In this document: positions 1 through 64,000 of the stretch, in pieces
Layout of the letters: every line of letters starts with the position of its first letter
How positions within the stretch are numbered: the stretch's first letter is position 1
NCBI GenBank assembly: GCA_023898525.1
Contig: CP060227.1
Location: 710,440 to 774,439, forward strand
Length of the DNA stretch: 64,000 nucleotides
Source of the DNA: Candidatus Nomurabacteria bacterium
GTDB taxonomy: Bacteria; Patescibacteriota; Minisyncoccia; Phycocordibacterales; UBA918
Reading direction: 5' to 3'
Translations under genes and position numbers: made by a program
The notes under the pieces: generated by a model
The model's input: only the letters and a program-made list of their open reading frames with translations
Told to the model about the DNA's origin: nothing
Databases searched by the model: none

Positions 1-38
1 AGGGATACGCATAGGCTGCTAAGTTCTCAGAGATCAAA

Positions 39-1172
39 TCAATTACCGCTGTGTAAAACCTCATTGAGAGTTATTTTATTAGGTTTATCCTGAGCTTCAA
101 CTTGTCCTGTTAGACCATTGCGCCAGAAAGTTATACCGTCAACACTAGAAAGTTCCTTGGCTTTAATTTCCTCACCTTTGTAGAAGAGTTTCATACCAGC
201 GGTTACATAAAGACCAGCTTCAATAACACAGAGATCGCCAAGTGATATACCTGTACCAGCATTAGCACCTAAAAGACATCCTCTTCCGATAGTGATTTTT
301 TCTTTACCACCACCAGAAAGTGTGCCCATTATAGATGCACCACCACCGATATCAGTTTGATCACCAACCACTACTCCCGCTGAAATACGACCTTCGACCA
401 TAGAAGTTCCAAGTGTTCCTGCATTGAAGTTTACGAACCCCGCATGCATCACCGTAGTACCCTCTGCCAGATAAGCACCTAGTCTTACATTAGCAGCATT
501 GGCTATACGAACCCCCGAAGGAATTACATAATCTACCATCCGAGGAAACTTATCCACTGCATTAATATGCAAAGGATGCCCTTGGATTTGAGCCTGTAGC
601 TGTCTTTCCTCAAGTTCAGCCAGATGAATCGGTCCTTCATTAGTCCAAGCAAGATTTTTTAGTACACCAAAAATACCATCTAAGTTTATTTCATTTGGCT
701 TAACCTTTCGATGGCTGAGTAAATGTAAACGCAAGAATGCATCAGACACAGTCCTAGGACCAGTATCATAATCAGGGACATCAATAAAGGTTACAACAAC
801 AACTTTTTTACGAACACTACTTTTCTCAAAGGCTTGCGCTGCTTCGTACATAGTCTTGATAGCCTCAATGTTTTCATGAAACTGACCATCTTTTATAAAC
901 GGTGCAAACTTGCTTAAAATTTTAGCAAGTATTTCACTACTGACCTTATAGGTTTCAGTACCATATACCCCGACCACATCAGCTAAAATAGCTGCAGTTC
1001 CGTAGCTACCTTTATATTGTGGTAAAGGAAAAAAGGTATCAAGTATTTCTCCATTTTTATCTACATGTGCTATTCCCAACCCAAAGGCTAGAGGTCGTCT
1101 GTAACCAGCACGCTTTTCAATTTGTGCTACAAACTGATTAAAATCATCTTTTGTGATAATTTCTTTATTCAT
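39..1172 (-). CDS. dapD: 2,3,4,5-tetrahydropyridine-2,6-dicarboxylate N-succinyltransferase (DapD, Gram-positive/actinobacterial type, left-handed beta-helix hexapeptide acyltransferase)
   Basis: Motifs match actinobacterial DapD: '[10 protein letters not shown]', '[10 protein letters not shown]' and hexapeptide repeats '[36 protein letters not shown]...[24 protein letters not shown]'. Start trimmed to the internal ATG at 1170-1172 (MNKEII...), preceded by GGAG. Confidence 0.75.
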
Positions 1173-1301
1173 TATTTTCTCCCGAAAATTTTGTTGGAAA
1201 ATAACTGTCTTGAACAGCCGAAACAACAATACCACGTTTGTTATTTTTGTGCAGAAATTTAATATAGGTAACGCCTGAGGATAATGTGCTTATGCTAATA
1301 A

Positions 1302-1742
1302 TTATTTTTTATGATTTTCTGGTTTGAACATGTCCGCTAACTTTGTTACTGAAGGGAAGACTTTGAGATTTGTAATGTCTTCTTTGCTAACAAATCTTAT
1401 CTCTACACATTCATCAGATGGGGTGAAGTCGAGACTGTTGAACTTAGCTTCATACAAAACATTTACAATCCAAAAACCAAACCTTACACTTTTGTCAGTT
1501 ACAAAGTAAGAAGGTCTATCTGCCATTTCAGTTATCAAGAGACCTGTCTCTTTTTTTACTTCGCTTGTTAACATTTTTTGTATAGTCTCACCCCAATCAA
1601 GCCCACCACCTGGCACATCCCAATAATCATCCTTATCCTTACAAATTAAAAATTTGTCTCTGGTTTCATTTAGCACTAGTGCCTTTACGCTTACTCGATA
1701 AAAACATTCTGGTATCTCGTTCATAGTTGATGGAGTATACAT
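1302..1742 (-). CDS. NUDIX hydrolase
   Basis: Nudix box-like 'GGGLDWGETIQKMLTSEVKKETGL' (GX5EX7REUXEEXGU pattern); protein is 146 aa. Confidence 0.65.
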   Translation of the reverse strand: MYTPSTMNEIPECFYRVSVKALVLNETRDKFLICKDKDDYWDVPGGGLDWGETIQKMLTSEVKKETGLLITEMADRPSYFVTDKSVRFGFWIVNVLYEAKFNSLDFTPSDECVEIRFVSKEDITNLKVFPSVTKLADMFKPENHKK

Positions 1743-1812
1743 TGGTTATAAATTTACTCAAAATTATTTTTTGAAAATTAAATTTTGATTTTAGAATTTT
1801 AATTGAAATTTT

Positions 1813-2736
1813 CTACTTCCGCTTCGAGTGGAATTTTTTGTGGACGGCTCTTAGGTGTGCGTCAGTGACGTGAGTGTAGATCTGAGTGGTACCGATGTGT
1901 GCATGACCAAGGAGCGCCTGCACTGAGCGGAGGTCAGCACCGTTGCTTAAGAGGTCAGTCGCAAAACTGTGACGGATAACGTGCGGAGTAACTTTGCGTA
2001 CAATACCAGCTTTGGCGGCGTAGCGTTTGAGAAGTCTTTGTACTGCGCGCGGGGAGATGCGTGCGTCCTCACCGACATGAGCCTTTTTACCGTAGCGAAT
2101 GAAGAGAGCATCGTCCATGTCTTTGCGAGCCGCTAAATATTTTTTGATCGCTGACTTGGCTTCGTCGGACAAAAACACCACCCGGATTTTGTCACCCTTA
2201 CCTCTGACGGAAAACTCATCACGAGACAAATCGATATCATCAATCGACAAGGAGCAAAGTTCAGAAATACGCAGACCGGTCGAAAACAGAAGTTCCAAGA
2301 TAGCTCGGTCACGCTTACCTTCGAGGCTGTCCGTTGATGGTGCATTAAGAAGACGATTTAGTTCCACGGTCGAGATTAGGTCCAGTGAGCGCTCGGGAAT
2401 TTTGGCTAACTCAATTCTTTCGGGTGATAAAGATTCTACACCCTGCTTACGTAAGTACTTGAGAAACGCGCGTAAAGCAATGAGATAATAGTTCTGAGTC
2501 CGACGTTTCATGGGTTCTGTTTTACCACCAATTTTGGTTCCGGCTTGACGGTTTAGGTAGAGTCGAAATTCACGCACCTGTTTCTCGGTAATATCTCTAG
2601 GGAGTTTTGCCTTACTAAAATCAAAAAATCTGGATATGTAGCGATCATAATTCTCCACCGTCTTTACACTTCGTCCCCTCTCGATTTCCAAGTACTCTAG
2701 AAATTGTTGTTTTAGTTCGACAAGCTTCATACCCAC
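1813..2736 (-). CDS. site-specific tyrosine recombinase XerC/XerD family
   Basis: C-terminal catalytic motifs 'HVIRHSFATDLL...GADLRSVQALLGHAHIGTTQIYTHV' and an N-terminal core-binding domain; 307 aa. Confidence 0.8.
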   Translation of the reverse strand: MGMKLVELKQQFLEYLEIERGRSVKTVENYDRYISRFFDFSKAKLPRDITEKQVREFRLYLNRQAGTKIGGKTEPMKRRTQNYYLIALRAFLKYLRKQGVESLSPERIELAKIPERSLDLISTVELNRLLNAPSTDSLEGKRDRAILELLFSTGLRISELCSLSIDDIDLSRDEFSVRGKGDKIRVVFLSDEAKSAIKKYLAARKDMDDALFIRYGKKAHVGEDARISPRAVQRLLKRYAAKAGIVRKVTPHVIRHSFATDLLSNGADLRSVQALLGHAHIGTTQIYTHVTDAHLRAVHKKFHSKRK

Positions 2737-2794
2737 TATTATACATAGTAAAATTAACCATGGCTTTGACAGCCTGTCTAACTCTTGGCCTGAC

Positions 2795-2823
2795 TTGCTT
2801 TTATTCTTTTTTTATGCTATAGT
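2795..2823 (+). promoter_or_regulatory. sigma70-like promoter upstream of rpsO (TTGCTT-17nt-TATAGT)
   Basis: -35 TTGCTT at 2795-2800, a 17-nt spacer, and -10 TATAGT at 2818-2823. An 89-nt leader with hairpins follows. Confidence 0.3.
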
Positions 2824-2912
2824 AATTCCAACCTTCGCGGTTATCACTGCGTACTCCTTATAGGCACTCACGGTGCGTATCTAGTATAAGAGAGACGTTT
2901 CACAAAAATTTT

Positions 2913-3179
2913 ATGTTAACAAAAAGAGTAAAGGAGAATGTATTAAAGAGTAATCGTCGTCATGATGCTGACACCGGTTCACCGGAAGCTCAGGTGGCGC
3001 TACTCACCAGACAGATTGAAGAACTTTCAACTCACTTGCGCAAGCATAAGAAAGATTTTCACTCTCGTCGTGGACTATTACAGATGGTAGCCGACCGACG
3101 CAAACATCTTAAGTACCTAGAGAAGAAAGACGAGAAAGCCTATAAAGCTACTCTCAAGAATCTCGGTCTTAAGCGATAA
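2913..3179 (+). CDS. rpsO: 30S ribosomal protein S15
   Basis: 88-aa protein 'LTRQIEELSTHLRKHKKDFHSRRGLLQMVADRRKHLKYL' typical of S15, directly upstream of pnp. Confidence 0.9.
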   Translation: MLTKRVKENVLKSNRRHDADTGSPEAQVALLTRQIEELSTHLRKHKKDFHSRRGLLQMVADRRKHLKYLEKKDEKAYKATLKNLGLKR

Positions 3180-3185
3180 AACATT

Positions 3186-3215
3186 ATGCTCCGCTCTGGA
3201 GCATTTTGTTTTTTC
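3186..3215 (+). terminator. intrinsic terminator after rpsO
   Basis: Hairpin ATGCTCC-gctct-GGAGCAT followed by TTTTGTTTTTT. Confidence 0.6.
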
Positions 3216-3276
3216 GAGCTATAGTGTAGTCAGAAGGTTTTTAATAATTATAAAAAGTATTTTAATAAATTAATTC

Positions 3277-3852
3277 ATGAGAATAATTAGACACCCCGAT
3301 CAACGGGTGGCAATTTTGATAGACACACAAAACTTATATCACAGCGCGAAGAATTTATATAAGTCAAAAGTAAATTTTGGTGCGATTATAAAAAGTGCTT
3401 TGGGTGGTAGAAAATTAATTCGTGCCCTGTCTTATGTGGTCAACACTGAGAGTGGAGAGGAGAGTGCTTTCTTCGAGGCATTGGAGAAGGTTGGAATTGA
3501 GATCAAGACCAAGGACTTACAAATTTTTTATGGTGGCGCCAAAAAAGCCGACTGGGATGTGGGAATCGCGATAGATGCTGTCAAACTGGCACATAAAGTT
3601 GATTCAATAATTTTGGCTAGTGGTGACGGAGATTTTATTCCTATGGTGGAATATGTAAAAAGTCAGGGTTGCCAAGTTGAGGTGATTACTTTTGGCCGAT
3701 CGGCTTCATCTCGTTTGCGAGAAGTGGTAGATGACTTTATCGATATGGATGAAAATCCGCAAGAATTTTTAATTGGCTACAAAACTGGACGTCGAAAAAC
3801 AGGATCTAGAAAGCAGGTAAAAAAAAGACAGGCAAGAACTGATGATCTATAG
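3277..3852 (+). CDS. NYN/LabA-like domain protein (putative RNase)
   Basis: Motifs 'VAILIDTQNLYHS...' and 'LASGDGDFIPMVEYVKSQG' are characteristic of the LabA/NYN (PIN-like) fold. Confidence 0.55.
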   Translation: MRIIRHPDQRVAILIDTQNLYHSAKNLYKSKVNFGAIIKSALGGRKLIRALSYVVNTESGEESAFFEALEKVGIEIKTKDLQIFYGGAKKADWDVGIAIDAVKLAHKVDSIILASGDGDFIPMVEYVKSQGCQVEVITFGRSASSRLREVVDDFIDMDENPQEFLIGYKTGRRKTGSRKQVKKRQARTDDL

Positions 3853-3872
3853 AATTCTGAATCCAACACATA

Positions 3873-3910
3873 AAACGCGACTAGGCACTTGTGCCTAGTC
3901 GCGTTTTTGT
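3873..3910 (+). terminator. intrinsic terminator
   Basis: Hairpin AACGCGACTAGGCAC-ttg-TGCCTAGTCGCGTT followed by TTTTG. Confidence 0.6.
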
Positions 3911-4009
3911 TATGCTCATAGTTATTAGCGACAAGCTCTTTTGATTAGTAGATTTCAAAACCTTGAAATCTAAAACCAGAAGGGGTTGTCATAAGTAAAA
4001 AGAATAATC

Positions 4010-6127
4010 ATGCAAAAAGAAATATTTACAACTAAACTTGGAGAGAAAACTTTGACTGCTGAGTTTAATGACATGACAGCGCAAGCTAATGGTTCGGTCA
4101 TTATGACTTATGGGCAGACAGTCGTATTGGTAACTGCAGTTATGGGAAGTCGGGACACAGACCTACCATACTTCCCATTGTCGGTGGAGTTTGAAGAAAA
4201 ATTTTATGCCGCCGGTCAAATTCTCGGCAGTCGATTTATGCGTCGTGAAGGTCGACCGAGTGACGAAGCGATTTTATCAGCTCGTATTGTTGACCGTACC
4301 ATTCGTCCACTTTTTCCTTCTCATCTAAAAACTGATGTACAAGTAGTGGTGACTGTACTAGCGATGGGTGAAGATGATCCAGACGTTCTTGGGGTGATTG
4401 GTGCATCGTTGGCACTTAGTGTTTCTGATATACCTTGGCAAGGTCCGGTTGGGGCAGTTCGTATTGCTAAAAGTGCAAGTAAAGACGAACTTATAATTAA
4501 TCCAACTTATAAGGAGCGTGATGCTGATGACCTAGAATTTGAGATTTTGGCTTGTGGTAAGGACGGAAAAATTAATATGATCGAAACTGGTGCTAACGAA
4601 ATTAGCGAAGATAAAATAATCACAGCGTTGGAAGTCGCCTCGTCTCATCATTTGGTGTTAGAAGAATTTCAAACCAAAATTATTGAGAAACTTGGAAAAG
4701 AAAAACGTGTAGTGGAAGAGCCTGTTTTGCCAGAGAGCTTAGTAAGCTTATATAATTCAGTTTTTAAAACTCAGCTGGAAGATACTATGTTTAGTAATCG
4801 GGCCGGTAAAGATCATATATATGAATTAAAAAAAGATTTTCTAAAAGCCGTGGGAGAATTAGAAGATGATGTTAGCGAAAAATTGGCCGGGCATTTCTTT
4901 GAAGATATGATAGACCTAGAGCTTCACAAGGGTGCGGTGTTGAATAATAAGCGGGCGGATGGTCGAAGTATGGACGAGGTTAGAGAACTGTATGCACAAG
5001 CTGGGGGAGTATCACCGGTTCTTCATGGCTCGGGAATTTTTTATCGTGGTGGTACTCGCATTTTTTCTGCTTTGACTTTAGGTGGACCGGATGCAGCACA
5101 AATGATAGACACCATGGAGGAGCGTGAGGTGAAGAAGCGCTTTATGCACCATTATAACTTTCCTCCATTTTCTGTTGGTGAAACCGGAAGGGTTGGTGGA
5201 TTTAATCGTCGCATGATTGGCCATGGGGCATTAGCGGAAAAAGCACTACAGCCAGTTGTGCCGGATAAAGATGCCTTTCCGTACACCATTCGGCTGGTAT
5301 CAGAAACTATGTCAAGTAACGGATCAAGTTCGATGGGGTCAGTTTGCGCTTCGACCTTGGCCTTGATGGATGGTGGTGTACCAATCAAGCGACCAGTAGC
5401 CGGTATCGCCTCAGGAGTTATGATTTATGAAAACGGCCATGCTCTCCTTACCGATATCCAAGGACCGGAGGATGAATTTGGAGACATGGACTTTAAAGTA
5501 GCTGGGACCACAGAGGGAGTAACGGCAATTCAAATGGATGTAAAGGTTGATGGAATCAGTATACCTATATTAGGTGAAGCCTTGGAAAAGGCTCGGTTGG
5601 CACGTCTACATATATTAGATACCATGACCGCTACTATAGATACCCACCGACCGCACATTTCTCCGAATGCTCCTGAGGTAATTAGTTTAAACATATTACC
5701 AGAGCAAATTGGTTTGGTCATTGGTTCTGGCGGTAAGACCATAAACGCTATAAAGGATGAGTCAGGGGTGGAGGAAATCAATATTGAGGACGATGGCACG
5801 GTCTTTATTACCGGAAAAAATGGCACTACAAAACTAGCTAGTGACAAAATAAAGTCTCTTACCAAACGTTATGAGGTAGGTGAGCGAGCTGAGGCTACTG
5901 TAGTCAAAATAGCCACTTTTGGTGCTTTTGCCAAACTTGATGATTATAATGAAGGTTTGATACATATATCAGAAATTGCTCCAGAGCGGATTGAGTCAGT
6001 CGAAGGTGTGCTTAAGGTTGGGGATGTTGTTCCGGTCGTGGTTTCTAAAATTGAAGACGGTAAAATAGGATTGTCAATAAAGAAAGCAGATCCAGATTTT
6101 ATGGCTAAAAAAGCCACAGGTAACTAG
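4010..6127 (+). CDS. pnp: polyribonucleotide nucleotidyltransferase (PNPase)
   Basis: 705 aa with two RNase PH domains, a KH domain and an S1 domain ('GLIHISEIAPERIESVEGVLKVGDVV'); conserved rpsO-pnp linkage. Confidence 0.95.
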   Translation: MQKEIFTTKLGEKTLTAEFNDMTAQANGSVIMTYGQTVVLVTAVMGSRDTDLPYFPLSVEFEEKFYAAGQILGSRFMRREGRPSDEAILSARIVDRTIRPLFPSHLKTDVQVVVTVLAMGEDDPDVLGVIGASLALSVSDIPWQGPVGAVRIAKSASKDELIINPTYKERDADDLEFEILACGKDGKINMIETGANEISEDKIITALEVASSHHLVLEEFQTKIIEKLGKEKRVVEEPVLPESLVSLYNSVFKTQLEDTMFSNRAGKDHIYELKKDFLKAVGELEDDVSEKLAGHFFEDMIDLELHKGAVLNNKRADGRSMDEVRELYAQAGGVSPVLHGSGIFYRGGTRIFSALTLGGPDAAQMIDTMEEREVKKRFMHHYNFPPFSVGETGRVGGFNRRMIGHGALAEKALQPVVPDKDAFPYTIRLVSETMSSNGSSSMGSVCASTLALMDGGVPIKRPVAGIASGVMIYENGHALLTDIQGPEDEFGDMDFKVAGTTEGVTAIQMDVKVDGISIPILGEALEKARLARLHILDTMTATIDTHRPHISPNAPEVISLNILPEQIGLVIGSGGKTINAIKDESGVEEINIEDDGTVFITGKNGTTKLASDKIKSLTKRYEVGERAEATVVKIATFGAFAKLDDYNEGLIHISEIAPERIESVEGVLKVGDVVPVVVSKIEDGKIGLSIKKADPDFMAKKATGN

Positions 6128-6162
6128 TAACAAATCAGCGTTTTTGTGAGATACTAGTAACA

Positions 6163-7977
6163 ATGGACAATCAAGAAAAGACAAAGACAAAATTGTCAGG
6201 TCTTAGAACCTTCTCTTCTGACCAAGCCCGACATGAAGGTAAAATACAAGGTAAAACAAGCAAAGTAACACCTTCACTACAGGCTATTGTTGATAGTCAT
6301 ATTGAGAAAAATGACTCTCAGGATCTTAGGTCTGAACTTGTCAATTTACCGGCCAACTACAATACTGCTTCTGGTCCAAAAGCTCACGGTGGTGCCTCGT
6401 GGGTGAGTCTATCTGACACAGTTTCAGAAAAAAACCATACCAAGAATAATAAAGTGGTTATTGATAATGAGGGCGCTGGGTCAGCCACGATAATTACTGA
6501 TACCAAGAAAGATCGCTTTAATGTATTTACTGCAACTATTGAATCAATCAAGAGTTGGTTTAAAGAAAAAAAGGCTGAGCGACAAGCAAAAAAAGCTCCT
6601 AAATATACTGTACCTGAAACCACTAGGCGAAAAGGTGTAATTCAAAAGGCCACTTCTCAAACCGGAAAGATTATATCTGGAGATCATGAAAATATTCAGG
6701 AGCGAATTCGTGAGCGACATAGCAAAAAACAGGATGAGCATAATGAGCATAATGTTCCAAACAAAACCAATAACACGGTAGATGATTCTCCTGAGACTAT
6801 TTGGACACCAGACACTGATACCATGTATGAACTTCTTGAGGAGAAGACCGGAGAAGATGCTGTTGTTTCAGCTAAGCAGGAACAACCAAAAGGGTTTGTA
6901 ACGACACAGAATGAAATTATAGTTAACAATCTAGATGAAGTAAAAAGGTCTGAAGCGAAACAGAAAGAAGCTCATACTAAAGCAGTGTCTAAGAAGGACT
7001 TGGTTGAAGAGCGAGAGGTTGATGACGGGTCAAAAGCGTGGGAAGCGGCAAGTAAGTCAGGTGAGGTTCAGGTTAGACCAGAATCACAAGAACAAGGGGG
7101 TGGTAAACCGGTTACATCAGATAAGAAAGAAGAGACCGCTTCGTCATCAGGTGTTTCCGCTACTTTAGCCGATCAGGTCTTACCAAGGTCCAAGGGACAA
7201 CAATCTAATTCGTCAGCTCCTAATAGAGAGCACAAGGGCTTTTTCCTCTCAGCTAACACCAACACGGTTTCTTTTGTAGTGTCGGCTGTTTTTATCGTTT
7301 TAGTAGCAGGTGGTATCGGTGGTACTATTTGGTATCATAATAAGGATAAAATTAGTGTAGTACAGGTTGAGGAATACCCGCGAGTTATTAAAGCGGCTGA
7401 ATTAAATTTGCTCTATCAACCAATAACCAACAAAGAAGACTTTATTCAGCGTATCATCACTGAATATGAGGCGGATGATTATACGGTTACACAGTTTGCC
7501 TTCACAACAACAGCTGAGAAAAACAACCTAATAAAACCCAGTGCACTTTTGTCATTCCTGGGTATTGAACTAGATAGTAACTTTAAACAATCTATCAATT
7601 ACTTGTATTTTGGTGGGATACAATTCACTGATCCATACATCGCTCTTAAGGTGGCAGACAATGTTGCGGGAATTGGTGGTATGTTACTTTGGGAGGATAC
7701 CATGCGTGATGATTTGGCTGATGTTTTCCAATTACCCACTGATGTTCCGGTTGTGACGGATACTTCCACCTCTTCCGAACAACTTTTGTTTATTGAGGAA
7801 AAGGATAAGTCGCAGGTCACTTATGTTGATGCTACTATTGGAGGGGTTGATGTTAGGGTTCTAAAAAATTCAAACGGTGAAGAAGAACTTATCTATGGTT
7901 TCTTAGATAGTAATACTATAATAATTACGAGAAGCAGTACTGCTCTTGGAAAGTTACTAACCTTAATTAACAACTAA
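6163..7977 (+). CDS. hypothetical membrane-anchored protein (Lys/Ser-rich N-terminal region, one TM, C-terminal globular domain)
   Basis: TM segment 'VSFVVSAVFIVLVAGGIGGTIWY'; low-complexity K/E/S-rich N-terminal half; no recognisable family. Confidence 0.45.
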   Translation: MDNQEKTKTKLSGLRTFSSDQARHEGKIQGKTSKVTPSLQAIVDSHIEKNDSQDLRSELVNLPANYNTASGPKAHGGASWVSLSDTVSEKNHTKNNKVVIDNEGAGSATIITDTKKDRFNVFTATIESIKSWFKEKKAERQAKKAPKYTVPETTRRKGVIQKATSQTGKIISGDHENIQERIRERHSKKQDEHNEHNVPNKTNNTVDDSPETIWTPDTDTMYELLEEKTGEDAVVSAKQEQPKGFVTTQNEIIVNNLDEVKRSEAKQKEAHTKAVSKKDLVEEREVDDGSKAWEAASKSGEVQVRPESQEQGGGKPVTSDKKEETASSSGVSATLADQVLPRSKGQQSNSSAPNREHKGFFLSANTNTVSFVVSAVFIVLVAGGIGGTIWYHNKDKISVVQVEEYPRVIKAAELNLLYQPITNKEDFIQRIITEYEADDYTVTQFAFTTTAEKNNLIKPSALLSFLGIELDSNFKQSINYLYFGGIQFTDPYIALKVADNVAGIGGMLLWEDTMRDDLADVFQLPTDVPVVTDTSTSSEQLLFIEEKDKSQVTYVDATIGGVDVRVLKNSNGEEELIYGFLDSNTIIITRSSTALGKLLTLINN

Positions 7978-7981
7978 TATT

Positions 7982-8353
7982 ATGACTGACATAAACGGCT
8001 ACAAACAAAAATTAGAGGAACAACTCGTACAAATTACCGGTGAGCTTGAGTCTTTAGGGGTACAAGATAAGCAAACAGGTGATTGGATTGAAAGACCGGC
8101 AGATCACCAGGTGGAGGCTGATATGAACACCGAAGCTGATATATCGGAAGAACAAGAGGAGCGTCAAGCTACGCTGAGTGATCTTGAGATTGAATACAGA
8201 AATATAAAACGAGCTTTAGAAAAAATTGAAGCTGGGACTTTTGGAATTTGTGAAATTGACAATCATCCGATAGAAGAAGATCGCCTAGCTTATAAACCAA
8301 CCGCTCGCACCTGCAAAGAACACATGAACGAAGAACAGAATCTGCCACTATAA
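7982..8353 (+). CDS. DksA/TraR-family-like protein with degenerate zinc finger
   Basis: C-terminal 'GTFGICEIDNHPIEEDRLAYKPTARTCKEH' fits the TraR/DksA pattern G.YG.CE.C..I...RL...P.A..C..C with C->D and C->H substitutions; N-terminal coiled-coil. Confidence 0.45.
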   Translation: MTDINGYKQKLEEQLVQITGELESLGVQDKQTGDWIERPADHQVEADMNTEADISEEQEERQATLSDLEIEYRNIKRALEKIEAGTFGICEIDNHPIEEDRLAYKPTARTCKEHMNEEQNLPL

Positions 8354-8369
8354 GTTATAATATGTACTA

Positions 8370-9884
8370 ATGAGCGTTGCCTTAGTACATACCATTCAAC
8401 CACATATTCTATCTGGCACGTTAGTCAGAATTGAAGCAGACCTCGCCCGAGGTCTGCATTCATTTTCGATCGTAGGTTTGGCTGGCAAAGCCATCGAGGA
8501 GTCTAAAGATCGTATCAGTAGTGCTATCAAGCATTCGGGCTTTGAATCTCCTAAGAGCAAGAATCAAAAAATTACCATCTCACTGTCACCAGCTGACCTG
8601 AAAAAAGAGGGTCCACTTTTTGATCTGCCAATTGCCATTGCTTATCTGGAAGCGGCTGGAGAACTTAGCGGAAATCAGGATATTTTGTACGTAGGAGAAC
8701 TAGGACTAGACGGTAGTCTAAGACCGATTCGAGGAGTCTTAAATATCACTATGGCCGCCAAACAAAATGGCTATAAGCAAATAGTTGTTCCATGGAATAA
8801 TGCTAAAGAAGCAGCTTTAATAGACGGAATAGAAGTCTTTCCAGCTAAAACCTTAAGTGAAGTAATAAGGCATATAGATAAAAGTCACCCTGAACATAGT
8901 ACTATAAATATTCAACCAACAACCAACCTAGACGATAATAATTGGACGGAAGGCAAGGTAACTCTAGAGGACATCAAAGGACAAGAAAGTGCCAAAAGAG
9001 CGCTTATCATAGCGGCCGCCGGCAGGCATAATGTTATTCTGGTTGGTCCGCCCGGTACTGGTAAGACTATGTTAGCCCGTGCCTTTCAGGGACTTCTGCC
9101 ACCCTTATCTAGAGAGGATGCGTTGGCTGTCACCGCTATTCATTCATTAAGTGGCAGCGGGGAAGCTATTACCAGCACACCACCATTTCGTGCTCCACAC
9201 CACACCGCTTCGCACACAGCCCTGGTTGGTGGTGGTACCAATCCTAAGCCGGGCGAAGTGACCCTAGCTCACAAAGGTGTTTTATTTATGGATGAGTTTC
9301 CCGAGTTTGAAAGACGAAGCCTAGACGCACTTCGCCAACCACTTGAAGATAGAGTGGTAAGTATTTCTCGTATTCAAGGCACTGCACTTTTTCCGGCTGA
9401 CTTTATTTTAGTTGCGGCTATGAACCCTTACCGTGGTACTGAAGACGGGACTACTAACTTAGCTCGCGCTATGCAAGAGACTTACAAGGGTAAAATTTCC
9501 GGACCAATCTTAGACCGCATTGATCTTTGGATTGAAGTACCACATATTGATTATGAGACCTTGTCTAACTTGAAACGAACTATCGGAGAGACAGACAAAG
9601 CAAGAAAAGAAATCGCTACCGCGCGCACTCGCCAAAGTAACCGCTTCGCGGGCAGGGAAGCAAACACCAATGCCGAAATGACCAGTCGCGACATTGACCA
9701 TACTATTACTTTGAGTACGGAAGTATCAGATCTTTTAAAACTTTCTTCCCAAAAACTAAACCTCTCACCCCGCAGTTATCATAGACTGATCAAAGTCGCT
9801 CGTACCATTGCCGACTTAGACGAAACTGATGACATAGGAACTAAGCATGTACTGGAAGCGTTGCAGTATAGAGTGCAAGTTTAG
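8370..9884 (+). CDS. YifB/ComM family Mg-chelatase-like AAA+ ATPase
   Basis: 504 aa with an N-terminal Lon-like domain, Walker A 'GPPGTGKTML', and 'MDEFPEFERRSLDALRQPLEDRVVSISR'. Confidence 0.85.
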   Translation: MSVALVHTIQPHILSGTLVRIEADLARGLHSFSIVGLAGKAIEESKDRISSAIKHSGFESPKSKNQKITISLSPADLKKEGPLFDLPIAIAYLEAAGELSGNQDILYVGELGLDGSLRPIRGVLNITMAAKQNGYKQIVVPWNNAKEAALIDGIEVFPAKTLSEVIRHIDKSHPEHSTINIQPTTNLDDNNWTEGKVTLEDIKGQESAKRALIIAAAGRHNVILVGPPGTGKTMLARAFQGLLPPLSREDALAVTAIHSLSGSGEAITSTPPFRAPHHTASHTALVGGGTNPKPGEVTLAHKGVLFMDEFPEFERRSLDALRQPLEDRVVSISRIQGTALFPADFILVAAMNPYRGTEDGTTNLARAMQETYKGKISGPILDRIDLWIEVPHIDYETLSNLKRTIGETDKARKEIATARTRQSNRFAGREANTNAEMTSRDIDHTITLSTEVSDLLKLSSQKLNLSPRSYHRLIKVARTIADLDETDDIGTKHVLEALQYRVQV

Positions 9885-9952
9885 AATAAGGGTAATATTT
9901 GCTAGAATAAATGAAATGCCAAACCCTGAAAAACTAACCTTATTCCTAAATT

Positions 9953-10741
9953 ATGATAGCGAAAGATTTGAAAATATTGACGAATAAAAAGATTTATATG
10001 GAACGAGTATTTAACTTAAAAACAAAAGATAACAAAAAGATCTATTGTTTTCACAACACTGGAACCAAAAAGAATAAGGCCGTAGCAGTGGCAGTGCATG
10101 GCCTTACAGGCAGTCCAAACGAAAGAAGCCTCTACAATGCAGCTCACAATTTCCCTAAAAAGGGTATAGATGTTTTTAGATCGGCATTTTACTGGTGGTC
10201 TGATAAAAAGCACCGTAAGTTAAGTGAATGCTCTCTAGCGACCCACGCTAATGACCTCAATACCGTTCTTAGATATTTACGACCCAAGTATCAAAATATT
10301 ACTGTTATAGGTCACAGTATCGGTAGTATTGTAATTTTAAAGGCAGATAAATCGCTTTTTGACAACGTTATATTATGGGAACCATCGTATTTGGAAAAAG
10401 GAATAAAGCAGGAGTTAAGTAAAATTTAATTTAACAACCAACACTTTTGGTTGGTTAGAGATAGTTTTGAATATTTGTTAAGTGGAGAATTTGTTGATGA
10501 GTGGGAAAAATTTAATGCTAAAAACGAACTGGATATTGTTAGTAAACTAGAAAAGCCAATCAAAATCATTGCTGCTAAAAAAGGAATACTACTTAAGGGG
10601 AGTAGAGCTTATTACAAAGCCGCCAAAGAACCAAAGGAGCTCACCATAATAAACGGTGCTACTCACTGCTTTGACGAAGAGGGGACAGAAACAGAGTTGT
10701 TGAAAGAAACGTTATCTTGGATAAAGAAATATTCTAAGTAA
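9953..10741 (+). pseudogene. alpha/beta hydrolase interrupted by an in-frame TAA (10427-10429)
   Basis: ORFs 9953..10429 and 10451..10741 are in the same frame with a single TAA between them. The N-terminal part carries the nucleophile elbow 'GHSIGS' and the C-terminal part carries the catalytic His 'ATHCFDE'. The hairpin AACCAAC-acttttg-GTTGGTT lies immediately after the stop. Confidence 0.55.
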
Positions 10742-10746
10742 CATAT

Positions 10747-10779
10747 GAAAACCCCGCGCCGTAGGTGCGGGGTTTTCAT
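10747..10779. terminator. bidirectional intrinsic terminator
   Basis: Stem CCCCGC(gccgtaggt)GCGGGG flanked by A-run and T-run; lies between convergent genes. Confidence 0.6.
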
Positions 10780-10805
10780 TTTATTTTACTTCCAATTCAT
10801 TTAGG

Positions 10806-11756
10806 TTAGAAAGGGTTCTTTGCTCCACGGACTTCAAAGTGAAGATGGGGGCCGGTAGATTTTCCGGTGCTACCCATGGCTCCAATAGTCTGTCCTTGGC
10901 TGACGTAGGCTCCGACTCCAACATCGTTTCGAGAAAGGTGGGCGTAGAGGGTTTGAGTGCCATTTTTATGTTTGATTACAATGTATTGACCATAGCCTCC
11001 GTTCCAACCAGAACTCTTAGAAACAATAACTTCACCGGCCGCAGCTGCTCTAATAGTTGAACCAATTGATCCAGCTAAGTCTACTGCGTTATAACCGTGA
11101 ATACCTTGTGTTTTTACTGCTCCGGGGGCTGGGTGAGTAAAGCCAGCGCTACTGGCGGAGGTAGAGCCGGAGGTTTTAGTCGGCTTAGCTGAAGTGGTTA
11201 TGGCCGGAGCTGAATGAATAGCACCACCAGGTACAACAATCACAGAACCAACTTCAAGTCCATCAGCGCTGGCCAATTGATTATAAGAAAGAATTTCTTC
11301 AGCATCACCCTCGTATTTTTTAGCAATTGAATTTATGGTGTCACCTTTCTTAACTACGTGACGAACTCCGGCTATTGGCAAAATGATCAAAGTTTGTCCG
11401 GCACGGATACTGGTGGCTTTAGTCAAATCGTTGGCCCAAAGTATAGTGTTTACCGTTACTCCATACATCTCGGCTACGTGTGACAAGGTATCGCCTTCGC
11501 GAACGGTGTAGATGCTGATTTCACCGTTTGAAGTGCGATTCAAGGCGATCACATCTTCACCAACTGGTCCGGAAGATACCAAAACTCCATCATCGACTAT
11601 TATTTCAGCTCCGCCACGTCCGCCAAGTGATGAATCAGGGGCTTGGTTGGCTGATAGTAAAGGAATATCAATTGGTGAAGTGGCTGCCGTGTTATTTGAA
11701 TCTGTTTCAAGTGGGGTAGTTGAAGATTTATCAAAAAAACCAGCCTTTACTGACAA
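10806..11756 (-). CDS. LysM-domain M23 family metallopeptidase (peptidoglycan endopeptidase)
   Basis: Two LysM repeats ('YTVREGDTLSHVAEMYGVTVNTILWAN', 'HVVKKGDTINSIAKKY') and the M23 motif 'GSTGKSTGPHLHFEV'. The annotated start is TTG. In frame upstream lies a hydrophobic segment 'YVFILSIIIIP' with no canonical start codon, so the true N-terminus is probably longer. Confidence 0.75.
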   Translation of the reverse strand: MSVKAGFFDKSSTTPLETDSNNTAATSPIDIPLLSANQAPDSSLGGRGGAEIIVDDGVLVSSGPVGEDVIALNRTSNGEISIYTVREGDTLSHVAEMYGVTVNTILWANDLTKATSIRAGQTLIILPIAGVRHVVKKGDTINSIAKKYEGDAEEILSYNQLASADGLEVGSVIVVPGGAIHSAPAITTSAKPTKTSGSTSASSAGFTHPAPGAVKTQGIHGYNAVDLAGSIGSTIRAAAAGEVIVSKSSGWNGGYGQYIVIKHKNGTQTLYAHLSRNDVGVGAYVSQGQTIGAMGSTGKSTGPHLHFEVRGAKNPF

Positions 11757-12209
11757 AGGAATTATGATTATTGAGAGTATAAATACATATTCAACTACGA
11801 CGCTTAAGTTCGAATACGGTGCTCTTTTATATGTCGTCTGATTGGTTTCTGAAGAATTGTTATTAGAATCAGACTCTTGAATGTTAGGTTGAATACTAAA
11901 TCTATTTAAGGACTCACCGCCACGCTGACACTACAGTAAATTTACCGGAAATAAAAAAGACGTAAAACGCCTCTTTTAAACTACTACCTTATCTAATTCA
12001 AGGTATGACTGTAATTTTACTAGACGTACAACCAATCGCAATTGACGAATTCACATTTTTCTTAGAAATTGTAGATAGGTCGTATTTAACTTTATTTTTA
12101 GCCTCGAAATATCTATTGACAAGTATGCGATAAAGTCTTGCAAAAATATGAGTCCAGGAACGCGTGATCAACAGGTTGTGAAGAGGGTGGCATGGTATAG
12201 TAGTGTTTC

Positions 12210-14168
12210 ATGTCTGATCAACCATATTTAGAAGGGCTAAATTCAGCTCAACGGCAGGCAGTTTTGGCTACTGAAGGTCCACTTTTAGTCTTAGCTGGTG
12301 CCGGCTCTGGAAAAACTAGAGTAATTACTCATCGGATTGTTCATTTACTCCACCAAGGAGTTGCACCGTATAACATATTAGCGGTAACTTTTACTAATAA
12401 GGCGGCTAAAGAGATGCGCGAAAGGGTTGAGGTTCTAATAAAAAAGTATCCACCCAGTGAGCGAGCGGTTATTGATGCTCTGCCAACCGTTGCTACATTC
12501 CATTCTTTGGGGGTGCGAATCTTGCGTCAATATCACGAAACTCTTAATTTGCGTCGTCATTTTACTATCTATGATCGGTCTGACAGTTTGCGTACGGTCA
12601 AAGCGGCTTTGGAGAGGGGTGGTTATAATCCAAAAGAGTTTGAACCAAAAAAGATCTTAAGTAAAATCTCACGAGCAAAAGGTGACGCTAAAACGATCAG
12701 TGAGCTGCGCGAGTCTGCCAAAAGTTTGCCTGACCAAGTAGCAGCTACTGTGTGGGGTCATTACGAAGATATCCTTAAGCAAGAGCATGCTTTGGATTTT
12801 GATGATCTTCTCACTAAAACATTATCTTTACTCCAAAACTATCCTAAGGTTAGGGAAGAGTTGCAAAATAAATACAAATACATTCACATTGACGAGTATC
12901 AAGATACTAACGCCGTGCAGTTTTCTATTGCCAAGCAGTTGGCAGGAGAGGTGAAAAACATCTGTGTAGTGGGGGATATCGACCAAAATATTTATTCTTG
13001 GCGCGGTGCTGACATAAAAAACGTCTTGCAATTTGAGCGTGAATTTGCTGGCGCAAAAACAATTTTGCTTGAAGAAAATTATCGTTCAACTAAAACTATC
13101 ATTGCGGCCTCAAATGATGTAATAGAAAAAAATAAAAACCGCGTGCCAAAATCGGTATTTACCAGCAATGATCATGGCGAAAAGATTACTCTCTATGCGG
13201 CTATGACAGGAATTGATGAGGCAGAGTACATAGCTATGACGGCGCAATCATTGATCGAAGAAGGGGTTAGTCCAGCAGAGATTGCGGTTTTATACAGAAC
13301 TAATTTCCAGTCCCGGGCTTTAGAAGAAGCTTTCTTAAATTGTGCTGTGCCATACCAGCTTCTTGGCACTAAATTCTACGAGCGTAAGGAGGTTAAGGAT
13401 GTTTTGTCTTATCTACGCCTAGCTCTAAATCCAGGTAGTACAGCTGATCTGGCTAGGGTTATAAATGAACCGACCCGTGGTATTGGTAAGGTGACAATGC
13501 TTAAAGTTATAGAAGGTCGGCGGTCAGAATTAACCGGAGCAACTCTTGAAAAAGTTAGTCGCTTTGATCAGTTAATGAGTGACATTGCAGATGAGGCTAG
13601 GACGAAACCTTTGTCTGAGACGTTAAAATTTATTATCAAACGGACGGGTATAGAAGCTGATTTAAAAAAGAAAGGGACAGAGGATGATTTGTCTCGCTTG
13701 GAAAACTTGCAGGAATTGGTCACTCTTGGCCAGCGTTACGATGAGCTTGGTCCGGAAGAGGCGGTTGAACAGCTCCTGGAAACAGCTAGTCTGCAAAGTG
13801 ATCAAGACGAATTGAAAGATAAGGATGAACATGATGCGGTACGTCTTATGACCGTGCATGCGGCAAAAGGATTGGAATTTTCTTATGTATTTATCGCTGG
13901 ATTAGAAGAAGGGTTGTTCCCGCATGAACGCTTGGATGATGCTGGGATTGACCATGAGGAAGAAAGAAGGTTGTTTTATGTGGCATTGACACGGGCTAGC
14001 AAGAAACTTTATTTAACTTACGCCCATATGCGCACTATCTACGGTAGTCAGCGGGTGAATATACCATCTTCATTTTTGAATGACATAAGTACAGAACACG
14101 TAGAAAGCGGTAACCCTAATGGTTATGGTGATTCTTCCGGCTACGAAACTACTATTTTTCTTGATTAA
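12210..14168 (+). CDS. pcrA: ATP-dependent DNA helicase PcrA/UvrD
   Basis: Walker A 'GAGSGKTRVITHR', 'VTFTNKAAKEM', 'DEYQDTN', and 'TVHAAKGLEF'; 652 aa. Confidence 0.9.
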   Translation: MSDQPYLEGLNSAQRQAVLATEGPLLVLAGAGSGKTRVITHRIVHLLHQGVAPYNILAVTFTNKAAKEMRERVEVLIKKYPPSERAVIDALPTVATFHSLGVRILRQYHETLNLRRHFTIYDRSDSLRTVKAALERGGYNPKEFEPKKILSKISRAKGDAKTISELRESAKSLPDQVAATVWGHYEDILKQEHALDFDDLLTKTLSLLQNYPKVREELQNKYKYIHIDEYQDTNAVQFSIAKQLAGEVKNICVVGDIDQNIYSWRGADIKNVLQFEREFAGAKTILLEENYRSTKTIIAASNDVIEKNKNRVPKSVFTSNDHGEKITLYAAMTGIDEAEYIAMTAQSLIEEGVSPAEIAVLYRTNFQSRALEEAFLNCAVPYQLLGTKFYERKEVKDVLSYLRLALNPGSTADLARVINEPTRGIGKVTMLKVIEGRRSELTGATLEKVSRFDQLMSDIADEARTKPLSETLKFIIKRTGIEADLKKKGTEDDLSRLENLQELVTLGQRYDELGPEEAVEQLLETASLQSDQDELKDKDEHDAVRLMTVHAAKGLEFSYVFIAGLEEGLFPHERLDDAGIDHEEERRLFYVALTRASKKLYLTYAHMRTIYGSQRVNIPSSFLNDISTEHVESGNPNGYGDSSGYETTIFLD

Positions 14169-14173
14169 ACTTA

Positions 14174-14212
14174 AGATTAAAGGGGCAAAACCTTCGGTTT
14201 TGCCCCTTTAAT
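14174..14212 (+). terminator. intrinsic terminator after pcrA
   Basis: Hairpin GATTAAAGGGGCAAAACC-ttcg-GGTTTTGCCCCTTTAATC. Confidence 0.65.
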
Positions 14213-14234
14213 CTTGTAATTCTATACCTATATA

Positions 14235-15113
14235 ATGTATGCTCAGCGTATGAATAGAAGTAAGGGTGGAGATAATGGTGTTGAAAATCAATCAGACAAA
14301 TTTGTTCACAAAAAATCTTTGGGGCAGAATTTTCTTACCAGTGATGTGGTACCTAGGTGGATGTGTGAAGCCGCTAAGTTAGAAGCGGATGATGTGGTTT
14401 TAGAAATTGGTCCGGGAACTGGTATGTTGACCAGAGCTATATTGGCTCATGGAGCGCGGGTAATAGCTATCGAAGCTGATCAGCGGGCGGTGGAAAGTTT
14501 GAATAATACTTTTACTGATTACGTAAAAGAACAAAAATTAACAATAATTCATGGTGACGTCAGAGAGGTTACTCCTAACAACCTTGGTCTTAAAGATCAT
14601 GGTTTTAAAGTTATCGCTAATATACCTTATTATTTGTCTGGTTATTTACTTCGGCAGTTATTGGAAACCGATATACAACCGATTAATTTGACCTTTTTGA
14701 TTCAGAAAGAGTTAGCCGAGCGGATTGCTCGCGACGCAAAAGAGTCGATTTTGTCATTGTCAGTAAAGGCTTTTGGTTCACCGGTTTATATTAAAACAGT
14801 CACTAAAGGGCATTTTAATCCAAAGCCAAGGGTTGATTCGGCTATATTGAGTATTTATGACATAAACCGTGACAGTTTTCAGGCCTTGGATCTCAAGTTG
14901 TTTTTTCGGTTGGTTCATCTTGGTTTGGGTAATAAACGCAAGCAATTGTTAAGTAACTTAAGTCGCGAGTATGACCGTCCATTGCTTACCTCAATTTTCT
15001 CTTCTTTGTCTATACCAGGTGACGTAAGGGGAGAGGATTTGTCCATAGAGATATGGTTAAGGTTAGCAAAAGAACTATCGACGTCGAGAAACGTTATCGA
15101 AACAGAGCAATAA
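14235..15113 (+). CDS. rsmA: 16S rRNA (adenine1518/1519-N6)-dimethyltransferase
   Basis: 'SLGQNFLTSDVVPRWM' and the SAM-binding motif 'LEIGPGTGMLT'. The true start is probably the internal Met (MNRSK...). Confidence 0.85.
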   Translation: MYAQRMNRSKGGDNGVENQSDKFVHKKSLGQNFLTSDVVPRWMCEAAKLEADDVVLEIGPGTGMLTRAILAHGARVIAIEADQRAVESLNNTFTDYVKEQKLTIIHGDVREVTPNNLGLKDHGFKVIANIPYYLSGYLLRQLLETDIQPINLTFLIQKELAERIARDAKESILSLSVKAFGSPVYIKTVTKGHFNPKPRVDSAILSIYDINRDSFQALDLKLFFRLVHLGLGNKRKQLLSNLSREYDRPLLTSIFSSLSIPGDVRGEDLSIEIWLRLAKELSTSRNVIETEQ

Positions 15114-15205
15114 CAACTAACTACAGAAAAGATTGTAGTCGTCTATACACAGAGAAGTAATTAGTACCGTGTGTTCCTGGTGTATTTACCTGCTATAATG
15201 TTTTT

Positions 15206-16108
15206 ATGCTGCAAAAACTAGACTCAAAAATTATTGGTGCCTCTGTTATCGGGTTTGCCATGGTGGCCGGTGCTTTAGTAATAAATAATATGAATAGAGA
15301 GGTCGCACAAACCCCCTCAGAAGATGCCTCGCTGGCGGTTGTGAATGAAGCTCCACCTCGTAACTTCATTGAAGTTAAAGACTCGAACGATGATGGTTTG
15401 GAAGATTGGCAGGAAGAGTTTTTGTCAGCAGACAAGATTGTTATTTCCAGTACAACTGAGAATTATACTCCACCGACCACGATAACTGGACAGATGGGTA
15501 TTACTTTAATCAGAGAATTGTTGTCATCTAAAGTCTATGCACCATTTGGTTCATCTAATGATGAAATTGTTGATGACTTAGTTACAAATTTAGCCGACAA
15601 AGCCAATGATAAAATATATGATCAGCGAGATATCACTGTCACAGACGATATGTCTGATGATAGTATTCGCAACTACGGTAATGCCTTAGCAGCAGCTATT
15701 ATTGATAATGGTGTCAAAGGAGCTGAGACTGAGTCTGTGGTTCTTCAACGTATTATAAATGGTCAAGATGATAACGGTATCGAAAAACTTCAGACCTTAG
15801 CTGATATGTACGAGAAGACATTAAATGATACGTTGGCTATACTGGTGCCACGTTCTTTTGTCAAAGAGCATCTTGATCTTATTAATGTTTATAATGCCTT
15901 ATTTTATGATGTTGATGCCATGGCTAAACTTGAAGAAGATCCAGCTTTAACCTTGATACGCATGAAGCGTTACGAAGATGATGTTAAGGGGTCTTACTAT
16001 GCTTTTCAAAATGTTTATTTGGCACTAGAAAAACACGTGGAGGTCTTTAAGGAAAATGATCCGGCAATTATCTTTATACAGTTTAGTCCGGATTTTAAAC
16101 GTCAATAA
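15206..16108 (+). CDS. hypothetical membrane-anchored protein
   Basis: N-terminal TM 'IIGASVIGFAMVAGALVINNM'; acidic extracytoplasmic domain; immediately upstream of the beta-helix gene A. Confidence 0.45.
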   Translation: MLQKLDSKIIGASVIGFAMVAGALVINNMNREVAQTPSEDASLAVVNEAPPRNFIEVKDSNDDGLEDWQEEFLSADKIVISSTTENYTPPTTITGQMGITLIRELLSSKVYAPFGSSNDEIVDDLVTNLADKANDKIYDQRDITVTDDMSDDSIRNYGNALAAAIIDNGVKGAETESVVLQRIINGQDDNGIEKLQTLADMYEKTLNDTLAILVPRSFVKEHLDLINVYNALFYDVDAMAKLEEDPALTLIRMKRYEDDVKGSYYAFQNVYLALEKHVEVFKENDPAIIFIQFSPDFKRQ

Positions 16109-16118
16109 ACTTGATATT

Positions 16119-17500
16119 ATGCCCACCCTCCACCACCTCCTCCAAACCACCCTCACCTTCCTCTTCACCCTCACCCTCTCTTTTGTCAGTGTATACATCC
16201 CTCAACCATACCACCAAGTCAACCACGCCGAAGCCGGAGTCGCCACCTTCAGTGGTCAGTTGATGGGTCTGGCCGAACAAGCCGTCAGTGCCGCCGCCAA
16301 CGTGATGTCAGCGGCTATTGAGTCGGTCATCAGATTCAAGGAACTAGTCTGGGACCCCTTAGCCTGGAGTGTGGCCAAGGGCATGATCGCTGTCATGACT
16401 GCCAGTGTGGTCAGGTGGATCAACTCCGGTTTCCAAGGTTCCCCCGCCTTTGTCCAAGACCTGGAATACTACCTCTCCCGGGTTGGAGACCGAGTCTTTG
16501 GTGAATTCGTCAACGAACTCGGTATCGCCCCCTTTGTCTGCCGCCCCTTTAGACTTGACCTCCAAATCGCCCTCAACATCGGCTACCAAAGACACTACCG
16601 CGCCGGTTACCCAATTGGCGCCACCTACTGCAGCCTCGAAGGTGCTCTTGCCAACATCGACAACTTTGTTAACGGTAGCTTCAATGACGGTGGTTGGGAC
16701 ACTTGGTACACTGTCACCACCAGACCCAACACCTATACCCCCTATGGTAACTTCCTCTCCGTCAGTGGTGAAGCGGCTCTCAGAATCAACAACCAACAAG
16801 TTAACGCCACCCGTTTCCTAAACTTCGGTGACGGTTTCATGTCCAAAGCCATCTGTTCCCAAATCCCCATCATCACCGGCGGAGCGATTACCAGAGAACG
16901 TTGTGCTGTCTCTACTCCGGGACAAGTCATCAACCAAACTCTTAACCACCACCTTGGGGCCGGTCTCGACAGCCTCATCGCCGCTGATGAGATCGGTGAG
17001 ATCATTGGTGCTCTGGTGGGCCAACTGGCACAAAAGTCCCTGGAAGGCGCGGCCGGACTCCTTGGTCTCTCTGGTGGTACCGGCTACACCGACCCTAGCT
17101 ACGGTACCTCCTACCTGGATGCTGCTATTACCGAACAAACAGCCAGTTCTGCCGAAGCGGCTATCATCACCAACGCCAGCTCCACCAACGCCTACAACCA
17201 AGCGGCCAACCAAGCCGAACAACAAGGACAACAAAGAGCTGATAATGCACAGGCGGGAGCGGATAGTACGACGAATACTGGTAATACCGAACAACTATTG
17301 CAACAACTGATAGACATACTGGGAAGCGGAACTGTGATCACCCCAACTGACCCTAACACCACCACCCCACCAATTGGTCTTAGTGGTCCAATTGGACCGC
17401 AACCAATCACTGCTACTCCACTTTCCAGTGGTACCATCTTCGCTGCCCCTAATGGTTCCGGTACCGCTTGCTCTGAGGCGATGCCGTGTGATATTTGGAC
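16119..17500 (+). repeat. 1382-nt segment nucleotide-identical to 55368..56749 (N-terminal module of the beta-helix genes)
   Basis: Hand alignment over the leading bases shows identity beginning at the ATG (constant offset 39249). Identity ends after 'gatatttggac' (17501 g vs 56750 t). The embedded six-frame sub-ORFs (e.g. 16359..16799 = 55608..56048) translate identically. Confidence 0.85.
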
Positions 17501-18470
17501 GGCTATTGGTAAGGCAGGGGCGGGAGATGTGGTATTCCTAAGAGGGGGAACTTATCAGGTAACACAAAACATTCCTTTCTATAAACAAGGTACAGCCTCT
17601 AATCCAATAGTATTTGAAAGTTATCTGGGAGAGAAAGCGGTGTTTGACGGTAGTCAGCATGCGAAGGGGACTGGTGTACTTATACGAGTAAACGGAAAAT
17701 ACAATGTTCTTAGAAATATCGAAATTAGAAACATGCCAAGAGAAGGTATCTTTATAGAAGGTACAGACAATATATTGGATGGTGTATATGTTCATGGTAG
17801 CACCCTAGATGGCATCAAAGTCTTTAGTCCATACGCCAACTATCCGTACGGACAATACGGCTCTCGCAACACCATCCGCAACTGTATTGTCCACGACAGT
17901 TCTGATGCTGGATTAACCAGCGCCGGATTTGCTGACGGTGGACAGGCTGATGGTGTGTCAATAGCCTCTGGTGACAGTAACCGAGTGGAACATTGTTTGG
18001 TCTACCACAACTCTGATGACGGTATAGATGCTTGGCGTTCTACCAACACCTACTTTGGCTATAATATTGTTAGCTCTAACGGTATTGCTAGTGGTGACGG
18101 GAATGGTATTAAGGCCGGAAGTTCACAAGGTCAAAGCTTCAATACTCTGGCTGAACGTAATATTGTCTACTCTAACCGGGCTACTGCTCTGGACTATAAT
18201 GGAGGTACTAATGCTACTTTCCGCTATAATACCACTTGGCAAAATGGTCAAGCCCACACCTTCGGCGACGCTATCAATTCTGCTACTGCCAACATCTCCT
18301 CTAACGAACCTCTTGGCTTCATCTCCTCTGGCGCTCAATCTAAAGTCACCAACAACTCCTGGCAACGCTCTGGCACCGTCCAGTTCATCAGCACCAACCC
18401 AAGCTCACCAGACTTCTTAAGACCAACCGTGGGTGGAGGTTTTGAGGACATTGGAGCGTATGCGCAGTAG
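16119..18470 (+). CDS. large surface protein A: signal/TM anchor, conserved GC-rich N-terminal module, and right-handed parallel beta-helix C-terminal cassette
   Basis: Start set at 'MPTLHH' (ATG 16119) to match the paralogue at 55368. PbH1-type repeats ('NCIVHDSSDAGL', 'HNSDDGIDAWRSTNTYFGYNIV'). The cassette is bounded by '...GTIFAAPNGSGTACSEAMPCDIWTA' and the C-terminal tail 'NNSWQRSGTVQFISTNPSSPDFLRPTVGGGFEDIGAYAQ'. Confidence 0.75.
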   Translation: MPTLHHLLQTTLTFLFTLTLSFVSVYIPQPYHQVNHAEAGVATFSGQLMGLAEQAVSAAANVMSAAIESVIRFKELVWDPLAWSVAKGMIAVMTASVVRWINSGFQGSPAFVQDLEYYLSRVGDRVFGEFVNELGIAPFVCRPFRLDLQIALNIGYQRHYRAGYPIGATYCSLEGALANIDNFVNGSFNDGGWDTWYTVTTRPNTYTPYGNFLSVSGEAALRINNQQVNATRFLNFGDGFMSKAICSQIPIITGGAITRERCAVSTPGQVINQTLNHHLGAGLDSLIAADEIGEIIGALVGQLAQKSLEGAAGLLGLSGGTGYTDPSYGTSYLDAAITEQTASSAEAAIITNASSTNAYNQAANQAEQQGQQRADNAQAGADSTTNTGNTEQLLQQLIDILGSGTVITPTDPNTTTPPIGLSGPIGPQPITATPLSSGTIFAAPNGSGTACSEAMPCDIWTAIGKAGAGDVVFLRGGTYQVTQNIPFYKQGTASNPIVFESYLGEKAVFDGSQHAKGTGVLIRVNGKYNVLRNIEIRNMPREGIFIEGTDNILDGVYVHGSTLDGIKVFSPYANYPYGQYGSRNTIRNCIVHDSSDAGLTSAGFADGGQADGVSIASGDSNRVEHCLVYHNSDDGIDAWRSTNTYFGYNIVSSNGIASGDGNGIKAGSSQGQSFNTLAERNIVYSNRATALDYNGGTNATFRYNTTWQNGQAHTFGDAINSATANISSNEPLGFISSGAQSKVTNNSWQRSGTVQFISTNPSSPDFLRPTVGGGFEDIGAYAQ

Positions 18471-18586
18471 TGTTCTAAAGAATAGTGAACTATTACTTTA
18501 ATATCTGTGAGTGGTGTGATATATTTAAATAAGGAAAGTTGTTTGTGTTTCCTGCTCCTTTGACTATTTTTTTTGTGGAGGTTATC

Positions 18587-18742
18587 ATGAATAAGAAAAC
18601 ACAAGGCGGTAGTGGTGGTGCTTTTCGACCTAATAATGATGGTATTTCGTCAAGCATCCCCGGGTTTTTAGGTTATGGTGGCTCAGCTTATGTTTGCGAT
18701 TGCGGACAGTGCGGATATTGCCAGCAGAAGGCAAAAACTTGA
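18587..18742 (+). CDS. small Gly/Cys-rich peptide (51 aa), a possible secreted/bacteriocin-like or zinc-ribbon peptide
   Basis: RBS GGAGG (18577-18581) lies 5 nt before the ATG. Peptide 'MNKKTQGGSGGAFRPNNDGISSSIPGFLGYGGSAYVCDCGQCGYCQQKAKT'; two terminator hairpins follow. Confidence 0.4.
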   Translation: MNKKTQGGSGGAFRPNNDGISSSIPGFLGYGGSAYVCDCGQCGYCQQKAKT

Positions 18743-18763
18743 TTAATCGGCCTATTAAGAGGA

Positions 18764-18849
18764 AATCTCGGCTGTTTCGGCAGTCGAGATTATTTTATTT
18801 GTGGAGGGGTTTACCCCGCAAAAAGACAAAGTCTTTTTGCGGGGTAAAC
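18764..18849 (+). terminator. tandem terminator hairpins
   Basis: Hairpin 1 is AATCTCGGCTG-tttcgg-CAGtCGAGATT followed by a T-rich tract; hairpin 2 is GTTTACCCCGCAAAAAGAC-aaa-GTCTTTTTGCGGGGTAAAC. Confidence 0.55.
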
Positions 18850-18851
18850 GG

Positions 18852-18880
18852 TTGCCGAATATCTCTAAATACCGTATAGT
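18852..18880 (+). promoter_or_regulatory. sigma70-like promoter upstream of fusA (TTGCCG-17nt-TATAGT)
   Basis: -35 at 18852-18857, -10 TATAGT at 18875-18880, and a ~130-nt leader before fusA. Confidence 0.3.
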
Positions 18881-19011
18881 ATCGACGTTAAGCCTATTTG
18901 GCTTTTTCTTTTCTCCAAGACCACGCATTTGTGTTCTGTTGGTATGAAAGGGAGTATCACATTATTAATAGATACATATATTAAGTATTAAGTAATTTTT
19001 TAGTAAATTTT

Positions 19012-21174
19012 ATGGCACGAGAATTTCCAATTGATCGCATGCGCAACTTCGGTATTGTGGCGCACGTGGACGCTGGTAAAACTACTACCTCAGAACGCGT
19101 ACTTTTCTATACCGGTATGAGCCACAAGATCGGTGAGGTGCACGATGGAGCAACTGTTACCGACTGGATGGAGCAGGAGCGAGAGCGTGGTATTACTATT
19201 ACCGCGGCGGCTATTTCTTGTAACTGGTCAAAGACGATGGAGGCTGACCGCAAGGACAAGAGCAAAATGTTCACTTTCAACATTATTGATACTCCGGGAC
19301 ACATAGACTTTACAGCTGAAGTGAAGCGCTCCATGCGTGTGCTTGATGGCGCGGTGGTGGTATTTGATGGTGCAGCTGGAGTGGAGCCACAGACTGAGAC
19401 TAACTGGGGTTACGCTGACGAAGCTAATGTACCGCGTATTTGTTTTATCAACAAGATGGACAAGCTGGGGGCTGACTTCGATGCTTCAGTAAAATCCATT
19501 CACGATCGTTTGTCTAAGAAAGCAGTACGTATCCAGCTTCCAATTGGAGCAGAAAATGACATGAGTGGAGTAGTGGATCTAATAACCATGAAAGCTTATC
19601 GTTTTGGTGGTGAGATGGGAATGGATGTAACTGAGGAGGAAATCCCGGCTGATTTGCTTGATGAGGCTAAGAAATGGCGCGGTGAGTTGATTGAAAAGGT
19701 GGTAGAGCATGACGACGCTTTGATGGAAGCTTATCTGGGAGGTGAAGAGCCGAGTCTAGAAGATCTTAAGAAGACTCTACGTAAGGCTGTGATTGCTAAT
19801 GAGATATTTCCGATTATGACCGGTACTGCCCTAAAGAACATTGGTGTACAACTTGTACTTGATGCGGTGGTTGATTATCTGCCTTCACCGGTTGACTTGC
19901 CAGCGGTACAAGGGATTAATCCAAAGAATGATGAAGCGATTGAGCGAAAAGCTTCAGACGACGAACCTTTCTGTGCTCTAGCTTTCAAATTGCAGGATGA
20001 CAAATTTGTTGGTCAGCTGGCTTTCTTCCGTGTTTACTCTGGTACAGTCAAGTCTGGTTCTTATATTCTAAACGCTTCAACTGGGAACAAAGAAAGAGTC
20101 GGACGTATCGTGCGGCTTCAGGCTGATAAGCGAACTGAAATTGAAGAAGTATACGCAGGAGAAATTGCGGCGGCCGTAGGTATCAAGGAGGTAAAGACTT
20201 CACATACTCTATGTGATGAGGCTAATCCGATTATTCTTGAACAAATTACTTTCCCAGAACCGGTGGTGGCCCTACGAGTAGAGCCAAAGACCAAAAATGA
20301 CCAAGAAAAGATGAGTACTGCTCTAAAGCGCTTGTCTGATGAGGATCCGACCTTTAAGGTGTCTACCGATGAAGAAACTCTCGAAACTATTATTGCCGGT
20401 ATGGGTGAGCTACACCTAGATATTATCGTAGATCGTATGAAGCGAGAGTTTGGAGTTGAGGCCAACATCGGTGCGCCACAAGTGGCTTATCGAGAGACTA
20501 TCCAAGGTTCAGCTGAGGCAGAACACAAGTATGTCAAGCAGTCTGGTGGTCGTGGTCAGTATGGTCACGTGAAGATTCGTATCAAACCACTTGAGCCTTT
20601 AGCTGAAGATGAGACAGTGGCTAAAAATGTAACTCGTGAAGATCACTTTGAGTTTATTAACAATATTAAGGGAGGTGTGATTCCGCAGGAATATATTCCA
20701 GCTGTGATGAAGGGTTGTAAGGAAGCAATGGCTCGCGGTTATGTGGCTGGCTACAAGATGGAAGATGTATCAGTCGAGCTCTTTGATGGTTCTTACCACG
20801 ATGTAGACTCCTCAGAAATAGCTTTCAAACTAGCTGGTATTAACGCTTTCAAAGATGCGGCCAAGAAAGCTAATGCGGTTATTCTTGAACCAATTATGAA
20901 GGTGGAGGTACGTACACCAGATGAATATATGGGTGACATCAATGGAAATATTTCTTCAAAACGTGGACAGGTTGAAGGAACTGAAGAAATGGGTGGACGA
21001 ACTATTGTACACGCTAAAGTGCCACTGTCTGAGATGTTTGGTTACACCAATATTCTACGCTCTATGACCCAAGGTCGTGCCTCTATGACTATGGAGTTTG
21101 ATCACTATGAAGTCGTACCACCAAACGTAGCGATGGAAATCAAAAAAGCTCGTGGTGTTAAGGATGAGGGATAG
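19012..21174 (+). CDS. fusA: elongation factor G
   Basis: G-domain motifs '[10 protein letters not shown]', 'DTPGH', and 'NKMD'; 720 aa. Confidence 0.95.
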
Positions 21175-21203
21175 GAAAGAGTAAAACACTGACTAATGCA
21201 AAG

Positions 21204-21238
21204 AAAACCGCACACCCGAAGGGTGTGCGGTTTTCTGT
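21204..21238 (+). terminator. intrinsic terminator after fusA
   Basis: Hairpin AAAACCGCACACCC-gaa-GGGTGTGCGGTTTT followed by CTG. Confidence 0.65.
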
Positions 21239-21706
21239 TGGCAAATTAATAAGACCCCAGTTTTATTGGGGCCTACTTTAATTTTGGATTAAAAATCTAA
21301 ATAGCCATTGGCTCATTAAGTAGTAGTGAATCAACGCGTCTTGCATAATAAACATATACAGTCACTACAACATTTACGAATATCAGTTATCACAATGTGT
21401 TGTTTGGTTACTGATACCCCGTGCCTTCAGGTCGGGGTAGTTCATTATATAGGAGTAAACTAACGTTGGGCTATACTTTTAAGGTTAGTAACTGTAGGTC
21501 TTGCAAATCCCTGAGACTTTGGTACTATTGCCGAACCGCATACAGCTTAGTCTGTTTTTGTGGAGCGAACATAGTACTGCTCTTTCACACGTTCTCCGTG
21601 TCCATTCTAAGCGCGATTGTTCTCGCGCCGCCTAGAATGTACGCTGGAGACACAGCTTTTTAGCGTCTGTGTGCGGAATTATAATTATTAATTTATCTTT
21701 CATAAT

Positions 21707-22900
21707 ATGGCAGATGCATTTGATCGTTCAAAGCCGCACATTAACGTAGGAACCATTGGTCACGTAGACCACGGTAAGACTACTTTGACGGCTGCAATTC
21801 TTAACACTCTTAACACTCGCGGTAATGGCTACTCAGCTAACGTGAAGGCTGTTGAGGATATTGATAAGGCACCAGAAGAAAAAGCTCGAGGTATTACTAT
21901 TTCGCTCTCACACTCTGAGTACGAAACTCCAAATCGTCACTATGCGCACATCGACGCGCCTGGTCACGCTGACTACATTAAAAACATGATTACTGGTGCT
22001 GCCCAGATGGATGGCGCTGTACTTGTGGTAGCTGCCACTGATGGTGCGATGCCACAAACTCGTGAGCACGTTCTTCTTGCTAAGCAGGTTGGTGTACCAA
22101 AGATTATTGTTTTCTTGAACAAATGTGACATGGTAGATGATGAGGAAATGATCATGCTTGTTGAAGAAGAGCTTCGTGAGCTTCTAACTAATAATGGTTT
22201 TGATGGAGAAAATGCTCCAATCATAAAAGGTTCTGGTCTTAAGGCCCTTGAAGACCCTTCTTCAGAGTGGGGTGACAAGATTATTGAGTTGGCTGATGCT
22301 ATGGATTCATACTTCCCAACACCGGAACGTGATCTTGATAAGCCATTTTTGATGCCAATTGAGGACATCTTCTCAATTGAAGGACGAGGTACTGTAGTAA
22401 CTGGTCGTGTAGAGCGTGGTGCTGTAAAGGTTGGTGAAGAAGTAGAAATCGTTGGTATCAAGGATACTACAACCACTACCGTTACTGGTGTAGAAATGTT
22501 TAACAAGCAACTAGACGCTGCACAGGCTGGAGACAACGCTGGTATCTTGCTTCGTGGTACAAAGAAAGAAGATGTACACCGTGGTCAGGTATTGGCTAAA
22601 AAGGGTTCTGTAACTCCACATACTGAATTTGAAGCAGAAGTATACGTGCTTTCAAAGGATGAAGGTGGACGTCACACTCCTTTCTTCACTGGTTACAAGC
22701 CACAATTCTACATCCGAACTACTGACGTAACAGGAGATGTAACTCTAAACGAAGGTGTGGAAATGGTTATGCCAGGTGATACTGCAACCTTTAAGGTGAA
22801 ATTAGTAGCTCCAGTAGCGCTTGAAGATCAACAAAACTTTGCGATTCGCGAAGGTGGTAAAACAGTTGGTGCTGGTGTGGTAACTAAGATTATCGCTTAA
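21707..22900 (+). CDS. tuf: elongation factor Tu
   Basis: '[13 protein letters not shown]', 'DAPGHADY', and 'NKCD'; 397 aa. Confidence 0.95.
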
Positions 22901-22930
22901 ATTAATTTTTAGTTTAAACACAAAGTACTT

Positions 22931-23284
22931 ATGGCAACAGATACTACAAAAAAAGACGTAAAGCCCGCTGCTGGTGAAATAAACAAGCTACGCATTAGGG
23001 TCCGCGCGTACGAAAATAAGATCCTTGATGCAAGCACTAAGCAGATAATTGATACAGCTCTTCGGTTTGACGCCAAAGTAGTTGGTCCGATTCCACTACC
23101 GACCGAGATTAAGAAATATACAGTCAACCGTTCTACGTTCGTGTATAAAGACGCGCGAGAACAATTTGAAATGCGAATGCATAAGCGAGTGATTGATATT
23201 CTTAATCCAAGTCCAAAGGTGGTAGAAGCTTTGACCAATCTATCTTTACCGTCTGGAGTAAATATCGATGTGAAGATGATGTAG
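22931..23284 (+). CDS. rpsJ: 30S ribosomal protein S10
   Basis: 'KLRIRVRAYENKILDASTKQIIDTA...GPIPLPTEIKKYTVNRSTFVYKDAREQFEMRMHKRVIDI'. Confidence 0.9.
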   Translation: MATDTTKKDVKPAAGEINKLRIRVRAYENKILDASTKQIIDTALRFDAKVVGPIPLPTEIKKYTVNRSTFVYKDAREQFEMRMHKRVIDILNPSPKVVEALTNLSLPSGVNIDVKMM

Positions 23285-23306
23285 TAGTGTTTGCCAAAAC
23301 AAAACA

Positions 23307-23340
23307 AAAGCCCCGCGCCTACGGCGCGAGGCTTTTGTTT
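23307..23340 (+). terminator. intrinsic terminator after rpsJ
   Basis: Hairpin GCCCCGCGCC-tac-GGCGCGAGGC followed by TTTTGTTT. Confidence 0.55.
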
Positions 23341-23393
23341 ATTGCAAATATGTTGTATAGTTTTGGATACTTTGTTCTTTTTGAGGTCTGTTT

Positions 23394-23570
23394 ATGGAAA
23401 ATAAATGTGATAACTGTAGTGAGTTTGCATTAAATATATGTGAATGGGATGGTGATTGTATGGGCAGGGTTTATGTTTTTAGAGCATGTTCTAAAGAGTG
23501 CAAAGAAATTATTGTACAAAGATTACAGCAAGAACATTTATGCTCATCTGATGAGCGGGGTTTCTTTTGA
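23394..23570 (+). CDS. small Cys-rich (zinc-ribbon-like) protein, 58 aa, inserted between rpsJ and rplC
   Basis: ORF 'MENKCDNCSEFALNICEWDGDCMGRVYVFRACSKECKEIIVQRLQQEHLCSSDERGFF' is below the ORF-track cutoff. A GAGG lies 7 nt before the ATG, and the hairpin GAGCGCTTTTTTT/AAAAAAAGCGCTC (23569-23596) follows. Confidence 0.35.
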   Translation: MENKCDNCSEFALNICEWDGDCMGRVYVFRACSKECKEIIVQRLQQEHLCSSDERGFF

Positions 23571-23602
23571 GCGCTTTTTTTTCTAAAAAAAGCGCTCTTT
23601 GC

Positions 23603-23754
23603 TTGCAAAAGGTTGAAAAATCAGTATACTAGCCACAGCTTTTAAAGACCTACGTACAGGAGGTGAGAAATCACTCCTAGACCAATGGGCACAAACCGCG
23701 TGATTTACGTTGGACTTTGTGTTCGCGTAATCACGCGGTTTGTTATTGGGTCTT
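23603..23754 (+). promoter_or_regulatory. promoter (TTGCAA-16nt-TATACT) plus structured leader upstream of rplC
   Basis: -35 at 23603-23608 and -10 at 23625-23630. The leader contains hairpin AGGAG-gtgagaaatca-CTCCT and a long stem ACAAACCGCGTGATTACG...CGTAATCACGCGGTTTGT (23691-23744), enclosed by AAGACC/GGGTCTT. Confidence 0.35.
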
Positions 23755-23784
23755 AGAGCTAATTATTAGTTTAGTTCACAGTAA

Positions 23785-24402
23785 ATGAAATTCATTATTG
23801 GAACCAAGGCGGGCATGACCCAGGTCTTTGATGAAAATGGTGTGTGTAAAGCCGCCACTATTCTCAAAGTTGAACCAACTCGTGTTACACAAGTGAAGCG
23901 AGTGGACACTGATGGGTATGACGCTGTTCAGTTAGCTACCGGTGAACAAAAAGATCATCGAGTGGTGAAGGCACAAAAAGGTCACTTCGGTGCCGGGGTT
24001 CGTTATGTAAAGGAATTCCGACCAAAAGTAAATGAAGCTAACACTGTAGCGGATGTTGCAAAAGACTCAACTTTTGATGCGTCAATTTTCAGTGCTGGTG
24101 ACACTATCGTTGTAAAGGCGGTATCTAAGGGTAAGGGTTTCCAGGGAGTGGTTAAGCGACACGGCTTTGCCGGAGGTCGTCGTACTCATGGACAAAAACA
24201 CTCAGAACGTGAGCCGGGATCTATCGGAGCTACCGGTAACCGAGTGTTAAAGGGAACTAGGATGGCTGGTCGTATGGGTAGTGATACTATTACGATTAAA
24301 AATCTACGAGTTTTGCAGGTTAACCCTGACGAAAATATATTGCTCGTTTCAGGAGCAGTACCAGGTCGAAAAGGAACATTAGTAGAGGTGCGTGGCATCT
24401 AA
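23785..24402 (+). CDS. rplC: 50S ribosomal protein L3
   Basis: 'GTKAGMTQVFDENG', 'GKGFQGVVKRHGFAGG'. Confidence 0.9.
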   Translation: MKFIIGTKAGMTQVFDENGVCKAATILKVEPTRVTQVKRVDTDGYDAVQLATGEQKDHRVVKAQKGHFGAGVRYVKEFRPKVNEANTVADVAKDSTFDASIFSAGDTIVVKAVSKGKGFQGVVKRHGFAGGRRTHGQKHSEREPGSIGATGNRVLKGTRMAGRMGSDTITIKNLRVLQVNPDENILLVSGAVPGRKGTLVEVRGI

Positions 24403-24418
24403 GTTTAAGCATTAATAT

Positions 24419-25102
24419 ATGGACGCAAAAATATATTCAACCGAAGGTAAAGAGACTGGAAAGATTACTCTTCCGGAATCTGTCTTTGGCGTAAAGTGGA
24501 ATGCTGACTTGGTGCACGAAGTAGTGGTTGGTATGCAGGCAAATGCTCGCGAGTCAGCTGCTCACACCAAGGATCGTAGTGAGGTAAGTGGTGGTGGTAA
24601 GAAGCCTTGGAAGCAGAAAGGTACCGGTCGTGCTAGACACGGTTCACGCCGATCTCCGATTTGGACTGGAGGAGGAGTGACTCATGGGCCACGAAATGAA
24701 AAGGATTATTCAGTCAAGATAAATAAGAAAGTACGAGCGAAGGCTTTGGCAACAGTGTTGTCTCGCAAGCTAAGTGACGCCGAGGTTATCTTTGTTGATT
24801 CTCTAAATTTCGCAGAGCCAAAAACCAAGGATGGCAAGCAGGTCATCAAGGCTTTGGCAACTGGAACTAACCAAGCTTCACTGGCTACTAAGCGCAAAAA
24901 TACGGCGCTTGTAGTTCTTCCGACTCGTAACGAAGCGGTGGAACTTAGTTTCCGTAACTTTGGCAACATTGAAGTGGCGCAAGCCAAGGACATCAACCCA
25001 GTTGATCTTCTTACTTACAAGTACGTAGTAATAGCTGAGCCAGCTAGCAGTGTAGAGGTTTTCTCTAAGCGAGTGGGCGGTTCTGCAGTTGCTACTAAAT
25101 AA
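24419..25102 (+). CDS. rplD: 50S ribosomal protein L4
   Basis: 'GGGKKPWKQKGTGRARHGSRRSPIWTGGGVTHGP'. Confidence 0.9.
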   Translation: MDAKIYSTEGKETGKITLPESVFGVKWNADLVHEVVVGMQANARESAAHTKDRSEVSGGGKKPWKQKGTGRARHGSRRSPIWTGGGVTHGPRNEKDYSVKINKKVRAKALATVLSRKLSDAEVIFVDSLNFAEPKTKDGKQVIKALATGTNQASLATKRKNTALVVLPTRNEAVELSFRNFGNIEVAQAKDINPVDLLTYKYVVIAEPASSVEVFSKRVGGSAVATK

Positions 25103-25112
25103 TTAATTAACT

Positions 25113-25487
25113 ATGGCTCTCTTTAGTCGAAAAGAAGAAAAGAATGAAGAGCAAGCTAAGACTGCTGTGGTGGCTAAGGCTAAGGCCAAAGCACTACCGG
25201 TAGATTACAATCTTTCTGATGTAATCAAGGGTCTTAGAATTACTGAAAAAGCGGTAAAGCAAGGTGACCAGAATGTTTATACATTCAATGTAAACCGAGC
25301 TGCTACTAAGTTTCAGGTTCGTGATGCAGTCAAAGCGCTCTACAATGTGACGCCGGTGAAGGTTAACATCGTCAATAAAAAGCCAGCGGCGCGTTTGTCT
25401 GGTTCGAAAAACAAAATGGTGAAAGTACCAGGATCGAAAAAAGCTTACGTATACCTTAAGAAAGGTGACACAATCAATCTTGTTTAA
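25113..25487 (+). CDS. rplW: 50S ribosomal protein L23 (with Lys/Ala-rich N-terminal extension)
   Basis: 'VIKGLRITEKAVKQGDQNVYTFNVNRAATKFQVRDAVKALYNV'. Confidence 0.85.
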   Translation: MALFSRKEEKNEEQAKTAVVAKAKAKALPVDYNLSDVIKGLRITEKAVKQGDQNVYTFNVNRAATKFQVRDAVKALYNVTPVKVNIVNKKPAARLSGSKNKMVKVPGSKKAYVYLKKGDTINLV

Positions 25488-25565
25488 TTTAGCGAACTTC
25501 GCGAAAAAATTATTATCAGTTAGGAAGATAAGAGAATAATACTCACTATTTTCTAACCAAAAGTT

Positions 25566-26426
25566 ATGAAAAAATATAAACCAACTTCGGCTGGTCGACG
25601 TGATGGGTCGGTCATCGAATATAAGAAAAAACTTACATCAACTGACAGTAATCCGTACAAGCGGTTGACTGTCGGAAAGAAAAATACCGGAGGACGAAAT
25701 AGCCAAGGTCGTATTACTACTCACTACCGTGGTGCTGGTAACAAAAAGAATTATCGAATGGTAGACTTCCGTTATGATAAGAAGGATATTCCAGCTAGAG
25801 TAGAAACGATTGAGTACGATCCTAACCGCTCTGGTTTCATCGCTCTTGTTGTTTATAAGGATGGTGAGCGTCGCTATATTTTGGCGCCACAAAAACTAAA
25901 GCAGCACGATGAAATTATCACGTCTGAAAAGGCTAAGGTCAAAGTCGGTAATCGCTTACCACTTGGCACTATTTCGGTTGGTACTTTTGTCTACAACGTA
26001 GAAATCAAGCCGGGGGCTGGTGCTAAGCTAGCTCGTTCAGCTGGTAACTACGCTGAAGTGGTAGCACAAGATGACTCATACACTCTGCTTAAGATGCCGT
26101 CGACTGAAGTACGTCGTGTATCAGCTAGTGCTTGGGCTTCAATCGGTGCTGTATCAAACGAAGAGTACCGTTTGGTAGATATCGGTAAAGCTGGACGTGC
26201 TCGTCATAGGGGACTTCGTCCGAAGACTCGTGGTGCGGCTCGTAACGCAGTTGATCACCCACACGGAGGTGGTGAAGGACGATCACCACGTGGACACCGT
26301 CGTCAACGAACTAAACAAGGTCGTCCAACCGGAAAGGGACAAAAGACTCGTTCACCAAAGAAATACTCAAATGTATTTATTGTTTCTCGTCGCAAGCCAG
26401 GCCGGCTGATGGGCGGAAAAAGATAA
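25566..26426 (+). CDS. rplB: 50S ribosomal protein L2
   Basis: 'GRNSQGRITTHYRGAGNKKNYRMVDF', 'HPHGGGEGRSPRG'. Confidence 0.9.
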   Translation: MKKYKPTSAGRRDGSVIEYKKKLTSTDSNPYKRLTVGKKNTGGRNSQGRITTHYRGAGNKKNYRMVDFRYDKKDIPARVETIEYDPNRSGFIALVVYKDGERRYILAPQKLKQHDEIITSEKAKVKVGNRLPLGTISVGTFVYNVEIKPGAGAKLARSAGNYAEVVAQDDSYTLLKMPSTEVRRVSASAWASIGAVSNEEYRLVDIGKAGRARHRGLRPKTRGAARNAVDHPHGGGEGRSPRGHRRQRTKQGRPTGKGQKTRSPKKYSNVFIVSRRKPGRLMGGKR

Positions 26427-26431
26427 AACAA

Positions 26432-26466
26432 AAAACCTACGCGAAAAGCGTAGGTTTTTTGTTTTA
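26432..26466 (+). terminator. intrinsic terminator after rplB (left edge of accessory island 1)
   Basis: Hairpin CCTACGC-gaaaa-GCGTAGG followed by TTTTTTG; a second hairpin CACTGTGC-ctgc-GCACAGTG lies at 26469-26488. Confidence 0.6.
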
Positions 26467-26756
26467 GCACTGTGCCTGCGCACAGTGCGTATCTTTTTCC
26501 GAGCCGCAGGCATGTTTTTATTTTATTTCCTAAAAATAAAAACGGCCGAGGCGGGGTCGCGAGTACTTACTAGAATTGGAGTGTTAACGAACAATTATAG
26601 TTAGTAACTTGTGACGAAAGAGGTAAACCAAAAAAACTTACACAGAAGTGTTTTTGTTGTGTTAGAAAATACTTGCTTTTGACCGTTAAAAATGTAAAGT
26701 GTTCCCAATAGACTCTATTCCAGAGTCCTTTTATGTTCCTTAAGGAGATCTTTATC

Positions 26757-27377
26757 ATGAGTACAGAAAACCGAAAAGTCGTTAAGCTTGGTGATACTTT
26801 TGTTGCTTATATAGACGATAGTACTACTTGTGTTGGTATCGTTATTGAAAATGGTGTGGGTAGAAACAATGAGTCTTCACTGGTACTGGTATTAAGTTGG
26901 TTGACTACTACACCAAATCGTTTACCTGCTGCTGATGTTTTTGATAGACTTGGAGAAAGCTATGGATTTCCAACATTTAAAGAAATAAAAACGAGATTTA
27001 TTTTCCCGTATACTTTTGAAAACGAAATTAAATTATGTGAAAAACAGAGTAATGAATGGTGGGAAGAATTTCAGGATGGAGTATTGCGTGAAGGTTGTAA
27101 TTTGGTTGCGCGATATTTTAGTCCTAAAAATTCTTATGTGTTGACGTGTGTGGATGCTTCGCAGAAACTTATGCAAGGTATTGATCTTACTACAGACGAT
27201 AAGTTTAAATATTTTGGAACGGAAAAACTTCTCCTGCTGTGGGCTGTGCTTTTTCGTAAATTTCCAGATAAAGTAATACAATATCCTACTGAATTCCATT
27301 CCCAATCCGATCATACGGTTTATCGTGTTACTCTTGAAGGAGAATCTGTTAAAATAAAAACCGAAACTCGAGTTTAA
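26757..27377 (+). CDS. hypothetical protein
   Basis: Start trimmed to ATG 26757 (MSTENRKV...), preceded by AGGAGA; no recognisable domain. Confidence 0.45.
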   Translation: MSTENRKVVKLGDTFVAYIDDSTTCVGIVIENGVGRNNESSLVLVLSWLTTTPNRLPAADVFDRLGESYGFPTFKEIKTRFIFPYTFENEIKLCEKQSNEWWEEFQDGVLREGCNLVARYFSPKNSYVLTCVDASQKLMQGIDLTTDDKFKYFGTEKLLLLWAVLFRKFPDKVIQYPTEFHSQSDHTVYRVTLEGESVKIKTETRV

Positions 27378-27438
27378 TAAAAAGTTAGCCATAATACGTA
27401 CAGTGTTATGGCTAATTTCTAAATCGTAATTACAATCA

Positions 27439-27702
27439 CTACCCATACAACTCACTATGCGTCCCAATCGCTACAAACCTCACTATCTCATTTTTTTCTA
27501 TAATTACATATATCGCTCTAGTATCTCCAGTCACATCTATACTAAAATAACCTCGCCATTTTCCGGAGAGTCGGTGATTACGCAGACTTGGATCTTGTGG
27601 GGTTTCAATAAATTTTTCTAAGACAACAATGACTTTCTTTTTTGTAGCTTTGGGAAGCTTTGCAAAGTCTTTCTCAAAACTTTTGGAAAGAATATATTGC
27701 AT
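27439..27702 (-). CDS. type II toxin, RelE/YafQ family mRNA interferase
   Basis: 'HRLSGKWRGYFSIDVTGDTRAIYVI...VRFVAIGTHSELYG' matches the YafQ/RelE pattern (H.L.G.W.GYR...D..LIY...RTGTHS.LF). Confidence 0.7.
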   Translation of the reverse strand: MQYILSKSFEKDFAKLPKATKKKVIVVLEKFIETPQDPSLRNHRLSGKWRGYFSIDVTGDTRAIYVIIEKNEIVRFVAIGTHSELYG

Positions 27703-27703
27703 A

Positions 27704-27985
27704 CTAGAGAGATTTTAGGTGAGTGATGAGGTCTTTTTCAGACTTGAATGGACCGACAAAGTCACCAGCTTCATATTCTTTTTGGGCTTGTTCCAAGATA
27801 CTTTCTAGGTATGGGGCAGGGCGGTGATTGCTAGCGGAAAGGGTGATTTCTTTATCGCGAACAAATTGCTTAAGAAAAGCATTGATTACTGTACTGAGTG
27901 GTACACCAAGTTCTTCGGCTACTTTTTTAGCTTCTTTCTTCAGAGCTTTGTCGGTTTTTACATTTAGGATAGTGTGTGTATTCAT
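27704..27985 (-). CDS. type II antitoxin, DinJ/RelB family (RHH)
   Basis: Start trimmed to 'MNTHTILNVKTDKALKKEAKKVAEELGVPLSTVINAFLKQFV' (DinJ-like). The gene sits 1 nt upstream of the toxin, in the classic antitoxin-toxin order. Confidence 0.7.
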   Translation of the reverse strand: MNTHTILNVKTDKALKKEAKKVAEELGVPLSTVINAFLKQFVRDKEITLSASNHRPAPYLESILEQAQKEYEAGDFVGPFKSEKDLITHLKSL

Positions 27986-28003
27986 ATATACTAAAGTATA
28001 TAT
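27984..28003. promoter_or_regulatory. palindromic operator candidate at the DinJ-YafQ promoter (ATATATAC-TAAA-GTATATAT)
   Basis: Perfect 8-bp inverted repeat overlapping the antitoxin start, plus a nearby GTCA-agtaa-TGAC (28029-28041). Confidence 0.3.
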
Positions 28004-28137
28004 TTTGGTATATATAGTGTCAAGTAATGACAGGAACATTTTTGTTAAACGGTATTAAAAAATAATTGAAAAAGAACTTAAAAAACAATTATGATACTAT
28101 TTAATCAGAACTAATCTAATTGAACGGAGGGTTCTTT

Positions 28138-28380
28138 ATGAGTGAAAAGGAGAAATTCATTGCTGATGTAATGATTCGTTATAACTGGAGCAGAAAGGAT
28201 GCAGAAGAAACTTGGTCAAAGTCACAACTTATAAAATATTGGTTACTTTTTATTTTTGTTCCACTTCTTGCAACTTTTACCTCAGATTTTTTTGTAGTTA
28301 AGTCTGAAACCTTAATTGAATTTTTAGGTCAATTTTTAATTTGGTTTTTCTTGTCTTTACTGTGTTTGTATATGAGTTAG
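28138..28380 (+). CDS. small hypothetical membrane protein (2 TM)
   Basis: RBS GGAGGG before ATG 28138. Hydrophobic segments 'LIKYWLLFIFVPLLATF' and 'FLGQFLIWFFLSLLCLYM'. A terminator hairpin follows at 28388-28420. Confidence 0.4.
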   Translation: MSEKEKFIADVMIRYNWSRKDAEETWSKSQLIKYWLLFIFVPLLATFTSDFFVVKSETLIEFLGQFLIWFFLSLLCLYMS

Positions 28381-28387
28381 AGAGTAA

Positions 28388-28420
28388 TAAAACCACTGTG
28401 TAGAGCAGTGGTTTTTATTT
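28388..28420. terminator. bidirectional intrinsic terminator
   Basis: Hairpin AAAACCACTG-tgtagag-CAGTGGTTTTT. Confidence 0.6.
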
Positions 28421-28437
28421 AATTATTTTAAAAATGT

Positions 28438-29334
28438 TTACCTCAACGCCCTCCGCCATCCAGCTTCCACTGCTTCTTTCTCCGTACAAAACCACTGCTC
28501 CCCTTTATCTTCGGAGATAATTGTCTTAGTGTAATATTGCTGTCCCGGTACGTGATAAATTTTTTCACCGCTTTTACTGATATTTCCTTTTATTAAGCAA
28601 TTGGAAGTATTTGTTGTAACTACTTCGCTGGTATTGGTATTTTGGTTTGTATCTAACGTGTTGATGCTAGTAGGGCTAGCTTCAAAATTATCACAAGCAC
28701 CATCTGCCCAGAGACCAACTTTGTTTTCTTTGGCGTAGGTTTCGGCGGCTTTGTACTTCGCTTGTCTATCATAGGGGAGGTTATAGGTATACTCATAGGC
28801 AAAACCAGAACGGATCATGGTTTCACCAAAGTCACTACTGTCTGGGAGGCTTATGTAGGCAAGGGTACGACCATATTTATCATAAGTACCTTGACTGTCA
28901 TCGTAAGTAATAATTACTTTTTGGTCGCTCAGTAATCTTTTGGCTTCAGCAGAAGCTTCTCGGCCAAAACATTCTACTGTTTTTTCAGGATGAACTGTTT
29001 CGGGGGTATTGATACCAATTACTCGTATGGTTTCTATTTTTCCATTTAGGTCAACTTTGACCGTATCACCATCTACAACATACAGAACCTTGCCCCCGGT
29101 TCCACTTGTGTCGGATAGATTGTTCTGTGTCTCGATGCTGTTATTGCTTGTACTGGCGCCGCCTATAACCAAGGCCTCTTGTGAGGTGGGTTCTGGCTTC
29201 GTGTTGATGGTAGCCTCGGGGTTGGTTATCTCTGGTGGCTGGTTTTGTTGATCTTTTGGTTCAGGTGTTATGAGTGCCAAGACAAATAAAAAGGCAATAA
29301 TATAAAAAGTTTTGTTTTTAAGTTTACCTAACAT
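28438..29334 (-). CDS. secreted thermonuclease (SNase/micrococcal-nuclease family) with a C-terminal Cys-flanked domain
   Basis: N-terminal signal/TM 'FYIIAFLFVLALI'. The SNase core is 'VVDGDTVKV...IRVIGINTPE...ECFGREASAEAKRLL...YDKYGRTLAYI'. The C-terminal part is 'CLIKGNISKSGEKIYHVPGQQYYTKT...WFCTEKEAVEAGWRRA'. Confidence 0.75.
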   Translation of the reverse strand: MLGKLKNKTFYIIAFLFVLALITPEPKDQQNQPPEITNPEATINTKPEPTSQEALVIGGASTSNNSIETQNNLSDTSGTGGKVLYVVDGDTVKVDLNGKIETIRVIGINTPETVHPEKTVECFGREASAEAKRLLSDQKVIITYDDSQGTYDKYGRTLAYISLPDSSDFGETMIRSGFAYEYTYNLPYDRQAKYKAAETYAKENKVGLWADGACDNFEASPTSINTLDTNQNTNTSEVVTTNTSNCLIKGNISKSGEKIYHVPGQQYYTKTIISEDKGEQWFCTEKEAVEAGWRRALR

Positions 29335-29351
29335 GCGGTAGTTGTCTTTGG

Positions 29352-29594
29352 CTAAAAGTTTTTATAAGTCTTATCATTTCTTCTACTTATTTCCAAAATA
29401 TCTATTCTGTCGCGATTGGCTAAAAAGATTATACGAATTTTTTCTTTACGTACTCGAAAAACATCTGAATAACCAACCAACTTTTTTACATCGACCTGCT
29501 TTGTTTTACCCTCTTTTATGAGTTCAAGAATATCTGACAAGTCACTCAGTTCCTTGTTTGATAGTTTTTTAAGAAACTTTTCGTTTCTGTCCAT
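29352..29594 (-). CDS. type II toxin, ParE/RelE family
   Basis: 'FLKKLSNKELSD...KKLVGYSDVFRVRKEKIRIIFLANRDRIDILEISRRNDKTY' fits the ParE_toxin/RelE pattern. Confidence 0.65.
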   Translation of the reverse strand: MDRNEKFLKKLSNKELSDLSDILELIKEGKTKQVDVKKLVGYSDVFRVRKEKIRIIFLANRDRIDILEISRRNDKTYKNF

Positions 29595-29838
29595 GTGATT
29601 TTATTGAGGCTAACAATTCATCAATAGGCATACCTGTGCCAATTTCTTTAGGGAAGTCTACTATTGTTTCCCATCTTGTCTCGGAGTCATTATCGACTGG
29701 TGTTAATTTGAAAAGGGGGGTGGATCGGCGAAACACAGTTATAGACTCACCTTTGTTAACGCGAGCTATGTATTCTTCCATGTTCTCCCTCAACTCTTTT
29801 AAGCCAATCGTTTTAGTATTTTTTGCTTTTATAGGCAT
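29569..29838 (-). CDS. type II antitoxin, Phd/YefM family
   Basis: 'TIGLKELRENMEEYIARVNKGESITVFRRSTPLFKLTPV'; overlaps the downstream toxin gene by 26 nt. Confidence 0.7.
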   Translation of the reverse strand: MPIKAKNTKTIGLKELRENMEEYIARVNKGESITVFRRSTPLFKLTPVDNDSETRWETIVDFPKEIGTGMPIDELLASIKSHGQKRKVS

Positions 29839-29845
29839 GATTAGT

Positions 29846-29867
29846 AAGTTTATCTTAAGATAAACTT
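29846..29867. promoter_or_regulatory. perfect 22-bp palindrome AAGTTTATCTT|AAGATAAACTT immediately upstream of the Phd antitoxin (operator candidate)
   Basis: Read directly from the sequence; located 8 nt upstream of the antitoxin start. Confidence 0.4.
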
Positions 29868-29878
29868 TGGATCAATAT

Positions 29879-30199
29879 CTATACTCCCGGTTTTTTCTCT
29901 CTTGTTCTAAAGCTAAAACCGGCTAATTTTTTGTGTAAAGAAAGGGTATGAAATATATGAGGAGCCAGCTCTCCGTTACAGTGTACCGCTACTTTTTGGG
30001 TGCTTTGGCCGCTGATAATCAATTCCATGCCGGCGGTAGTGAAGACTCCGGTTATATGACGTTTGCCGGTTTTGCTACGTCTTCTTTTAATAATTCCCGG
30101 AGAAACTAGAGTTACTCCAGGAATTGTTTCCAGTATTTGTACGACCCCCTCTGCCGTTTCGGTGAGGGTGGTGTGTGTCCCTCCACGAATTTTTTTCAT
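29879..30199 (-). CDS. hypothetical protein (106 aa)
   Basis: ORF with basic patch 'GIIKRRRSKTGKRHITG'; no confident family assignment. Confidence 0.35.
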   Translation of the reverse strand: MKKIRGGTHTTLTETAEGVVQILETIPGVTLVSPGIIKRRRSKTGKRHITGVFTTAGMELIISGQSTQKVAVHCNGELAPHIFHTLSLHKKLAGFSFRTREKKPGV

Positions 30200-30299
30200 G
30201 CTTATATAATGACATGAATTTGATTCTGTGTCTAGGATTTTACTAGTCTGAATTCAAATCAAAGACCACAGCGTATTACGCCGTGGCTTTTATAATGAG

Positions 30300-30857
30300 T
30301 TATTTCATCAATGGACTTTGTATCATCATTAGGTGTCGGTCTACCCACTTACCTTGTTTAAAAACTGACTTTGGTACAGTACCGATATGAGTGAAACCGC
30401 ATTTTTGGTAACATTTCATACCGCGTGGGTTGGTGCTCAGGACAGATAGGGTTATAGTGCGCAACCCTCGTTGTTTGAAAGACCAGTAGAGCATGGTCTC
30501 AAGAGTTTGCGTGCCATAGCCGTTACCCCAGTACTCTTTGTTGCCAATAGCTATGCCGAAGGAACCTTCAAGATGAACATTGTTTATTCGGTCAATTCCT
30601 GTGGTACCAATCAGCTTTTGGTCTTTTCTGTGGTATATTCCCAGCTGCAGCTTTTTATCATTTTTGTACATTTTTGAAATGTAGTCCTTCTCAAACTCGG
30701 TAGTGATTGGAAATTCGCCGCCGTTTAGAAATTGGTTAACCTCAGGATCTTGAAACCACTCTAGGATTTTGTGTGCATCATGTTCTTCCAGTAAAACTAA
30801 GTCAAGGTCCTTGGTGGTTAGAAAAACTTGCTGCTTGGTTTTAATGATTGTACTCAT
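30300..30857 (-). CDS. GNAT family N-acetyltransferase (RimJ/RimL-like)
   Basis: 'IAIGNKEYWGNGYGTQTLETMLYWSFKQRGLRTITLSVLSTNPRGMKCYQKCGF' is the acetyl-CoA binding motif region. Confidence 0.8.
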   Translation of the reverse strand: MSTIIKTKQQVFLTTKDLDLVLLEEHDAHKILEWFQDPEVNQFLNGGEFPITTEFEKDYISKMYKNDKKLQLGIYHRKDQKLIGTTGIDRINNVHLEGSFGIAIGNKEYWGNGYGTQTLETMLYWSFKQRGLRTITLSVLSTNPRGMKCYQKCGFTHIGTVPKSVFKQGKWVDRHLMMIQSPLMK

Positions 30858-31166
30858 TTAAAAGATCTCCTTATATATTTATTAGTAAAAACTGAAAGTC
30901 AAAATAAATAACCTCGACATCCAGTCGAGGTTATATTTTTTTAAATATAGAGACTTTTAATTAATTAAAACCATAACCACGACCAGATACCGGCGATGAA
31001 CTTATCGTCATGACTGAATATGACACGATAAAGAACTCAGTAATCACTGAAGTGTTCTTAATTAGGTTGTGGTTAATAATATTTTGCATGTATTAATGAA
31101 GACGGGTGGCGTCGGGGTTTCTTACGGTTATTTGTTGTTAATCTTAATTAATAAGATGGTACAATA

Positions 31167-32678
31167 ATGAGTAATAAATTATTTGTTAAGCCACGTTTTA
31201 TCATGCAAGTTCAAAAAGTTTCGCTTTCAGTTTTAGTTATCAGCTTTGTATTCGCCTTGCTTTTCTTCCTAGCCCCATCTTTTTCTTATGCTCAAGCAGT
31301 GGAAGACTGTCAATTTAGCCGCACCTTGGAGGATGGGGTTGATGGTGAGGATGTGCGCTGTTTGCAAAGGTATTTAAATGCTTCTGGTTTTCAAATTGCG
31401 GAAAGTGGCCCGGGGGCACCAGGAGGTGAAACTTCGCTTTTTCGAACTTTGACCAGGGAAGCGGTGGTTAAGTGGCAGCAGGCTAAAAAGATAACCCCGG
31501 CTAGTGGAGTGTTTGGAGATAAGTCTAGAGCGGTCTATATGATGGATGTCTTGGCTAAACTTCAATTAGAAAAAAGTAAACAGGAAGCACCTTTGGTGAC
31601 GATTAATCCTATATCTGTAGTTAAACCACAGCCGACTGTTGTGGCCCAAGTAACTAGCTCTAATACCAAGGACAAAGAAGAGGCAGAAAGACAAATAATA
31701 TTTGTTTTGGCTATGATAATCGACGCTTACGAAGAAATAGGTAATATACGTAGTGATGATCCAGACGAAGCTGCAGATATTGATGAAGATGTACAGAGTG
31801 CTTTGAGAGACTTAGGTGATGTCCTCGAACAATACTTTGACGGAGAATTTAAGAGATCTAAAAGTTTAGCCCTTGATGTGCTGGATGATGCGACTGATTC
31901 TTTTGAGGACGCTGGTGGTGAGTCAGATAAAAGCAAGGCCGAAGATATCCTTGATGATGTCGAAGATTTATACAATGACATTGATGATTTGATTGACGAG
32001 GCAGAAGACGAAGATGAAGAAGTGGGTGATGCTCCTGACTTACTAGGTGAAGCGAAAGATCACTTGGATGATGCCAAAGATGCTTTCGATGATGGTGTAT
32101 ATAGTCAGGCTATTAGTGACGCGCTTGATGCTGAGGAGCTGCTAGAGGAAGCCCGTGGCGAGATAGATATAATTTCAGAAAATGATGCAGAGGCGTTTGT
32201 TGAAGATGTGCGAGATGAGCTAGGAAATGCTAGGGATGAGGTAAGTGACTCTAATGCAGACAGGGATGATGTAGAGGAAGCCGAGGGTCTTCTTGATAGC
32301 GCGGAACGTCGTCTAAAGAAAGCTGACATAGCTGTTGATGAAGAAGATTTTCGTAAGGCCGCTGATCTGGCGAAAGAGGCAGAGGAAATGATAGACGAGG
32401 CCCTTGATTTGGTGGATGGGTCAACAAAACGTGACGATGATGATAAGGCAGAAGATGCTTTAGATGATGCTAAGGATGAGCTGGGAGATGCTTGGAAAAA
32501 AGCAGAGAAGGCAAGTGATAAGGGAAAAAGTACTCGTAGTACAGAAAAGAAGTTAGCTAAGGCCGATGATCTATTGGACGAAGCGGGAGATGCGCTGGAT
32601 GATGAGGATTATGATGAGGTGCTAGATTTGGTAGATGAGGCACTAGACTTGATTGATGAAGCTTTGGATGAGATTTAG
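31167..32678 (+). CDS. secreted acidic repeat protein with a putative peptidoglycan-binding (PG_binding_1-like) domain
   Basis: Signal/TM 'VSLSVLVISFVFALLFFLAPSFSYAQA'. PG-binding-like 'CLQRYLNASGFQIAESGPGAPGGETSLFRTLTREAVVKWQQAKKITPASGVFGDKSRAVY'. A ~350-aa D/E-rich repetitive region follows (LDDAKDAFDDG..., LDEAGDALDDEDYDEVLDLVDEALDLIDEALDEI). Confidence 0.55.
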   Translation: MSNKLFVKPRFIMQVQKVSLSVLVISFVFALLFFLAPSFSYAQAVEDCQFSRTLEDGVDGEDVRCLQRYLNASGFQIAESGPGAPGGETSLFRTLTREAVVKWQQAKKITPASGVFGDKSRAVYMMDVLAKLQLEKSKQEAPLVTINPISVVKPQPTVVAQVTSSNTKDKEEAERQIIFVLAMIIDAYEEIGNIRSDDPDEAADIDEDVQSALRDLGDVLEQYFDGEFKRSKSLALDVLDDATDSFEDAGGESDKSKAEDILDDVEDLYNDIDDLIDEAEDEDEEVGDAPDLLGEAKDHLDDAKDAFDDGVYSQAISDALDAEELLEEARGEIDIISENDAEAFVEDVRDELGNARDEVSDSNADRDDVEEAEGLLDSAERRLKKADIAVDEEDFRKAADLAKEAEEMIDEALDLVDGSTKRDDDDKAEDALDDAKDELGDAWKKAEKASDKGKSTRSTEKKLAKADDLLDEAGDALDDEDYDEVLDLVDEALDLIDEALDEI

Positions 32679-32704
32679 GATTAAGTAAAATAATTCATAA
32701 AACA

Positions 32705-32739
32705 AAAAACGGTTTTCGCTTTGCGAAAACCGTTTTTTT
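32705..32739 (+). terminator. intrinsic terminator (copy 1 of a repeated element)
   Basis: Hairpin AAAACGGTTTTCGC-ttt-GCGAAAACCGTTTTTTT; near-identical to 33477..33507. Confidence 0.65.
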
Positions 32740-32778
32740 CATTGTCGTATCATTATTTTTTATATATACTCTACGTAG

Positions 32779-33453
32779 ATGTGGATAGTATTTTATACGT
32801 TTTTAAATTGTTTGGAGGCAATAGCTGTGAATACTTATGAACAAGCTTTACAATATAGAGCAAATTGTTTGAGGAAATTTGCTGACAGTCATCCAGAGTT
32901 GTGTGACCAGTCAGGGGAGGCTTTTTGGCCAATTCCGGTCATGATGTCGCTTATTTTTTCCAGAGGAATTAATTTATTGCAGGAAGAAATTGTTTAACTA
33001 TACGCACAAAACAATTGGCCGTTAGCAGAAGAGGTGTCCAAGATAAGAAATTTACTGGTCAAATTAGCTGCTGAGGGTGATTTAGGGGAAGATCATGTCG
33101 CTCCTTATCTAGCAGATCATCCAACACTACCCTCTTCTTTTGGTGACGGTCATTTTTTTGAACATTATCAAAAAGTCTTAAAACTCAACGATCCATTTAA
33201 GATACTTGGTTTTTTATACAGTATTGAAGTTGGATCGCTCGAGTTTGTGAAAGTTTTGGTAGAGAGAGGCTTGGTTAAGGAAGGTGGTTTATTTGCAAAA
33301 ATACACTTGAAAGTAGAGGAAAAGCATCGTAATTTAGCGATTTCAATTAGGGAAATGGTTATGCCTGAAACTTTTCGCAATAAATATAGGGCCGGTTTTG
33401 TGGGCGGTTGTGAGCTTCATGACGCTATGTATAAAAAAATAGCCAATAGTTAG
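32779..33453 (+). pseudogene. hypothetical protein gene interrupted by an in-frame TAA (32995-32997)
   Basis: ORFs 32779..32997 and 33034..33453 are in the same frame, separated only by one TAA; their family resemblance is uncertain. Confidence 0.4.
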
Positions 33454-33476
33454 AAGGTTGTCGGCTATGATTTAAG

Positions 33477-33507
33477 GCGGTTTTCGCTTTGCGAAAACCG
33501 TTTTTTT
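33477..33507 (+). terminator. intrinsic terminator (copy 2 of the repeated element)
   Basis: Hairpin GGCGGTTTTCGC-ttt-GCGAAAACCGTTTTTTT. Confidence 0.65.
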
Positions 33508-33692
33508 GTTGACTATATTAGTAAGTTTTTGTATTGTTTGGGCTGGTTTAATGTTATGAGGGTTTGTTGTAATGAGAAAGAGAACTGGTATATATTTCGG
33601 TTATTTTACAGATGTGAGATTTAAAAATGGAAGTTATCATTTTGAATTTACACATCATAAACATGTTAGTTTAATAGAAGTACCAATCGATA

Positions 33693-33881
33693 TTGTCTGT
33701 AAAAAAAAGTGTGGATGATAGTTTTCAAGTTAAGCTTGTAATAACTAGAGAAAGGAGAGAACCTGTAAGGCAGTTAATAGTCGACAATACTTTGGTTGTT
33801 GTTGAATTTGAAGATGGAAACCTGAAGGAAGTATACACACTCAGTCCTCAGGGGGTCTATGGTATCCCTTCTAAGTCTTAG
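33693..33881 (+). CDS. small hypothetical protein (possibly the 3' part of a gene frameshifted at an A8 run, 33572..33881)
   Basis: TTG-start ORF followed by a strong terminator. The upstream ATG ORF (33572..33718, other frame) would fuse to it if the A8 run at 33701-33708 were A7. Confidence 0.3.
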   Translation: MSVKKSVDDSFQVKLVITRERREPVRQLIVDNTLVVVEFEDGNLKEVYTLSPQGVYGIPSKS

Positions 33882-33886
33882 GTCTT

Positions 33887-33925
33887 AAGCCCGACAGTCG
33901 CAAAGCGACTGTCGGGCTTGTTCAT
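33887..33925 (+). terminator. intrinsic terminator (right edge of island 1)
   Basis: Hairpin AAGCCCGACAGTCGC-aaa-GCGACTGTCGGGCTT. Confidence 0.6.
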
Positions 33926-33929
33926 TTCA

Positions 33930-34096
33930 TTGACTTTTTTCTTTATTTCCAGTATTCTAGCAGGCGTTCCAACCTCAGTGAGGAATTAAGGATTCTATCT
34001 AAATCCTTATGTGTCACCTCACAAAAGTTATGAAGTTTAAGGGTTGGGAACCTCTGTTAAGGACGGCCGTTACCTTTCTTTACAAGAGGTTCCCAA
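33930..34096 (+). promoter_or_regulatory. promoter (TTGACT-17nt-TATTCT) and structured leader upstream of rpsS
   Basis: -35 at 33930-33935 and -10 at 33953-33958. A 12-bp stem TTGGGAACCTCT/AGAGGTTCCCAA (34044-34055/34085-34096) encloses the palindromic ACGGCCGT. Confidence 0.35.
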
Positions 34097-34148
34097 AACG
34101 CACTGAATTTTTTATGAAAGTGTGTATTTATTCGTATTAGTTAAGTAT

Positions 34149-34490
34149 ATGTCACGATCACTCTATAAAGGACCATATGTAGATGAGAAGTTGTTGAAGA
34201 AGATCGCCGGAAAAAAACCCGGAGAGGGTGGTGTCATCAAAACTTGGGCTCGCGCATCAGTGATTTCGCCTGAGATGGTAGGCTTTACCTTTGGTGTCCA
34301 CAACGGAAAAACTCATATTGAAGTTTTGGTAGCAGAAGAAATGGTAGGCCATCGGCTTGGTGAATTCTCTCCAACTAAGAAGTTCCATCGTCATGGAGGT
34401 AAGATGCAGAAAGAACTAGAACAGAAGAAGAAGGAAGCAGAAATTGCTGCTGCTAAAGCCGCTAAGTCTGCTGCCACTAGTAAGAAATAG
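34149..34490 (+). CDS. rpsS: 30S ribosomal protein S19 (with Lys/Ala-rich C-terminal extension)
   Basis: Start trimmed to '[12 protein letters not shown]...'; '[40 protein letters not shown]'. Confidence 0.85.
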
Positions 34491-34493
34491 TTT

Positions 34494-34817
34494 ATGAAAG
34501 CAATTCTAAAAAATTACCGTCAGTCACCACGCAAAGTTCGTTTGGTCGCTGATGTGGTACGAGGAAAAAAAGTTGCTGACGCGCTAGCTACCCTACGATT
34601 TGTAGATAAGCGAGCGGCCGGCCCATTTGCAAAGGTGATTGAGTCTGCGGTTGCTAATGCTGTTCAGGCAGGTAAGCAAGCAGATAAACTCTTTGTTAAG
34701 AAAGTAGCGGTCGATAAAGGAATGGTATTGAAAAGATTCATGCCTCGTGCTCGCGGTTCTGCGTCACGCATTAACAAGCGAAATAGCCACATCTCAGTTG
34801 AGTTAGGTGAAAAATAA
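34494..34817 (+). CDS. rplV: 50S ribosomal protein L22
   Basis: 'AILKNYRQSPRKVRLVADVVRGKKVADALATLRF'. Confidence 0.85.
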   Translation: MKAILKNYRQSPRKVRLVADVVRGKKVADALATLRFVDKRAAGPFAKVIESAVANAVQAGKQADKLFVKKVAVDKGMVLKRFMPRARGSASRINKRNSHISVELGEK

Positions 34818-34822
34818 TATTT

Positions 34823-35539
34823 ATGACACACGTAGCACATCCATATGTACAACGTATTGGCGTAAATCGCGATTGGAAGAGTCGCTGGTTTACAGCTGAT
34901 CCAAAGAAGTTTCGCGAGTATCTACGTTCAGATGCTGCTATCCGAAAGTTTCTTCATAAGAAACTTAAGGGCATGTCAGTTGATACTGTAGAGATTGAGC
35001 GAAATCAAAAAGAGGTTCGTATTATTATCAAGACTTCACGACCAGGTTTGATTATTGGTCGCAGTGGTGAAGGAGCAACTAAGCTAAAGAAAGAAATTGA
35101 TCTATTACTTCGTTCACAAAAATTGACTGACAAACCGGAAGTCAAACTTGATATTGAAGAGGTTCGTTCTCCAGAGTCTAGTGCCAACATTGTTGGACAA
35201 ATGATTGCTGAAGGACTAGAAAAACGTATTACTTTTCGTCGAGTGATGAAGCAGACCATTGAAAAGGTGATGGCTAATCGCGATGTTCAGGGTGTACGTA
35301 TTATTCTTTCCGGTCGTCTTGGTGGCGCTGATATGGCCAGAAAGGAGGAATTAAAGAAAGGTCGAATCCCACTACAAACTTTGCGCGCTGATATTGACTT
35401 TGCTCGTGTTACTGCCAATTTGCCTTATGGTGCCATCGGTATCAAGGTTTGGATTTACCGCGGACAAGTCTTTGCCGATCGTCGTGGTGGTCAAGTTGAA
35501 GCCGCGACACGCGCAAATCACTTAGACCATAAAGCGTAA
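34823..35539 (+). CDS. rpsC: 30S ribosomal protein S3
   Basis: KH domain 'IIIKTSRPGLIIGRSGEG' and 'GVRIILSGRLGGADMARKE'. Confidence 0.9.
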   Translation: MTHVAHPYVQRIGVNRDWKSRWFTADPKKFREYLRSDAAIRKFLHKKLKGMSVDTVEIERNQKEVRIIIKTSRPGLIIGRSGEGATKLKKEIDLLLRSQKLTDKPEVKLDIEEVRSPESSANIVGQMIAEGLEKRITFRRVMKQTIEKVMANRDVQGVRIILSGRLGGADMARKEELKKGRIPLQTLRADIDFARVTANLPYGAIGIKVWIYRGQVFADRRGGQVEAATRANHLDHKA

Positions 35540-35551
35540 TCATACTGAATT

Positions 35552-35986
35552 ATGTTATTTCCAAAAAAAGTAAAACATCGCAAGTGGCAGGTTGGGCGCA
35601 AGAGTCCTGAGAAACTAAGTCGACCAGATACTCGTGGTATCACTGTTGCCTTTGGTACTTACGGACTACGCGCTACTTCACCGTCTCGCGTAAAATCAAA
35701 TCAAATTGAAGCAGCTCGTCGAGTGATTTCAAGAACCTTAGGTAAGACCGGTAGAATTTGGATTAGAATTTTCCCTGATCAGCCAATCACTAAAAAAGCG
35801 GCTGAAGTACCGATGGGTAAAGGAAAAGGAGATCCAGAGTACTTTGTTTTTGAAGTACATCCTGGTCGAATTCTTTTTGAGGTCGAAGGAGTACCAGAAG
35901 ATTTAGCTCGCGAAGCCTTTCGTAAGGCGGTAGCTAAGCTCCCATTACAAGGTAAACTCGTGCGTCGCGAAGAAACGACAGCGTAA
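35552..35986 (+). CDS. rplP: 50S ribosomal protein L16
   Basis: 'MLFPKKVKHRKWQVGR', 'RIFPDQPITKKAAEVPMGKGKGDPEYFV'. Confidence 0.9.
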   Translation: MLFPKKVKHRKWQVGRKSPEKLSRPDTRGITVAFGTYGLRATSPSRVKSNQIEAARRVISRTLGKTGRIWIRIFPDQPITKKAAEVPMGKGKGDPEYFVFEVHPGRILFEVEGVPEDLAREAFRKAVAKLPLQGKLVRREETTA

Positions 35987-35998
35987 TAATCTGAGCTT

Positions 35999-36199
35999 AT
36001 GATAAAAATGTCAGACATAAGAAGTAAGACGGATGCGGAGTTGACTGAGATCGTAAAATCCGCCCGTGAGACTGTTCGCGCTGAACGTTTCAAAGATAAA
36101 TTTAGTCGAAAGGCCGGTGTGATAAATGATGCTAAGCAAGAAATTGCCAGAGCTCTAACTGAACTATCAGCCCGTCGTCGTAATAATGACGCCAAATAA
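35999..36199 (+). CDS. rpmC: 50S ribosomal protein L29
   Basis: 'IRSKTDAELTEIVKSARETVRAERFK'. Confidence 0.8.
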   Translation: MIKMSDIRSKTDAELTEIVKSARETVRAERFKDKFSRKAGVINDAKQEIARALTELSARRRNNDAK

Positions 36200-36204
36200 T
36201 AAGT

Positions 36205-36465
36205 ATGACAACAGAAAATACAACAACTGTATCAAATCGTCGTACCTTGCGTGGCACTGTGGTTTCTACCAAAATGCAAGACACTATCACGGTAGCGGTC
36301 GAGCGTTATGTGAAGCATCCAAAGTACAAAAAGTTCATGCGACGCACGAAGAAATATTTGGTACACGATGCAGGTAATACTGCAAAAGAAGGAGAAGTGG
36401 TCGATATTAAAGAAGCACGCCCGTTTTCAAAGCGAAAGCGTTTTGAGCTCGTAAAGACAAAATAA
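36205..36465 (+). CDS. rpsQ: 30S ribosomal protein S17
   Basis: 'RRTLRGTVVSTKMQDTITVAVERYVKHPKYKKFMRRTKKYLVHD'. Confidence 0.85.
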   Translation: MTTENTTTVSNRRTLRGTVVSTKMQDTITVAVERYVKHPKYKKFMRRTKKYLVHDAGNTAKEGEVVDIKEARPFSKRKRFELVKTK

Positions 36466-36466
36466 T

Positions 36467-36838
36467 ATGATCCAACCACAAACAATAGTAAAAATCACTG
36501 ACAACTCAGGTGCCAAAATAGGACGTGTTTTCAAGGTGCTAGGTGGTTCAAAGAAACGCTACGCTGAGCTTGGGGAGATGGTGGTACTGTCAGTACAAAC
36601 AGCTGAGCCACGTAAGCAAGTGAAGAAAAAAGATGTTGTGTACGGGGTCGTCGTACGTCAGCGCAAGCCATTTCGTCGCAAGGATGGTTCCTATGTGAGC
36701 TTTGATGACAATGCCGTGGTGCTTGTCGATAAGGTTAAAAAAGAACCAAAAGCCAACCGTGTGTTTGGTCCAATTCCTCGCGAATTATCTGAGGCTGGTT
36801 ATCAGAAAATAGTTTCACTTGCACCTGAGGTGGTATAA
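36467..36838 (+). CDS. rplN: 50S ribosomal protein L14
   Basis: 'MIQPQTIVKITDNSGAKIGRVFKVLGG'. Confidence 0.9.
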   Translation: MIQPQTIVKITDNSGAKIGRVFKVLGGSKKRYAELGEMVVLSVQTAEPRKQVKKKDVVYGVVVRQRKPFRRKDGSYVSFDDNAVVLVDKVKKEPKANRVFGPIPRELSEAGYQKIVSLAPEVV

Positions 36839-36862
36839 GTAGACTAGTTAAATAGTATAACT

Positions 36863-37174
36863 ATGAAAATCAGAAAAGGAGATACAGTACAAATACTTGC
36901 CGGAAAAGATAAAGGTAAGACAGGAACAGTCCTAACCGCCTTACCTAGAACCGAACAGGTTATTATTGAAGGGGTAAATGTAGTCAAGAAACATCAGAAG
37001 AATCGTCGAACTCGTTCCCAAGGACAAATTATTGAGAAGAGCTTGCCGATACACGTATCAAATGTTGCCCTTATGGAGGGTGATAAGACTGTACGTGCCG
37101 GATATAGCTTTGAAGGTGAGGGTGAAAAGCGAAAGAAAATTCGCGTAGCTCGACCTAGCGGTAAGAAAATATAG
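36863..37174 (+). CDS. rplX: 50S ribosomal protein L24
   Basis: 'MKIRKGDTVQILAGKDKGKTGTV', KOW motif. Confidence 0.85.
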   Translation: MKIRKGDTVQILAGKDKGKTGTVLTALPRTEQVIIEGVNVVKKHQKNRRTRSQGQIIEKSLPIHVSNVALMEGDKTVRAGYSFEGEGEKRKKIRVARPSGKKI

Positions 37175-37175
37175 T

Positions 37176-37724
37176 ATGGAAACGATACAAACACGTATTA
37201 AAAATGCCTACGAGGCTATGAAAGGTGACTTTGGCTACAAAAATGTCATGCAGGCGCCGAAGATTGAAAAGATTGTGCTTTCAGTTGGTACTGGACGAGT
37301 ACAAGACAAAGCAAGAATTGCTTTAATCCAAGATCGTCTAGCTCGCATCACCGGACAAAAAGCGTCACCTAGGCCAGCTAAGAAATCAATTGCTTCATTT
37401 AAGCTTCGCGAAGGTGATGTGATCGGTTACCAAGTGACTTTGCGAGGAGCGCGCATGCGACATTTTCTTGATAAGCTGATCAATATCGCAATCCCTCAGA
37501 CTCGCGACTTTCACGGACTTAAGGTGACAGCGATAGACGATATGGGTAACTACACTATTGGAATCAAGGATCATACGATCTTTCCGGAGTGTAGTGATGA
37601 AGAGCTTAAAGATGTCTTCTCATTAGCTATCACTTTGGTGACTACCACCAAAGACAAGAAAGAAACTGAAGCCTTCTTGCGTCAGATTGGTTTGCCGCTT
37701 AAGAAGGAAGAAGAGGGTAAATAA
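37176..37724 (+). CDS. rplE: 50S ribosomal protein L5
   Basis: 'KNVMQAPKIEKIVLSVGTG', 'RDFHGL...GNYTIGIKDHTIFPE'. Confidence 0.9.
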   Translation: METIQTRIKNAYEAMKGDFGYKNVMQAPKIEKIVLSVGTGRVQDKARIALIQDRLARITGQKASPRPAKKSIASFKLREGDVIGYQVTLRGARMRHFLDKLINIAIPQTRDFHGLKVTAIDDMGNYTIGIKDHTIFPECSDEELKDVFSLAITLVTTTKDKKETEAFLRQIGLPLKKEEEGK

Positions 37725-37765
37725 TAATTTGGTTTTTTTAAACTTGATTTTAGTTACCAAGACAC

Positions 37766-37803
37766 GCAAAAACGCCGCCCATATATGGGCGGCGTTTTTG
37801 CGT
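37766..37803 (+). terminator. intrinsic terminator after rplE (left edge of island 2)
   Basis: Hairpin GCAAAAACGCCGCCC-atatat-GGGCGGCGTTTTTGC. Confidence 0.65.
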
Positions 37804-37876
37804 ACTTAAACCGATTATGAAAAAAGTAAAATACATGCTATATATAAATCAGATTAACTAGACATAAGGAGATGTT

Positions 37877-38398
37877 ATGAGTTCTGATTATTTTCAGGGA
37901 GTAGTTCTGCTACTGGTGTGTTTGCTACTATTGATACAGCCTATTATGAAATGGTATGCGTACTATACACCAAAGTACAGGCCGACTTTAGGCGGATTAA
38001 GAGAGCTTTGGAAAGAGTTAAAAAAGGATGTTTTTGGAGTTACTTTAGAATTAAATGGTGAGAAGGTGTCTGAAAATAGACTAAAAGAACTGATTGAGTC
38101 TCGTGGTTATATGAGTTCAGATTGGTCGGCCATTTTTACATATATACCTAGTCTAGAGCAAGGGATGCATGGTTCAATTGATTTCCGTGCTCTAGATACT
38201 GAACCCAGGAAGATTCATTTTCGTTCAAGCCAAAGCAATACTACGGTAACTTCAAACTGGGCTTTTGGTCTTAGGAAAGACGATATAGAAAAATTTAAAA
38301 CAATCGCTAAATATGGGATATCTTGTCCACCTCGGTGGCAGAAGGTTGTCTTCTATCTTGCACCGTCTTTTTATGTAAAAAAATATTTTCAAAGTTAA
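37877..38398 (+). CDS. hypothetical membrane-anchored protein
   Basis: RBS AGGAG before the ATG; N-terminal TM 'VVLLLVCLLLLIQPIMKWY'; no recognisable family. Confidence 0.45.
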   Translation: MSSDYFQGVVLLLVCLLLLIQPIMKWYAYYTPKYRPTLGGLRELWKELKKDVFGVTLELNGEKVSENRLKELIESRGYMSSDWSAIFTYIPSLEQGMHGSIDFRALDTEPRKIHFRSSQSNTTVTSNWAFGLRKDDIEKFKTIAKYGISCPPRWQKVVFYLAPSFYVKKYFQS

Positions 38399-38481
38399 GT
38401 ATAATATGTTCGTTTAAGCGCCGCGTTTACTGTGGCGCTTTTTCAAATCAGGGTTTAAAAAATGTTATTATATTATGCATT

Positions 38482-39327
38482 ATGTACATAATATTTGATA
38501 TCGGGGGGACAAAGACACGGGTGGCGGCAAGCGAGGATCTTAAGACTTATGGTACGCCACTAAAATTTGACACCCCACTAAATTATGGAGAAGCAATTGC
38601 GGTAATCAGTAAGGCAATAGAAGAAGTTAGTCAGGGTAAGGAAATTAAAGGAATGGCAGGCGGAATTCGTGGTCGACTAAGGCGCGACAAGAGTGGACTC
38701 ATGGGTGAGGTGGTTTTGACCGATTGGGTGGACAAGCCATTGGTTGATGATCTAAGTAAGAAGTTTGGTGCGCCGGTTTTCATAGAAAATGACACGGCTA
38801 TTGTGGGTCTTGGAGAGGCTGTTTTCGGTGCCGGGCACGGCTATGATATTGTAGCCTATCATACGGTCAGTACTGGAGTTGGAGGAGCTAGATTGGTTGG
38901 AGGGAAGGTTGATGTGGCTAGTATTGGCTTTGAACCTGGACACCAGATTCTAGATTTAGATCAGAGTATTTTTGGTAAAGAAACTTTGCATACACTAGAA
39001 AATCTGGTTTCCGGTACCGCTCTACAAGATCGTCGAGGAGTGAAGCCTTACGAAATAGACCAGTCTGATCCGGTTTGGGATGAGTTGGCTTATTATTTGG
39101 CGGTTGGTCTTCGCAACACCATTTTGTACTGGTCGCCGGACGCGATTGTGCTTGGTGGTTCAATGGTGGTGGGTGATCCGCGTATTTTTAGAGAGGATAT
39201 TATAAAACATACCGAAAAAGTGCTAGACGGCTTTGTACCGTGTCCACCTATTCTTGATGCGACTCTAAAAGATGAAGGAGGTTTATATGGAGCGATAGCA
39301 CTGTTGTCAGAGAAGCTTGGTAAGTAG
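38482..39327 (+). CDS. ROK/BadF-type sugar kinase family protein (glucokinase/N-acetylglucosamine kinase-like)
   Basis: Start trimmed to 'MYIIFDIGGTKTRVAA' (ATP-binding phosphate-1 motif); 'FIENDTAIVGLGEAVFGAGHG' and 'VSTGVGGARLVGGK'. Confidence 0.65.
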   Translation: MYIIFDIGGTKTRVAASEDLKTYGTPLKFDTPLNYGEAIAVISKAIEEVSQGKEIKGMAGGIRGRLRRDKSGLMGEVVLTDWVDKPLVDDLSKKFGAPVFIENDTAIVGLGEAVFGAGHGYDIVAYHTVSTGVGGARLVGGKVDVASIGFEPGHQILDLDQSIFGKETLHTLENLVSGTALQDRRGVKPYEIDQSDPVWDELAYYLAVGLRNTILYWSPDAIVLGGSMVVGDPRIFREDIIKHTEKVLDGFVPCPPILDATLKDEGGLYGAIALLSEKLGK

Positions 39328-39361
39328 GTTTGGTTTTAAAAGGTAAAAAAAGTAAGAGGGT

Positions 39362-39400
39362 AAAACAAGTAGGGTGGCCGAAGGCCGCCCTACTTGTTTT
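39362..39400 (+). terminator. intrinsic terminator hairpin (copy 1 of a repeated element)
   Basis: AAAACAAGTAGGGTGGCC-gaa-GGCCGCCCTACTTGTTTT; differs at 2 positions from the copy at 41569..41607. Confidence 0.6.
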
Positions 39401-39444
39401 ACATAGTAACAGCAATTAATACACGTAAGTATTGCTATAATTAT

Positions 39445-41551
39445 CTTATGTCAAATCCAGAAATAATAAAGTATGTAAAACAGCAGCTATCAGCTGGGTA
39501 CTCTAAAGAGAAAATAATCAAAGTTCTACTTTCAAGTGGTTGGAAAAAAGAAGATATTGACAATGCTTTTATAGAGGCTGAAGGAGGGGTTTATGAGTTA
39601 AATCAAACCGAAGGCATTACTGACTTACGGATAAATAACAGTTTGGAAGCTGCAGATAAAGAAGTTGTGGAGAAAGAAACTATTTCTGAGATAACTGAAC
39701 CAAAGGCTAACTTAACACCGGTTTTTAGTATTAGCGACAGTAATTGCCGGAGTTACTTTGTTTGGGGTTATTCAGATTAGCTACAATCAATCAATAATAT
39801 TTAATATTTTTAATCTCTTTGCCATACCAGCTTATGTGGTGGTCGGTATCTTGGTGTTTATATCACTGCGAATATTTAAACGTTTGTACAGAACTACAGG
39901 TAAATCCATCCGGTCTTTTTTGATGATTTTATCCACATACTTTTTAAGTATAATCGCTCTCATATATTTGTTTTATTTAGGAGTTGAACTCTATTCGGTT
40001 AACATACCCGGCACATCTATGTGGGGTTATTTCTTTGTAGCTGCGACTGCTGTACAGATATCTTATGCTGTATTTCATCTAGGTCTTGTCCTATTGATGG
40101 TTTTAATGATTAAGAACATTAAGAAAAAGCCAGTATCGGCATCGGCTGCTGAGTCGAGTCCAATGTTTGTGAAGATAAGTAATGTGACTATATCTATTGC
40201 TGTGTTGTTGCTTATTTATTTTCTGGGTTTGGTGTCTCCGCTTGCAAAAATGACGGGGTCGCAATCTTTATGTAGCCTCGTTTACCATACACATGTTAAG
40301 ACAGAGTGTTTAACGGAAAACTCTATAAATATTAAGGATTCGGTTTATAAAACTGAAGCGGGTAATTTTGGTGTCATTGTCGATGATGAAATGATAGGTG
40401 ATATTGAAGTGGTGGGCGATAAGATAGTTTATACTCTCGTGGAGCGTGAAATGGGCAATACTGTTGTATCTGTTGTTTATGATGGTAAGGTTTTGGGTGA
40501 ATATGAGGCTGTATACAGACTTACAGACCTAGATGGCAAATTAGCTTACTTGATTGAGAATAAAACAGGATCCAGAAGCCCGTATACTCTATTTTATGAT
40601 GGAGAAAAATATATGGATCTCAACAAAGATGTTTATGATTTAACAAATATAAATGGAAAGGTAGCCTTTAAGGTATATGATATGAATAACCCTTACGTAT
40701 ACTTTGATGGGAAGAATTATAACAATAATTATGTTTATGTAGATTTACTTATTGCTTATTCTGGTCAGCCAGCCTTTGTCGGCAAAAGAGATTCACAATA
40801 TTATATTGCAATAGGAGACCAGGAGTTTGGTCCTTATTCAGGTATGGGTACTTTGGATGAGAAAGACGGACACTTGTTTTCATTAATTATAAATAACGGA
40901 GACCTACAGGCTTTTGTGGACGGACAAGTTGGTTGGATAGGAAAAAAGTATAATGATGATAAGATCACATCCTTTGCTAATAATAGTAGCTTAGGAAAGG
41001 TGAGAAGGATAGTTGATCTAATTGACGGTCAGTTATCAACTGTTGTCAGCAAAAACGGTAAGGGCGTATTAGTTGTTGGAGATCAGGAAGTGACAGAAGT
41101 AGCCTCTTATGATTCCGGACCATATATTATTGACGGCAAGTTAGGTTACTTGGCTTTAAATAGCGACGGTTCATCACAATTTATGATTGATGATCAGATG
41201 GTGCCTAATAATATCTTTAATGAGCCTGTCTATGATGTGGCTGTATCAAAGTCAGGTAAAATTGCTGTCCAAACCAAAGATAAAAATGACGTTATCAGGG
41301 TCTATGTTGATGGACAGATTGTATATGAAGGAGGTGCTAGTATTAACAGTATACAAAAAGGTATAAATTTTGTAGGAGATAAGTTGCTTTTTAGTATCAC
41401 AGGAAGTGATGGGGTTTCGGATCTTTGGTATAACAACGCAATTATTAAAGGTAATTATCTAAATTTTAAACAAACTATTGCTTTGAATGATAAGTTATTG
41501 ATTTTTGCAGAGAAAAAAGATGGTAAGGGTATTATTTTGTTAGAACAGTGA
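39445..41551 (+). CDS. hypothetical multi-TM protein with a large beta-rich repeat ectodomain; apparent +1 frameshift at a T5 run (39722-39726)
   Basis: Frame-1 ORF (MSNPEIIKYVKQQLSAGYSKEKIIKV...) ends at 39780. Frame-2 upstream of the annotated 39758 start reads 'FLVLATVIAGVTLFGVIQ...' (TM helices) with no start codon. Deleting one T from the T5 run fuses the frames. The C-terminal domain has repeated 'YxDGK/VxDGQ' beta-strand modules. Confidence 0.45.
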
Positions 41552-41568
41552 TTTTAGTATGTGACTAT

Positions 41569-41607
41569 AAAACAAGTGGGGCGGCCGAAGGCCGCCCTAC
41601 TTGTTTT
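41569..41607 (+). terminator. intrinsic terminator hairpin (copy 2 of the repeated element)
   Basis: AAAACAAGTGGGGCGGCC-gaa-GGCCGCCCTACTTGTTTT. Confidence 0.6.
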
Positions 41608-41666
41608 CTCAAACCAAAAGTGTAACATTGCAAATCTGAATAACAACTGGTTCTTTGGAGGGTAAG

Positions 41667-41900
41667 ATGAAGATCAGAACCATGCTCCTACTGTTCTTGG
41701 TACTGCTATCACCAACCTGTGTTAAGGCAAAGATTGTTCACATAGAGCATTTTATATTAGTAGCCAATATAAATATTCACAGCCATCAGCTCCCTGGCTT
41801 AAGGTACTGTGTTCAAACTGTGAGCCGACCGGTTTATATAGATAACCTCGGTCACCCAGTCCTGGGTGTCAGAAAGGTAGAAATAAGGTGTCATAATTAA
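41667..41900 (+). CDS. small secreted hypothetical protein (signal peptide)
   Basis: RBS GGAGGG before ATG 41667; 'MKIRTMLLLFLVLLSPTCVKA' is signal-peptide-like. Confidence 0.4.
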   Translation: MKIRTMLLLFLVLLSPTCVKAKIVHIEHFILVANINIHSHQLPGLRYCVQTVSRPVYIDNLGHPVLGVRKVEIRCHN

Positions 41901-41928
41901 GTTAGTATATTAGGTGATAAGGTTAAGT

Positions 41929-41959
41929 AAAAATCCCCGACCGGTGCGGGGATTTTTTT
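41929..41959. terminator. bidirectional intrinsic terminator
   Basis: Hairpin AAAAATCCCCG-accggtg-CGGGGATTTTTTT between convergent genes. Confidence 0.65.
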
Positions 41960-41961
41960 AG

Positions 41962-42360
41962 TTATGAGCTGAGAGAAAGTATAGCTGCAACTCTTTCTTT
42001 CGTTTCGGTGTACGAATCATTTCCTGGATCTAACTCTATTGCCATTTCTATAAAATATAATGCCTCGTTGTTATTTTGTAATGACAGTATTGATCCCAAA
42101 ACATAAGCAGCTTTGGCCAAGTTAAGCTTATGTTTCTCTTGGCAATCACAATCCATCTCTTTTGAGGTGTTGTATTCTTCAGAAGCGTTTCTAAAAGTTT
42201 GGCGGGCAAAGGCCTCGGCCTCTGTCTGCTTCCCTATAGATACAAAAGCGTGGATCTTGTCATAATGTACAATTACCTCGGAACAACTTTCTTTATAAAT
42301 AAAAAACAACGAAATAATCAACGGCATTACAGCTACAAGAATCGTTATTATTTTCTTCAT
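41962..42360 (-). CDS. small membrane-anchored TPR-like protein
   Basis: N-terminal TM 'IITILVAVMPLIISLFFIY'; TPR-like 'AAYVLGSILSLQNNNEALYFIEMAIELDPGN'. Confidence 0.45.
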   Translation of the reverse strand: MKKIITILVAVMPLIISLFFIYKESCSEVIVHYDKIHAFVSIGKQTEAEAFARQTFRNASEEYNTSKEMDCDCQEKHKLNLAKAAYVLGSILSLQNNNEALYFIEMAIELDPGNDSYTETKERVAAILSLSS

Positions 42361-42420
42361 CAGCTTTTCCTTGTACTTAGTTGAACAGATTTACGGATAA
42401 CAATACAACATAAAAGATAA

Positions 42421-42456
42421 AAAACAACCCCGAAACGAGTTCGGGGATTTTGGGTT
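42421..42456. terminator. intrinsic terminator hairpin
   Basis: CCCCGAA-cgag-TTCGGGG flanked by A-run and T-run. Confidence 0.55.
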
Positions 42457-42462
42457 TATATC

Positions 42463-42957
42463 TTATAGCTCTTTTATCTTTCCAGAAGGATAAGCGATAA
42501 ATAAAGGTCTATGATCCTGGATTTTTATTGTATAAGGATCGACCTCTAATACTTTTATTGGTTTGTGAAGAATTTTCGATAATTCCAGAAAATTTTTATG
42601 GGAGCGAGGAAATGCGCCAAGATCCTCATAGTCTTTAATCTCTAGAGGTAGTTCAACTTCTGCATATTTAAGTGTATGTCTGTTCAATCCACCCCAACTA
42701 AAATTAAAAGGAAAGTTTCTAGGTACTGGCTCTGTTTGAGGGTTAAAAACCGGACGTAACATTTGTGGTGTTACTCCAATGGCTATTAGGAGATCTTCTA
42801 AATTAACGTCATAGTCTTCACCAATAAATATGTAGGTGTGCATGTCGATTCTATTGCAATGTGACTTTGCATCAAAAATAAGTATATCAGCCTCTACAAA
42901 TTTTTGCCTTATTTCTACATACAGTTCAGCAATTTCTTTTGTATATTCATATCCCAT
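42463..42957 (-). CDS. hypothetical protein
   Basis: Start trimmed to ATG (MGYEYTKE...), preceded by AAGGAG with a 5-nt spacer; no recognisable family. Confidence 0.45.
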   Translation of the reverse strand: MGYEYTKEIAELYVEIRQKFVEADILIFDAKSHCNRIDMHTYIFIGEDYDVNLEDLLIAIGVTPQMLRPVFNPQTEPVPRNFPFNFSWGGLNRHTLKYAEVELPLEIKDYEDLGAFPRSHKNFLELSKILHKPIKVLEVDPYTIKIQDHRPLFIAYPSGKIKEL

Positions 42958-43065
42958 TTCTTCTCCTTTCAATGAGTATTTGTAAAAAATTACATTTACG
43001 AATTTCCTTAAGTATTTAATAACGAATTAGTAGAAAAGTCAATGGTTTGTAATAGATTGAAACGA

Positions 43066-43093
43066 TTGACAATACCTATATTTCTGATATTCT
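43066..43093 (+). promoter_or_regulatory. sigma70-like promoter (TTGACA-16nt-TATTCT) restarting the spc segment upstream of rpsN
   Basis: -35 at 43066-43071 and -10 at 43088-43093; ~160-nt leader before the GTG start of S14. Confidence 0.35.
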
Positions 43094-43252
43094 TCTTGGC
43101 AAGGCGATGGGTGGGTAACTCGTAAGAAAACCTGGCCGGAGCTGCTTGATTTGCCCAAATTTGAATAAATTTATGAGCAAATTAAGCGATTATCAGGAAG
43201 TAAGTCACGACAAACTACGTGATACTACTTCATAGAAATAACTAAATAAAAA

Positions 43253-43438
43253 GTGGCGAAAATTTCAGTAAAGGTTCGCGCTACGCGCGAACCAAAATTC
43301 GCTTCCAGAGTCGTAAGACGCTGTAAGTTGTGTGGTCGCAAACACGGATACATGCGGGATTTTGATGCCTGCCGAATCTGTTTTCGCGAGTTAGCCCATG
43401 AGGGACATATACCAGGTATAAAGAAATCATCATGGTAG
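43253..43438 (+). CDS. rpsZ: 30S ribosomal protein S14 type Z (zinc-binding)
   Basis: 61 aa with '[23 protein letters not shown]' (CxxC...CxxC); GTG start. Confidence 0.85.
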
Positions 43439-43830
43439 GAGATATTATTGGCGACATGATCATTCGTCTAAAGAATGCCGGAGTGGTAGGTAAGAAAGAG
43501 GTAGAAATGCCTTACTCTAAGCTTCGTCATGCGGTAGCGGATAAACTGGTCGCAGCCGGATATATAGAGAAGGCCGAGCAACAAGGAAAGAGGGATAAGG
43601 TTCAAAAAACCTTAGTGGTGACTTTGAAGTATGAGGACGGACGACATCGAATTGATGGTGTTAAACGTATCTCAAAACCAGGTCGTCGCCTATACACAAA
43701 GGTCGCAAATATTCACAAAGTTAAGTTTGGTAAAGGGCATATGATCCTATCTACACCAGCTGGTATTCTCACTAATGAGGAGGCTAAGGCTAAAAATGTA
43801 GGTGGTGAACAGCTTTTTATCATTTGGTAA
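43432..43830 (+). CDS. rpsH: 30S ribosomal protein S8
   Basis: '[28 protein letters not shown]', '[17 protein letters not shown]'. Confidence 0.85.
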
Positions 43831-43834
43831 ACGT

Positions 43835-44365
43835 ATGAGTCGATTAGGAAAACAACCAGTAACCATTCCAGCCGGTGTCACAGTTACTTGTGATGGTGGA
43901 TTACTAACGGTAACCGGACCAAAAGGTACTCTAAAAAGAGACGTTAAGTCAGATGTGGTATTTGCAATTGATGGTAATACTTTGACTCTAACACCAAAGG
44001 ACACTCCAGACGCACCTGCTTTGTGGGGTACTTATGCCGCTCATGTACGCAATATGATCAAGGGTGCAACCGAAGGTTTCACCAAAATTCTTGATATTGA
44101 GGGAGTTGGGTACAGGGCTGAAGTTAAGGGTAATACTTTGGTACTTAACATGGGCTTTTCACACCCCGTACCGCTAGAAGTGCCAGAAGGATTGTCGGCT
44201 GTTGTCGAAAAGAGTTCTATCACTCTAAGTGGAGCTGATAAGGACTTGCTCGGGCAATTTGCTGCCAATGTACGTAAAGTACGAAAACCAGAGCCATACA
44301 AAGGTAAAGGAATTCGATACCGAGGAGAGTATATTATTCGCAAACAAGGTAAAAAGGCTGCGTAA
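43835..44365 (+). CDS. rplF: 50S ribosomal protein L6
   Basis: Start trimmed to 'MSRLGKQPVTIPAGVTVT'; 'GYRAEVKGNTLVLNMGFSHPV'. Confidence 0.85.
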   Translation: MSRLGKQPVTIPAGVTVTCDGGLLTVTGPKGTLKRDVKSDVVFAIDGNTLTLTPKDTPDAPALWGTYAAHVRNMIKGATEGFTKILDIEGVGYRAEVKGNTLVLNMGFSHPVPLEVPEGLSAVVEKSSITLSGADKDLLGQFAANVRKVRKPEPYKGKGIRYRGEYIIRKQGKKAA

Positions 44366-44386
44366 GGCCGTAATTCAATTTGAGCT

Positions 44387-44737
44387 ATGGAAAAAACACA
44401 GTATAAAAATACAAAGCGCGCCTCTCGTCACAATCGAATTCGCGCCAAGGTAACTGGAACAGCTGAGCGTCCACGACTAGCTGTCTTTAGAAGCAATCGC
44501 TTCATCTATGCCCAGCTAATCAATGATGTAACAGGGAAAACTTTAGCAGCAGCCGATTCTCGGAAAGTTGAAGGAAAGACTTTGACTGAGCGAGCTAATG
44601 CTGTTGGTACAGTAATTGCTAAAAAAGCTAAAGAAGCCGGAGTAGAAAAGGTGGTCTTTGACCGCGGAGGATATCGTTACCAGGGGACAGTAGCGTCACT
44701 AGCTGATAGTGCACGAGCTGGAGGTTTGGTATTTTAA
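44387..44737 (+). CDS. rplR: 50S ribosomal protein L18
   Basis: '[27 protein letters not shown]', '[12 protein letters not shown]'. Confidence 0.85.
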
Positions 44738-44756
44738 AAAATTAAACTAAAAAATA

Positions 44757-45395
44757 ATGTCAGAAACAAAACAGCAGGAAGCTACAACTGACTCAGTGTC
44801 AGAAGCAGAAGTGGCAACAGTCGCTTCGACCGATGCACCAGCTGTGCCTGAATCAGGAGAAAAAGGAACTGAACGAAACGGGCGCGGGCGCAGAGGTCAA
44901 GGAGGAAACGAAAGACGAGGTCAGCGTCGTCCCAGGCGTGGTGGTCGCCCAGAGAGGGTTCGCCCAGAATTTGATCAAAAAATTATCAGTATCCGTCGAG
45001 TTACTCGTGTGATGGCCGGTGGTCGTCGCTTCAGTTTTTCAGTGTCGATGGTGATTGGTGATAAGAAAGGTAAGGTTGGTGTTGGTATCGGTAAGGCTGG
45101 TGATACACAGCTAGCTATTGAAAAGGCGGTACGCGACGCTAAGAAGAACATGATTGTGGTGACTATGAACAAAGATAGTCATATTCCCCACGATGTACAT
45201 ACTAAGTATGCATCTAGTGAGGTGATGATTATGCCGGCTCCCGGTCGTGGGTTGGTGGCTGGATCTTCAGTGCGTACCGTACTCGAACACGCTGGAGTGA
45301 AGGATGTTACTGCAAAAATCTTTTCACGCAGTAAGAACAAACTTAACAACGCTCGTGCTGCAATCGAAGCACTTAAACTTCTAAGAAAAAACTAG
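44757..45395 (+). CDS. rpsE: 30S ribosomal protein S5 (with Arg/Gly-rich N-terminal extension)
   Basis: 'IISIRRVTRVMAGGRRFSFSVSMVIGDKKGKVGVGIGKAGDTQLAIEKA'. Confidence 0.9.
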   Translation: MSETKQQEATTDSVSEAEVATVASTDAPAVPESGEKGTERNGRGRRGQGGNERRGQRRPRRGGRPERVRPEFDQKIISIRRVTRVMAGGRRFSFSVSMVIGDKKGKVGVGIGKAGDTQLAIEKAVRDAKKNMIVVTMNKDSHIPHDVHTKYASSEVMIMPAPGRGLVAGSSVRTVLEHAGVKDVTAKIFSRSKNKLNNARAAIEALKLLRKN

Positions 45396-45396
45396 T

Positions 45397-45849
45397 ATGC
45401 AGTTACATGAACTAAAACCTACTTCCGTCAAAAAGACCGCCAAGCGTATTGGTCGGGGCGGAAAGCGAGGTAAGACTTCAGGTCGTGGTATGAAAGGGCA
45501 GACCGCCCGTGCTGGAAACAGTACTCGTCCAGAAATCCGCGAGCAGATCAAGAAGCTACCAAAGCTTCGAGGGCACGGTGTAAACCGCGCTCGCACTGTA
45601 AACAGCGGTAAGGAGGCAGTGGTGGTGGTGAACTTAGCTCGCTTAGAAGCAGTGTTTGCTTCAGGTGATACTGTTTCACCTAAGACACTGGTAGCCAACA
45701 AGGTGGTATCAGCAACTTCTAAGAAAGCTCCTCTGGTAAAGATTCTTGGGACTGGTGAAATCACTAAGAAATTAACGATTGAAAATTGTCAGATATCAAA
45801 ATCAGCCGAGGAAAAGATCGAAAAAGCTGGTGGAAAGATTATAAAATAG
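45397..45849 (+). CDS. rplO: 50S ribosomal protein L15
   Basis: 'MQLHELKPTSVKKTAKRIGRGGKRGKTSGRGMKGQ'; follows rpsE directly (no L30 gene). Confidence 0.85.
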   Translation: MQLHELKPTSVKKTAKRIGRGGKRGKTSGRGMKGQTARAGNSTRPEIREQIKKLPKLRGHGVNRARTVNSGKEAVVVVNLARLEAVFASGDTVSPKTLVANKVVSATSKKAPLVKILGTGEITKKLTIENCQISKSAEEKIEKAGGKIIK

Positions 45850-45862
45850 GTAATATAAGGGT

Positions 45863-47134
45863 ATGCAAACATTTTTTCGTAAGCTCACTCTAATCTTTAC
45901 CGAACCAGCAATTCGCAATCGTGTTTTAGTGATTTTAGCCGCTTTGGTTATCTTTAGGCTTTTGGCTTCTATTCCAATTCCGGGCGTTGACCAAAACGTG
46001 CTACAACAATTCTTTAACAACAACCAATTTCTTGGTCTTTTGAACATCTTCTCTGGAGGTGGTTTGGCCAACTTGTCGATTGTGATGCTTGGTGTAGGCC
46101 CTTTCATTACAGCTTCTATTATCATGCAGCTTATGACAGTGATGTCGCCGAAGATAAAGAGCTTGTATACAGAGGAAGGAGAAGCGGGGCGGGCTAAATT
46201 TACACAGTACAGTCGTCTTTTGACATTGCCTCTAGCTATTTTGCAGGGATTTGGTTTTCTAACTCTTTTGCAAAGCCAGGGGGTCATTAGCGGATTGTCC
46301 ACCTTTGACTTTATAGTCAACGTGATCTTGATTACAGCCGGTTCAATGCTGCTGATGTGGATTGGTGAACTTATCACTGAGTATGGTATTGGGAACGGTG
46401 TTTCCATCATCATCTTCGCCGGTATTGTGGCTACTTTGCCGTCTACCGTTAGTCAGTTGTCATTTACTTTTGACCAATCGCAGCTACCGCTTTACATTGG
46501 TTTCTCATTGGTGTCATTACTTATCATTTATGCGGTGGTAGTTATGACCGAAGCTGAACGTCCGGTGCCTATCACTTACGCTAAACAAAGCCGTGGGGGT
46601 ATGACTTATGGAGGTAGCTCTTCATACTTACCACTTCGTCTAAACCAGGCTGGTGTGATTCCAATCATCTTTGCTCTTTCTATCTTGCTTTTCCCGCAAA
46701 TGGTATTGAATATTCTCACGGCTTTTGATTTGCCGTGGGTGGCTGGAGCAAATGAAACCGTTACTGCTTTGATGAATAATCAATTTGTGTACGGTGGAAT
46801 TTACTTTATCTTGGTATTTCTGTTTACTTTCTTCTACACAGCTATTACCTTTGACCCAGAGTCTGTAGCGAAGAACCTACAGCGAAATGGTTCGTATGTA
46901 CCGGGTATTCGTCCGGGAGCACAAACTTCAGAATATCTCGGTAATTTGATCACTAGGCTGACCTTGGTCGGAGCGACTTTCTTGGGCATCGTGGCTATTG
47001 TTCCAATCGGAATGCAGATGGCAACCGGTATTGCTGCTTTAGCTATTGGTGGTACAGCCGTCTTGATTGTGGTACAGGTAGTACTTGATCTGATTCGTCG
47101 TCTTGATGCTCAGGTATCAATGCGTGAGTATTAG
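45863..47134 (+). CDS. secY: preprotein translocase subunit SecY
   Basis: 10-TM protein with 'GVGPFITASIIMQLM' and 'GIGNGVSIIIFAGIVA'. Confidence 0.9.
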   Translation: MQTFFRKLTLIFTEPAIRNRVLVILAALVIFRLLASIPIPGVDQNVLQQFFNNNQFLGLLNIFSGGGLANLSIVMLGVGPFITASIIMQLMTVMSPKIKSLYTEEGEAGRAKFTQYSRLLTLPLAILQGFGFLTLLQSQGVISGLSTFDFIVNVILITAGSMLLMWIGELITEYGIGNGVSIIIFAGIVATLPSTVSQLSFTFDQSQLPLYIGFSLVSLLIIYAVVVMTEAERPVPITYAKQSRGGMTYGGSSSYLPLRLNQAGVIPIIFALSILLFPQMVLNILTAFDLPWVAGANETVTALMNNQFVYGGIYFILVFLFTFFYTAITFDPESVAKNLQRNGSYVPGIRPGAQTSEYLGNLITRLTLVGATFLGIVAIVPIGMQMATGIAALAIGGTAVLIVVQVVLDLIRRLDAQVSMREY

Positions 47135-47184
47135 AGTCAGAACTCACACACCTAGCGAACTTCTTCGTTAAAACTATGAAAAAC

Positions 47185-47215
47185 AAAAGGCCGGCCCCTA
47201 CGGGGCCGGCCTTTT
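47185..47215 (+). terminator. intrinsic terminator after secY
   Basis: Hairpin AAAAGGCCGGCCCC-tac-GGGGCCGGCCTTTT followed by GTTT. Confidence 0.65.
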
Positions 47216-47291
47216 GTTTACAATTCATCATATATATGTTATAAAGTCTATCAGGTTTTGTTTTGATTAACTCCAACTAGGAGCAACTAAA

Positions 47292-47411
47292 ATGGATAAA
47301 CTATATCCTTTAATTGTGCTTGCGGGGACATTGGCTATATTCTTACCGGGAACCATTTATTATGCTTGTGAAATTATAAAATATATAGCAACACTCAAGG
47401 CGGGTAAATAA
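47292..47411 (+). CDS. small hydrophobic peptide (39 aa)
   Basis: RBS TAGGAG 8 nt before the ATG; 'MDKLYPLIVLAGTLAIFLPGTIYYACEIIKYIATLKAGK'. Below the ORF-track cutoff, so speculative. Confidence 0.25.
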   Translation: MDKLYPLIVLAGTLAIFLPGTIYYACEIIKYIATLKAGK

Positions 47412-47472
47412 CTTTATTAAAAAGAGTGACCAGAAGACTGTATTGTGATTAGCGATATGGTCTTTTTTGTTT

Positions 47473-48105
47473 CTAATACTTATCCTTAAAAGAATATCCC
47501 AAGGGTACGGCACTGTGAACTGGTTTCCAGGTGTCGGTCTTTAGCCACTGACGATAGGTATCAAATACAGTCAAGGCCACTGTTTGTGGGGAGTGTCGCG
47601 AGGTGTCGATGACTAAGTCAAAGTGTTCTGGGTTGTATGGGTCAACACCGTAAAGCTCTCGAAAACGTGAACGCTCAGTCTCCATACGATTCTTTACTTG
47701 CTTGGCTACACTATCCAGAGACTCAGCCACCTCACCGCTCTTGGTACGCATATTGTTGCTAACCGCGTCTTTGTAGATACGCACGGTGGCGACTTGGATA
47801 TCAAGGTCTAGATAAACTTTAAATGATTCTGGTAACCAATAAAAGCCTAAACGTGAATCAATGACAATGTCTTTCTTATTTCTTAGTTTTCGCAGATATT
47901 CATCAATTTGCGTATCCAGGTTATGGTCATCGAGGGCTTTGGCATTGTATTCGGCTAGCGTCATCCCTTCGCGGGCCAAGATATTACGCACCATATCACC
48001 GGAAGAGTGTCTGGTATAACCTAAGAGTTCTGCTACTTTGTCGGCGGTCGAGGATTTTCCACTGCCTGGCTTGCCGGAAATTGTGATGATATGCTTTCGG
48101 TTCAT
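47473..48105 (-). CDS. cytidylate kinase-like P-loop kinase (archaeal-type cmk family)
   Basis: Start trimmed to 'MNRKHIITISGKPGSGKSSTADKVAELLGY'; overall resemblance to archaeal-type CMP kinases. Confidence 0.55.
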   Translation of the reverse strand: MNRKHIITISGKPGSGKSSTADKVAELLGYTRHSSGDMVRNILAREGMTLAEYNAKALDDHNLDTQIDEYLRKLRNKKDIVIDSRLGFYWLPESFKVYLDLDIQVATVRIYKDAVSNNMRTKSGEVAESLDSVAKQVKNRMETERSRFRELYGVDPYNPEHFDLVIDTSRHSPQTVALTVFDTYRQWLKTDTWKPVHSAVPLGYSFKDKY

Positions 48106-48169
48106 GATGCTTGTAGCATACCATAAATATTGTTGCGAAGAAGGCAAAAAACTGGTACTCTCGGATGGC

Positions 48170-48766
48170 ATGTTAGACAATATAAACGGCCATGTCTTGA
48201 TTGTAATGGCGCCAACAGGTAGCGGGAAGGGAACTTTAATTAAAGAAGCTCTAAAAACATTTCCAGACTTATACGTTACTATTTCGTGTACGACACGGGC
48301 AATGCGTCCAGGTGAGGTTAATGGTAAGGACTACTACTTCATTTCATCGACTGACTTTGACCAAAAGATTGCTGACGGAGAATTTTTGGAATGGGCGACA
48401 TTTGGTAATAATCGTTATGGTACTCTAAAGAGTGAGATTATACCGCGTTTACAGGATGGTCAGGTGGTGATTGCAGAAATCGATGTTCAGGGAGTTGAGC
48501 AGTTACATTCTCTTATAGCAAAAGATCACATCACGACAGTCTTTATTGAAGCGGGTGGATGGGAAAATCTCAAAGCGCGAGCGCTCGCGCGAGCTCAAAT
48601 GAGTGAAGAGGAGCTACAAGCACGTTACGAACGTTATTTAGTAGAAGTAGCTTCGAAGGATATTGCTGACGTAATTATCGATAATTCAACAAATGATTTT
48701 ACTCCTGCTAAAGTCGCTTTCTGTGAACTGGTTGAGTCATTGAGAAATCGTGTTTATAACGATTAA
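48170..48766 (+). CDS. gmk: guanylate kinase
   Basis: Start trimmed to 'MLDNINGHVLIVMAPTGSGKGTL'; 'TTRAMRPGEVNGKDYYFIS' and 'GEFLEWATFGNNRYGT'. Confidence 0.8.
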   Translation: MLDNINGHVLIVMAPTGSGKGTLIKEALKTFPDLYVTISCTTRAMRPGEVNGKDYYFISSTDFDQKIADGEFLEWATFGNNRYGTLKSEIIPRLQDGQVVIAEIDVQGVEQLHSLIAKDHITTVFIEAGGWENLKARALARAQMSEEELQARYERYLVEVASKDIADVIIDNSTNDFTPAKVAFCELVESLRNRVYND

Positions 48767-48799
48767 CAGTTTGTTTGTATTTATTCATATACTAAAAAT

Positions 48800-49396
48800 A
48801 TGGAACCACTAACCTTAATATTTATCGGTCCGCAAGGTAGCGGCAAAGGAACCCAGATTAGCAAAATAAAATCAGTAATTACCAAGCTTGATCCAAATCG
48901 CAAGTTGCTCGATATACAAACCGGTCGATTATTTCGCACTCTTACTGATAAGCAAGATACCTTTGCGCAAAGAAAAATAAAAACCTCACTAAGTGCTGGA
49001 GTTTTGCAACCGGATTTCTTAACCTACGTTTTGTGGGGACAGGAAATGCTTCAAGAGTTAGATCCTGATAGCCATTTGCTAATCGATGGTTTTCCACGCA
49101 CGGTGGCACAGGCAAAGACTTTAGCGGGAGCGTTTGAATTCTTTGAACGCAAAAACATTCACTTGATAAACTTAGATACACCGGAAGATATTGTTAAAGA
49201 GAGAATGAAAAGCCGAGCCAGAGCCGATGATACTCCGGAGTCGATTGAAAGTCGTTTGCGCTGGTATCGCGAGCACGTTTTGCCGGTAATTGAATACTAC
49301 AGAGAAGCGTCTAACGTAACCGTTCATGACATAAAAGGTGATGAAAGTATAGAAGACGTGCACAAACAAGTTATGTTTGCCCTTAAATTAAACTAA
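48800..49396 (+). CDS. adk: adenylate kinase
   Basis: 'LIFIGPQGSGKGTQ', 'DGFPRTVAQA', and a LID-less short form. Confidence 0.85.
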   Translation: MEPLTLIFIGPQGSGKGTQISKIKSVITKLDPNRKLLDIQTGRLFRTLTDKQDTFAQRKIKTSLSAGVLQPDFLTYVLWGQEMLQELDPDSHLLIDGFPRTVAQAKTLAGAFEFFERKNIHLINLDTPEDIVKERMKSRARADDTPESIESRLRWYREHVLPVIEYYREASNVTVHDIKGDESIEDVHKQVMFALKLN

Positions 49397-49398
49397 TT

Positions 49399-50172
49399 AT
49401 GATTACCAAAAAAACACCGGAAGAAATTGAAATATTAAAAGAAGCTGGTTCAATATTAGCCAAATGTCTAAAAGAGTTGGCGAAAGAGGCAGTAGCTGGA
49501 AACACTACTTTAGATATTGATGATCGGGCGATGGAACTGGTCGAAGAGTACGGGGTAGAGCCGGTACTTTTGGGTTATCATCCTGGTTTTGCTGATCGGG
49601 CTTATCCAGCTGCTATTTGTGTATCGGTCAATAATTGTGTTCAACACGGTATTCCCAGCGAGGAGTTAAAGCTAAAGGAGGGTGATGTTGTGAATATTGA
49701 CATGTCGATTGGTCACAAGGGAATGGTGGTGGACTCTGGTATCACTGTGGGTGTTGGTGAGATTTCTGCGGATGCGCGGAAACTTTTAGACGTCACGAGA
49801 GAAGCTTTAGCTCATGGCATAAAGGCAGCTAAGCCCGGCAATCACATCGGAGACATTAGTGCGACTATTCAAGAGTTTGTAGAGAGTCGCGGACTTTCGA
49901 TAGTAGAGGAGCTGTGTGGACACGGAGTCGGGTACGCTGTCCACGAAGATCCAACTATTCCAAACTTTGGCAAAGCCGGTACTGGTCCCAAGATAGAGGT
50001 GGGGCATGTTTATGCGATTGAGCCGATTGTAAATTTCGGAAAGAAGGACGTGTACTTCGATGACGAAGGTGACGGCTACAGTGTCTATACCAAAGACGGC
50101 TCTATTTCTGCACACTTCGAGCACACTGTGGCGATTACTGAGAGTGGTCCGGTGATAATGACTAAGGAATAG
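49399..50172 (+). CDS. map: type I methionine aminopeptidase
   Basis: 'VCVSVNNCVQHGIP', 'GDVVNIDMS', 'HGVGYAVHEDP'. Confidence 0.9.
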   Translation: MITKKTPEEIEILKEAGSILAKCLKELAKEAVAGNTTLDIDDRAMELVEEYGVEPVLLGYHPGFADRAYPAAICVSVNNCVQHGIPSEELKLKEGDVVNIDMSIGHKGMVVDSGITVGVGEISADARKLLDVTREALAHGIKAAKPGNHIGDISATIQEFVESRGLSIVEELCGHGVGYAVHEDPTIPNFGKAGTGPKIEVGHVYAIEPIVNFGKKDVYFDDEGDGYSVYTKDGSISAHFEHTVAITESGPVIMTKE

Positions 50173-50188
50173 CTTCAAAACTTAACTT

Positions 50189-50494
50189 TTGAAAGAGTCG
50201 GTGTATACTTTTGGTATGAATACTATCGCTATTGATACTTATAAGATGATAAATAAGCTTACGGCAAAAGGTTTTACCACTGAACAAGCTGAGGGTATTA
50301 TCGAAACTATTACTGAGAGCGACCATGTAACTAACGGTTCGCTTAAAAGTATGCTCCAAGAGACAGCGCAGGAATTGAAACTAGAGATGAGAAGTCAACG
50401 AGTTAATACCATAAAATGGGTGGCCGGTATGCTGCTGGCTCAAGCCGCTTTGGTGGCAACTTTAGAAAGGTTGTTGGATTATACCAAGACCTGA
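50189..50494 (+). CDS. DUF1640/CCDC90-like family protein with C-terminal TM
   Basis: 'IDTYKMINKLTAKGFTTEQAEGIIETITE' matches the DUF1640 N-terminal signature; C-terminal hydrophobic 'WVAGMLLAQAALVATL'. Confidence 0.45.
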   Translation: MKESVYTFGMNTIAIDTYKMINKLTAKGFTTEQAEGIIETITESDHVTNGSLKSMLQETAQELKLEMRSQRVNTIKWVAGMLLAQAALVATLERLLDYTKT

Positions 50495-50574
50495 ACTGTA
50501 AGGGGGTAGTAATTATTTACTGCAAAATTAATTGCCTCGTTTAATCAATGTATTCAATTTCTACTTTTTGTTAT

Positions 50575-50604
50575 AAAAACCGCCCTGTGTTTGGGCGGTT
50601 TTTA
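50575..50604. terminator. bidirectional intrinsic terminator
   Basis: Hairpin AAAAACCGCCC-tgtgttt-GGGCGGTTTTT. Confidence 0.65.
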
Positions 50605-50619
50605 CTGAGTGTCTAAAAT

Positions 50620-51573
50620 TCAAAATATCAATAGACCGTTATCAAAATCTCTAAAGAAATTACAGACTCCAATAATAGCCATTGTCATTACTATCAAATC
50701 CAAGGATGAATCTAGGTTATGTCCAGTATAACAACCAGTATTAGCTTGATCGATAAGTAATTGGGCGCCGCCACTGGCGTTTGGTACTTTGATGTGAAAT
50801 AATTTGCCATACAATCGTATTTCTAGACCGCTTGCTATCGGATCAAATTTACCAACTTTGTTGTTGGCTGCTTCCCAGGATGGTTCTGTCAGTAGACAGC
50901 GTCTCTTAAACAGATCTTTTTCTAGTTTCCCGAAAACAATAGTTTTTGCAATGCTATTAAGCAAATTAATCTTAGTGAGAATCGCTGGAGATAATTCTAG
51001 ATTCAGATCCGGTTTAATATTATAGCTGCTGTAGCCAGAACCAGTAAATGTTTTCAGGAACATCTGCTGCTGGATGCTGTTTAACGCAAATTGGTTTTCT
51101 GATCCACCTGCTTGAGTTCTAAATGTTTCCGCAATACTTTGTGTCAGTATTGACAATGCTTCAGCCGCGCGATTGAGTTTCTGAAAATCAGGATAAACTG
51201 TTGCTGGAGCATGTGGTCTGTCGGGACCCAGAAAAGGAAGATAGATTGTAAATGAAACCGTATCACCACCAAAAGTCACCTCAACGTCATCGATACGTTT
51301 TAAAGTAAGTATCTGTGTTAGATCCGGGTTATTTAGGTCTAATAAAGCATTATACATAGACATGCTGGTAATCAATTTTATTCCTTCTTCCGTCACCTTA
51401 AACTTTGTAAATTCTGGACTACCATTAGCATTAGATAATATTGAATATGTCATCGACATCTCCTTTGTAAAAAGGGTTTTATGAAAATTGCTTCTGAGCG
51501 CTAGATTACCATAAAATTGTCTGGTGTAAATAAGAAAACCACCCGATGATGCTTGGGCGGTTTTGTGTTGCAT
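50620..51573 (-). CDS. hypothetical protein
   Basis: 317-aa ORF on the minus strand; no recognisable family; first of a 3-gene minus-strand cluster. Confidence 0.4.
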   Translation of the reverse strand: MQHKTAQASSGGFLIYTRQFYGNLALRSNFHKTLFTKEMSMTYSILSNANGSPEFTKFKVTEEGIKLITSMSMYNALLDLNNPDLTQILTLKRIDDVEVTFGGDTVSFTIYLPFLGPDRPHAPATVYPDFQKLNRAAEALSILTQSIAETFRTQAGGSENQFALNSIQQQMFLKTFTGSGYSSYNIKPDLNLELSPAILTKINLLNSIAKTIVFGKLEKDLFKRRCLLTEPSWEAANNKVGKFDPIASGLEIRLYGKLFHIKVPNASGGAQLLIDQANTGCYTGHNLDSSLDLIVMTMAIIGVCNFFRDFDNGLLIF

Positions 51574-51588
51574 TGTAGTCTTTAGGAT

Positions 51589-52251
51589 TTATTTTTTTTC
51601 AATGTAAGTCTGTTTTAAAAACTTATCCCAAAATAGACTTAAAGCAACAAGTAAGATTACTTGTTGCAGAGTTGAGGTCAATCCAAAACTGCTGTAGATA
51701 TTGCCGTTGGCCGATAGTGTATATGGCTGCAGATATGTTTCGCTTTCCGGATTGGGTATATTTACATTTAGTTGACCATTAACGATCTGAATTAAAAAAC
51801 CGTTATTTCCTGAGTTGGACCGCTGTAATATATCATACCGAGCAGATGAATCATTTACCGTGAGTCTGGTGTGGTGTCGTAGCGCCTCTTTTTCACAATG
51901 ACTAAGTAATTTTTTACCCCCTGGTGAAACGGCTCCACTAATAATTTCCATTGCTGGGTTTGTAAAGTTGACGATAAGATCCAGACTAACCCGATTGAGA
52001 TTTCTAGTGGCCACCACCTCTACAAACATTAATTGTAGATCAGAACTTAACGCTAACTCTCTTATTTTATCTTGATCAGTAGTGTTTAATTCTACTATTA
52101 GATTGTTTAGGTTGCGCGTTAGGTTAGCTAACATTGATACTACCTCACCCAGGGCAAAGTTCGGGTATTGTTGATTACCTTGTTTTGCTTGACTAAAGTA
52201 AGGGAGTTTGATTCCAATTTCTGCCTGGTTATTCCCGTATAAGGTATCCAT
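51589..52251 (-). CDS. hypothetical protein with C-terminal TM
   Basis: 220-aa ORF; C-terminal hydrophobic 'LQQVILLVALSLFW'; overlaps the upstream ORF by 112 nt in another frame. Confidence 0.4.
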   Translation of the reverse strand: MDTLYGNNQAEIGIKLPYFSQAKQGNQQYPNFALGEVVSMLANLTRNLNNLIVELNTTDQDKIRELALSSDLQLMFVEVVATRNLNRVSLDLIVNFTNPAMEIISGAVSPGGKKLLSHCEKEALRHHTRLTVNDSSARYDILQRSNSGNNGFLIQIVNGQLNVNIPNPESETYLQPYTLSANGNIYSSFGLTSTLQQVILLVALSLFWDKFLKQTYIEKK

Positions 52252-52406
52252 ATTTTGTGGTTAAAGATACTCTTTAACTGATCGTTTCCTTGTCCATTTA
52301 AAACATGAATAAGCAATTTGTTGCTGATTATTACGACCAGGCCACTTTCAGTTGCAATGATTTTGTACATTTCTGGTATGTCACCATTAAGTTTTCCTAA
52401 TTCCAT
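52140..52406 (-). CDS. hypothetical protein (possible N-terminal part of 51589..52251, disrupted at an A-run)
   Basis: 88-aa ORF. Inserting one A in 'CACAAAATATGG' (minus strand, ~52241-52248) fuses it in frame to 'MDTLYGNN...'. Confidence 0.3.
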   Translation of the reverse strand: MELGKLNGDIPEMYKIIATESGLVVIISNKLLIHVLNGQGNDQLKSIFNHKIWIPYTGITRQKLESNSLTLVKQNKVINNTRTLPWVR

Positions 52407-52537
52407 CTTCCTAACTCCAAAAAAAAGTTATTGAAAACTACTTCCGCCAGCTAAATTACCACACATATAATTTAAAGCAATAGCTTGAATAATGGGCATT
52501 AAATAGCTATACTGCCAGTAAATTTTAAACAAATATT

Positions 52538-53143
52538 ATGAAAAAATTACCACATCAAGAGAGGACTTTTATTATTTTAAAACCAGATACGGTTCAGCGT
52601 AGTTTGGTTGGTGAAGCGATCAAGAGAATCGAGCGAACCGGTCTTAAGTGTACAGCTATGAAGATGTTTGTGCCGGACGAGGAAAGACTGCTTAAGCACT
52701 ACAACAAATCTGACGAGTGGTTTTTGAAAAAGGGAACTAACGTCGTGGAAGACCTTAAAGCTCAGGGTTTGCCGGTTGATAAGGAGCCGATTGAGTACGG
52801 CCGTGACATTATCCGTACTATCGTAACCTACATGACAGCCGGTCCGGTCGTGGCGATGGTTTGGGAGGGTAATCAGGCAGTCAAGGTCGTGACTAAGATT
52901 GTTGGTACCACTGAGCCTGCTACTTCAGATGTTGGAACTATCCGTGGTGATTATACAATTGACTCCTATGGGCACGCTTCATTTGAGAATCGCGCCGTGC
53001 GAAACTTGGTGCACTGTTCTGATGCGGTGGAGGAAGCCGAACGAGAAATTGCGATTTGGTTTACTGAGGGTGAGGTTATGCAATATGCTACTGCTCAAGA
53101 AAGGATTATGTATGATGTAAACTTGGATGGTAAGGATGAGTAA
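52538..53143 (+). CDS. ndk: nucleoside diphosphate kinase (long form)
   Basis: 'ERTFIILKPDTVQRSLVGEAIKRIERTGL', 'GTIRGDY', and 'NLVHCSDAVEEAEREIAIWF' (active-site His). Confidence 0.75.
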   Translation: MKKLPHQERTFIILKPDTVQRSLVGEAIKRIERTGLKCTAMKMFVPDEERLLKHYNKSDEWFLKKGTNVVEDLKAQGLPVDKEPIEYGRDIIRTIVTYMTAGPVVAMVWEGNQAVKVVTKIVGTTEPATSDVGTIRGDYTIDSYGHASFENRAVRNLVHCSDAVEEAEREIAIWFTEGEVMQYATAQERIMYDVNLDGKDE

Positions 53144-53163
53144 TTGAGGGGTTGGGATGAGGA

Positions 53164-53206
53164 AATCAAAGACCGGAAAGCGAAGCTTTCCGGTCTTTGA
53201 TTTTTA
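53164..53206 (+). terminator. intrinsic terminator after ndk
   Basis: Hairpin AATCAAAGACCGGAAAGC-gaa-GCTTTCCGGTCTTTGATTTTT. Confidence 0.7.
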
Positions 53207-53246
53207 TAAATTGCCTAAAAATACGTTCGGGTGTAAAATTACTGAA

Positions 53247-53438
53247 GGAACCACAAATAACGTATGTTCCGATTAAACATACACGCAGGGTTGCCAGCAG
53301 TCGCAAGTGATAATGAGAACTTTATGGAGAATTTCATAGAGATTTCAGACCTCATTTGGAAATGGTACCCACCTGGATTTTCCAGGAGCATGCGTAAGTG
53401 GTTCCCGTGAAAAAACACCTCGATGAGAGGTGTTTTTT
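53247..53438 (+). ncRNA. candidate structured RNA (riboswitch-like 5' leader or sRNA) ending in an intrinsic terminator
   Basis: Long-range closing stem GGAACCAC..ACGTATG (53247-53266) pairs with CATGCGT..GTGGTTCC (53389-53405). There is an internal hairpin CCTGGA-tttt-TCCAGG. Terminator AAAAACACCTC-gatgag-GAGGTGTTTTTT (53410-53438) lies 28 nt before the next ATG. Class unassigned. Confidence 0.3.
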
Positions 53439-53465
53439 CACGCTCATTTAGAGTATTATAAAGTT

Positions 53466-53852
53466 ATGATTAAGAATATTTCTTTGTTGACAGTGGTTGT
53501 GTTGTGGTTAGTATTTGCGACGGCTCATGCTTTCTTCAAAACAACAGAGCTATATTGGTTTTATCTATGGCTTGATATCCCGATGCATTTGGCTGGTGGT
53601 TTTTTAGTGGTGATGACTTGGTTTGTTTTGCAAAGGAGGTTTATAGCGGGTGAAAAAATTTTTAGTCAAAAATTTTTTCACCCGCTCATCATCCTCGCCA
53701 TCATGATGGTTGCTTGGGAAATATATAAATATATGATTGGCGATATTGTTATGGACAATTATGTATCCGATACCATCCTTGATCTGATAATGGGTACGGT
53801 AGGTGGACTAATTGCTTTTAAGTTATTCTTATCACGTACAATAGACAAATAA
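53466..53852 (+). CDS. small hypothetical membrane protein (4 TM)
   Basis: Start trimmed to 'MIKNISLLTVVVLWLVFA'; hydrophobic helices throughout; no CrcB or SMR motifs. Confidence 0.45.
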   Translation: MIKNISLLTVVVLWLVFATAHAFFKTTELYWFYLWLDIPMHLAGGFLVVMTWFVLQRRFIAGEKIFSQKFFHPLIILAIMMVAWEIYKYMIGDIVMDNYVSDTILDLIMGTVGGLIAFKLFLSRTIDK

Positions 53853-53855
53853 TTT

Positions 53856-55217
53856 ATGCAATCAACTTTAGGATTTTACGGAGGAGTAGGGTCGGTGACA
53901 GGGGCAAATTTTATGTTAGACACCGGTAAGGTGGCTATCTTGGTTGATTGTGGTTTGGTACAAGGGGACTGTTTTGCAATGGAGAAAAACGCTGAGCCTT
54001 TTGTTTATGATCCAGCTCATATTGATGTGCTACTGGTCACTCATGCGCACGCTGATCATATTGGTCGTATTCCTAAGCTGGTACGCGATGGTTTTAAGGG
54101 AGTTATTTATAGTACCGAGCCGACCAGAGAGTTAACTGGTGTGATGTTGCAAGACGCTCTTAAGGTAATGGAGTATGAGGCTAAGCGTTATGGGGTAGAG
54201 GTTTTGTATGATAAACACAACATCGACTCAGCGCTTGGACTGTGGCAAAGTGTTGACTACGAGGAAGTGATTGGCTTATCAGACAATGTTGAGGCCTGGT
54301 TCACCGACGCGGGTCATATACTAGGATCTGCTATGGTACATCTAAAACGAGGTGATAAGAAAATAGTCTTTACAGGTGATATCGGCAACATACCCCAACC
54401 GCTCCTTAAGGCGCCAGTTATCCCTAAGGATTATGATTATCTGGTAATGGAAAGTGTGTATGGTGATCGTTTGCACGAAGAGGTGGAAGAAAGAACTGCC
54501 TTACTTCGACATCATATAGAAGAGACACAAAAGAGAAAGGGAACACTGATCATCCCGGCTTTCTCCTTAGAACGTACGCAAGGTATGCTCTATGAAATTA
54601 ACAACATGGTGGAAGCGGGAGAGGTTGATCCGCTGCCTGTCTTTCTTGATTCACCACTCGCCATTACAGTTACTGATATTTATCGTGGGTTTACTCGGTA
54701 CTTAAGACCAGAGATACAAGACCAAATAAGAAACGGCGATGACATATTCGATTTTTCCGGTCTTAAGTTTACCGAAACTAAGAAAGATTCTGAATCAATT
54801 TCGCGGGTTGACGATCCAAAGATTATTATTGCCGGTTCTGGTATGAGTCATGGTGGCCGGATTTTAAAACACGAAAGAGACTATCTTGGTGATCCAAAGA
54901 CAACTCTGCTTTTGGTTGGTTATCAGGCAGTGGGTAGTATGGGTAGGCTGCTCCAAGACGGAGCTAAGACTATAAATATAGACGGTAGCAAGGTGAAGGT
55001 GCGGGCTCAGGTGGCACAAATCCGTGGTTATTCCGGACACGCTGACCGAGACCAGCTTTTGGAGTTGGTGGCCCATGGTGGTGACAAAGCCAAACAAATA
55101 TTTGTCACAATGGGGGAAGAGCGTTCGTCACTGTTTTTGACTCAGCGCTTACATGATTATTTAGGCTTAAATGCCGTAGCGCCGGATCTGAATCAGGAAG
55201 TAGTGATAGAGTTTTAA
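53856..55217 (+). CDS. MBL-fold beta-CASP family RNA-metabolising hydrolase (RNase J/CPSF-like)
   Basis: 'VLLVTHAHADHIGRIPKL' (HxHxDH) and 'GYSGHADRDQLLELV' (beta-CASP C-terminal motif). Confidence 0.75.
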   Translation: MQSTLGFYGGVGSVTGANFMLDTGKVAILVDCGLVQGDCFAMEKNAEPFVYDPAHIDVLLVTHAHADHIGRIPKLVRDGFKGVIYSTEPTRELTGVMLQDALKVMEYEAKRYGVEVLYDKHNIDSALGLWQSVDYEEVIGLSDNVEAWFTDAGHILGSAMVHLKRGDKKIVFTGDIGNIPQPLLKAPVIPKDYDYLVMESVYGDRLHEEVEERTALLRHHIEETQKRKGTLIIPAFSLERTQGMLYEINNMVEAGEVDPLPVFLDSPLAITVTDIYRGFTRYLRPEIQDQIRNGDDIFDFSGLKFTETKKDSESISRVDDPKIIIAGSGMSHGGRILKHERDYLGDPKTTLLLVGYQAVGSMGRLLQDGAKTINIDGSKVKVRAQVAQIRGYSGHADRDQLLELVAHGGDKAKQIFVTMGEERSSLFLTQRLHDYLGLNAVAPDLNQEVVIEF

Positions 55218-55367
55218 AAAACTAAACCCCCGTGCCGTAGGCGAGGGGTCAATCCATCTTTTATGATTTTTGTTAATATAACAAGCTCCTAATACACACA
55301 CCATCAATAAAATCAGGCATAATCTCTACATTTCATTGCTATAATAATAAAATAACCCACATTATCT

Positions 55368-57989
55368 ATGCCCACCCTCCACCACCTCCTCCAAACCACC
55401 CTCACCTTCCTCTTCACCCTCACCCTCTCTTTTGTCAGTGTATACATCCCTCAACCATACCACCAAGTCAACCACGCCGAAGCCGGAGTCGCCACCTTCA
55501 GTGGTCAGTTGATGGGTCTGGCCGAACAAGCCGTCAGTGCCGCCGCCAACGTGATGTCAGCGGCTATTGAGTCGGTCATCAGATTCAAGGAACTAGTCTG
55601 GGACCCCTTAGCCTGGAGTGTGGCCAAGGGCATGATCGCTGTCATGACTGCCAGTGTGGTCAGGTGGATCAACTCCGGTTTCCAAGGTTCCCCCGCCTTT
55701 GTCCAAGACCTGGAATACTACCTCTCCCGGGTTGGAGACCGAGTCTTTGGTGAATTCGTCAACGAACTCGGTATCGCCCCCTTTGTCTGCCGCCCCTTTA
55801 GACTTGACCTCCAAATCGCCCTCAACATCGGCTACCAAAGACACTACCGCGCCGGTTACCCAATTGGCGCCACCTACTGCAGCCTCGAAGGTGCTCTTGC
55901 CAACATCGACAACTTTGTTAACGGTAGCTTCAATGACGGTGGTTGGGACACTTGGTACACTGTCACCACCAGACCCAACACCTATACCCCCTATGGTAAC
56001 TTCCTCTCCGTCAGTGGTGAAGCGGCTCTCAGAATCAACAACCAACAAGTTAACGCCACCCGTTTCCTAAACTTCGGTGACGGTTTCATGTCCAAAGCCA
56101 TCTGTTCCCAAATCCCCATCATCACCGGCGGAGCGATTACCAGAGAACGTTGTGCTGTCTCTACTCCGGGACAAGTCATCAACCAAACTCTTAACCACCA
56201 CCTTGGGGCCGGTCTCGACAGCCTCATCGCCGCTGATGAGATCGGTGAGATCATTGGTGCTCTGGTGGGCCAACTGGCACAAAAGTCCCTGGAAGGCGCG
56301 GCCGGACTCCTTGGTCTCTCTGGTGGTACCGGCTACACCGACCCTAGCTACGGTACCTCCTACCTGGATGCTGCTATTACCGAACAAACAGCCAGTTCTG
56401 CCGAAGCGGCTATCATCACCAACGCCAGCTCCACCAACGCCTACAACCAAGCGGCCAACCAAGCCGAACAACAAGGACAACAAAGAGCTGATAATGCACA
56501 GGCGGGAGCGGATAGTACGACGAATACTGGTAATACCGAACAACTATTGCAACAACTGATAGACATACTGGGAAGCGGAACTGTGATCACCCCAACTGAC
56601 CCTAACACCACCACCCCACCAATTGGTCTTAGTGGTCCAATTGGACCGCAACCAATCACTGCTACTCCACTTTCCAGTGGTACCATCTTCGCTGCCCCTA
56701 ATGGTTCCGGTACCGCTTGCTCTGAGGCGATGCCGTGTGATATTTGGACTGCAGCGGCTAAGGCCAAGGCGGGAGATGTGGTATTCCTTAGAGGGGGAAC
56801 TTACAATATTACAAGGCGAATAACTATGGATAACCAAGGTACCGCCTCCAACCCGGTGATCTATGAGAGTTACCCAGGGGAGAAGGCGGTGTTTGATGGT
56901 AGTCAGCATGTAAAGGGGACTAATGTTTGGTTAAGAATCTCTGGCAAGTTTATCAAGTTGCGTAACTTAGAAGTTAAAAACATGCCAAGAGAAGGTGTGT
57001 TTATAAGTGGTACTGATAATATAGTCGAAGGTTTAAATGTTCATGGAAGTGGTCTGAGCGGTATACACATATTCAGTCCCTATGAAGCGTACCCTTATGG
57101 TCAATATGGCTCTAGAAACACAATTATTAACAATACTGTTTATGACAGTTCAGATGTAGGTCTTGCTTCTGGCGGTATTGGTAATGGAGGAAACGCAGAT
57201 GGCATAAAGATTTCAAGTGGAGGTGATAACAAAATAAAGAACAATCTAGTATACAAGAACTCCGATGATGGTATTGACGCTTGGCGATCGACCAATACTT
57301 ATATTGGTTACAATATTGTTCATTCAAGTGGTCTTGGAGATGGTGATGGTAACGGTATTAAGGCTGGAGGTAAGTCTCCTAGTTCAGGTACATATGTTGA
57401 ACGAAATATATCATACTCAAATAAGTCAAGTGGTATTGATCACAACACAGGTGTTAATTTAACTTTTATCAATAATACTACCTGGAATAATCCTGTTGGT
57501 TATAGAATAGGTTCTGATACAAAAGCTATTAATAACATCGCAGCAGAAACCAGTATATTTGGTGTCGGTACCCAAACCAACAACTCCTGGCAACACTCCG
57601 ATACTCTTCAGTTCATCAGTACCGACCCTAACTCACCTGACTTCTTAAGACCGACAGTTGGAGGAGGATTTGAGGATATTGGAGTGTATGGTACCGGTGG
57701 TGGTACTACTCAGACACCTACTCCACCAACCCCAACCCCTACTCCAATTGGTCTTGGTGGCCCAATCGGCCCACAACCAGTCACTGCTACCGCTCTAGCT
57801 AAAGGTACTATCTTTGCTGCCCCTAACGGCTCCGGTACCGCTTGCTCAGACGCTAATCCTTGCGACATCTGGACAGCAGTTGGCAAAGCGGGTGCAGGGG
57901 ATGTGGTGTTCTTGAGAGGGGGAACATACAGGTTAAATGGTATTTTAGACATATCAAAGCACGGTACCGCATCAAACCAAACCCGATAA
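55368..57989 (+). CDS. large surface protein B: same N-terminal module as gene A plus a divergent beta-helix cassette B1; terminated by a frameshift at the start of a second cassette
   Basis: The first 1382 nt are identical to 16119..17500. Cassette B1 'DIWTAAAKAKAGDVVFLRGGTYNITRR...NNSWQHSDTLQFISTDPNSPDFLRPTVGGGFEDIGVYG' is followed by linker 'TGGGTTQTPTPPTPTPTPIGLGGPIGPQP' and the start of cassette B2. The stop at 57987 results from an AAACC-AAACC tandem duplication. Confidence 0.7.
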   Translation: MPTLHHLLQTTLTFLFTLTLSFVSVYIPQPYHQVNHAEAGVATFSGQLMGLAEQAVSAAANVMSAAIESVIRFKELVWDPLAWSVAKGMIAVMTASVVRWINSGFQGSPAFVQDLEYYLSRVGDRVFGEFVNELGIAPFVCRPFRLDLQIALNIGYQRHYRAGYPIGATYCSLEGALANIDNFVNGSFNDGGWDTWYTVTTRPNTYTPYGNFLSVSGEAALRINNQQVNATRFLNFGDGFMSKAICSQIPIITGGAITRERCAVSTPGQVINQTLNHHLGAGLDSLIAADEIGEIIGALVGQLAQKSLEGAAGLLGLSGGTGYTDPSYGTSYLDAAITEQTASSAEAAIITNASSTNAYNQAANQAEQQGQQRADNAQAGADSTTNTGNTEQLLQQLIDILGSGTVITPTDPNTTTPPIGLSGPIGPQPITATPLSSGTIFAAPNGSGTACSEAMPCDIWTAAAKAKAGDVVFLRGGTYNITRRITMDNQGTASNPVIYESYPGEKAVFDGSQHVKGTNVWLRISGKFIKLRNLEVKNMPREGVFISGTDNIVEGLNVHGSGLSGIHIFSPYEAYPYGQYGSRNTIINNTVYDSSDVGLASGGIGNGGNADGIKISSGGDNKIKNNLVYKNSDDGIDAWRSTNTYIGYNIVHSSGLGDGDGNGIKAGGKSPSSGTYVERNISYSNKSSGIDHNTGVNLTFINNTTWNNPVGYRIGSDTKAINNIAAETSIFGVGTQTNNSWQHSDTLQFISTDPNSPDFLRPTVGGGFEDIGVYGTGGGTTQTPTPPTPTPTPIGLGGPIGPQPVTATALAKGTIFAAPNGSGTACSDANPCDIWTAVGKAGAGDVVFLRGGTYRLNGILDISKHGTASNQTR

Positions 57990-58861
57990 CATTTGAAAGC
58001 TACCCGGGGCAGAAAGCGGTGTTTGATGGCAGTAATCATCCTCGTGGTGCTAATATTAAAATTAGAATTAGCGGTAGCTTCATTCATTTTAGAAATATTG
58101 AAATCAGAAATATGCCAAAAGAAGGTATAATGATTGAAGGTTTTTCTGGAACCCAAACAGCTGGTAACGACAATTTAATTGAGGGAGTTACCGTGCATAA
58201 TAATGGATTGTCTGGAATACATGTATTTAGTCCTTACGATGAATATCCATATGGTGCCTTTGGCTCACGAAATGTTATACGAAATTGTACAGTCTATAGA
58301 AATTCTGATTATACTGGTGATCCTACTAGTGGCGGTAATGCAGATGGTATTAAGATATCTAGTGGTGATTCAAACCGTGTCGAAAACTGCATAAGCTATG
58401 AAAACTCTGACGACGGAATTGATGCGTGGCGATCTACTAATACTTACTTTGGTTATAATATTTCCTATGGAAACGGTATCAATAACCCAGGTCATGATGG
58501 TAATGGTATAAAGGCTGGCGGCATATCAGCGATTACTAATGGAACAATTGTCGAGAGAAACCTAATTTATAATAACCTAGGTTATGGTGGTATTATTCAT
58601 AACAATGGTAAGGATCTGACATTTATAAATAATACTGTATGGAATAATGCGAATTATAGTATTGCTCATTCAAAAGAGGTGGTTAGTCGCAACAATATAG
58701 CTGTTGGACAGTTAGGGCCTAGTAATCCAGCGGTAGCTACCAACAACTCCTGGCAACGCTCCGGCACCGTAGAGTTCATCAGTACCAACCCAAGCTCACC
58801 AGACTTCCTAAGACCAACCGTCGGGGGAGGGTTTGAGGATATTGGGGTGTATGCGCAGTAG
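57744..58861 (+). pseudogene. frameshifted, promoterless third beta-helix cassette (B2), a 'silent cassette' candidate
   Basis: The cassette begins with the conserved junction 'PIGLGGPIGPQPVTATALAKGTIFAAPNGSGTACSDANPCDIWTA' in the gene-B frame and continues after the frameshift in ORF 57860..58861 ('PITFESYPGQKAVFDG...NNSWQRSGTVEFISTNPSSPDFLRPTVGGGFEDIGVYAQ'). Confidence 0.55.
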
Positions 58862-58896
58862 ATACGGTAATTAATATAGAGTAAATAGTAGATAAG

Positions 58897-58925
58897 TAAA
58901 AAGAGCGCACCGCGCTCTTTTTACT
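58897..58925. terminator. bidirectional intrinsic terminator
   Basis: Hairpin AAAAAGAGCGC-acc-GCGCTCTTTTT between convergent beta-helix gene B and rplT. Confidence 0.65.
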
Positions 58926-58928
58926 TAT

Positions 58929-59273
58929 TTACTTAACGTTCTCTACAATTCTTGCAAAAGCTTCTGGTCGGTCTTTTGCGATAGTGGCTAGAACCTTACG
59001 GTCTAGTTCAACATTTTTGTCCTTAAGTTGCTTTATAAAACGGCTATATTTTAGACCAAGAGCCATCAAAGCGGCGTTGATACGAACTGTCCAAAGGCGA
59101 CGAAAATCATTCTTTCTATCCTTACGGTGGGCAAAAGCGTGTAGCTGTGCATGATAGATAGCTTCGCGGGCTACTCGCTTTTTCTTTGATCGTTGTAGAC
59201 GATAGCCTTTAACTTCATCAAGAATATTGCGTCGTCTTTTCTGGGCCATTAGGCCTCCTTTTACTCGTGCCAT
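58929..59273 (-). CDS. rplT: 50S ribosomal protein L20
   Basis: 'MARVKGGLMAQKRRRNILDEVKGYR...'. Confidence 0.9.
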   Translation of the reverse strand: MARVKGGLMAQKRRRNILDEVKGYRLQRSKKKRVAREAIYHAQLHAFAHRKDRKNDFRRLWTVRINAALMALGLKYSRFIKQLKDKNVELDRKVLATIAKDRPEAFARIVENVK

Positions 59274-59304
59274 ATTATCTGTTTATTACTACTAAAATTT
59301 GAGA

Positions 59305-59496
59305 TTACGCACCGGTCTTTGGTAGAAAACGGCGAGTAATACGCTTACTAAGGGTAAGAGTCTGGGCGCGTTTGCGGCGCAGGCGCTGCTGTCCGCTCTG
59401 GCGAGCGTTGAAGTGGTTTTGTCCGGGTTTACGAGCCACTAACTTACCATTTTTTGTCACTTTTATTCTTTTTGTGAATGATTTATTTGTCTTCAT
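59305..59496 (-). CDS. rpmI: 50S ribosomal protein L35
   Basis: 'MKTNKSFTKRIKVTKNGKLVARKPGQNHFNA'. Confidence 0.85.
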   Translation of the reverse strand: MKTNKSFTKRIKVTKNGKLVARKPGQNHFNARQSGQQRLRRKRAQTLTLSKRITRRFLPKTGA

Positions 59497-59572
59497 AATT
59501 TAATATCTTTGCTAGATTTGAAGTGACAGAACTATAGCGTATCTGAGCATCAATGTCAAAGCTTTTTCTAGC

Positions 59573-60325
59573 TTAAATCATCCCACCCTCAAGTAGGTCG
59601 TCCAGGCTCTTTTTCTTTGATTTTCCAACAATTTTTTCCTTGTTAGTAACTTCTTTTTTAGTATCAGCTTTTAGGACCGGTTTACTATTACCACCTTTTT
59701 GCCCAGCCATTCTTTCGAGTGTGATAGTGAAACCTTTAGGACTTTTTTTTATTTCGTCGGCTACTTTATATTCGGCTGGAATTATCTTTAAAAATCTGTC
59801 TAAACGCTCTTTGAGGAAGTTTTCTTCCATATATTTGTAGCGACCCCAGAGGAAGAGATCTATTTTTACTCTGTGTCCCTCTTCTAGCCACTCTGCCACC
59901 CGTTTAGCTTTTAGTTGTTGATCGTGTTCACCAGTACCAATTTTGACTTGAACACTCTTGGTCTCTGTGACATGGGACTTGGCCTTTACTTCACGAGCTT
60001 TTCGGCCGGTTTGATAGCGGTATTTACCAAAATCCATAATTTTAGCCACTGGAGGAGTCGCGTTTGGAGAAATTTCAATAAGGTCCAAATTGCGTGACTC
60101 GGCTTCTTTTAACGCTTCCGGCACACTCAAAACACCCAAGTTTTCACCTTCGGGTCCAACGACTCGCAATTCTTCAGCTCTAATAGCCTGATTGATACGA
60201 GTTCTATTTTTGTTGTAATTGGTGTAAGGTTTTGACAAGAAAATTTGGCTTAATGAATAATAATCTAGCTTTAACTGAGATGTGCCTTGTGAACTACTGA
60301 TTTTTGCAGTACCAACGTCAGGCAA
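59573..60325 (-). CDS. infC: translation initiation factor IF-3 (start codon uncertain; Lys-rich C-terminal extension)
   Basis: 'RINQAIRAEELRVVGPEGENLGVLSVPEALKEAESRNLDLIEISPNATPPVAKIMDFGKYRY'. The conserved core begins ~43 codons after the annotated Met; IF3 commonly uses a non-AUG start (candidate ATC at 60194-60196). Confidence 0.8.
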   Translation of the reverse strand: MPDVGTAKISSSQGTSQLKLDYYSLSQIFLSKPYTNYNKNRTRINQAIRAEELRVVGPEGENLGVLSVPEALKEAESRNLDLIEISPNATPPVAKIMDFGKYRYQTGRKAREVKAKSHVTETKSVQVKIGTGEHDQQLKAKRVAEWLEEGHRVKIDLFLWGRYKYMEENFLKERLDRFLKIIPAEYKVADEIKKSPKGFTITLERMAGQKGGNSKPVLKADTKKEVTNKEKIVGKSKKKSLDDLLEGGMI

Positions 60326-60454
60326 CTATTGGTTGACAAACTTTACCATAATTGTCACTTTAAGCAACTACTTTTTAACAACATCATAGATATCGACATG
60401 CTGATAACTAATTAGGTATATACATCGGCTAATGGTGATACAATAAAGTTTAAT

Positions 60455-61108
60455 ATGTCTAGACTAAAGTCTAATGATGCTGAGACTGCAAAGCGTGCCC
60501 CGAGAAGGCAGGTCTCTAAAAAAACTACACCAAAAATCAAAAAGAAAGCAGTTCCTGCGCCAGCTCCCGCTATACCGATACCTAGGGTGGTTGAAGTTGA
60601 TGGTGTTGATTCGACTTTTGAAAGAAAGGCTCCTACAACATTAGGAGTGTCAACCGGAAGTAAGTCTCGAGTTTCTAAAAGAGGAGTAATAATAGTTGCT
60701 GTGTTAATTGTTGTTCTCGGTGCAACTTTATGGATTGGTTTTTCGGATAAAGGCCAAATTGATGTTTCAGAAAAAATAGCTGAACGAAATGCTAAGATCG
60801 CTAGTGGTGATACAAGTTCAATAGAGGAGAGCCCTCGTGGTGGCAGTCAGGTTATTCCGGTTCAAAATACTACTCCGAGTGTTCCTAATGGCGGCTTGCG
60901 TGGGAGAGGAGTAGGTACAGCTAAGGTTAGTCAGCCACCGGTTGAGGATTCAATTGAATCTGCCAGCAGCACCGCTACTAGTACCGCAACTAGTACGGAT
61001 GTTTCTACTAATGAAGAGGGTAATAGTACTTCAACTGAATCGGGTGCTACAGCCGGAGAAACTGAGGTGGTGAACGAGACTGGTGCGGATCAGGTTACTA
61101 CTGAATAA
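60455..61108 (+). CDS. hypothetical membrane-anchored Ser/Thr-rich protein
   Basis: TM 'GVIIVAVLIVVLGATLWIGF'; C-terminal low-complexity 'SASSTATSTATSTDVSTNEEGNSTSTESGATAGETE'. Confidence 0.45.
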   Translation: MSRLKSNDAETAKRAPRRQVSKKTTPKIKKKAVPAPAPAIPIPRVVEVDGVDSTFERKAPTTLGVSTGSKSRVSKRGVIIVAVLIVVLGATLWIGFSDKGQIDVSEKIAERNAKIASGDTSSIEESPRGGSQVIPVQNTTPSVPNGGLRGRGVGTAKVSQPPVEDSIESASSTATSTATSTDVSTNEEGNSTSTESGATAGETEVVNETGADQVTTE

Positions 61109-61133
61109 CATTCCATTTTTGTCAGTGTAATTT

Positions 61134-61544
61134 TTACGAGCCCTTCTCAGATCTTTTAGCTAAACAGGCAGTGCACTGACAATTAGCTCGACCAATGATT
61201 TCATCCAAATACCACTTGCCGTAGTTGTAAGTAATTTCATCTCCAACTTTAATTTTTTTAGTAGCGTATATAAAGATGTGTTCCTCCTTGTCGTCTATTT
61301 CTGGTTTGCTGTTTGGTTTACAGGAATGGTTTATATAACGAGCCAAGTTTTCCCGGCCCTTAGCATCAATTGTCCATTCGTCATTAAGCTCGAATAGATA
61401 TTTACCGCCACGTCGGTTGGCTTCGTCTTCAGAAATTTTTTCACCGGTATACTCAATAATAAAATCACCTTTTTTAAAATCTCGATTAGCAAATAAACCA
61501 AGACCAGTGTTTGTTTTCTTTACATTTACGTCTATGTTTTCCAT
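61134..61544 (-). CDS. SET-domain protein (putative lysine methyltransferase)
   Basis: 'GLGLFANRDFKKGDFIIEYTGE', 'ARYINHSCKPNS' (NHSC motif), and post-SET Cys cluster 'CQCTAC'. Confidence 0.7.
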   Translation of the reverse strand: MENIDVNVKKTNTGLGLFANRDFKKGDFIIEYTGEKISEDEANRRGGKYLFELNDEWTIDAKGRENLARYINHSCKPNSKPEIDDKEEHIFIYATKKIKVGDEITYNYGKWYLDEIIGRANCQCTACLAKRSEKGS

Positions 61545-61578
61545 GATCTAAGTATTATAGTTCCTTGAGGTTTGTTTT

Positions 61579-63993
61579 TTGGATTGTTTTAAACAGGAAG
61601 AAAAAAATGCTGGCAATATTTTTGTTATCATTATCGGTATGAATCGGGTTCTTGAGAAGTACATTAGAGCAGCTGATTATTTATCAGCTGCCCAGATTTA
61701 TTTGCGTGATAATTTTCTACTTAAAGAGCCGCTCAAGCGAGAACATATAAAACCCCGCTTGCTTGGACACTGGGGTACTTGTCCAGGAATAAACTTCACC
61801 TACGCACATCTCAACCGGGCTATCATTGAGCATGATTTACAAATGATGTTTGTGCTTGGTCCGGGACATGGCTTTCCGGCTGTGCAAGCCAATCTTTTTT
61901 TGGAGGGTACATTATCTAAATATTATAGTGATATTACTAAGGACAGTAACGGCATTGCCGAAATAGTTGGTCGTTTTAGTTGGCCGTACGGTTTTCCGAG
62001 TCATAGTAATCCAGAAGCACCCGGGGTGATTCTTGAAGGTGGAGAACTCGGTTATTCATTGTCGACTTCTTATGGTGCTGTTTTAGATAACCCTGATTTA
62101 ATTGTTGCCTGTTTGGTTGGTGACGGCGAGGCAGAGACAGGACCGATCGCTACCGCTTGGCATTTAAATAAACTAATTGACCCAGCGACAAATGGTGCAG
62201 TTTTGCCTATATTACATCTCAATGGGTATAAGATTTCTGGCCCTACTTTCTTTGGTCGAATGAATAATGAGGAATTGGAAGCGCTCTTTAGAGGTTATGG
62301 TTATGAACCACACTTTGTTGACGCTTATACCGATGAAGATGTTCATGAGACTATGAAAGATACTCTTGATAGAGCCGTATCAGCCATTCGTTTTACTCAG
62401 CATTGTGCCCGAGAAGGTAGTCTGCACGACAATCCCCGTTGGCCGATGATTATCCTTCGGACTCCAAAAGGGTGGCATAGTATTGCTCAGATTCGTGATA
62501 AAAAAATTGAAGACAATCACTATTCACACCAGGTTATTGCTGATGGTGCTCTCCATAATGAGGAGGAGTTTGAATTACTTGAAAACTGGCTTCGTTCCTA
62601 TAACTTTAATGAGCTGTTTGATGGTGAAAAATTTGACTCAGATATTGAGTCCCTAATACCAAGATCTGATCGCAGGATGGGGGACAATAAGCATGCTTTT
62701 GGTGGTGATCCCTACTATCAGCCACTCAATCTTCCGCAACTGACAGATTATGCAGTAAGTGCTACCTGTAGTTTGGATGACCCGATTTGTGGAGAGGTTA
62801 GCAGTATGGAAAAAATTGGTGCCTACCTTAGAGATACGATGCGTAACAATGAAGCTAATCGTAATCTTAGATTATTTTCTCCCGACGAAACTTACTCCAA
62901 CAAGTTACAAGCGGTTTTTGAATATACTAACCGTACTTTTGTATGGCCGCACAAAGATTGGGACAGAAACCTGTCCCGAGACGGGCGTGTTATGGAAATG
63001 TTGTCAGAACACAGCCTCCAAGGTCTGTTGCAAGGCTATGTTTTAACAGGTAGGCATGGTGTGTTTGCTTCTTATGAGGCTTTTATACAAATTGTTTCCA
63101 GTATGGCTGATCAGTACGCAAAATTCCTAAAGATTGCGCGCGAGGTATCGTGGCGAGGGACGATTTCGTCTCTCAATTACATACTGACTTCAACTGGCTG
63201 GCGACAAGAACACAACGGCTTCTCTCATCAAAACCCTGGTTTTATTGATGGAGTTTTGCAGCGACAAGGCTGTTTTACCAATGTCTACTTTCCAGCTGAT
63301 GCCAACACGGCCTTAGCAACTTTTAGGCAAATGCTTCAGTCTACTAAGGAAATAAATGTTTTAGTTTGTGCTAAACGACCGTTACCAATCTGGAGAACGG
63401 TCGAAGAGGCGGAAAAAGATGTTAGGGAAGGTATATCAATCTGGGATTTTGCTAGCGATGATGATCCTCACGTTGTCTTGGCGGCGGCTGGTGATTATCC
63501 GACACAAGAGGTGTTGGCGGCGATCAGTATTGTTCGCCGAGAACTACCGGATCTTCGTATGCGCTTTGTAAGTATTACCTCGCTATCAGCACTGGGTATG
63601 GGTAACTCAGAGTGTCGTATCTTAGCTCATTCTTTTGAGGATTACTTTACGGAGGATAAACCAATCATAATCAACTTTCATGGTTACCCGCAAACAATGA
63701 AGCAGGTATTGTTTGATTATGGTTGTGACGCTGGTCGGGTACGAGTTCATGGTTATGAGGAGTCTGGTTCCACCACTACCGCTTTTGATATGATGGTTCG
63801 TAATCGGGTTGATCGCTTCCATTTAGCTATGGAAATATACGCGCAGGCAGCTCATCAGGAGGTGACTGATGAGGAGACAGCCAGGCGTTTGACAGACTCC
63901 CTTCATGATAAGTTGGCTGAACACCGTACATATATTATTGAACATGGTGATGATCCAATCGAAATAGCAAATTGGGTATGGCATTCACGTTAA
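61579..63993 (+). CDS. xfp: xylulose-5-phosphate/fructose-6-phosphate phosphoketolase
   Basis: 'YLSAAQIYLRDNFLLKEPLKREHIKPRLLGHWGTCPGINF' and the TPP-binding region 'GPGHGFPAVQANLFLEGT'; 804 aa. Start at either 61579 or the internal ATG at 61639. Confidence 0.9.
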   Translation: MDCFKQEEKNAGNIFVIIIGMNRVLEKYIRAADYLSAAQIYLRDNFLLKEPLKREHIKPRLLGHWGTCPGINFTYAHLNRAIIEHDLQMMFVLGPGHGFPAVQANLFLEGTLSKYYSDITKDSNGIAEIVGRFSWPYGFPSHSNPEAPGVILEGGELGYSLSTSYGAVLDNPDLIVACLVGDGEAETGPIATAWHLNKLIDPATNGAVLPILHLNGYKISGPTFFGRMNNEELEALFRGYGYEPHFVDAYTDEDVHETMKDTLDRAVSAIRFTQHCAREGSLHDNPRWPMIILRTPKGWHSIAQIRDKKIEDNHYSHQVIADGALHNEEEFELLENWLRSYNFNELFDGEKFDSDIESLIPRSDRRMGDNKHAFGGDPYYQPLNLPQLTDYAVSATCSLDDPICGEVSSMEKIGAYLRDTMRNNEANRNLRLFSPDETYSNKLQAVFEYTNRTFVWPHKDWDRNLSRDGRVMEMLSEHSLQGLLQGYVLTGRHGVFASYEAFIQIVSSMADQYAKFLKIAREVSWRGTISSLNYILTSTGWRQEHNGFSHQNPGFIDGVLQRQGCFTNVYFPADANTALATFRQMLQSTKEINVLVCAKRPLPIWRTVEEAEKDVREGISIWDFASDDDPHVVLAAAGDYPTQEVLAAISIVRRELPDLRMRFVSITSLSALGMGNSECRILAHSFEDYFTEDKPIIINFHGYPQTMKQVLFDYGCDAGRVRVHGYEESGSTTTAFDMMVRNRVDRFHLAMEIYAQAAHQEVTDEETARRLTDSLHDKLAEHRTYIIEHGDDPIEIANWVWHSR

Positions 63994-64000
63994 TTGTAAA

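Follow-up and report, generated by a model that had tools for sequence, protein, structure and literature searches.

A divergent RNA gene downstream of ndk in a Patescibacteria genome is probably ssrS, the gene for 6S RNA

Introduction

An unannotated element on the forward strand of a Patescibacteria (Paceibacteria/Kaiserbacteria-like) bacterium, spanning 53246/7-53405 (+) together with a terminator that runs to 53441, is probably ssrS, the gene for a divergent 6S RNA. Coordinates refer to the window, i.e. the whole 64-kb stretch of DNA that was analysed. 6S RNA is a common RNA decoy that restrains RNA polymerase, and it is regarded as nearly universal in bacteria. The RNA described here is too divergent for the Rfam 6S model to detect, and the assignment draws on its conserved structure, its own transcription signals and the core sequence that it shares with the 6S consensus. 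What is new is an unannotated member of a well-known RNA class, not a new riboswitch class. An earlier reading of the same DNA, made from the letters without database searches (the sequence-only reading), had called the element a structured RNA and proposed a riboswitch for the downstream membrane protein, with a 6S-like sRNA as the alternative. Our analysis favours the latter. In the literature searched, we found no relevant pairing of 6S RNA with Patescibacteria, CPR, Saccharibacteria or Parcubacteria.

The RNA gene and its neighbours

The conserved upstream neighbour of the RNA, lying outside the RNA itself, is ndk (nucleoside diphosphate kinase, 201 aa; 52538-53143 (+)), which is recognized by both Pfam NDK (E = 1.6e-39) and NCBIfam NDK. 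Its intrinsic terminator occupies 53164-53207 (+) and is evident from the sequence and the alignment. It consists of an 18-bp hairpin (53164-53202; AAUCAAAGACCGGAAAGC-GAA-GCUUUCCGGUCUUUGAUU) followed by a U run, in agreement with the earlier statement that ndk has a strong terminator of its own. Past this hairpin, a consensus promoter scan picks out a putative promoter of the RNA gene at 53211-53239 (+), with a -35-like TTGCCT (53211-53216), a 17-nt spacer and a -10 TAAAAT (53234-53239). From the position of this promoter, the RNA is predicted to start near 53246/53247. The core of the 6S-like RNA, delimited by covariation and by a covariance model (R1, described below), is 159 nt long (53247-53405 (+)), and the RNA including its terminator measures about 195 nt.

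The element ends in its own intrinsic terminator, as had been read from the sequence, located at 53407-53441 (+) (GUGAAAAAACACCUC-GAUGA-GAGGUGUUUUUUCAC). In the fold, the G+C core of this hairpin (53416-53421/53427-53432) is lengthened by an A run and a U run and closes on a 5-nt loop. A G+C hairpin with a U run begins 1-4 nt past the outer closing stem (P1) in every aligned homologue (n = 42). A simple consensus terminator scan called none in the ndk/RNA region. Both hairpins were missed because the extended stem takes up most of the U run, so that a rule expecting the T run after the stem fails. As a separate observation, the A run and the U run make the terminator at 53407-53441 look bidirectional.

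The terminator is followed, after a gap of 25 nt, by the ATG (53466) of an ORF for a predicted 128-aa membrane protein (53466-53852 (+)); the short distance had been pointed out previously. The gene lies outside the RNA, which it follows at most loci, and its product has no family match in Pfam or NCBIfam. Next comes a conserved neighbour (53856-55217 (+)) that encodes a 453-aa metallo-beta-lactamase/beta-CASP/RMMBL ribonuclease (CPSF-like), with Pfam Beta-Casp, Lactamase_B and RMMBL matches; NCBIfam matches to aCPSF1 and to a Cas14-like family are both under the cut-off.

Fold and architecture

Folding of the + strand yields -90.8 kcal/mol; 200 dinucleotide shuffles average -51.7 +/- 4.8 kcal/mol, so that the element has a z of -8.1 and is more stable than every shuffle. 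The - strand has a z of -4.9. Together with the conserved fold and the covariation reported below, these values bear out the structured-RNA call. The element is best modelled as an RNA rod in which a closing stem and an apical arm surround a large central bubble.

The closing stem, on the + strand like all other parts of the rod, is built from two helices. P1, the outer one, has 8 bp and joins 53247-53254 (GGAACCAC) to 53398-53405 (GUGGUUCC); compensatory changes occur at 5 of its 8 pairs, and 98.8-100% of cells are paired. P2 has 11 bp (10-11 bp in the consensus) and joins 53260-53270 (ACGUAUGUUCC) to 53385-53395 (GGAGCAUGCGU), with 99.5% of cells paired and double changes at 5 of 10 pairs. 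P1 and P2 thus form a 19-bp closing stem interrupted by an internal loop. The pairing behind the 15-bp long-range stem of the sequence-only reading is real (it corresponds to the whole of P1 and the 7 outermost pairs of P2), but it makes up two helices split by the internal loop rather than one.

The 5' strand of the central bubble comprises the 17 nt at 53271-53287 (GAUUAAACAUACACGCA), which are unpaired in the consensus structure. In the family alignment, GAUUAAA is conserved within this strand and the remainder is variable. Its distal part, ACGCA (53283-53287), is complementary to UGCGU (53391-53395) in the 3' strand of P2. The apical arm (53288-53370) consists of P3, an internal loop, P3b and the P4 hairpin; 97-98% of its cells are paired, and 14 of its 21 pairs show double changes. 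P3 pairs GGG (53288-53290) with CCC (53368-53370), both invariant in alignments A2 and A4, and the P4 hairpin (53314-53347) carries the conserved AUGAGAAC and GAUUUCAGAC.

The 3' strand of the bubble (53371-53386) opens with the invariant A53371 and continues as a hairpin, P5, in which CCUGG (53372-53376) pairs with CCAGG (53382-53386); double changes are found at 3 of 4 pairs. CCCACCU, the stretch that runs from P3 into this hairpin, is invariant or nearly so across the family alignments. P5 abuts the 3' strand of P2 directly, and G53385 and G53386 have two possible partners: C53270 and C53269 in P2, or C53373 and C53372 in the hairpin.

Conservation and covariation

With the NDK protein, we retrieved 80 loci from bacterial assemblies sampled at one genome per species. 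Every one of them comes from a Patescibacteria/CPR MAG, and the labels are for the most part Paceibacteria, Kaiserbacteria or Parcubacteria. Queried with the window element, nhmmer finds a match in 42 of the 80 loci, each lying 3' of ndk in the same orientation, at about 70-80% nucleotide identity. Covariance-model or HMM searches add 8 loci (L025, L056, L057, L070, L051, L078, L079 and L080), and a motif scan with folding adds another 8 (L047, L049, L054, L055, L063, L069, L074 and L075); it was an HMM of these last sequences that brought in L051, L078, L079 and L080. The species loci with the RNA thereby number at least 58 out of 80. Two of the loci (L077 and L067) were kept as uncertain members on the strength of a CCCACC motif and synteny, and they have no clear open 5' bubble. 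The 8 loci found by motif and folding share one layout, i.e. their own -10 box, P1, P2, an open 5' strand, AGGGAG..., ...CACCCACCU with a hairpin, and a terminator. The RNA is 122-177 nt long in the relatives.

The alignment of the 42 nhmmer homologues (A1/A2) gives 43 pairs with RNAalifold, and 27 of the 43 carry compensatory double changes; the comparison of orthologous regions that had been proposed as a check on the structure therefore finds covariation. Standard pairs fill 97.7% of cells; the figure is 88.8% for shuffles and drops to 33-48% if the partner columns are offset by 1-3 positions. Changes on both sides of a pair occur in 183 cells, compared with about 52 in shuffles, and not one of 500 shuffles matches the observed value on any measure of pairing or covariation. 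Several of the conserved pairs are G-U. A covariance model built from A2 (R1) scores 141.9 bits on the + strand of the window and 18.5 bits on the - strand. The conserved G-U pairs and the R1 strand scores together identify the + strand as the RNA strand. Alignment A3 was left out, as it includes reverse-strand matches.

With R1, one copy is detected in the whole 64-kb window, and each 6-kb locus likewise yields one; 6S RNAs as a rule come from one or two independently expressed genes in a genome. R1 also reaches more distant ndk loci, with 74 bits for L025, 32.7 bits (E = 5e-5) for L057, 29.7 bits for L056 and 17.9 bits for L070, and P1 and P2 are compensated in all four matches. In a MAFFT alignment of the 11 distant members (A4), P1 and P2 were put out of register, and P3 was the only helix that RNAalifold recovered. 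An HMM based on A4 gave no match to the window, and the structure-aware model R1 is the sole bridge from the window clade to L057, L056 and L070.

A stand-alone gene rather than a leader or a coding sequence

Three ordinary explanations for a conserved element between two genes have to be weighed, i.e. a cis-regulatory leader of the gene that follows, the untranslated end of the gene that precedes, and a small coding sequence.

The first would make the element a riboswitch or another leader, with an aptamer and a terminator that control the membrane-protein and beta-CASP genes. The order of a structured domain and a terminator 25 nt 5' of an ORF is what one would look for in such a leader, and the membrane-protein gene does lie downstream at most loci. 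The transcription signals point the other way. A -10 box lies 6-8 nt 5' of P1 in all 46 homologues examined (mostly TGnTATACT-like; TAAAAT in the window), and the terminator of the preceding gene often sits just 5' of that box. In the window sequence, the terminator stem of the RNA is self-contained, and by eye we see no complementarity that would allow an anti-terminator to pair with the 3' strand of P1.

The downstream gene does not behave like a regulatory target either. Across loci the membrane protein keeps 26-44% amino acid identity, far below the conservation of the RNA. About 10 of the 42 close loci and several of the distant loci, about 12 altogether, lack the 128-aa gene or carry it in truncated or displaced form, and the RNA is kept throughout (L009, L017, L018, L041, L043, L044, L010, L003, L019, L025, L047 and L049). 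No riboswitch family in Rfam matches the window RNA, even at E <= 10, and the nucleotides that are conserved are those of 6S. The proposal of a riboswitch for the membrane protein is accordingly not supported, and we regard a leader of any kind as very improbable.

The second explanation is that the element is only the 3' UTR of ndk, which the sequence-only reading had named among the cases that would undo its call, or a chance secondary structure. The RNA is indeed found directly 3' of ndk in most loci. The ndk terminator, however, precedes the RNA, a conserved -10 box stands ahead of it, and the RNA is kept in loci where extra genes have been inserted between it and ndk (L002, L034, L019, L026 and L004); chance structure is excluded by the covariation. 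This explanation seems to us highly unlikely. The order ndk-RNA-(membrane protein)-beta-CASP is held from 92% down to about 60% NDK identity.

The third explanation is a small protein gene. The window does contain a 48-codon ORF on the + strand (53264-53410) and a 59-codon ORF on the - strand, and the ATG and first five codons of the former (MFRLN) are conserved. That ATG, however, falls inside the P2 strand ACGUAUGUUCC. The frame meets a stop within 20 codons in 25 of the 42 homologues, which marks the 48-codon ORF as non-coding. In addition, indels are not multiples of three, substitutions keep base pairs rather than codons, and Pfam gives no match. A coding role is hardly credible. Altogether, the element's own -10 box, its own terminator, the less conserved and sometimes missing downstream gene and the unconserved 48-codon ORF indicate from sequence that it is a separately transcribed sRNA gene and not a riboswitch.

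Relationship to 6S RNA

In published descriptions, 6S RNA is a rod with a closing stem, a central bubble and an apical stem, and a 3'-bubble hairpin is preformed in Bacillus subtilis 6S-1 (PMC8876501). The window RNA fits this architecture, and the same layout is seen in distant members of the family. Its length also falls within the range of about 150-200 nt expected of a 6S RNA.

Rfam 15 at gathering score finds no match anywhere in the 64-kb window, and the 6S/SsrS model RF00013, which has a gathering threshold of 46.4 bits, does not match the window RNA at E <= 10. A search for tRNA and tmRNA also returned none, in keeping with the sequence-only reading, which had seen no match by eye to fluoride, TPP, SRP, tmRNA or RNase P signatures. 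Two relatives (L069 and L057) likewise lack a 6S match at E <= 10. In two others, RF00013 does appear on the correct strand and in the correct register, spanning the bubble. It is the only Rfam match in L074 (13.2 bits, E = 0.65, model positions 37-150) and the best one in L055 (14.8 bits, E = 0.3, model positions 33-154), both being below threshold and not significant alone. The remaining Rfam matches at E <= 10 among the window RNA, L069, L074, L055 and L057 (miRNA, MicC, RNAI, PhrS, snoRNA and others) were set aside as fits to terminator hairpins or noise. The window clade is tied to the 6S-matching relatives by the R1 matches to L057 and L056 (E about 1e-5 to 1e-4), by synteny and by shared motifs.

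The value of the matches in L074 and L055 lies in the model consensus to which they align. The RF00013 consensus reads uGAgCC / gAaaauuuuuauaaua / GGGagccc...gggcaCCC / ACCUggaAcagCa / GGuUCa. Aligned to it, the window reads UGUUCC / GAUUAAACAUACACGCA / GGGUUGCC...GGUACCC / ACCUGGAUUUUCCA / GGAGCA. The invariants of the family, CC/GA ... GGG ... CCCACCUGG ... GG, coincide with the positions at which the Rfam 6S consensus is best conserved. Across the CPR family (A1, A2 and A4), GGG and CCCACCU either do not vary or reach 90% conservation or more, the CC and GG beside them also reach 90% or more, and all of them sit at the same structural junctions as in RF00013; the GA after CC is consensus in the window clade. 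Directly after GGG/CCC, distant CPR members keep the unpaired A opposite A of RF00013, and in the window clade this position is now a covarying C-G or U-A pair. The 6S-like sRNA that had been offered as the alternative to a riboswitch is thus supported by a covariation-backed architecture and a conserved core that match the Rfam 6S consensus. A direct comparison was also made with E. coli ssrS, using a sequence verified at 100% identity and annotated as 6S RNA. Neither R1 nor an HMM based on A2 matches it, and direct homology between the two is not statistically supported.

These profile results leave some room for a lineage-specific structured sRNA that is unrelated to 6S or resembles it by convergence, and that acts on another partner, e.g. 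the beta-CASP ribonuclease or, as Ms1 does, the RNA polymerase core. The failure of the Rfam 6S model on the window RNA and two relatives, the sub-threshold scores of L074 and L055 and the deep conservation of the order ndk-RNA-membrane protein-beta-CASP would all suit such an RNA, and Ms1 shows that other targets are possible for 6S-like rods (PMC9130861). We nevertheless consider it unlikely. CC/GA, GGG, the A-A mismatch, CCCACCUgg and GG all occur at the structural positions of RF00013, and a match of this length would hardly arise by chance at precisely that junction; the hairpin preformed in the 3' bubble and the complementarity for bubble collapse described below are specific to the 6S mechanism. 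A divergent 6S RNA thus remains our preferred assignment.

Product RNA and release

If the RNA is 6S, its mode of action can be sketched by analogy. By 6S homology, the bubble would mimic an open promoter and fill the active-site cleft of the primary-sigma RNA polymerase holoenzyme, which would sequester the enzyme. When NTPs rise, the polymerase would copy the 5' bubble strand and the P2 strand into a short product RNA. The 5' strand of P2, in the downstream helix beside the bubble, is the predicted template. In E. coli, the product RNA of 6S starts at U44, and CCGAU is common to the window RNA and to this start in ssrS (PMC9670815). By analogy, product synthesis is predicted to begin opposite U53273 of CCGAU and to yield 5'-AUCGGAACAUACGU.

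Copying would free the 3' strand of P2, which could then pair again with the 3'-bubble hairpin (CC53372-3/GG53385-6) and with the distal 5' bubble (ACGCA 53283-7/UGCGU 53391-5). The bubble would collapse and the polymerase would be released. We infer polymerase binding, product-RNA synthesis and refolding from what is described for other 6S RNAs. A constrained fold in which the template strand (53260-53273) was masked agrees with this sequence of events. With the template masked, the 3'-bubble hairpin lengthens as CC53372-3 pairs with GG53385-6, the Gs that close P2 in the free RNA, and ACGCA (53283-7) pairs with UGCGU (53391-5) to form a bubble-collapse helix. Among the 42 homologues, the variable distal 5' bubble is complementary to the 3' strand of P2 with a mean of -5.2 kcal/mol, compared with -2.25 kcal/mol for shuffles, in registers that differ between homologues. 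In 21 of the 42, the complementarity is individually at or below the 5% tail, and a pooled p-value overstates it because the homologues are related and were treated as independent. The calculations thus indicate a computational potential for a release helix that competes with the downstream helix.

Genomic context and significance

6S RNA goes undetected by Rfam 15 in this CPR window, and in the related loci tested the 6S model gives sub-threshold matches or none. Alignment A2 and model R1 could be used to annotate ssrS across a large uncultivated lineage. The assignment indicates that bacteria with genomes of less than 1 Mb keep a global brake on RNA polymerase. It also provides a naturally small 6S RNA (about 125-160 nt) whose release features are of the B. 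subtilis type and which may be useful for mechanistic comparison.

The neighbourhood of ndk, 6S and beta-CASP deserves attention, since product-RNA release senses NTPs and the processing of B. subtilis 6S depends on RNase J1, an enzyme of the RNase J family (PMC10578484). It is conceivable, though in our judgement doubtful, that the 6S-derived RNA acts within a conserved four-gene module made up of ndk, the RNA, the small membrane protein and the CPSF-like beta-CASP ribonuclease. In one version, NTP supply by NDK and RNA turnover by the beta-CASP enzyme would be wired directly to polymerase release, and ultra-small CPR bacteria would have a minimal switch of growth state all their own. In another version, the RNA would have been repurposed as a partner of the nuclease instead of the polymerase.

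Comparison with known systems

The closest parallel is the 6S RNA/SsrS family (RF00013). The CPR RNA shares its rod with closing stem, central bubble and apical stem, its open 5' bubble strand of 16-17 nt, and its junction nucleotides CC/GA, GGG(A)..., ...(A)CCC-ACCUgg and GG. Both are small RNAs with a strong promoter of their own (here a predicted one). The CPR members differ in scoring under 46.4 bits (none for the window, 13-15 bits for two relatives), in a shorter core (about 125-160 nt versus a typical ~185-200 nt) and in an intrinsic terminator that abuts the closing stem. The window clade, moreover, has a covarying Watson-Crick pair in place of the A-A mismatch past GGG/CCC, and its apical arm bears a conserved hairpin, AUGAGAAC...GAUUUCAGAC, that is specific to the clade.

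Ms1 of Actinobacteria, about 300 nt long, is another 6S-like rod-shaped sRNA that escapes the 6S model. Unlike a 6S RNA, it binds the RNA polymerase core, and it is restricted to Actinobacteria (PMC9130861).

More specific likenesses are found in B. subtilis 6S-1 (BsrA) and Aquifex aeolicus 6S, where a small 3'-bubble hairpin exists already in the free RNA and where a 'central bubble collapse helix' could form from the distal 5' bubble and the 3' strand of P2 (PMC8876501). By eye, there is no sequence similarity to these RNAs beyond the core, and the product-RNA start in the window RNA differs from theirs in being a prediction.

E. coli ssrS has GAAUGUG/CACAUUC where the CPR RNA has GGG.../...CCC, most of its 3' bubble stays open when the RNA is free, its 184-nt RNA is matured by processing, and R1 does not detect it. 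The two RNAs are nevertheless alike in the CCGAU context of the product-RNA start, in the order 'apical stem - A - CCU...hairpin' on the 3' bubble strand and in a G common to the downstream helix and the release hairpin. A further possible likeness is co-location with downstream ORFs, as in ssrS-fau.

Possible variant RNAs in distant relatives

Two candidate RNA loci from distant relatives, L077 (positions 3636-3758) and L067 (positions 4699-4825), retain the synteny, promoter, terminator and conserved CCCACC motif with its small hairpin that characterize the 6S-like RNA. In both, there is almost no open 5' bubble strand, and P2 (the inner closing helix) leads directly into the GGG that starts the apical arm. 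These RNAs may represent a closed variant, or else their boundaries may have been wrongly placed.

The genes around ndk

The ndk gene (52538-53143, + strand) encodes a nucleoside diphosphate kinase (NDK) of 201 aa, compared to about 140 aa in typical NDKs. The Pfam and NCBIfam NDK models align to it as two stretches, which points to about 50 extra residues, inserted near positions 45-90 and kept across these CPR genomes. Upstream of ndk, the - strand carries a pair of neighbouring ORFs (50620-52251; 317 and 220 aa), neither of which has a match in Pfam. Most related loci instead carry an ORF of ~256 aa on the + strand at the same position, and thus this stretch of the window is unlike its relatives.

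Further downstream, an ORF of 873 aa with low-complexity linkers (55368-57989, + strand) contains an internal duplication, in which a ~60-residue block ('...PIGPQP.TAT.L..GTIFAAPNGSGTACS.A.PCDIWTA..KA.AGDVVFLRGGTY') is present two times. The G+C content of this region (0.47) is above that of its surroundings. The maximum for the window lies at 16001-18000 (0.507 versus about 0.40), where GC skew is negative. No rRNA, tRNA or other Rfam matches were found in the entire 64,000-nt window.

From the RNA to the ribonuclease gene

A small membrane-protein gene usually intervenes between the 6S-like RNA and a beta-CASP ribonuclease gene. Here, it encodes a predicted multi-pass protein of 128 aa (53466-53852, + strand) without a Pfam or NCBIfam family, which evolves fast (26-44% identity); several species have lost it or carry a truncated form. 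Its ATG is preceded, at a distance of 6 nt, by a -10-like TATTAT (53454-53459, + strand), and no Shine-Dalgarno is evident, a combination that suggests a leaderless or near-leaderless mRNA.

The ribonuclease gene (53856-55217, + strand; 453 aa, metallo-beta-lactamase/beta-CASP/RMMBL) is found 3' of the RNA in nearly all loci (the window and L002-L080, its CPR relatives), with protein identity down to 42%. In NCBIfam it most resembles Cas14 of type VII CRISPR (393 bits against a cut-off of 800) and archaeal aCPSF1, but neither match reaches its cut-off.

Follow-up and report, generated by a model that had tools for sequence, protein, structure and literature searches.

A probably recent five-base tandem duplication truncates a two-domain lyase-like gene in a Patescibacteria genome

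Spontaneous frameshifts caused by short tandem duplications, and the young pseudogenes that result from them, have a recognizable form: a frame-shifting insertion (of a length not divisible by three) copies the adjacent bases, an early stop appears a few codons further on, the conserved downstream frame is still intact, and the gene caller divides the locus into two coding sequences. Repeats in coding regions may also act as switches. The known contingency tracts, such as the CTCTT repeats of the Neisseria opa genes and the tetranucleotide repeats of Haemophilus influenzae, lie in surface-associated genes in which the copy number sets the reading frame; these tracts consist of many units, and the rate of slippage drops steeply at low copy number. 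In the pilE/pilS genes of Neisseria and vlsE of Borrelia, multigene families with conserved 5′ parts and variable 3′ parts recombine between copies, and in dnaX and the transposases of the IS3 family, overlapping frames are fused by −1 ribosomal frameshifting to yield the full-length protein. Here we describe a gene that resembles each of these systems in some respect. Its domains appear to be related to the PL9 lyases (Dickeya Pel9A, PelL and PelN, and the Bacteroides thetaiotaomicron rhamnogalacturonan lyase, PDB 5OLQ), which form a right-handed parallel beta-helix (PF13229, PF22842).

The window analyzed, a stretch of 64,000 nucleotides from contig CP060227.1 of a Candidatus Nomurabacteria bacterium, belongs to a genome that was assembled from a metagenome as a single contig of 1.09 Mb. 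Within it, the gene designated B is represented in GenBank by two coding sequences, both labelled 'right-handed parallel beta-helix repeat-containing'. Its features, and the paralogue A that was used as the intact reference in the comparisons, are as follows.

55368..57989, plus strand: ORF1, 873 aa, the truncated product (GenBank USN87506.1)
55368..56402, plus strand: N-terminal module (about 345 aa), in which a helical domain follows a hydrophobic N-terminus
56622..57689, plus strand: B1, an intact right-handed beta-helix domain (PF13229; PL9/PelN-like similarity)
57690..57746, plus strand: Gly/Thr/Pro-rich linker GTGGGTTQTPTPPTPTPTP, connecting B1 and B2 in one frame
57747..57973, plus strand: leading part of B2 in frame 0 (IGLGGPIGPQP...HGTAS)
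57974..57983, plus strand: tandem duplication AAACC AAACC, one unit more than in the paralogues
57987..57989, plus strand: premature TAA in frame 0, produced by the duplication
57980..58861, plus strand: rest of B2, read in the −1 (+2) frame (NPITFESYPG...GVYAQ), ending in TAG at 58859-58861, with no internal stop
58112..58861, plus strand: GenBank coding sequence on the B2 remnant (USN87507.1, P0016), 249 aa
58892..58928, no strand assigned: hairpin with a 17-bp stem and T-runs on both sides, 31 nt 3′ of the B2 stop, resembling a bidirectional terminator
16119..18470, plus strand: paralogue A (P0002), 783 aa, the N-terminal module and one beta-helix domain

The first open reading frame consists of the N-terminal module, B1, the linker and 77 leading residues of B2, followed by QTR and the stop, and a second open reading frame in the +2/−1 frame extends from 57860 to 58861. 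Positions 57969-57989 read gca tca aac caa acc cga taa (TCA-AAACC-AAACC-CGA-TAA), in which the period-5 run is CAAACCAAACC at 57973-57983 (2.2 copies). Deletion of 57974-57978 in silico resulted in an uninterrupted open reading frame of 1162 codons (55368-58861), reading ...HGTASNPITFESYPGQKAVFDG... and containing, in order, the N-terminal module, the PL9-like beta-helix B1, the Pro/Thr linker and the beta-helix B2. The original prediction had attributed the frameshift to a 5-bp duplication as opposed to a homopolymer miscall, and this is borne out by the two AAACC units and by the restoration of the frame when one is removed; the creation of the TAA at 57987 by the extra unit can be read directly from the sequence.

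Comparison with related sequences places the break at the same point. At the duplication site, the homology detected by tblastn leaves frame 3 and continues in frame 2. In the codon alignment, the site reads GGT ACA GCC TCT AAT CCA ATA GTA in paralogue A, GGT ACC GCC TCC AAC CCG GTG ATC in B1 and GGT ACC GCA TCA AAC CCG ATA ACA in repaired B2, which agrees with the GTASNP sequence predicted earlier as the ancestral state. All 23 outside homologues (41-58% identical to B2) are uninterrupted through the site, and the ESY triplet located five codons beyond the shift (residues 82-84 of repaired B2) is invariant among them. No repeat was found at the homologous site in A, in B1 or in any of these 23 sequences. 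The AAACC tract is not unusual as a repeat, as the window contains 68 two-copy pentanucleotide runs compared to 51 ± 7 in shuffled sequences. The element that rises above chance is that the extra 5 bases coincide exactly with the jump of the homology from frame 0 to frame −1.

An exact-protein look-up of the 249-aa remnant led to two Logan contigs assembled from raw reads. Both are 2.2 kb long, unbranched and of the two-copy allele; the contig from SRR12358676 is 100% identical to positions 57656-59854 of the window and that from SRR12358675 to positions 57656-59851. The two runs are numbered consecutively and probably come from the genome's own study, so they represent separate assemblies and perhaps not separate populations. 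A single AAACC, the outcome that had been expected of an assembly error, was seen in neither contig. Judged from these two read-set assemblies, the sampled population carries the two-copy allele, and the duplication is not an assembly error because two separate assemblies of raw runs carry the identical allele. An artefact of sequencing, polishing or assembly, with a true gene that has one AAACC and encodes 1162 aa, would fit a single-contig metagenome-assembled genome and a gene located amid repeated paralogous sequence, where polishing can err. Against it, the two k-mer-based Logan assemblies match the window over the whole 2.2 kb, duplication included, and a clean 5-bp tandem duplication outside a homopolymer is an atypical platform error. 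The site also lies outside the near-identical paralogue stretches (B2 has about 60% protein identity to B1 and A, and DNA identity to A around the site is about 71%), and the other large genes of the window are uninterrupted. The artefact reading is largely refuted, and we regard it as exceedingly improbable.

The sequence beyond the break was then compared with the intact domains. There are no stops in the 290 codons past the shift, and the motifs GGNADG, NSDDGID and GNGIKAGG are retained. Of 54 columns that are invariant among the outside homologues, 48 are kept by B2, 51 by B1 and 49 by intact A; with the threshold lowered to 90% (100 columns), the corresponding counts are 87, 93 and 88. 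The dN/dS values 3′ of the shift were 0.09 for B2 versus B1 and 0.16 for B2 versus A, with 0.10 for B1 versus A, and they are a coarse indication only because dS between the domains is saturated (values >1). From the lack of nonsense codons in B2, the neutral divergence that has built up after the shift is bounded at less than about 0.10 substitutions per site (95%), or 0.022 (50%). The proposal that the remainder of B2 is intact in the shifted frame was therefore confirmed, with conserved residues kept about as well as in A, and the signs of old decay, namely downstream stops or an excess loss of conserved residues, were not observed. B2 is not decayed, which suggests that the frameshift event was recent.

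The explanation we consider likely is a genuine, recent and spontaneous frameshift by slippage duplication that shortens the protein to 873 aa, with no indication of a programmed or reversible role. Slippage during replication would have copied the 5-base unit (AAACC, equivalently CAAAC) twice in the Ser-Asn-Pro codons of B2, and the extra 5 bases would push the ribosome into a frame that ends at the TAA, three codons on. The original gene would have encoded 1162 aa, made up of an N-terminal anchoring or secretion-associated module and two PL9-like domains of the polysaccharide-lyase type, while the current product would be a protein of 873 aa that consists of the module, B1 and a B2 stub of 77 residues. 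The other 294 codons of this domain would be transcribed as 3′ untranslated RNA and remain outside the protein. The earlier claim that B2 is cut off from the translated protein holds as a direct consequence of the stop, and the non-translation of the remnant itself is a step that we infer.

There are two ways in which the remnant might still be translated. One is independent initiation, at ATG 58112 as annotated or at GTG 58019, which would give a separate protein. GenBank lists the 249-aa coding sequence, the fragment retains motifs of the catalytic type, and there is a weak purine-rich stretch 5′ of GTG 58019, but no Shine-Dalgarno-like sequence precedes ATG 58112 and no homologue begins there, the homologues spanning 93-99% of the domain. 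The product would lack the hydrophobic N-terminal module, and its beta-helix would be shorter by about 125 residues and have no cap, so its export and folding are doubtful. We consider a separate protein very unlikely, and the 249-aa entry USN87507.1 is most likely a by-product of gene calling and not a real protein.

The other is programmed −1 ribosomal frameshifting or transcriptional slippage, by which the 873-aa protein would be made together with a full-length protein of about 1164 aa containing the trans-frame peptide ...GTASNPNPITFE... (ASN-PNPITFE). The downstream frame is indeed the −1 frame and stays open over the 38 codons that precede the stop (57860-57989), and a −1 shift anywhere in this region would fuse the two parts. 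However, 57855-57989 is free of X_XXY_YYZ heptamers, even with relaxed two-of-three re-pairing, and its homopolymers are all shorter than 6. For a segment of 131 nt that covers the site and the sequence following it, the minimum free energy is −27.9 kcal/mol, compared to an average of −26.6 for shuffled sequences (z = −0.35), and all aligned homologues are contiguous across the site with no frame break. Both forms of recoding were rejected on the lack of a slippery site, of a homopolymer run and of a downstream RNA structure, and we give them almost no probability.

The original prediction had also offered two functional interpretations, and these fared differently from its account of the duplication, the frameshift and the intact B2, which stood. 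The first was a phase switch, in which slippage alternates, at a rate relevant to the population, between a one-copy state of the AAACC tract that displays B1-B2 and a two-copy state that displays B1 alone. The tract is a frame-shifting 5-nt repeat within the coding sequence of what is probably a surface or secreted enzyme, B2 is fully intact so that reversion would restore its function, and mutations that remove exactly one copy of a tandem duplication arise comparatively easily. On the other hand, the tract has only 2.2 units, and contingency loci with tetra- or pentanucleotides usually have at least 5 or 6. It was born of the mutation itself, given that the corresponding site is free of repeats in A, B1 and the 23 homologues. 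The window contains about 68 two-copy pentamer runs of a similar kind, which is near the chance level, and the two read sets yield the identical allele in unbranched contigs.

The species was also looked for in other collections, with the aim of seeing the allele in further populations, and was not found. Protein searches with the repaired full protein, the B2 domain and a 114-aa junction query returned no intact allele; a protein with the intact junction was absent among 5.8 billion clusters, which is a weak negative because the 114-aa query returned almost no candidates. A scan of JGI metagenomes with peptide patterns and a search with an exact DNA pattern in which the site could hold 0-10 bases both gave no match. 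None of the collections searched held a second strain or close relative, and the scan of GTDB species representatives found only relatives of 34-54% identity, in Flavobacterium and in two metagenome-assembled genomes of Myxococcota type, which are labelled Polyangiaceae and Myxococcales. The phase-switch claim was not upheld, and such variation is, in our estimate, very improbable. A low-rate version, in which the tract is a reversible on/off switch of the second lyase head and a minority of cells carry B1-B2, has an equally slim chance of being correct. If it were true, an ultra-small episymbiotic bacterium would use the switch on a surface enzyme that is linked to a type IV secretion neighbourhood.

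The second interpretation was that B2 serves as a silent cassette, a donor of sequence to the expressed paralogues by recombination or gene conversion, with the frameshift either irrelevant or helping to silence it. Gene B belongs to a family that makes such exchange conceivable, with at least 4 paralogues in the genome that share a near-identical 5′ module and differ in their 3′ enzyme heads. The DNA of gene B (from 55365) and of paralogue A (from 16116) is 100% identical for about 1385 nt, and the N-terminal module is near-identical in four copies that carry different enzyme heads. The starts and ends of B1 and B2 are 74-84% identical in DNA and the 3′ end of B2 is 91% identical to that of A, which shows past recombination among these genes. 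The organization of gene B argues against a donor role. Once repaired, B2 continues the B1 reading frame through the linker, which distinguishes it from a separate copy that lacks a promoter. The stop and terminator of the gene belong to B2, and no terminator-like site is present between B1 and B2, the hairpin at 58892..58928 being the only one after the gene. Intact tandem-domain proteins are also known: P0004, from the same genome, and P0007, from another assembly, have two complete beta-helix domains each, and P0017 has one such domain followed by part of a second. The first domain of P0004 is the closest relative of B2 in the genome. A dN/dS of about 0.1 indicates that B2 was selected as a translated protein, the DNA of the window shows a single extra domain and no array, and a frameshift in the body of a cassette would disable that part as a recombination donor. 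The silent-cassette claim is not supported, and we judge it highly improbable.

The N-terminal module common to the family had no sequence match in Pfam, NCBIfam or PDB. Its AlphaFold model reached moderate confidence only (pLDDT 70.5, pTM 0.41), and a Foldseek search of this model against PDB found nothing at E 0.001 or better. The family also adjoins type IV secretion genes in a relative.

The enzyme heads were assigned by profile and structure-sequence matches. PF13229 matched the ORF1 protein in the B1 region (3.2e-12) and B2 (3.6e-14), the Pel9A-like family PF22842 matched at 5e-4, under its own cut-off, and PDB 5OLQ matched at E = 3.9e-4. The PelN equivalog profile NF041899 gave 60 bits for B1, with a cut-off of 740, and did not match B2. 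By these profile scores, B1 and B2 appear to be relatives of PL9 and not PelN equivalogs. In B2, residues D198, D220, D221, D224 and K254 show no variation across the family alignment and line up with the corresponding motifs in 5OLQ; we take them to be putative counterparts of the Pel9A catalytic residues (the Ca-binding Asp cluster and the catalytic Lys).

For the annotation, our data indicate that USN87506.1 and USN87507.1 are really one recently broken gene of 1162 aa. The frameshift is an ordinary mutation and offers no new mechanistic lesson. It gives a snapshot of ongoing domain loss in a Patescibacteria genome that is streamlined, at 1.09 Mb. The gene family concerned is clearly being reshuffled, and perhaps the more interesting matter is this family of enzyme heads on a shared N-terminal module.

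Compared with the PL9 lyases, the domains described here have the same right-handed parallel beta-helix, and the Asp-rich and Lys motifs (GGNADG, NSDDGID, GIKAGG) are common to both; the alignment spans about 300 residues between B1 and PelN and about 240 between B2 and 5OLQ. They differ in scoring far under the equivalog cut-off and in being arranged in tandem on a Patescibacteria-specific N-terminal module. The overlapping frames recall those of dnaX and the IS3-family transposases, and they occur here without a slippery site, a stimulatory structure or a conserved break. The family resembles pilE/pilS and vlsE in its conserved and variable parts and its inter-copy recombination, whereas B2 is an in-frame tandem domain of an expressed gene and not part of a promoterless archive, and the modules are enzymes about 60% identical to each other and not variants of one antigen. 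With the opa and H. influenzae loci, gene B shares a probable surface association and a frame set by copy number, in this case of a pentanucleotide; it has two copies instead of many, in a tract that is absent from paralogues and homologues, and no variation in copy number is seen between the assemblies of the two read sets. From spontaneous tandem-duplication frameshifts, by comparison, the locus shows no essential difference: the inserted bases copy their neighbours, the stop follows within a few codons, the downstream frame is intact, and the gene caller has divided the locus in two. Only the second, duplicated enzyme domain is lost in this case, and therefore the gene as a whole is probably still functional.

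The sequence gca tca aac caa acc cga taa, at window positions 57969-57989, carries AAACC twice in tandem within a period-5 run, CAAACCAAACC, at 57973-57983, which is followed by a TAA stop at 57987-57989. The reading frames of gene B at this site are as follows.

55368-57989, forward strand: ORF1, 873 aa, terminating at this TAA; identical to GenBank USN87506.1
57860-58861, forward strand: second open reading frame, in the +2/-1 frame, running on to a TAG stop
58112-58861, forward strand: USN87507.1, a 3′ remnant left by the frameshift, for which GenBank gives a 249-aa "right-handed parallel beta-helix repeat-containing protein" starting at ATG 58112

Removal of 57974-57978 gave a single 1162-codon open reading frame, the translation of which contains HGTASNPITFESYPGQKAVFDG. 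When this repaired protein was compared with the window by tblastn, homology lay in frame 3 right up to the duplication and in frame 2 from there on, and an intact 783-aa paralogue, gene A, was found at 16119-18467. A codon alignment of the three beta-helix domains (that of A, and B1 and repaired B2 of gene B) was guided by protein.

Codons at the duplication site in the protein-guided alignment
A: GGT ACA GCC TCT AAT CCA ATA GTA
B1: GGT ACC GCC TCC AAC CCG GTG ATC
Repaired B2: GGT ACC GCA TCA AAC CCG ATA ACA

Two-copy pentamer runs number 68 in the window versus 51 ± 7 in shuffled sequences, and such a run alone is unremarkable; what stands out here is that it falls exactly on the frame break. 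The window sequence, the reading frames and the paralogue alignment show that the original prediction described the duplication, the frames and the stop correctly in every detail.

The source of USN87506.1 is a Candidatus Nomurabacteria genome assembled from a metagenome (one contig of 1,087,875 bp, locus tags H6779_), and the window is ordinary chromosome that encodes PNPase, UvrD, KsgA, EF-G, EF-Tu, ribosomal proteins, SecY, RNase J, IF-3 and phosphoketolase. The exact USN87507.1 protein was recovered from two Logan assemblies of public runs, on contigs of 2199 bp (SRR12358676) and 2196 bp (SRR12358675) that both start at window position 57656, span the duplication and are 100% identical to the window, AAACCAAACC included. 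Because both contigs contain the duplication, it is very unlikely to have entered the deposited genome as an assembler or polishing artefact. Neither contig branches across the duplication, which speaks weakly against an abundant alternative allele; a minority alternative allele may exist. The organism was not found elsewhere in the GTDB species representatives, in a 5.8-billion-cluster protein collection, or in the JGI metagenomes by peptide pattern or by an exact DNA pattern permitting either allele.

The repaired protein consists of a hydrophobic N-terminus with a helical module (approximately 345 aa together), a low-complexity linker, B1, a Gly/Thr/Pro linker and B2. Both B1 and B2 match PF13229; B1 also aligns with the PelN (PL9) model, at a score far under the model cut-off, and B2 with the PL9 rhamnogalacturonan lyase 5OLQ. 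Two complete beta-helix domains are present in the intact relatives P0004, from the same genome, and P0007, from another assembly, while in P0017 one complete domain precedes an incomplete second one; P0006, itself a partial protein, stops inside its second. Other organisms, too, repeatedly have two-domain proteins of this subfamily, which often carry CARDB or peptidoglycan-binding domains as well. P0006, with 55% identity to the query, lies on a 3-kb contig of a metagenome-assembled genome labelled Pseudomonadaceae, a label that may reflect a binning error or horizontal transfer.

In terms of mechanism, replication slippage most likely copied the five bases in TC-AAACC-CG twice; the unit CAAAC starts with C and has C next after it, giving 1 nt of microhomology. 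The ribosome would then terminate three codons past the duplication, so that the cell product would be an 873-aa protein with the N-terminal module, complete B1 and a 77-residue B2 stub, and the second enzyme head would be lost. The mechanistic core of the original prediction, loss of B2 through a slipped-strand 5-bp duplication, is supported. The B2 remnant might instead be translated independently as a separate protein, as its GenBank entry has it; however, no Shine-Dalgarno-like sequence precedes ATG 58112, GTG 58019 has only a weak one, and the product would have neither the N-terminal module nor about 125 of the domain's residues. The 249-aa coding sequence is probably a by-product of gene calling and not a real protein, and USN87506.1 and USN87507.1 should be annotated as one frameshifted gene.

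Past the frameshift, B2 has no stop in 290 codons, where 93 single substitutions could create one; being nonsense-free implies a neutral divergence since the event below about 0.10 substitutions/site (95%) or 0.022 (50%), with indels ignored. In the alignment that includes 23 outside homologues (identity to B2 of 41-58%), the columns invariant among these homologues are kept at 48/54 positions by B2, 51/54 by B1 and 49/54 by intact A, and those at the 90% threshold at 87/100, 93/100 and 88/100, respectively. The motifs GGNADG, NSDDGID and GNGIKAGG are kept in B2 and align to the corresponding motifs of 5OLQ. The dN/dS past the frameshift is 0.09 for B2 versus B1, 0.16 for B2 versus A and 0.10 for B1 versus A, values that, with dS saturated, say only that purifying selection dominated the history of B2. 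Since B2 is stop-free, keeps the conserved columns and motifs and has a low dN/dS, the old decay that would have counted against slippage is not seen; B2 has not decayed, and the duplication, judged from sequence, appears to be recent.

Gene B shares its N-terminal module with gene A and with a large, unnamed family (about 3990 cluster representatives at E <= 1e-3, mostly 460-600 aa).

55368-56402, forward strand: N-terminal module of gene B, approximately 345 aa
16119-17153, forward strand: N-terminal module of gene A
2194-4221 of Logan contig L006: another member of the module family

Pfam, NCBIfam and PDB gave no match for the module, and its AlphaFold model, helical and of moderate confidence (pLDDT 70.5, pTM 0.41), has no PDB fold match. 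On L006 the gene order is KsgA, a conserved 300-aa protein, the module member, TrbL_3, PrgI, a TraC-like protein and a VirB4-like ATPase; in the window it is KsgA (14235), a 300-aa gene (15206; its protein 40% identical to that of L006) and gene A (16119), then EF-G instead of secretion genes. KsgA is a frequent virB4 neighbour in Patescibacteria according to a published survey (PMC12102498). It is possible that the module belongs to the Patescibacteria type IV secretion system, as a component or a substrate not described before.

Over about 1385 nt (55365-56749 and 16116-17500) the DNA of genes A and B is 100% identical. This stretch begins 3 nt before the ATG and ends within the first beta-helix coils; upstream of it the two genes have unrelated DNA, and downstream of it they are 41-74% identical per 100-column block. 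Two further paralogues, P0003 and P0005, encoded elsewhere in the same 1.09-Mb genome, have the first 337 residues in common except for one Ile/Leu, and their heads are a beta-helix plus SGNH esterase and a different lyase-like domain. Such a pattern, a common N-terminal module and exchangeable heads, resembles the outcome of concerted evolution or of gene conversion. The 3′ end of B2 (58739-58861) is 91% identical in DNA to that of A (18348-18470) and 84% to the end of B1 (57576-57690), and B2 and A both finish in ...YAQ-stop, so that the "native" gene end appears to be on B2 and B1 to be an inserted or duplicated unit; alternatively, the ends of B1, B2 and A were exchanged by recombination.

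Two palindromic elements in the window have the form of bidirectional terminators, the second of the intrinsic type.

58892-58928, no strand: strong hairpin with a 17-bp stem, 31 nt past the B2 stop, with A-runs and T-runs on both sides
37764-37803: perfect 40-nt palindrome, ACGCAAAAACGCCGCCCATATATGGGCGGCGTTTTTGCGT, between two forward-strand genes

The former sits between convergent gene B and the ribosomal protein L20 gene (58929-59273, reverse strand), identified through PF00453 on Logan contig L004 (1274-1594). The window also has cell-wall-directed genes, at 10806-11756 (reverse strand) and 31167-32678 (forward strand), for a LysM plus Peptidase_M23 protein and a PG_binding_1 protein, which fits an organism investing in envelope-degrading or envelope-binding surface proteins.

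B2 had also been proposed to be a silent cassette. It continues the B1 frame with no terminator found in front of it, has the gene's own stop and is followed by the hairpin, and this proposal is not sustained. Ribosomal or transcriptional recoding was rejected: 57855-57989 contains no slippery heptamer, relaxed ones included, and no homopolymer of at least 6, downstream RNA structure is not above shuffles (z = -0.35), and none of the 23 homologues has a frame break at the duplication.

Established contingency loci depend on long tracts. The AAACC tract has 2.2 units and was created by the mutation, no repeat exists at this position in A, B1 or any of the 23 homologues, and the two read sets agree on the allele, all of which argues against the suggested repeat-number phase switch. 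Mutations of this kind are very well known and the frameshift adds one more; its value is mainly as an annotation correction and as a sign that the gene family is still being remodelled.
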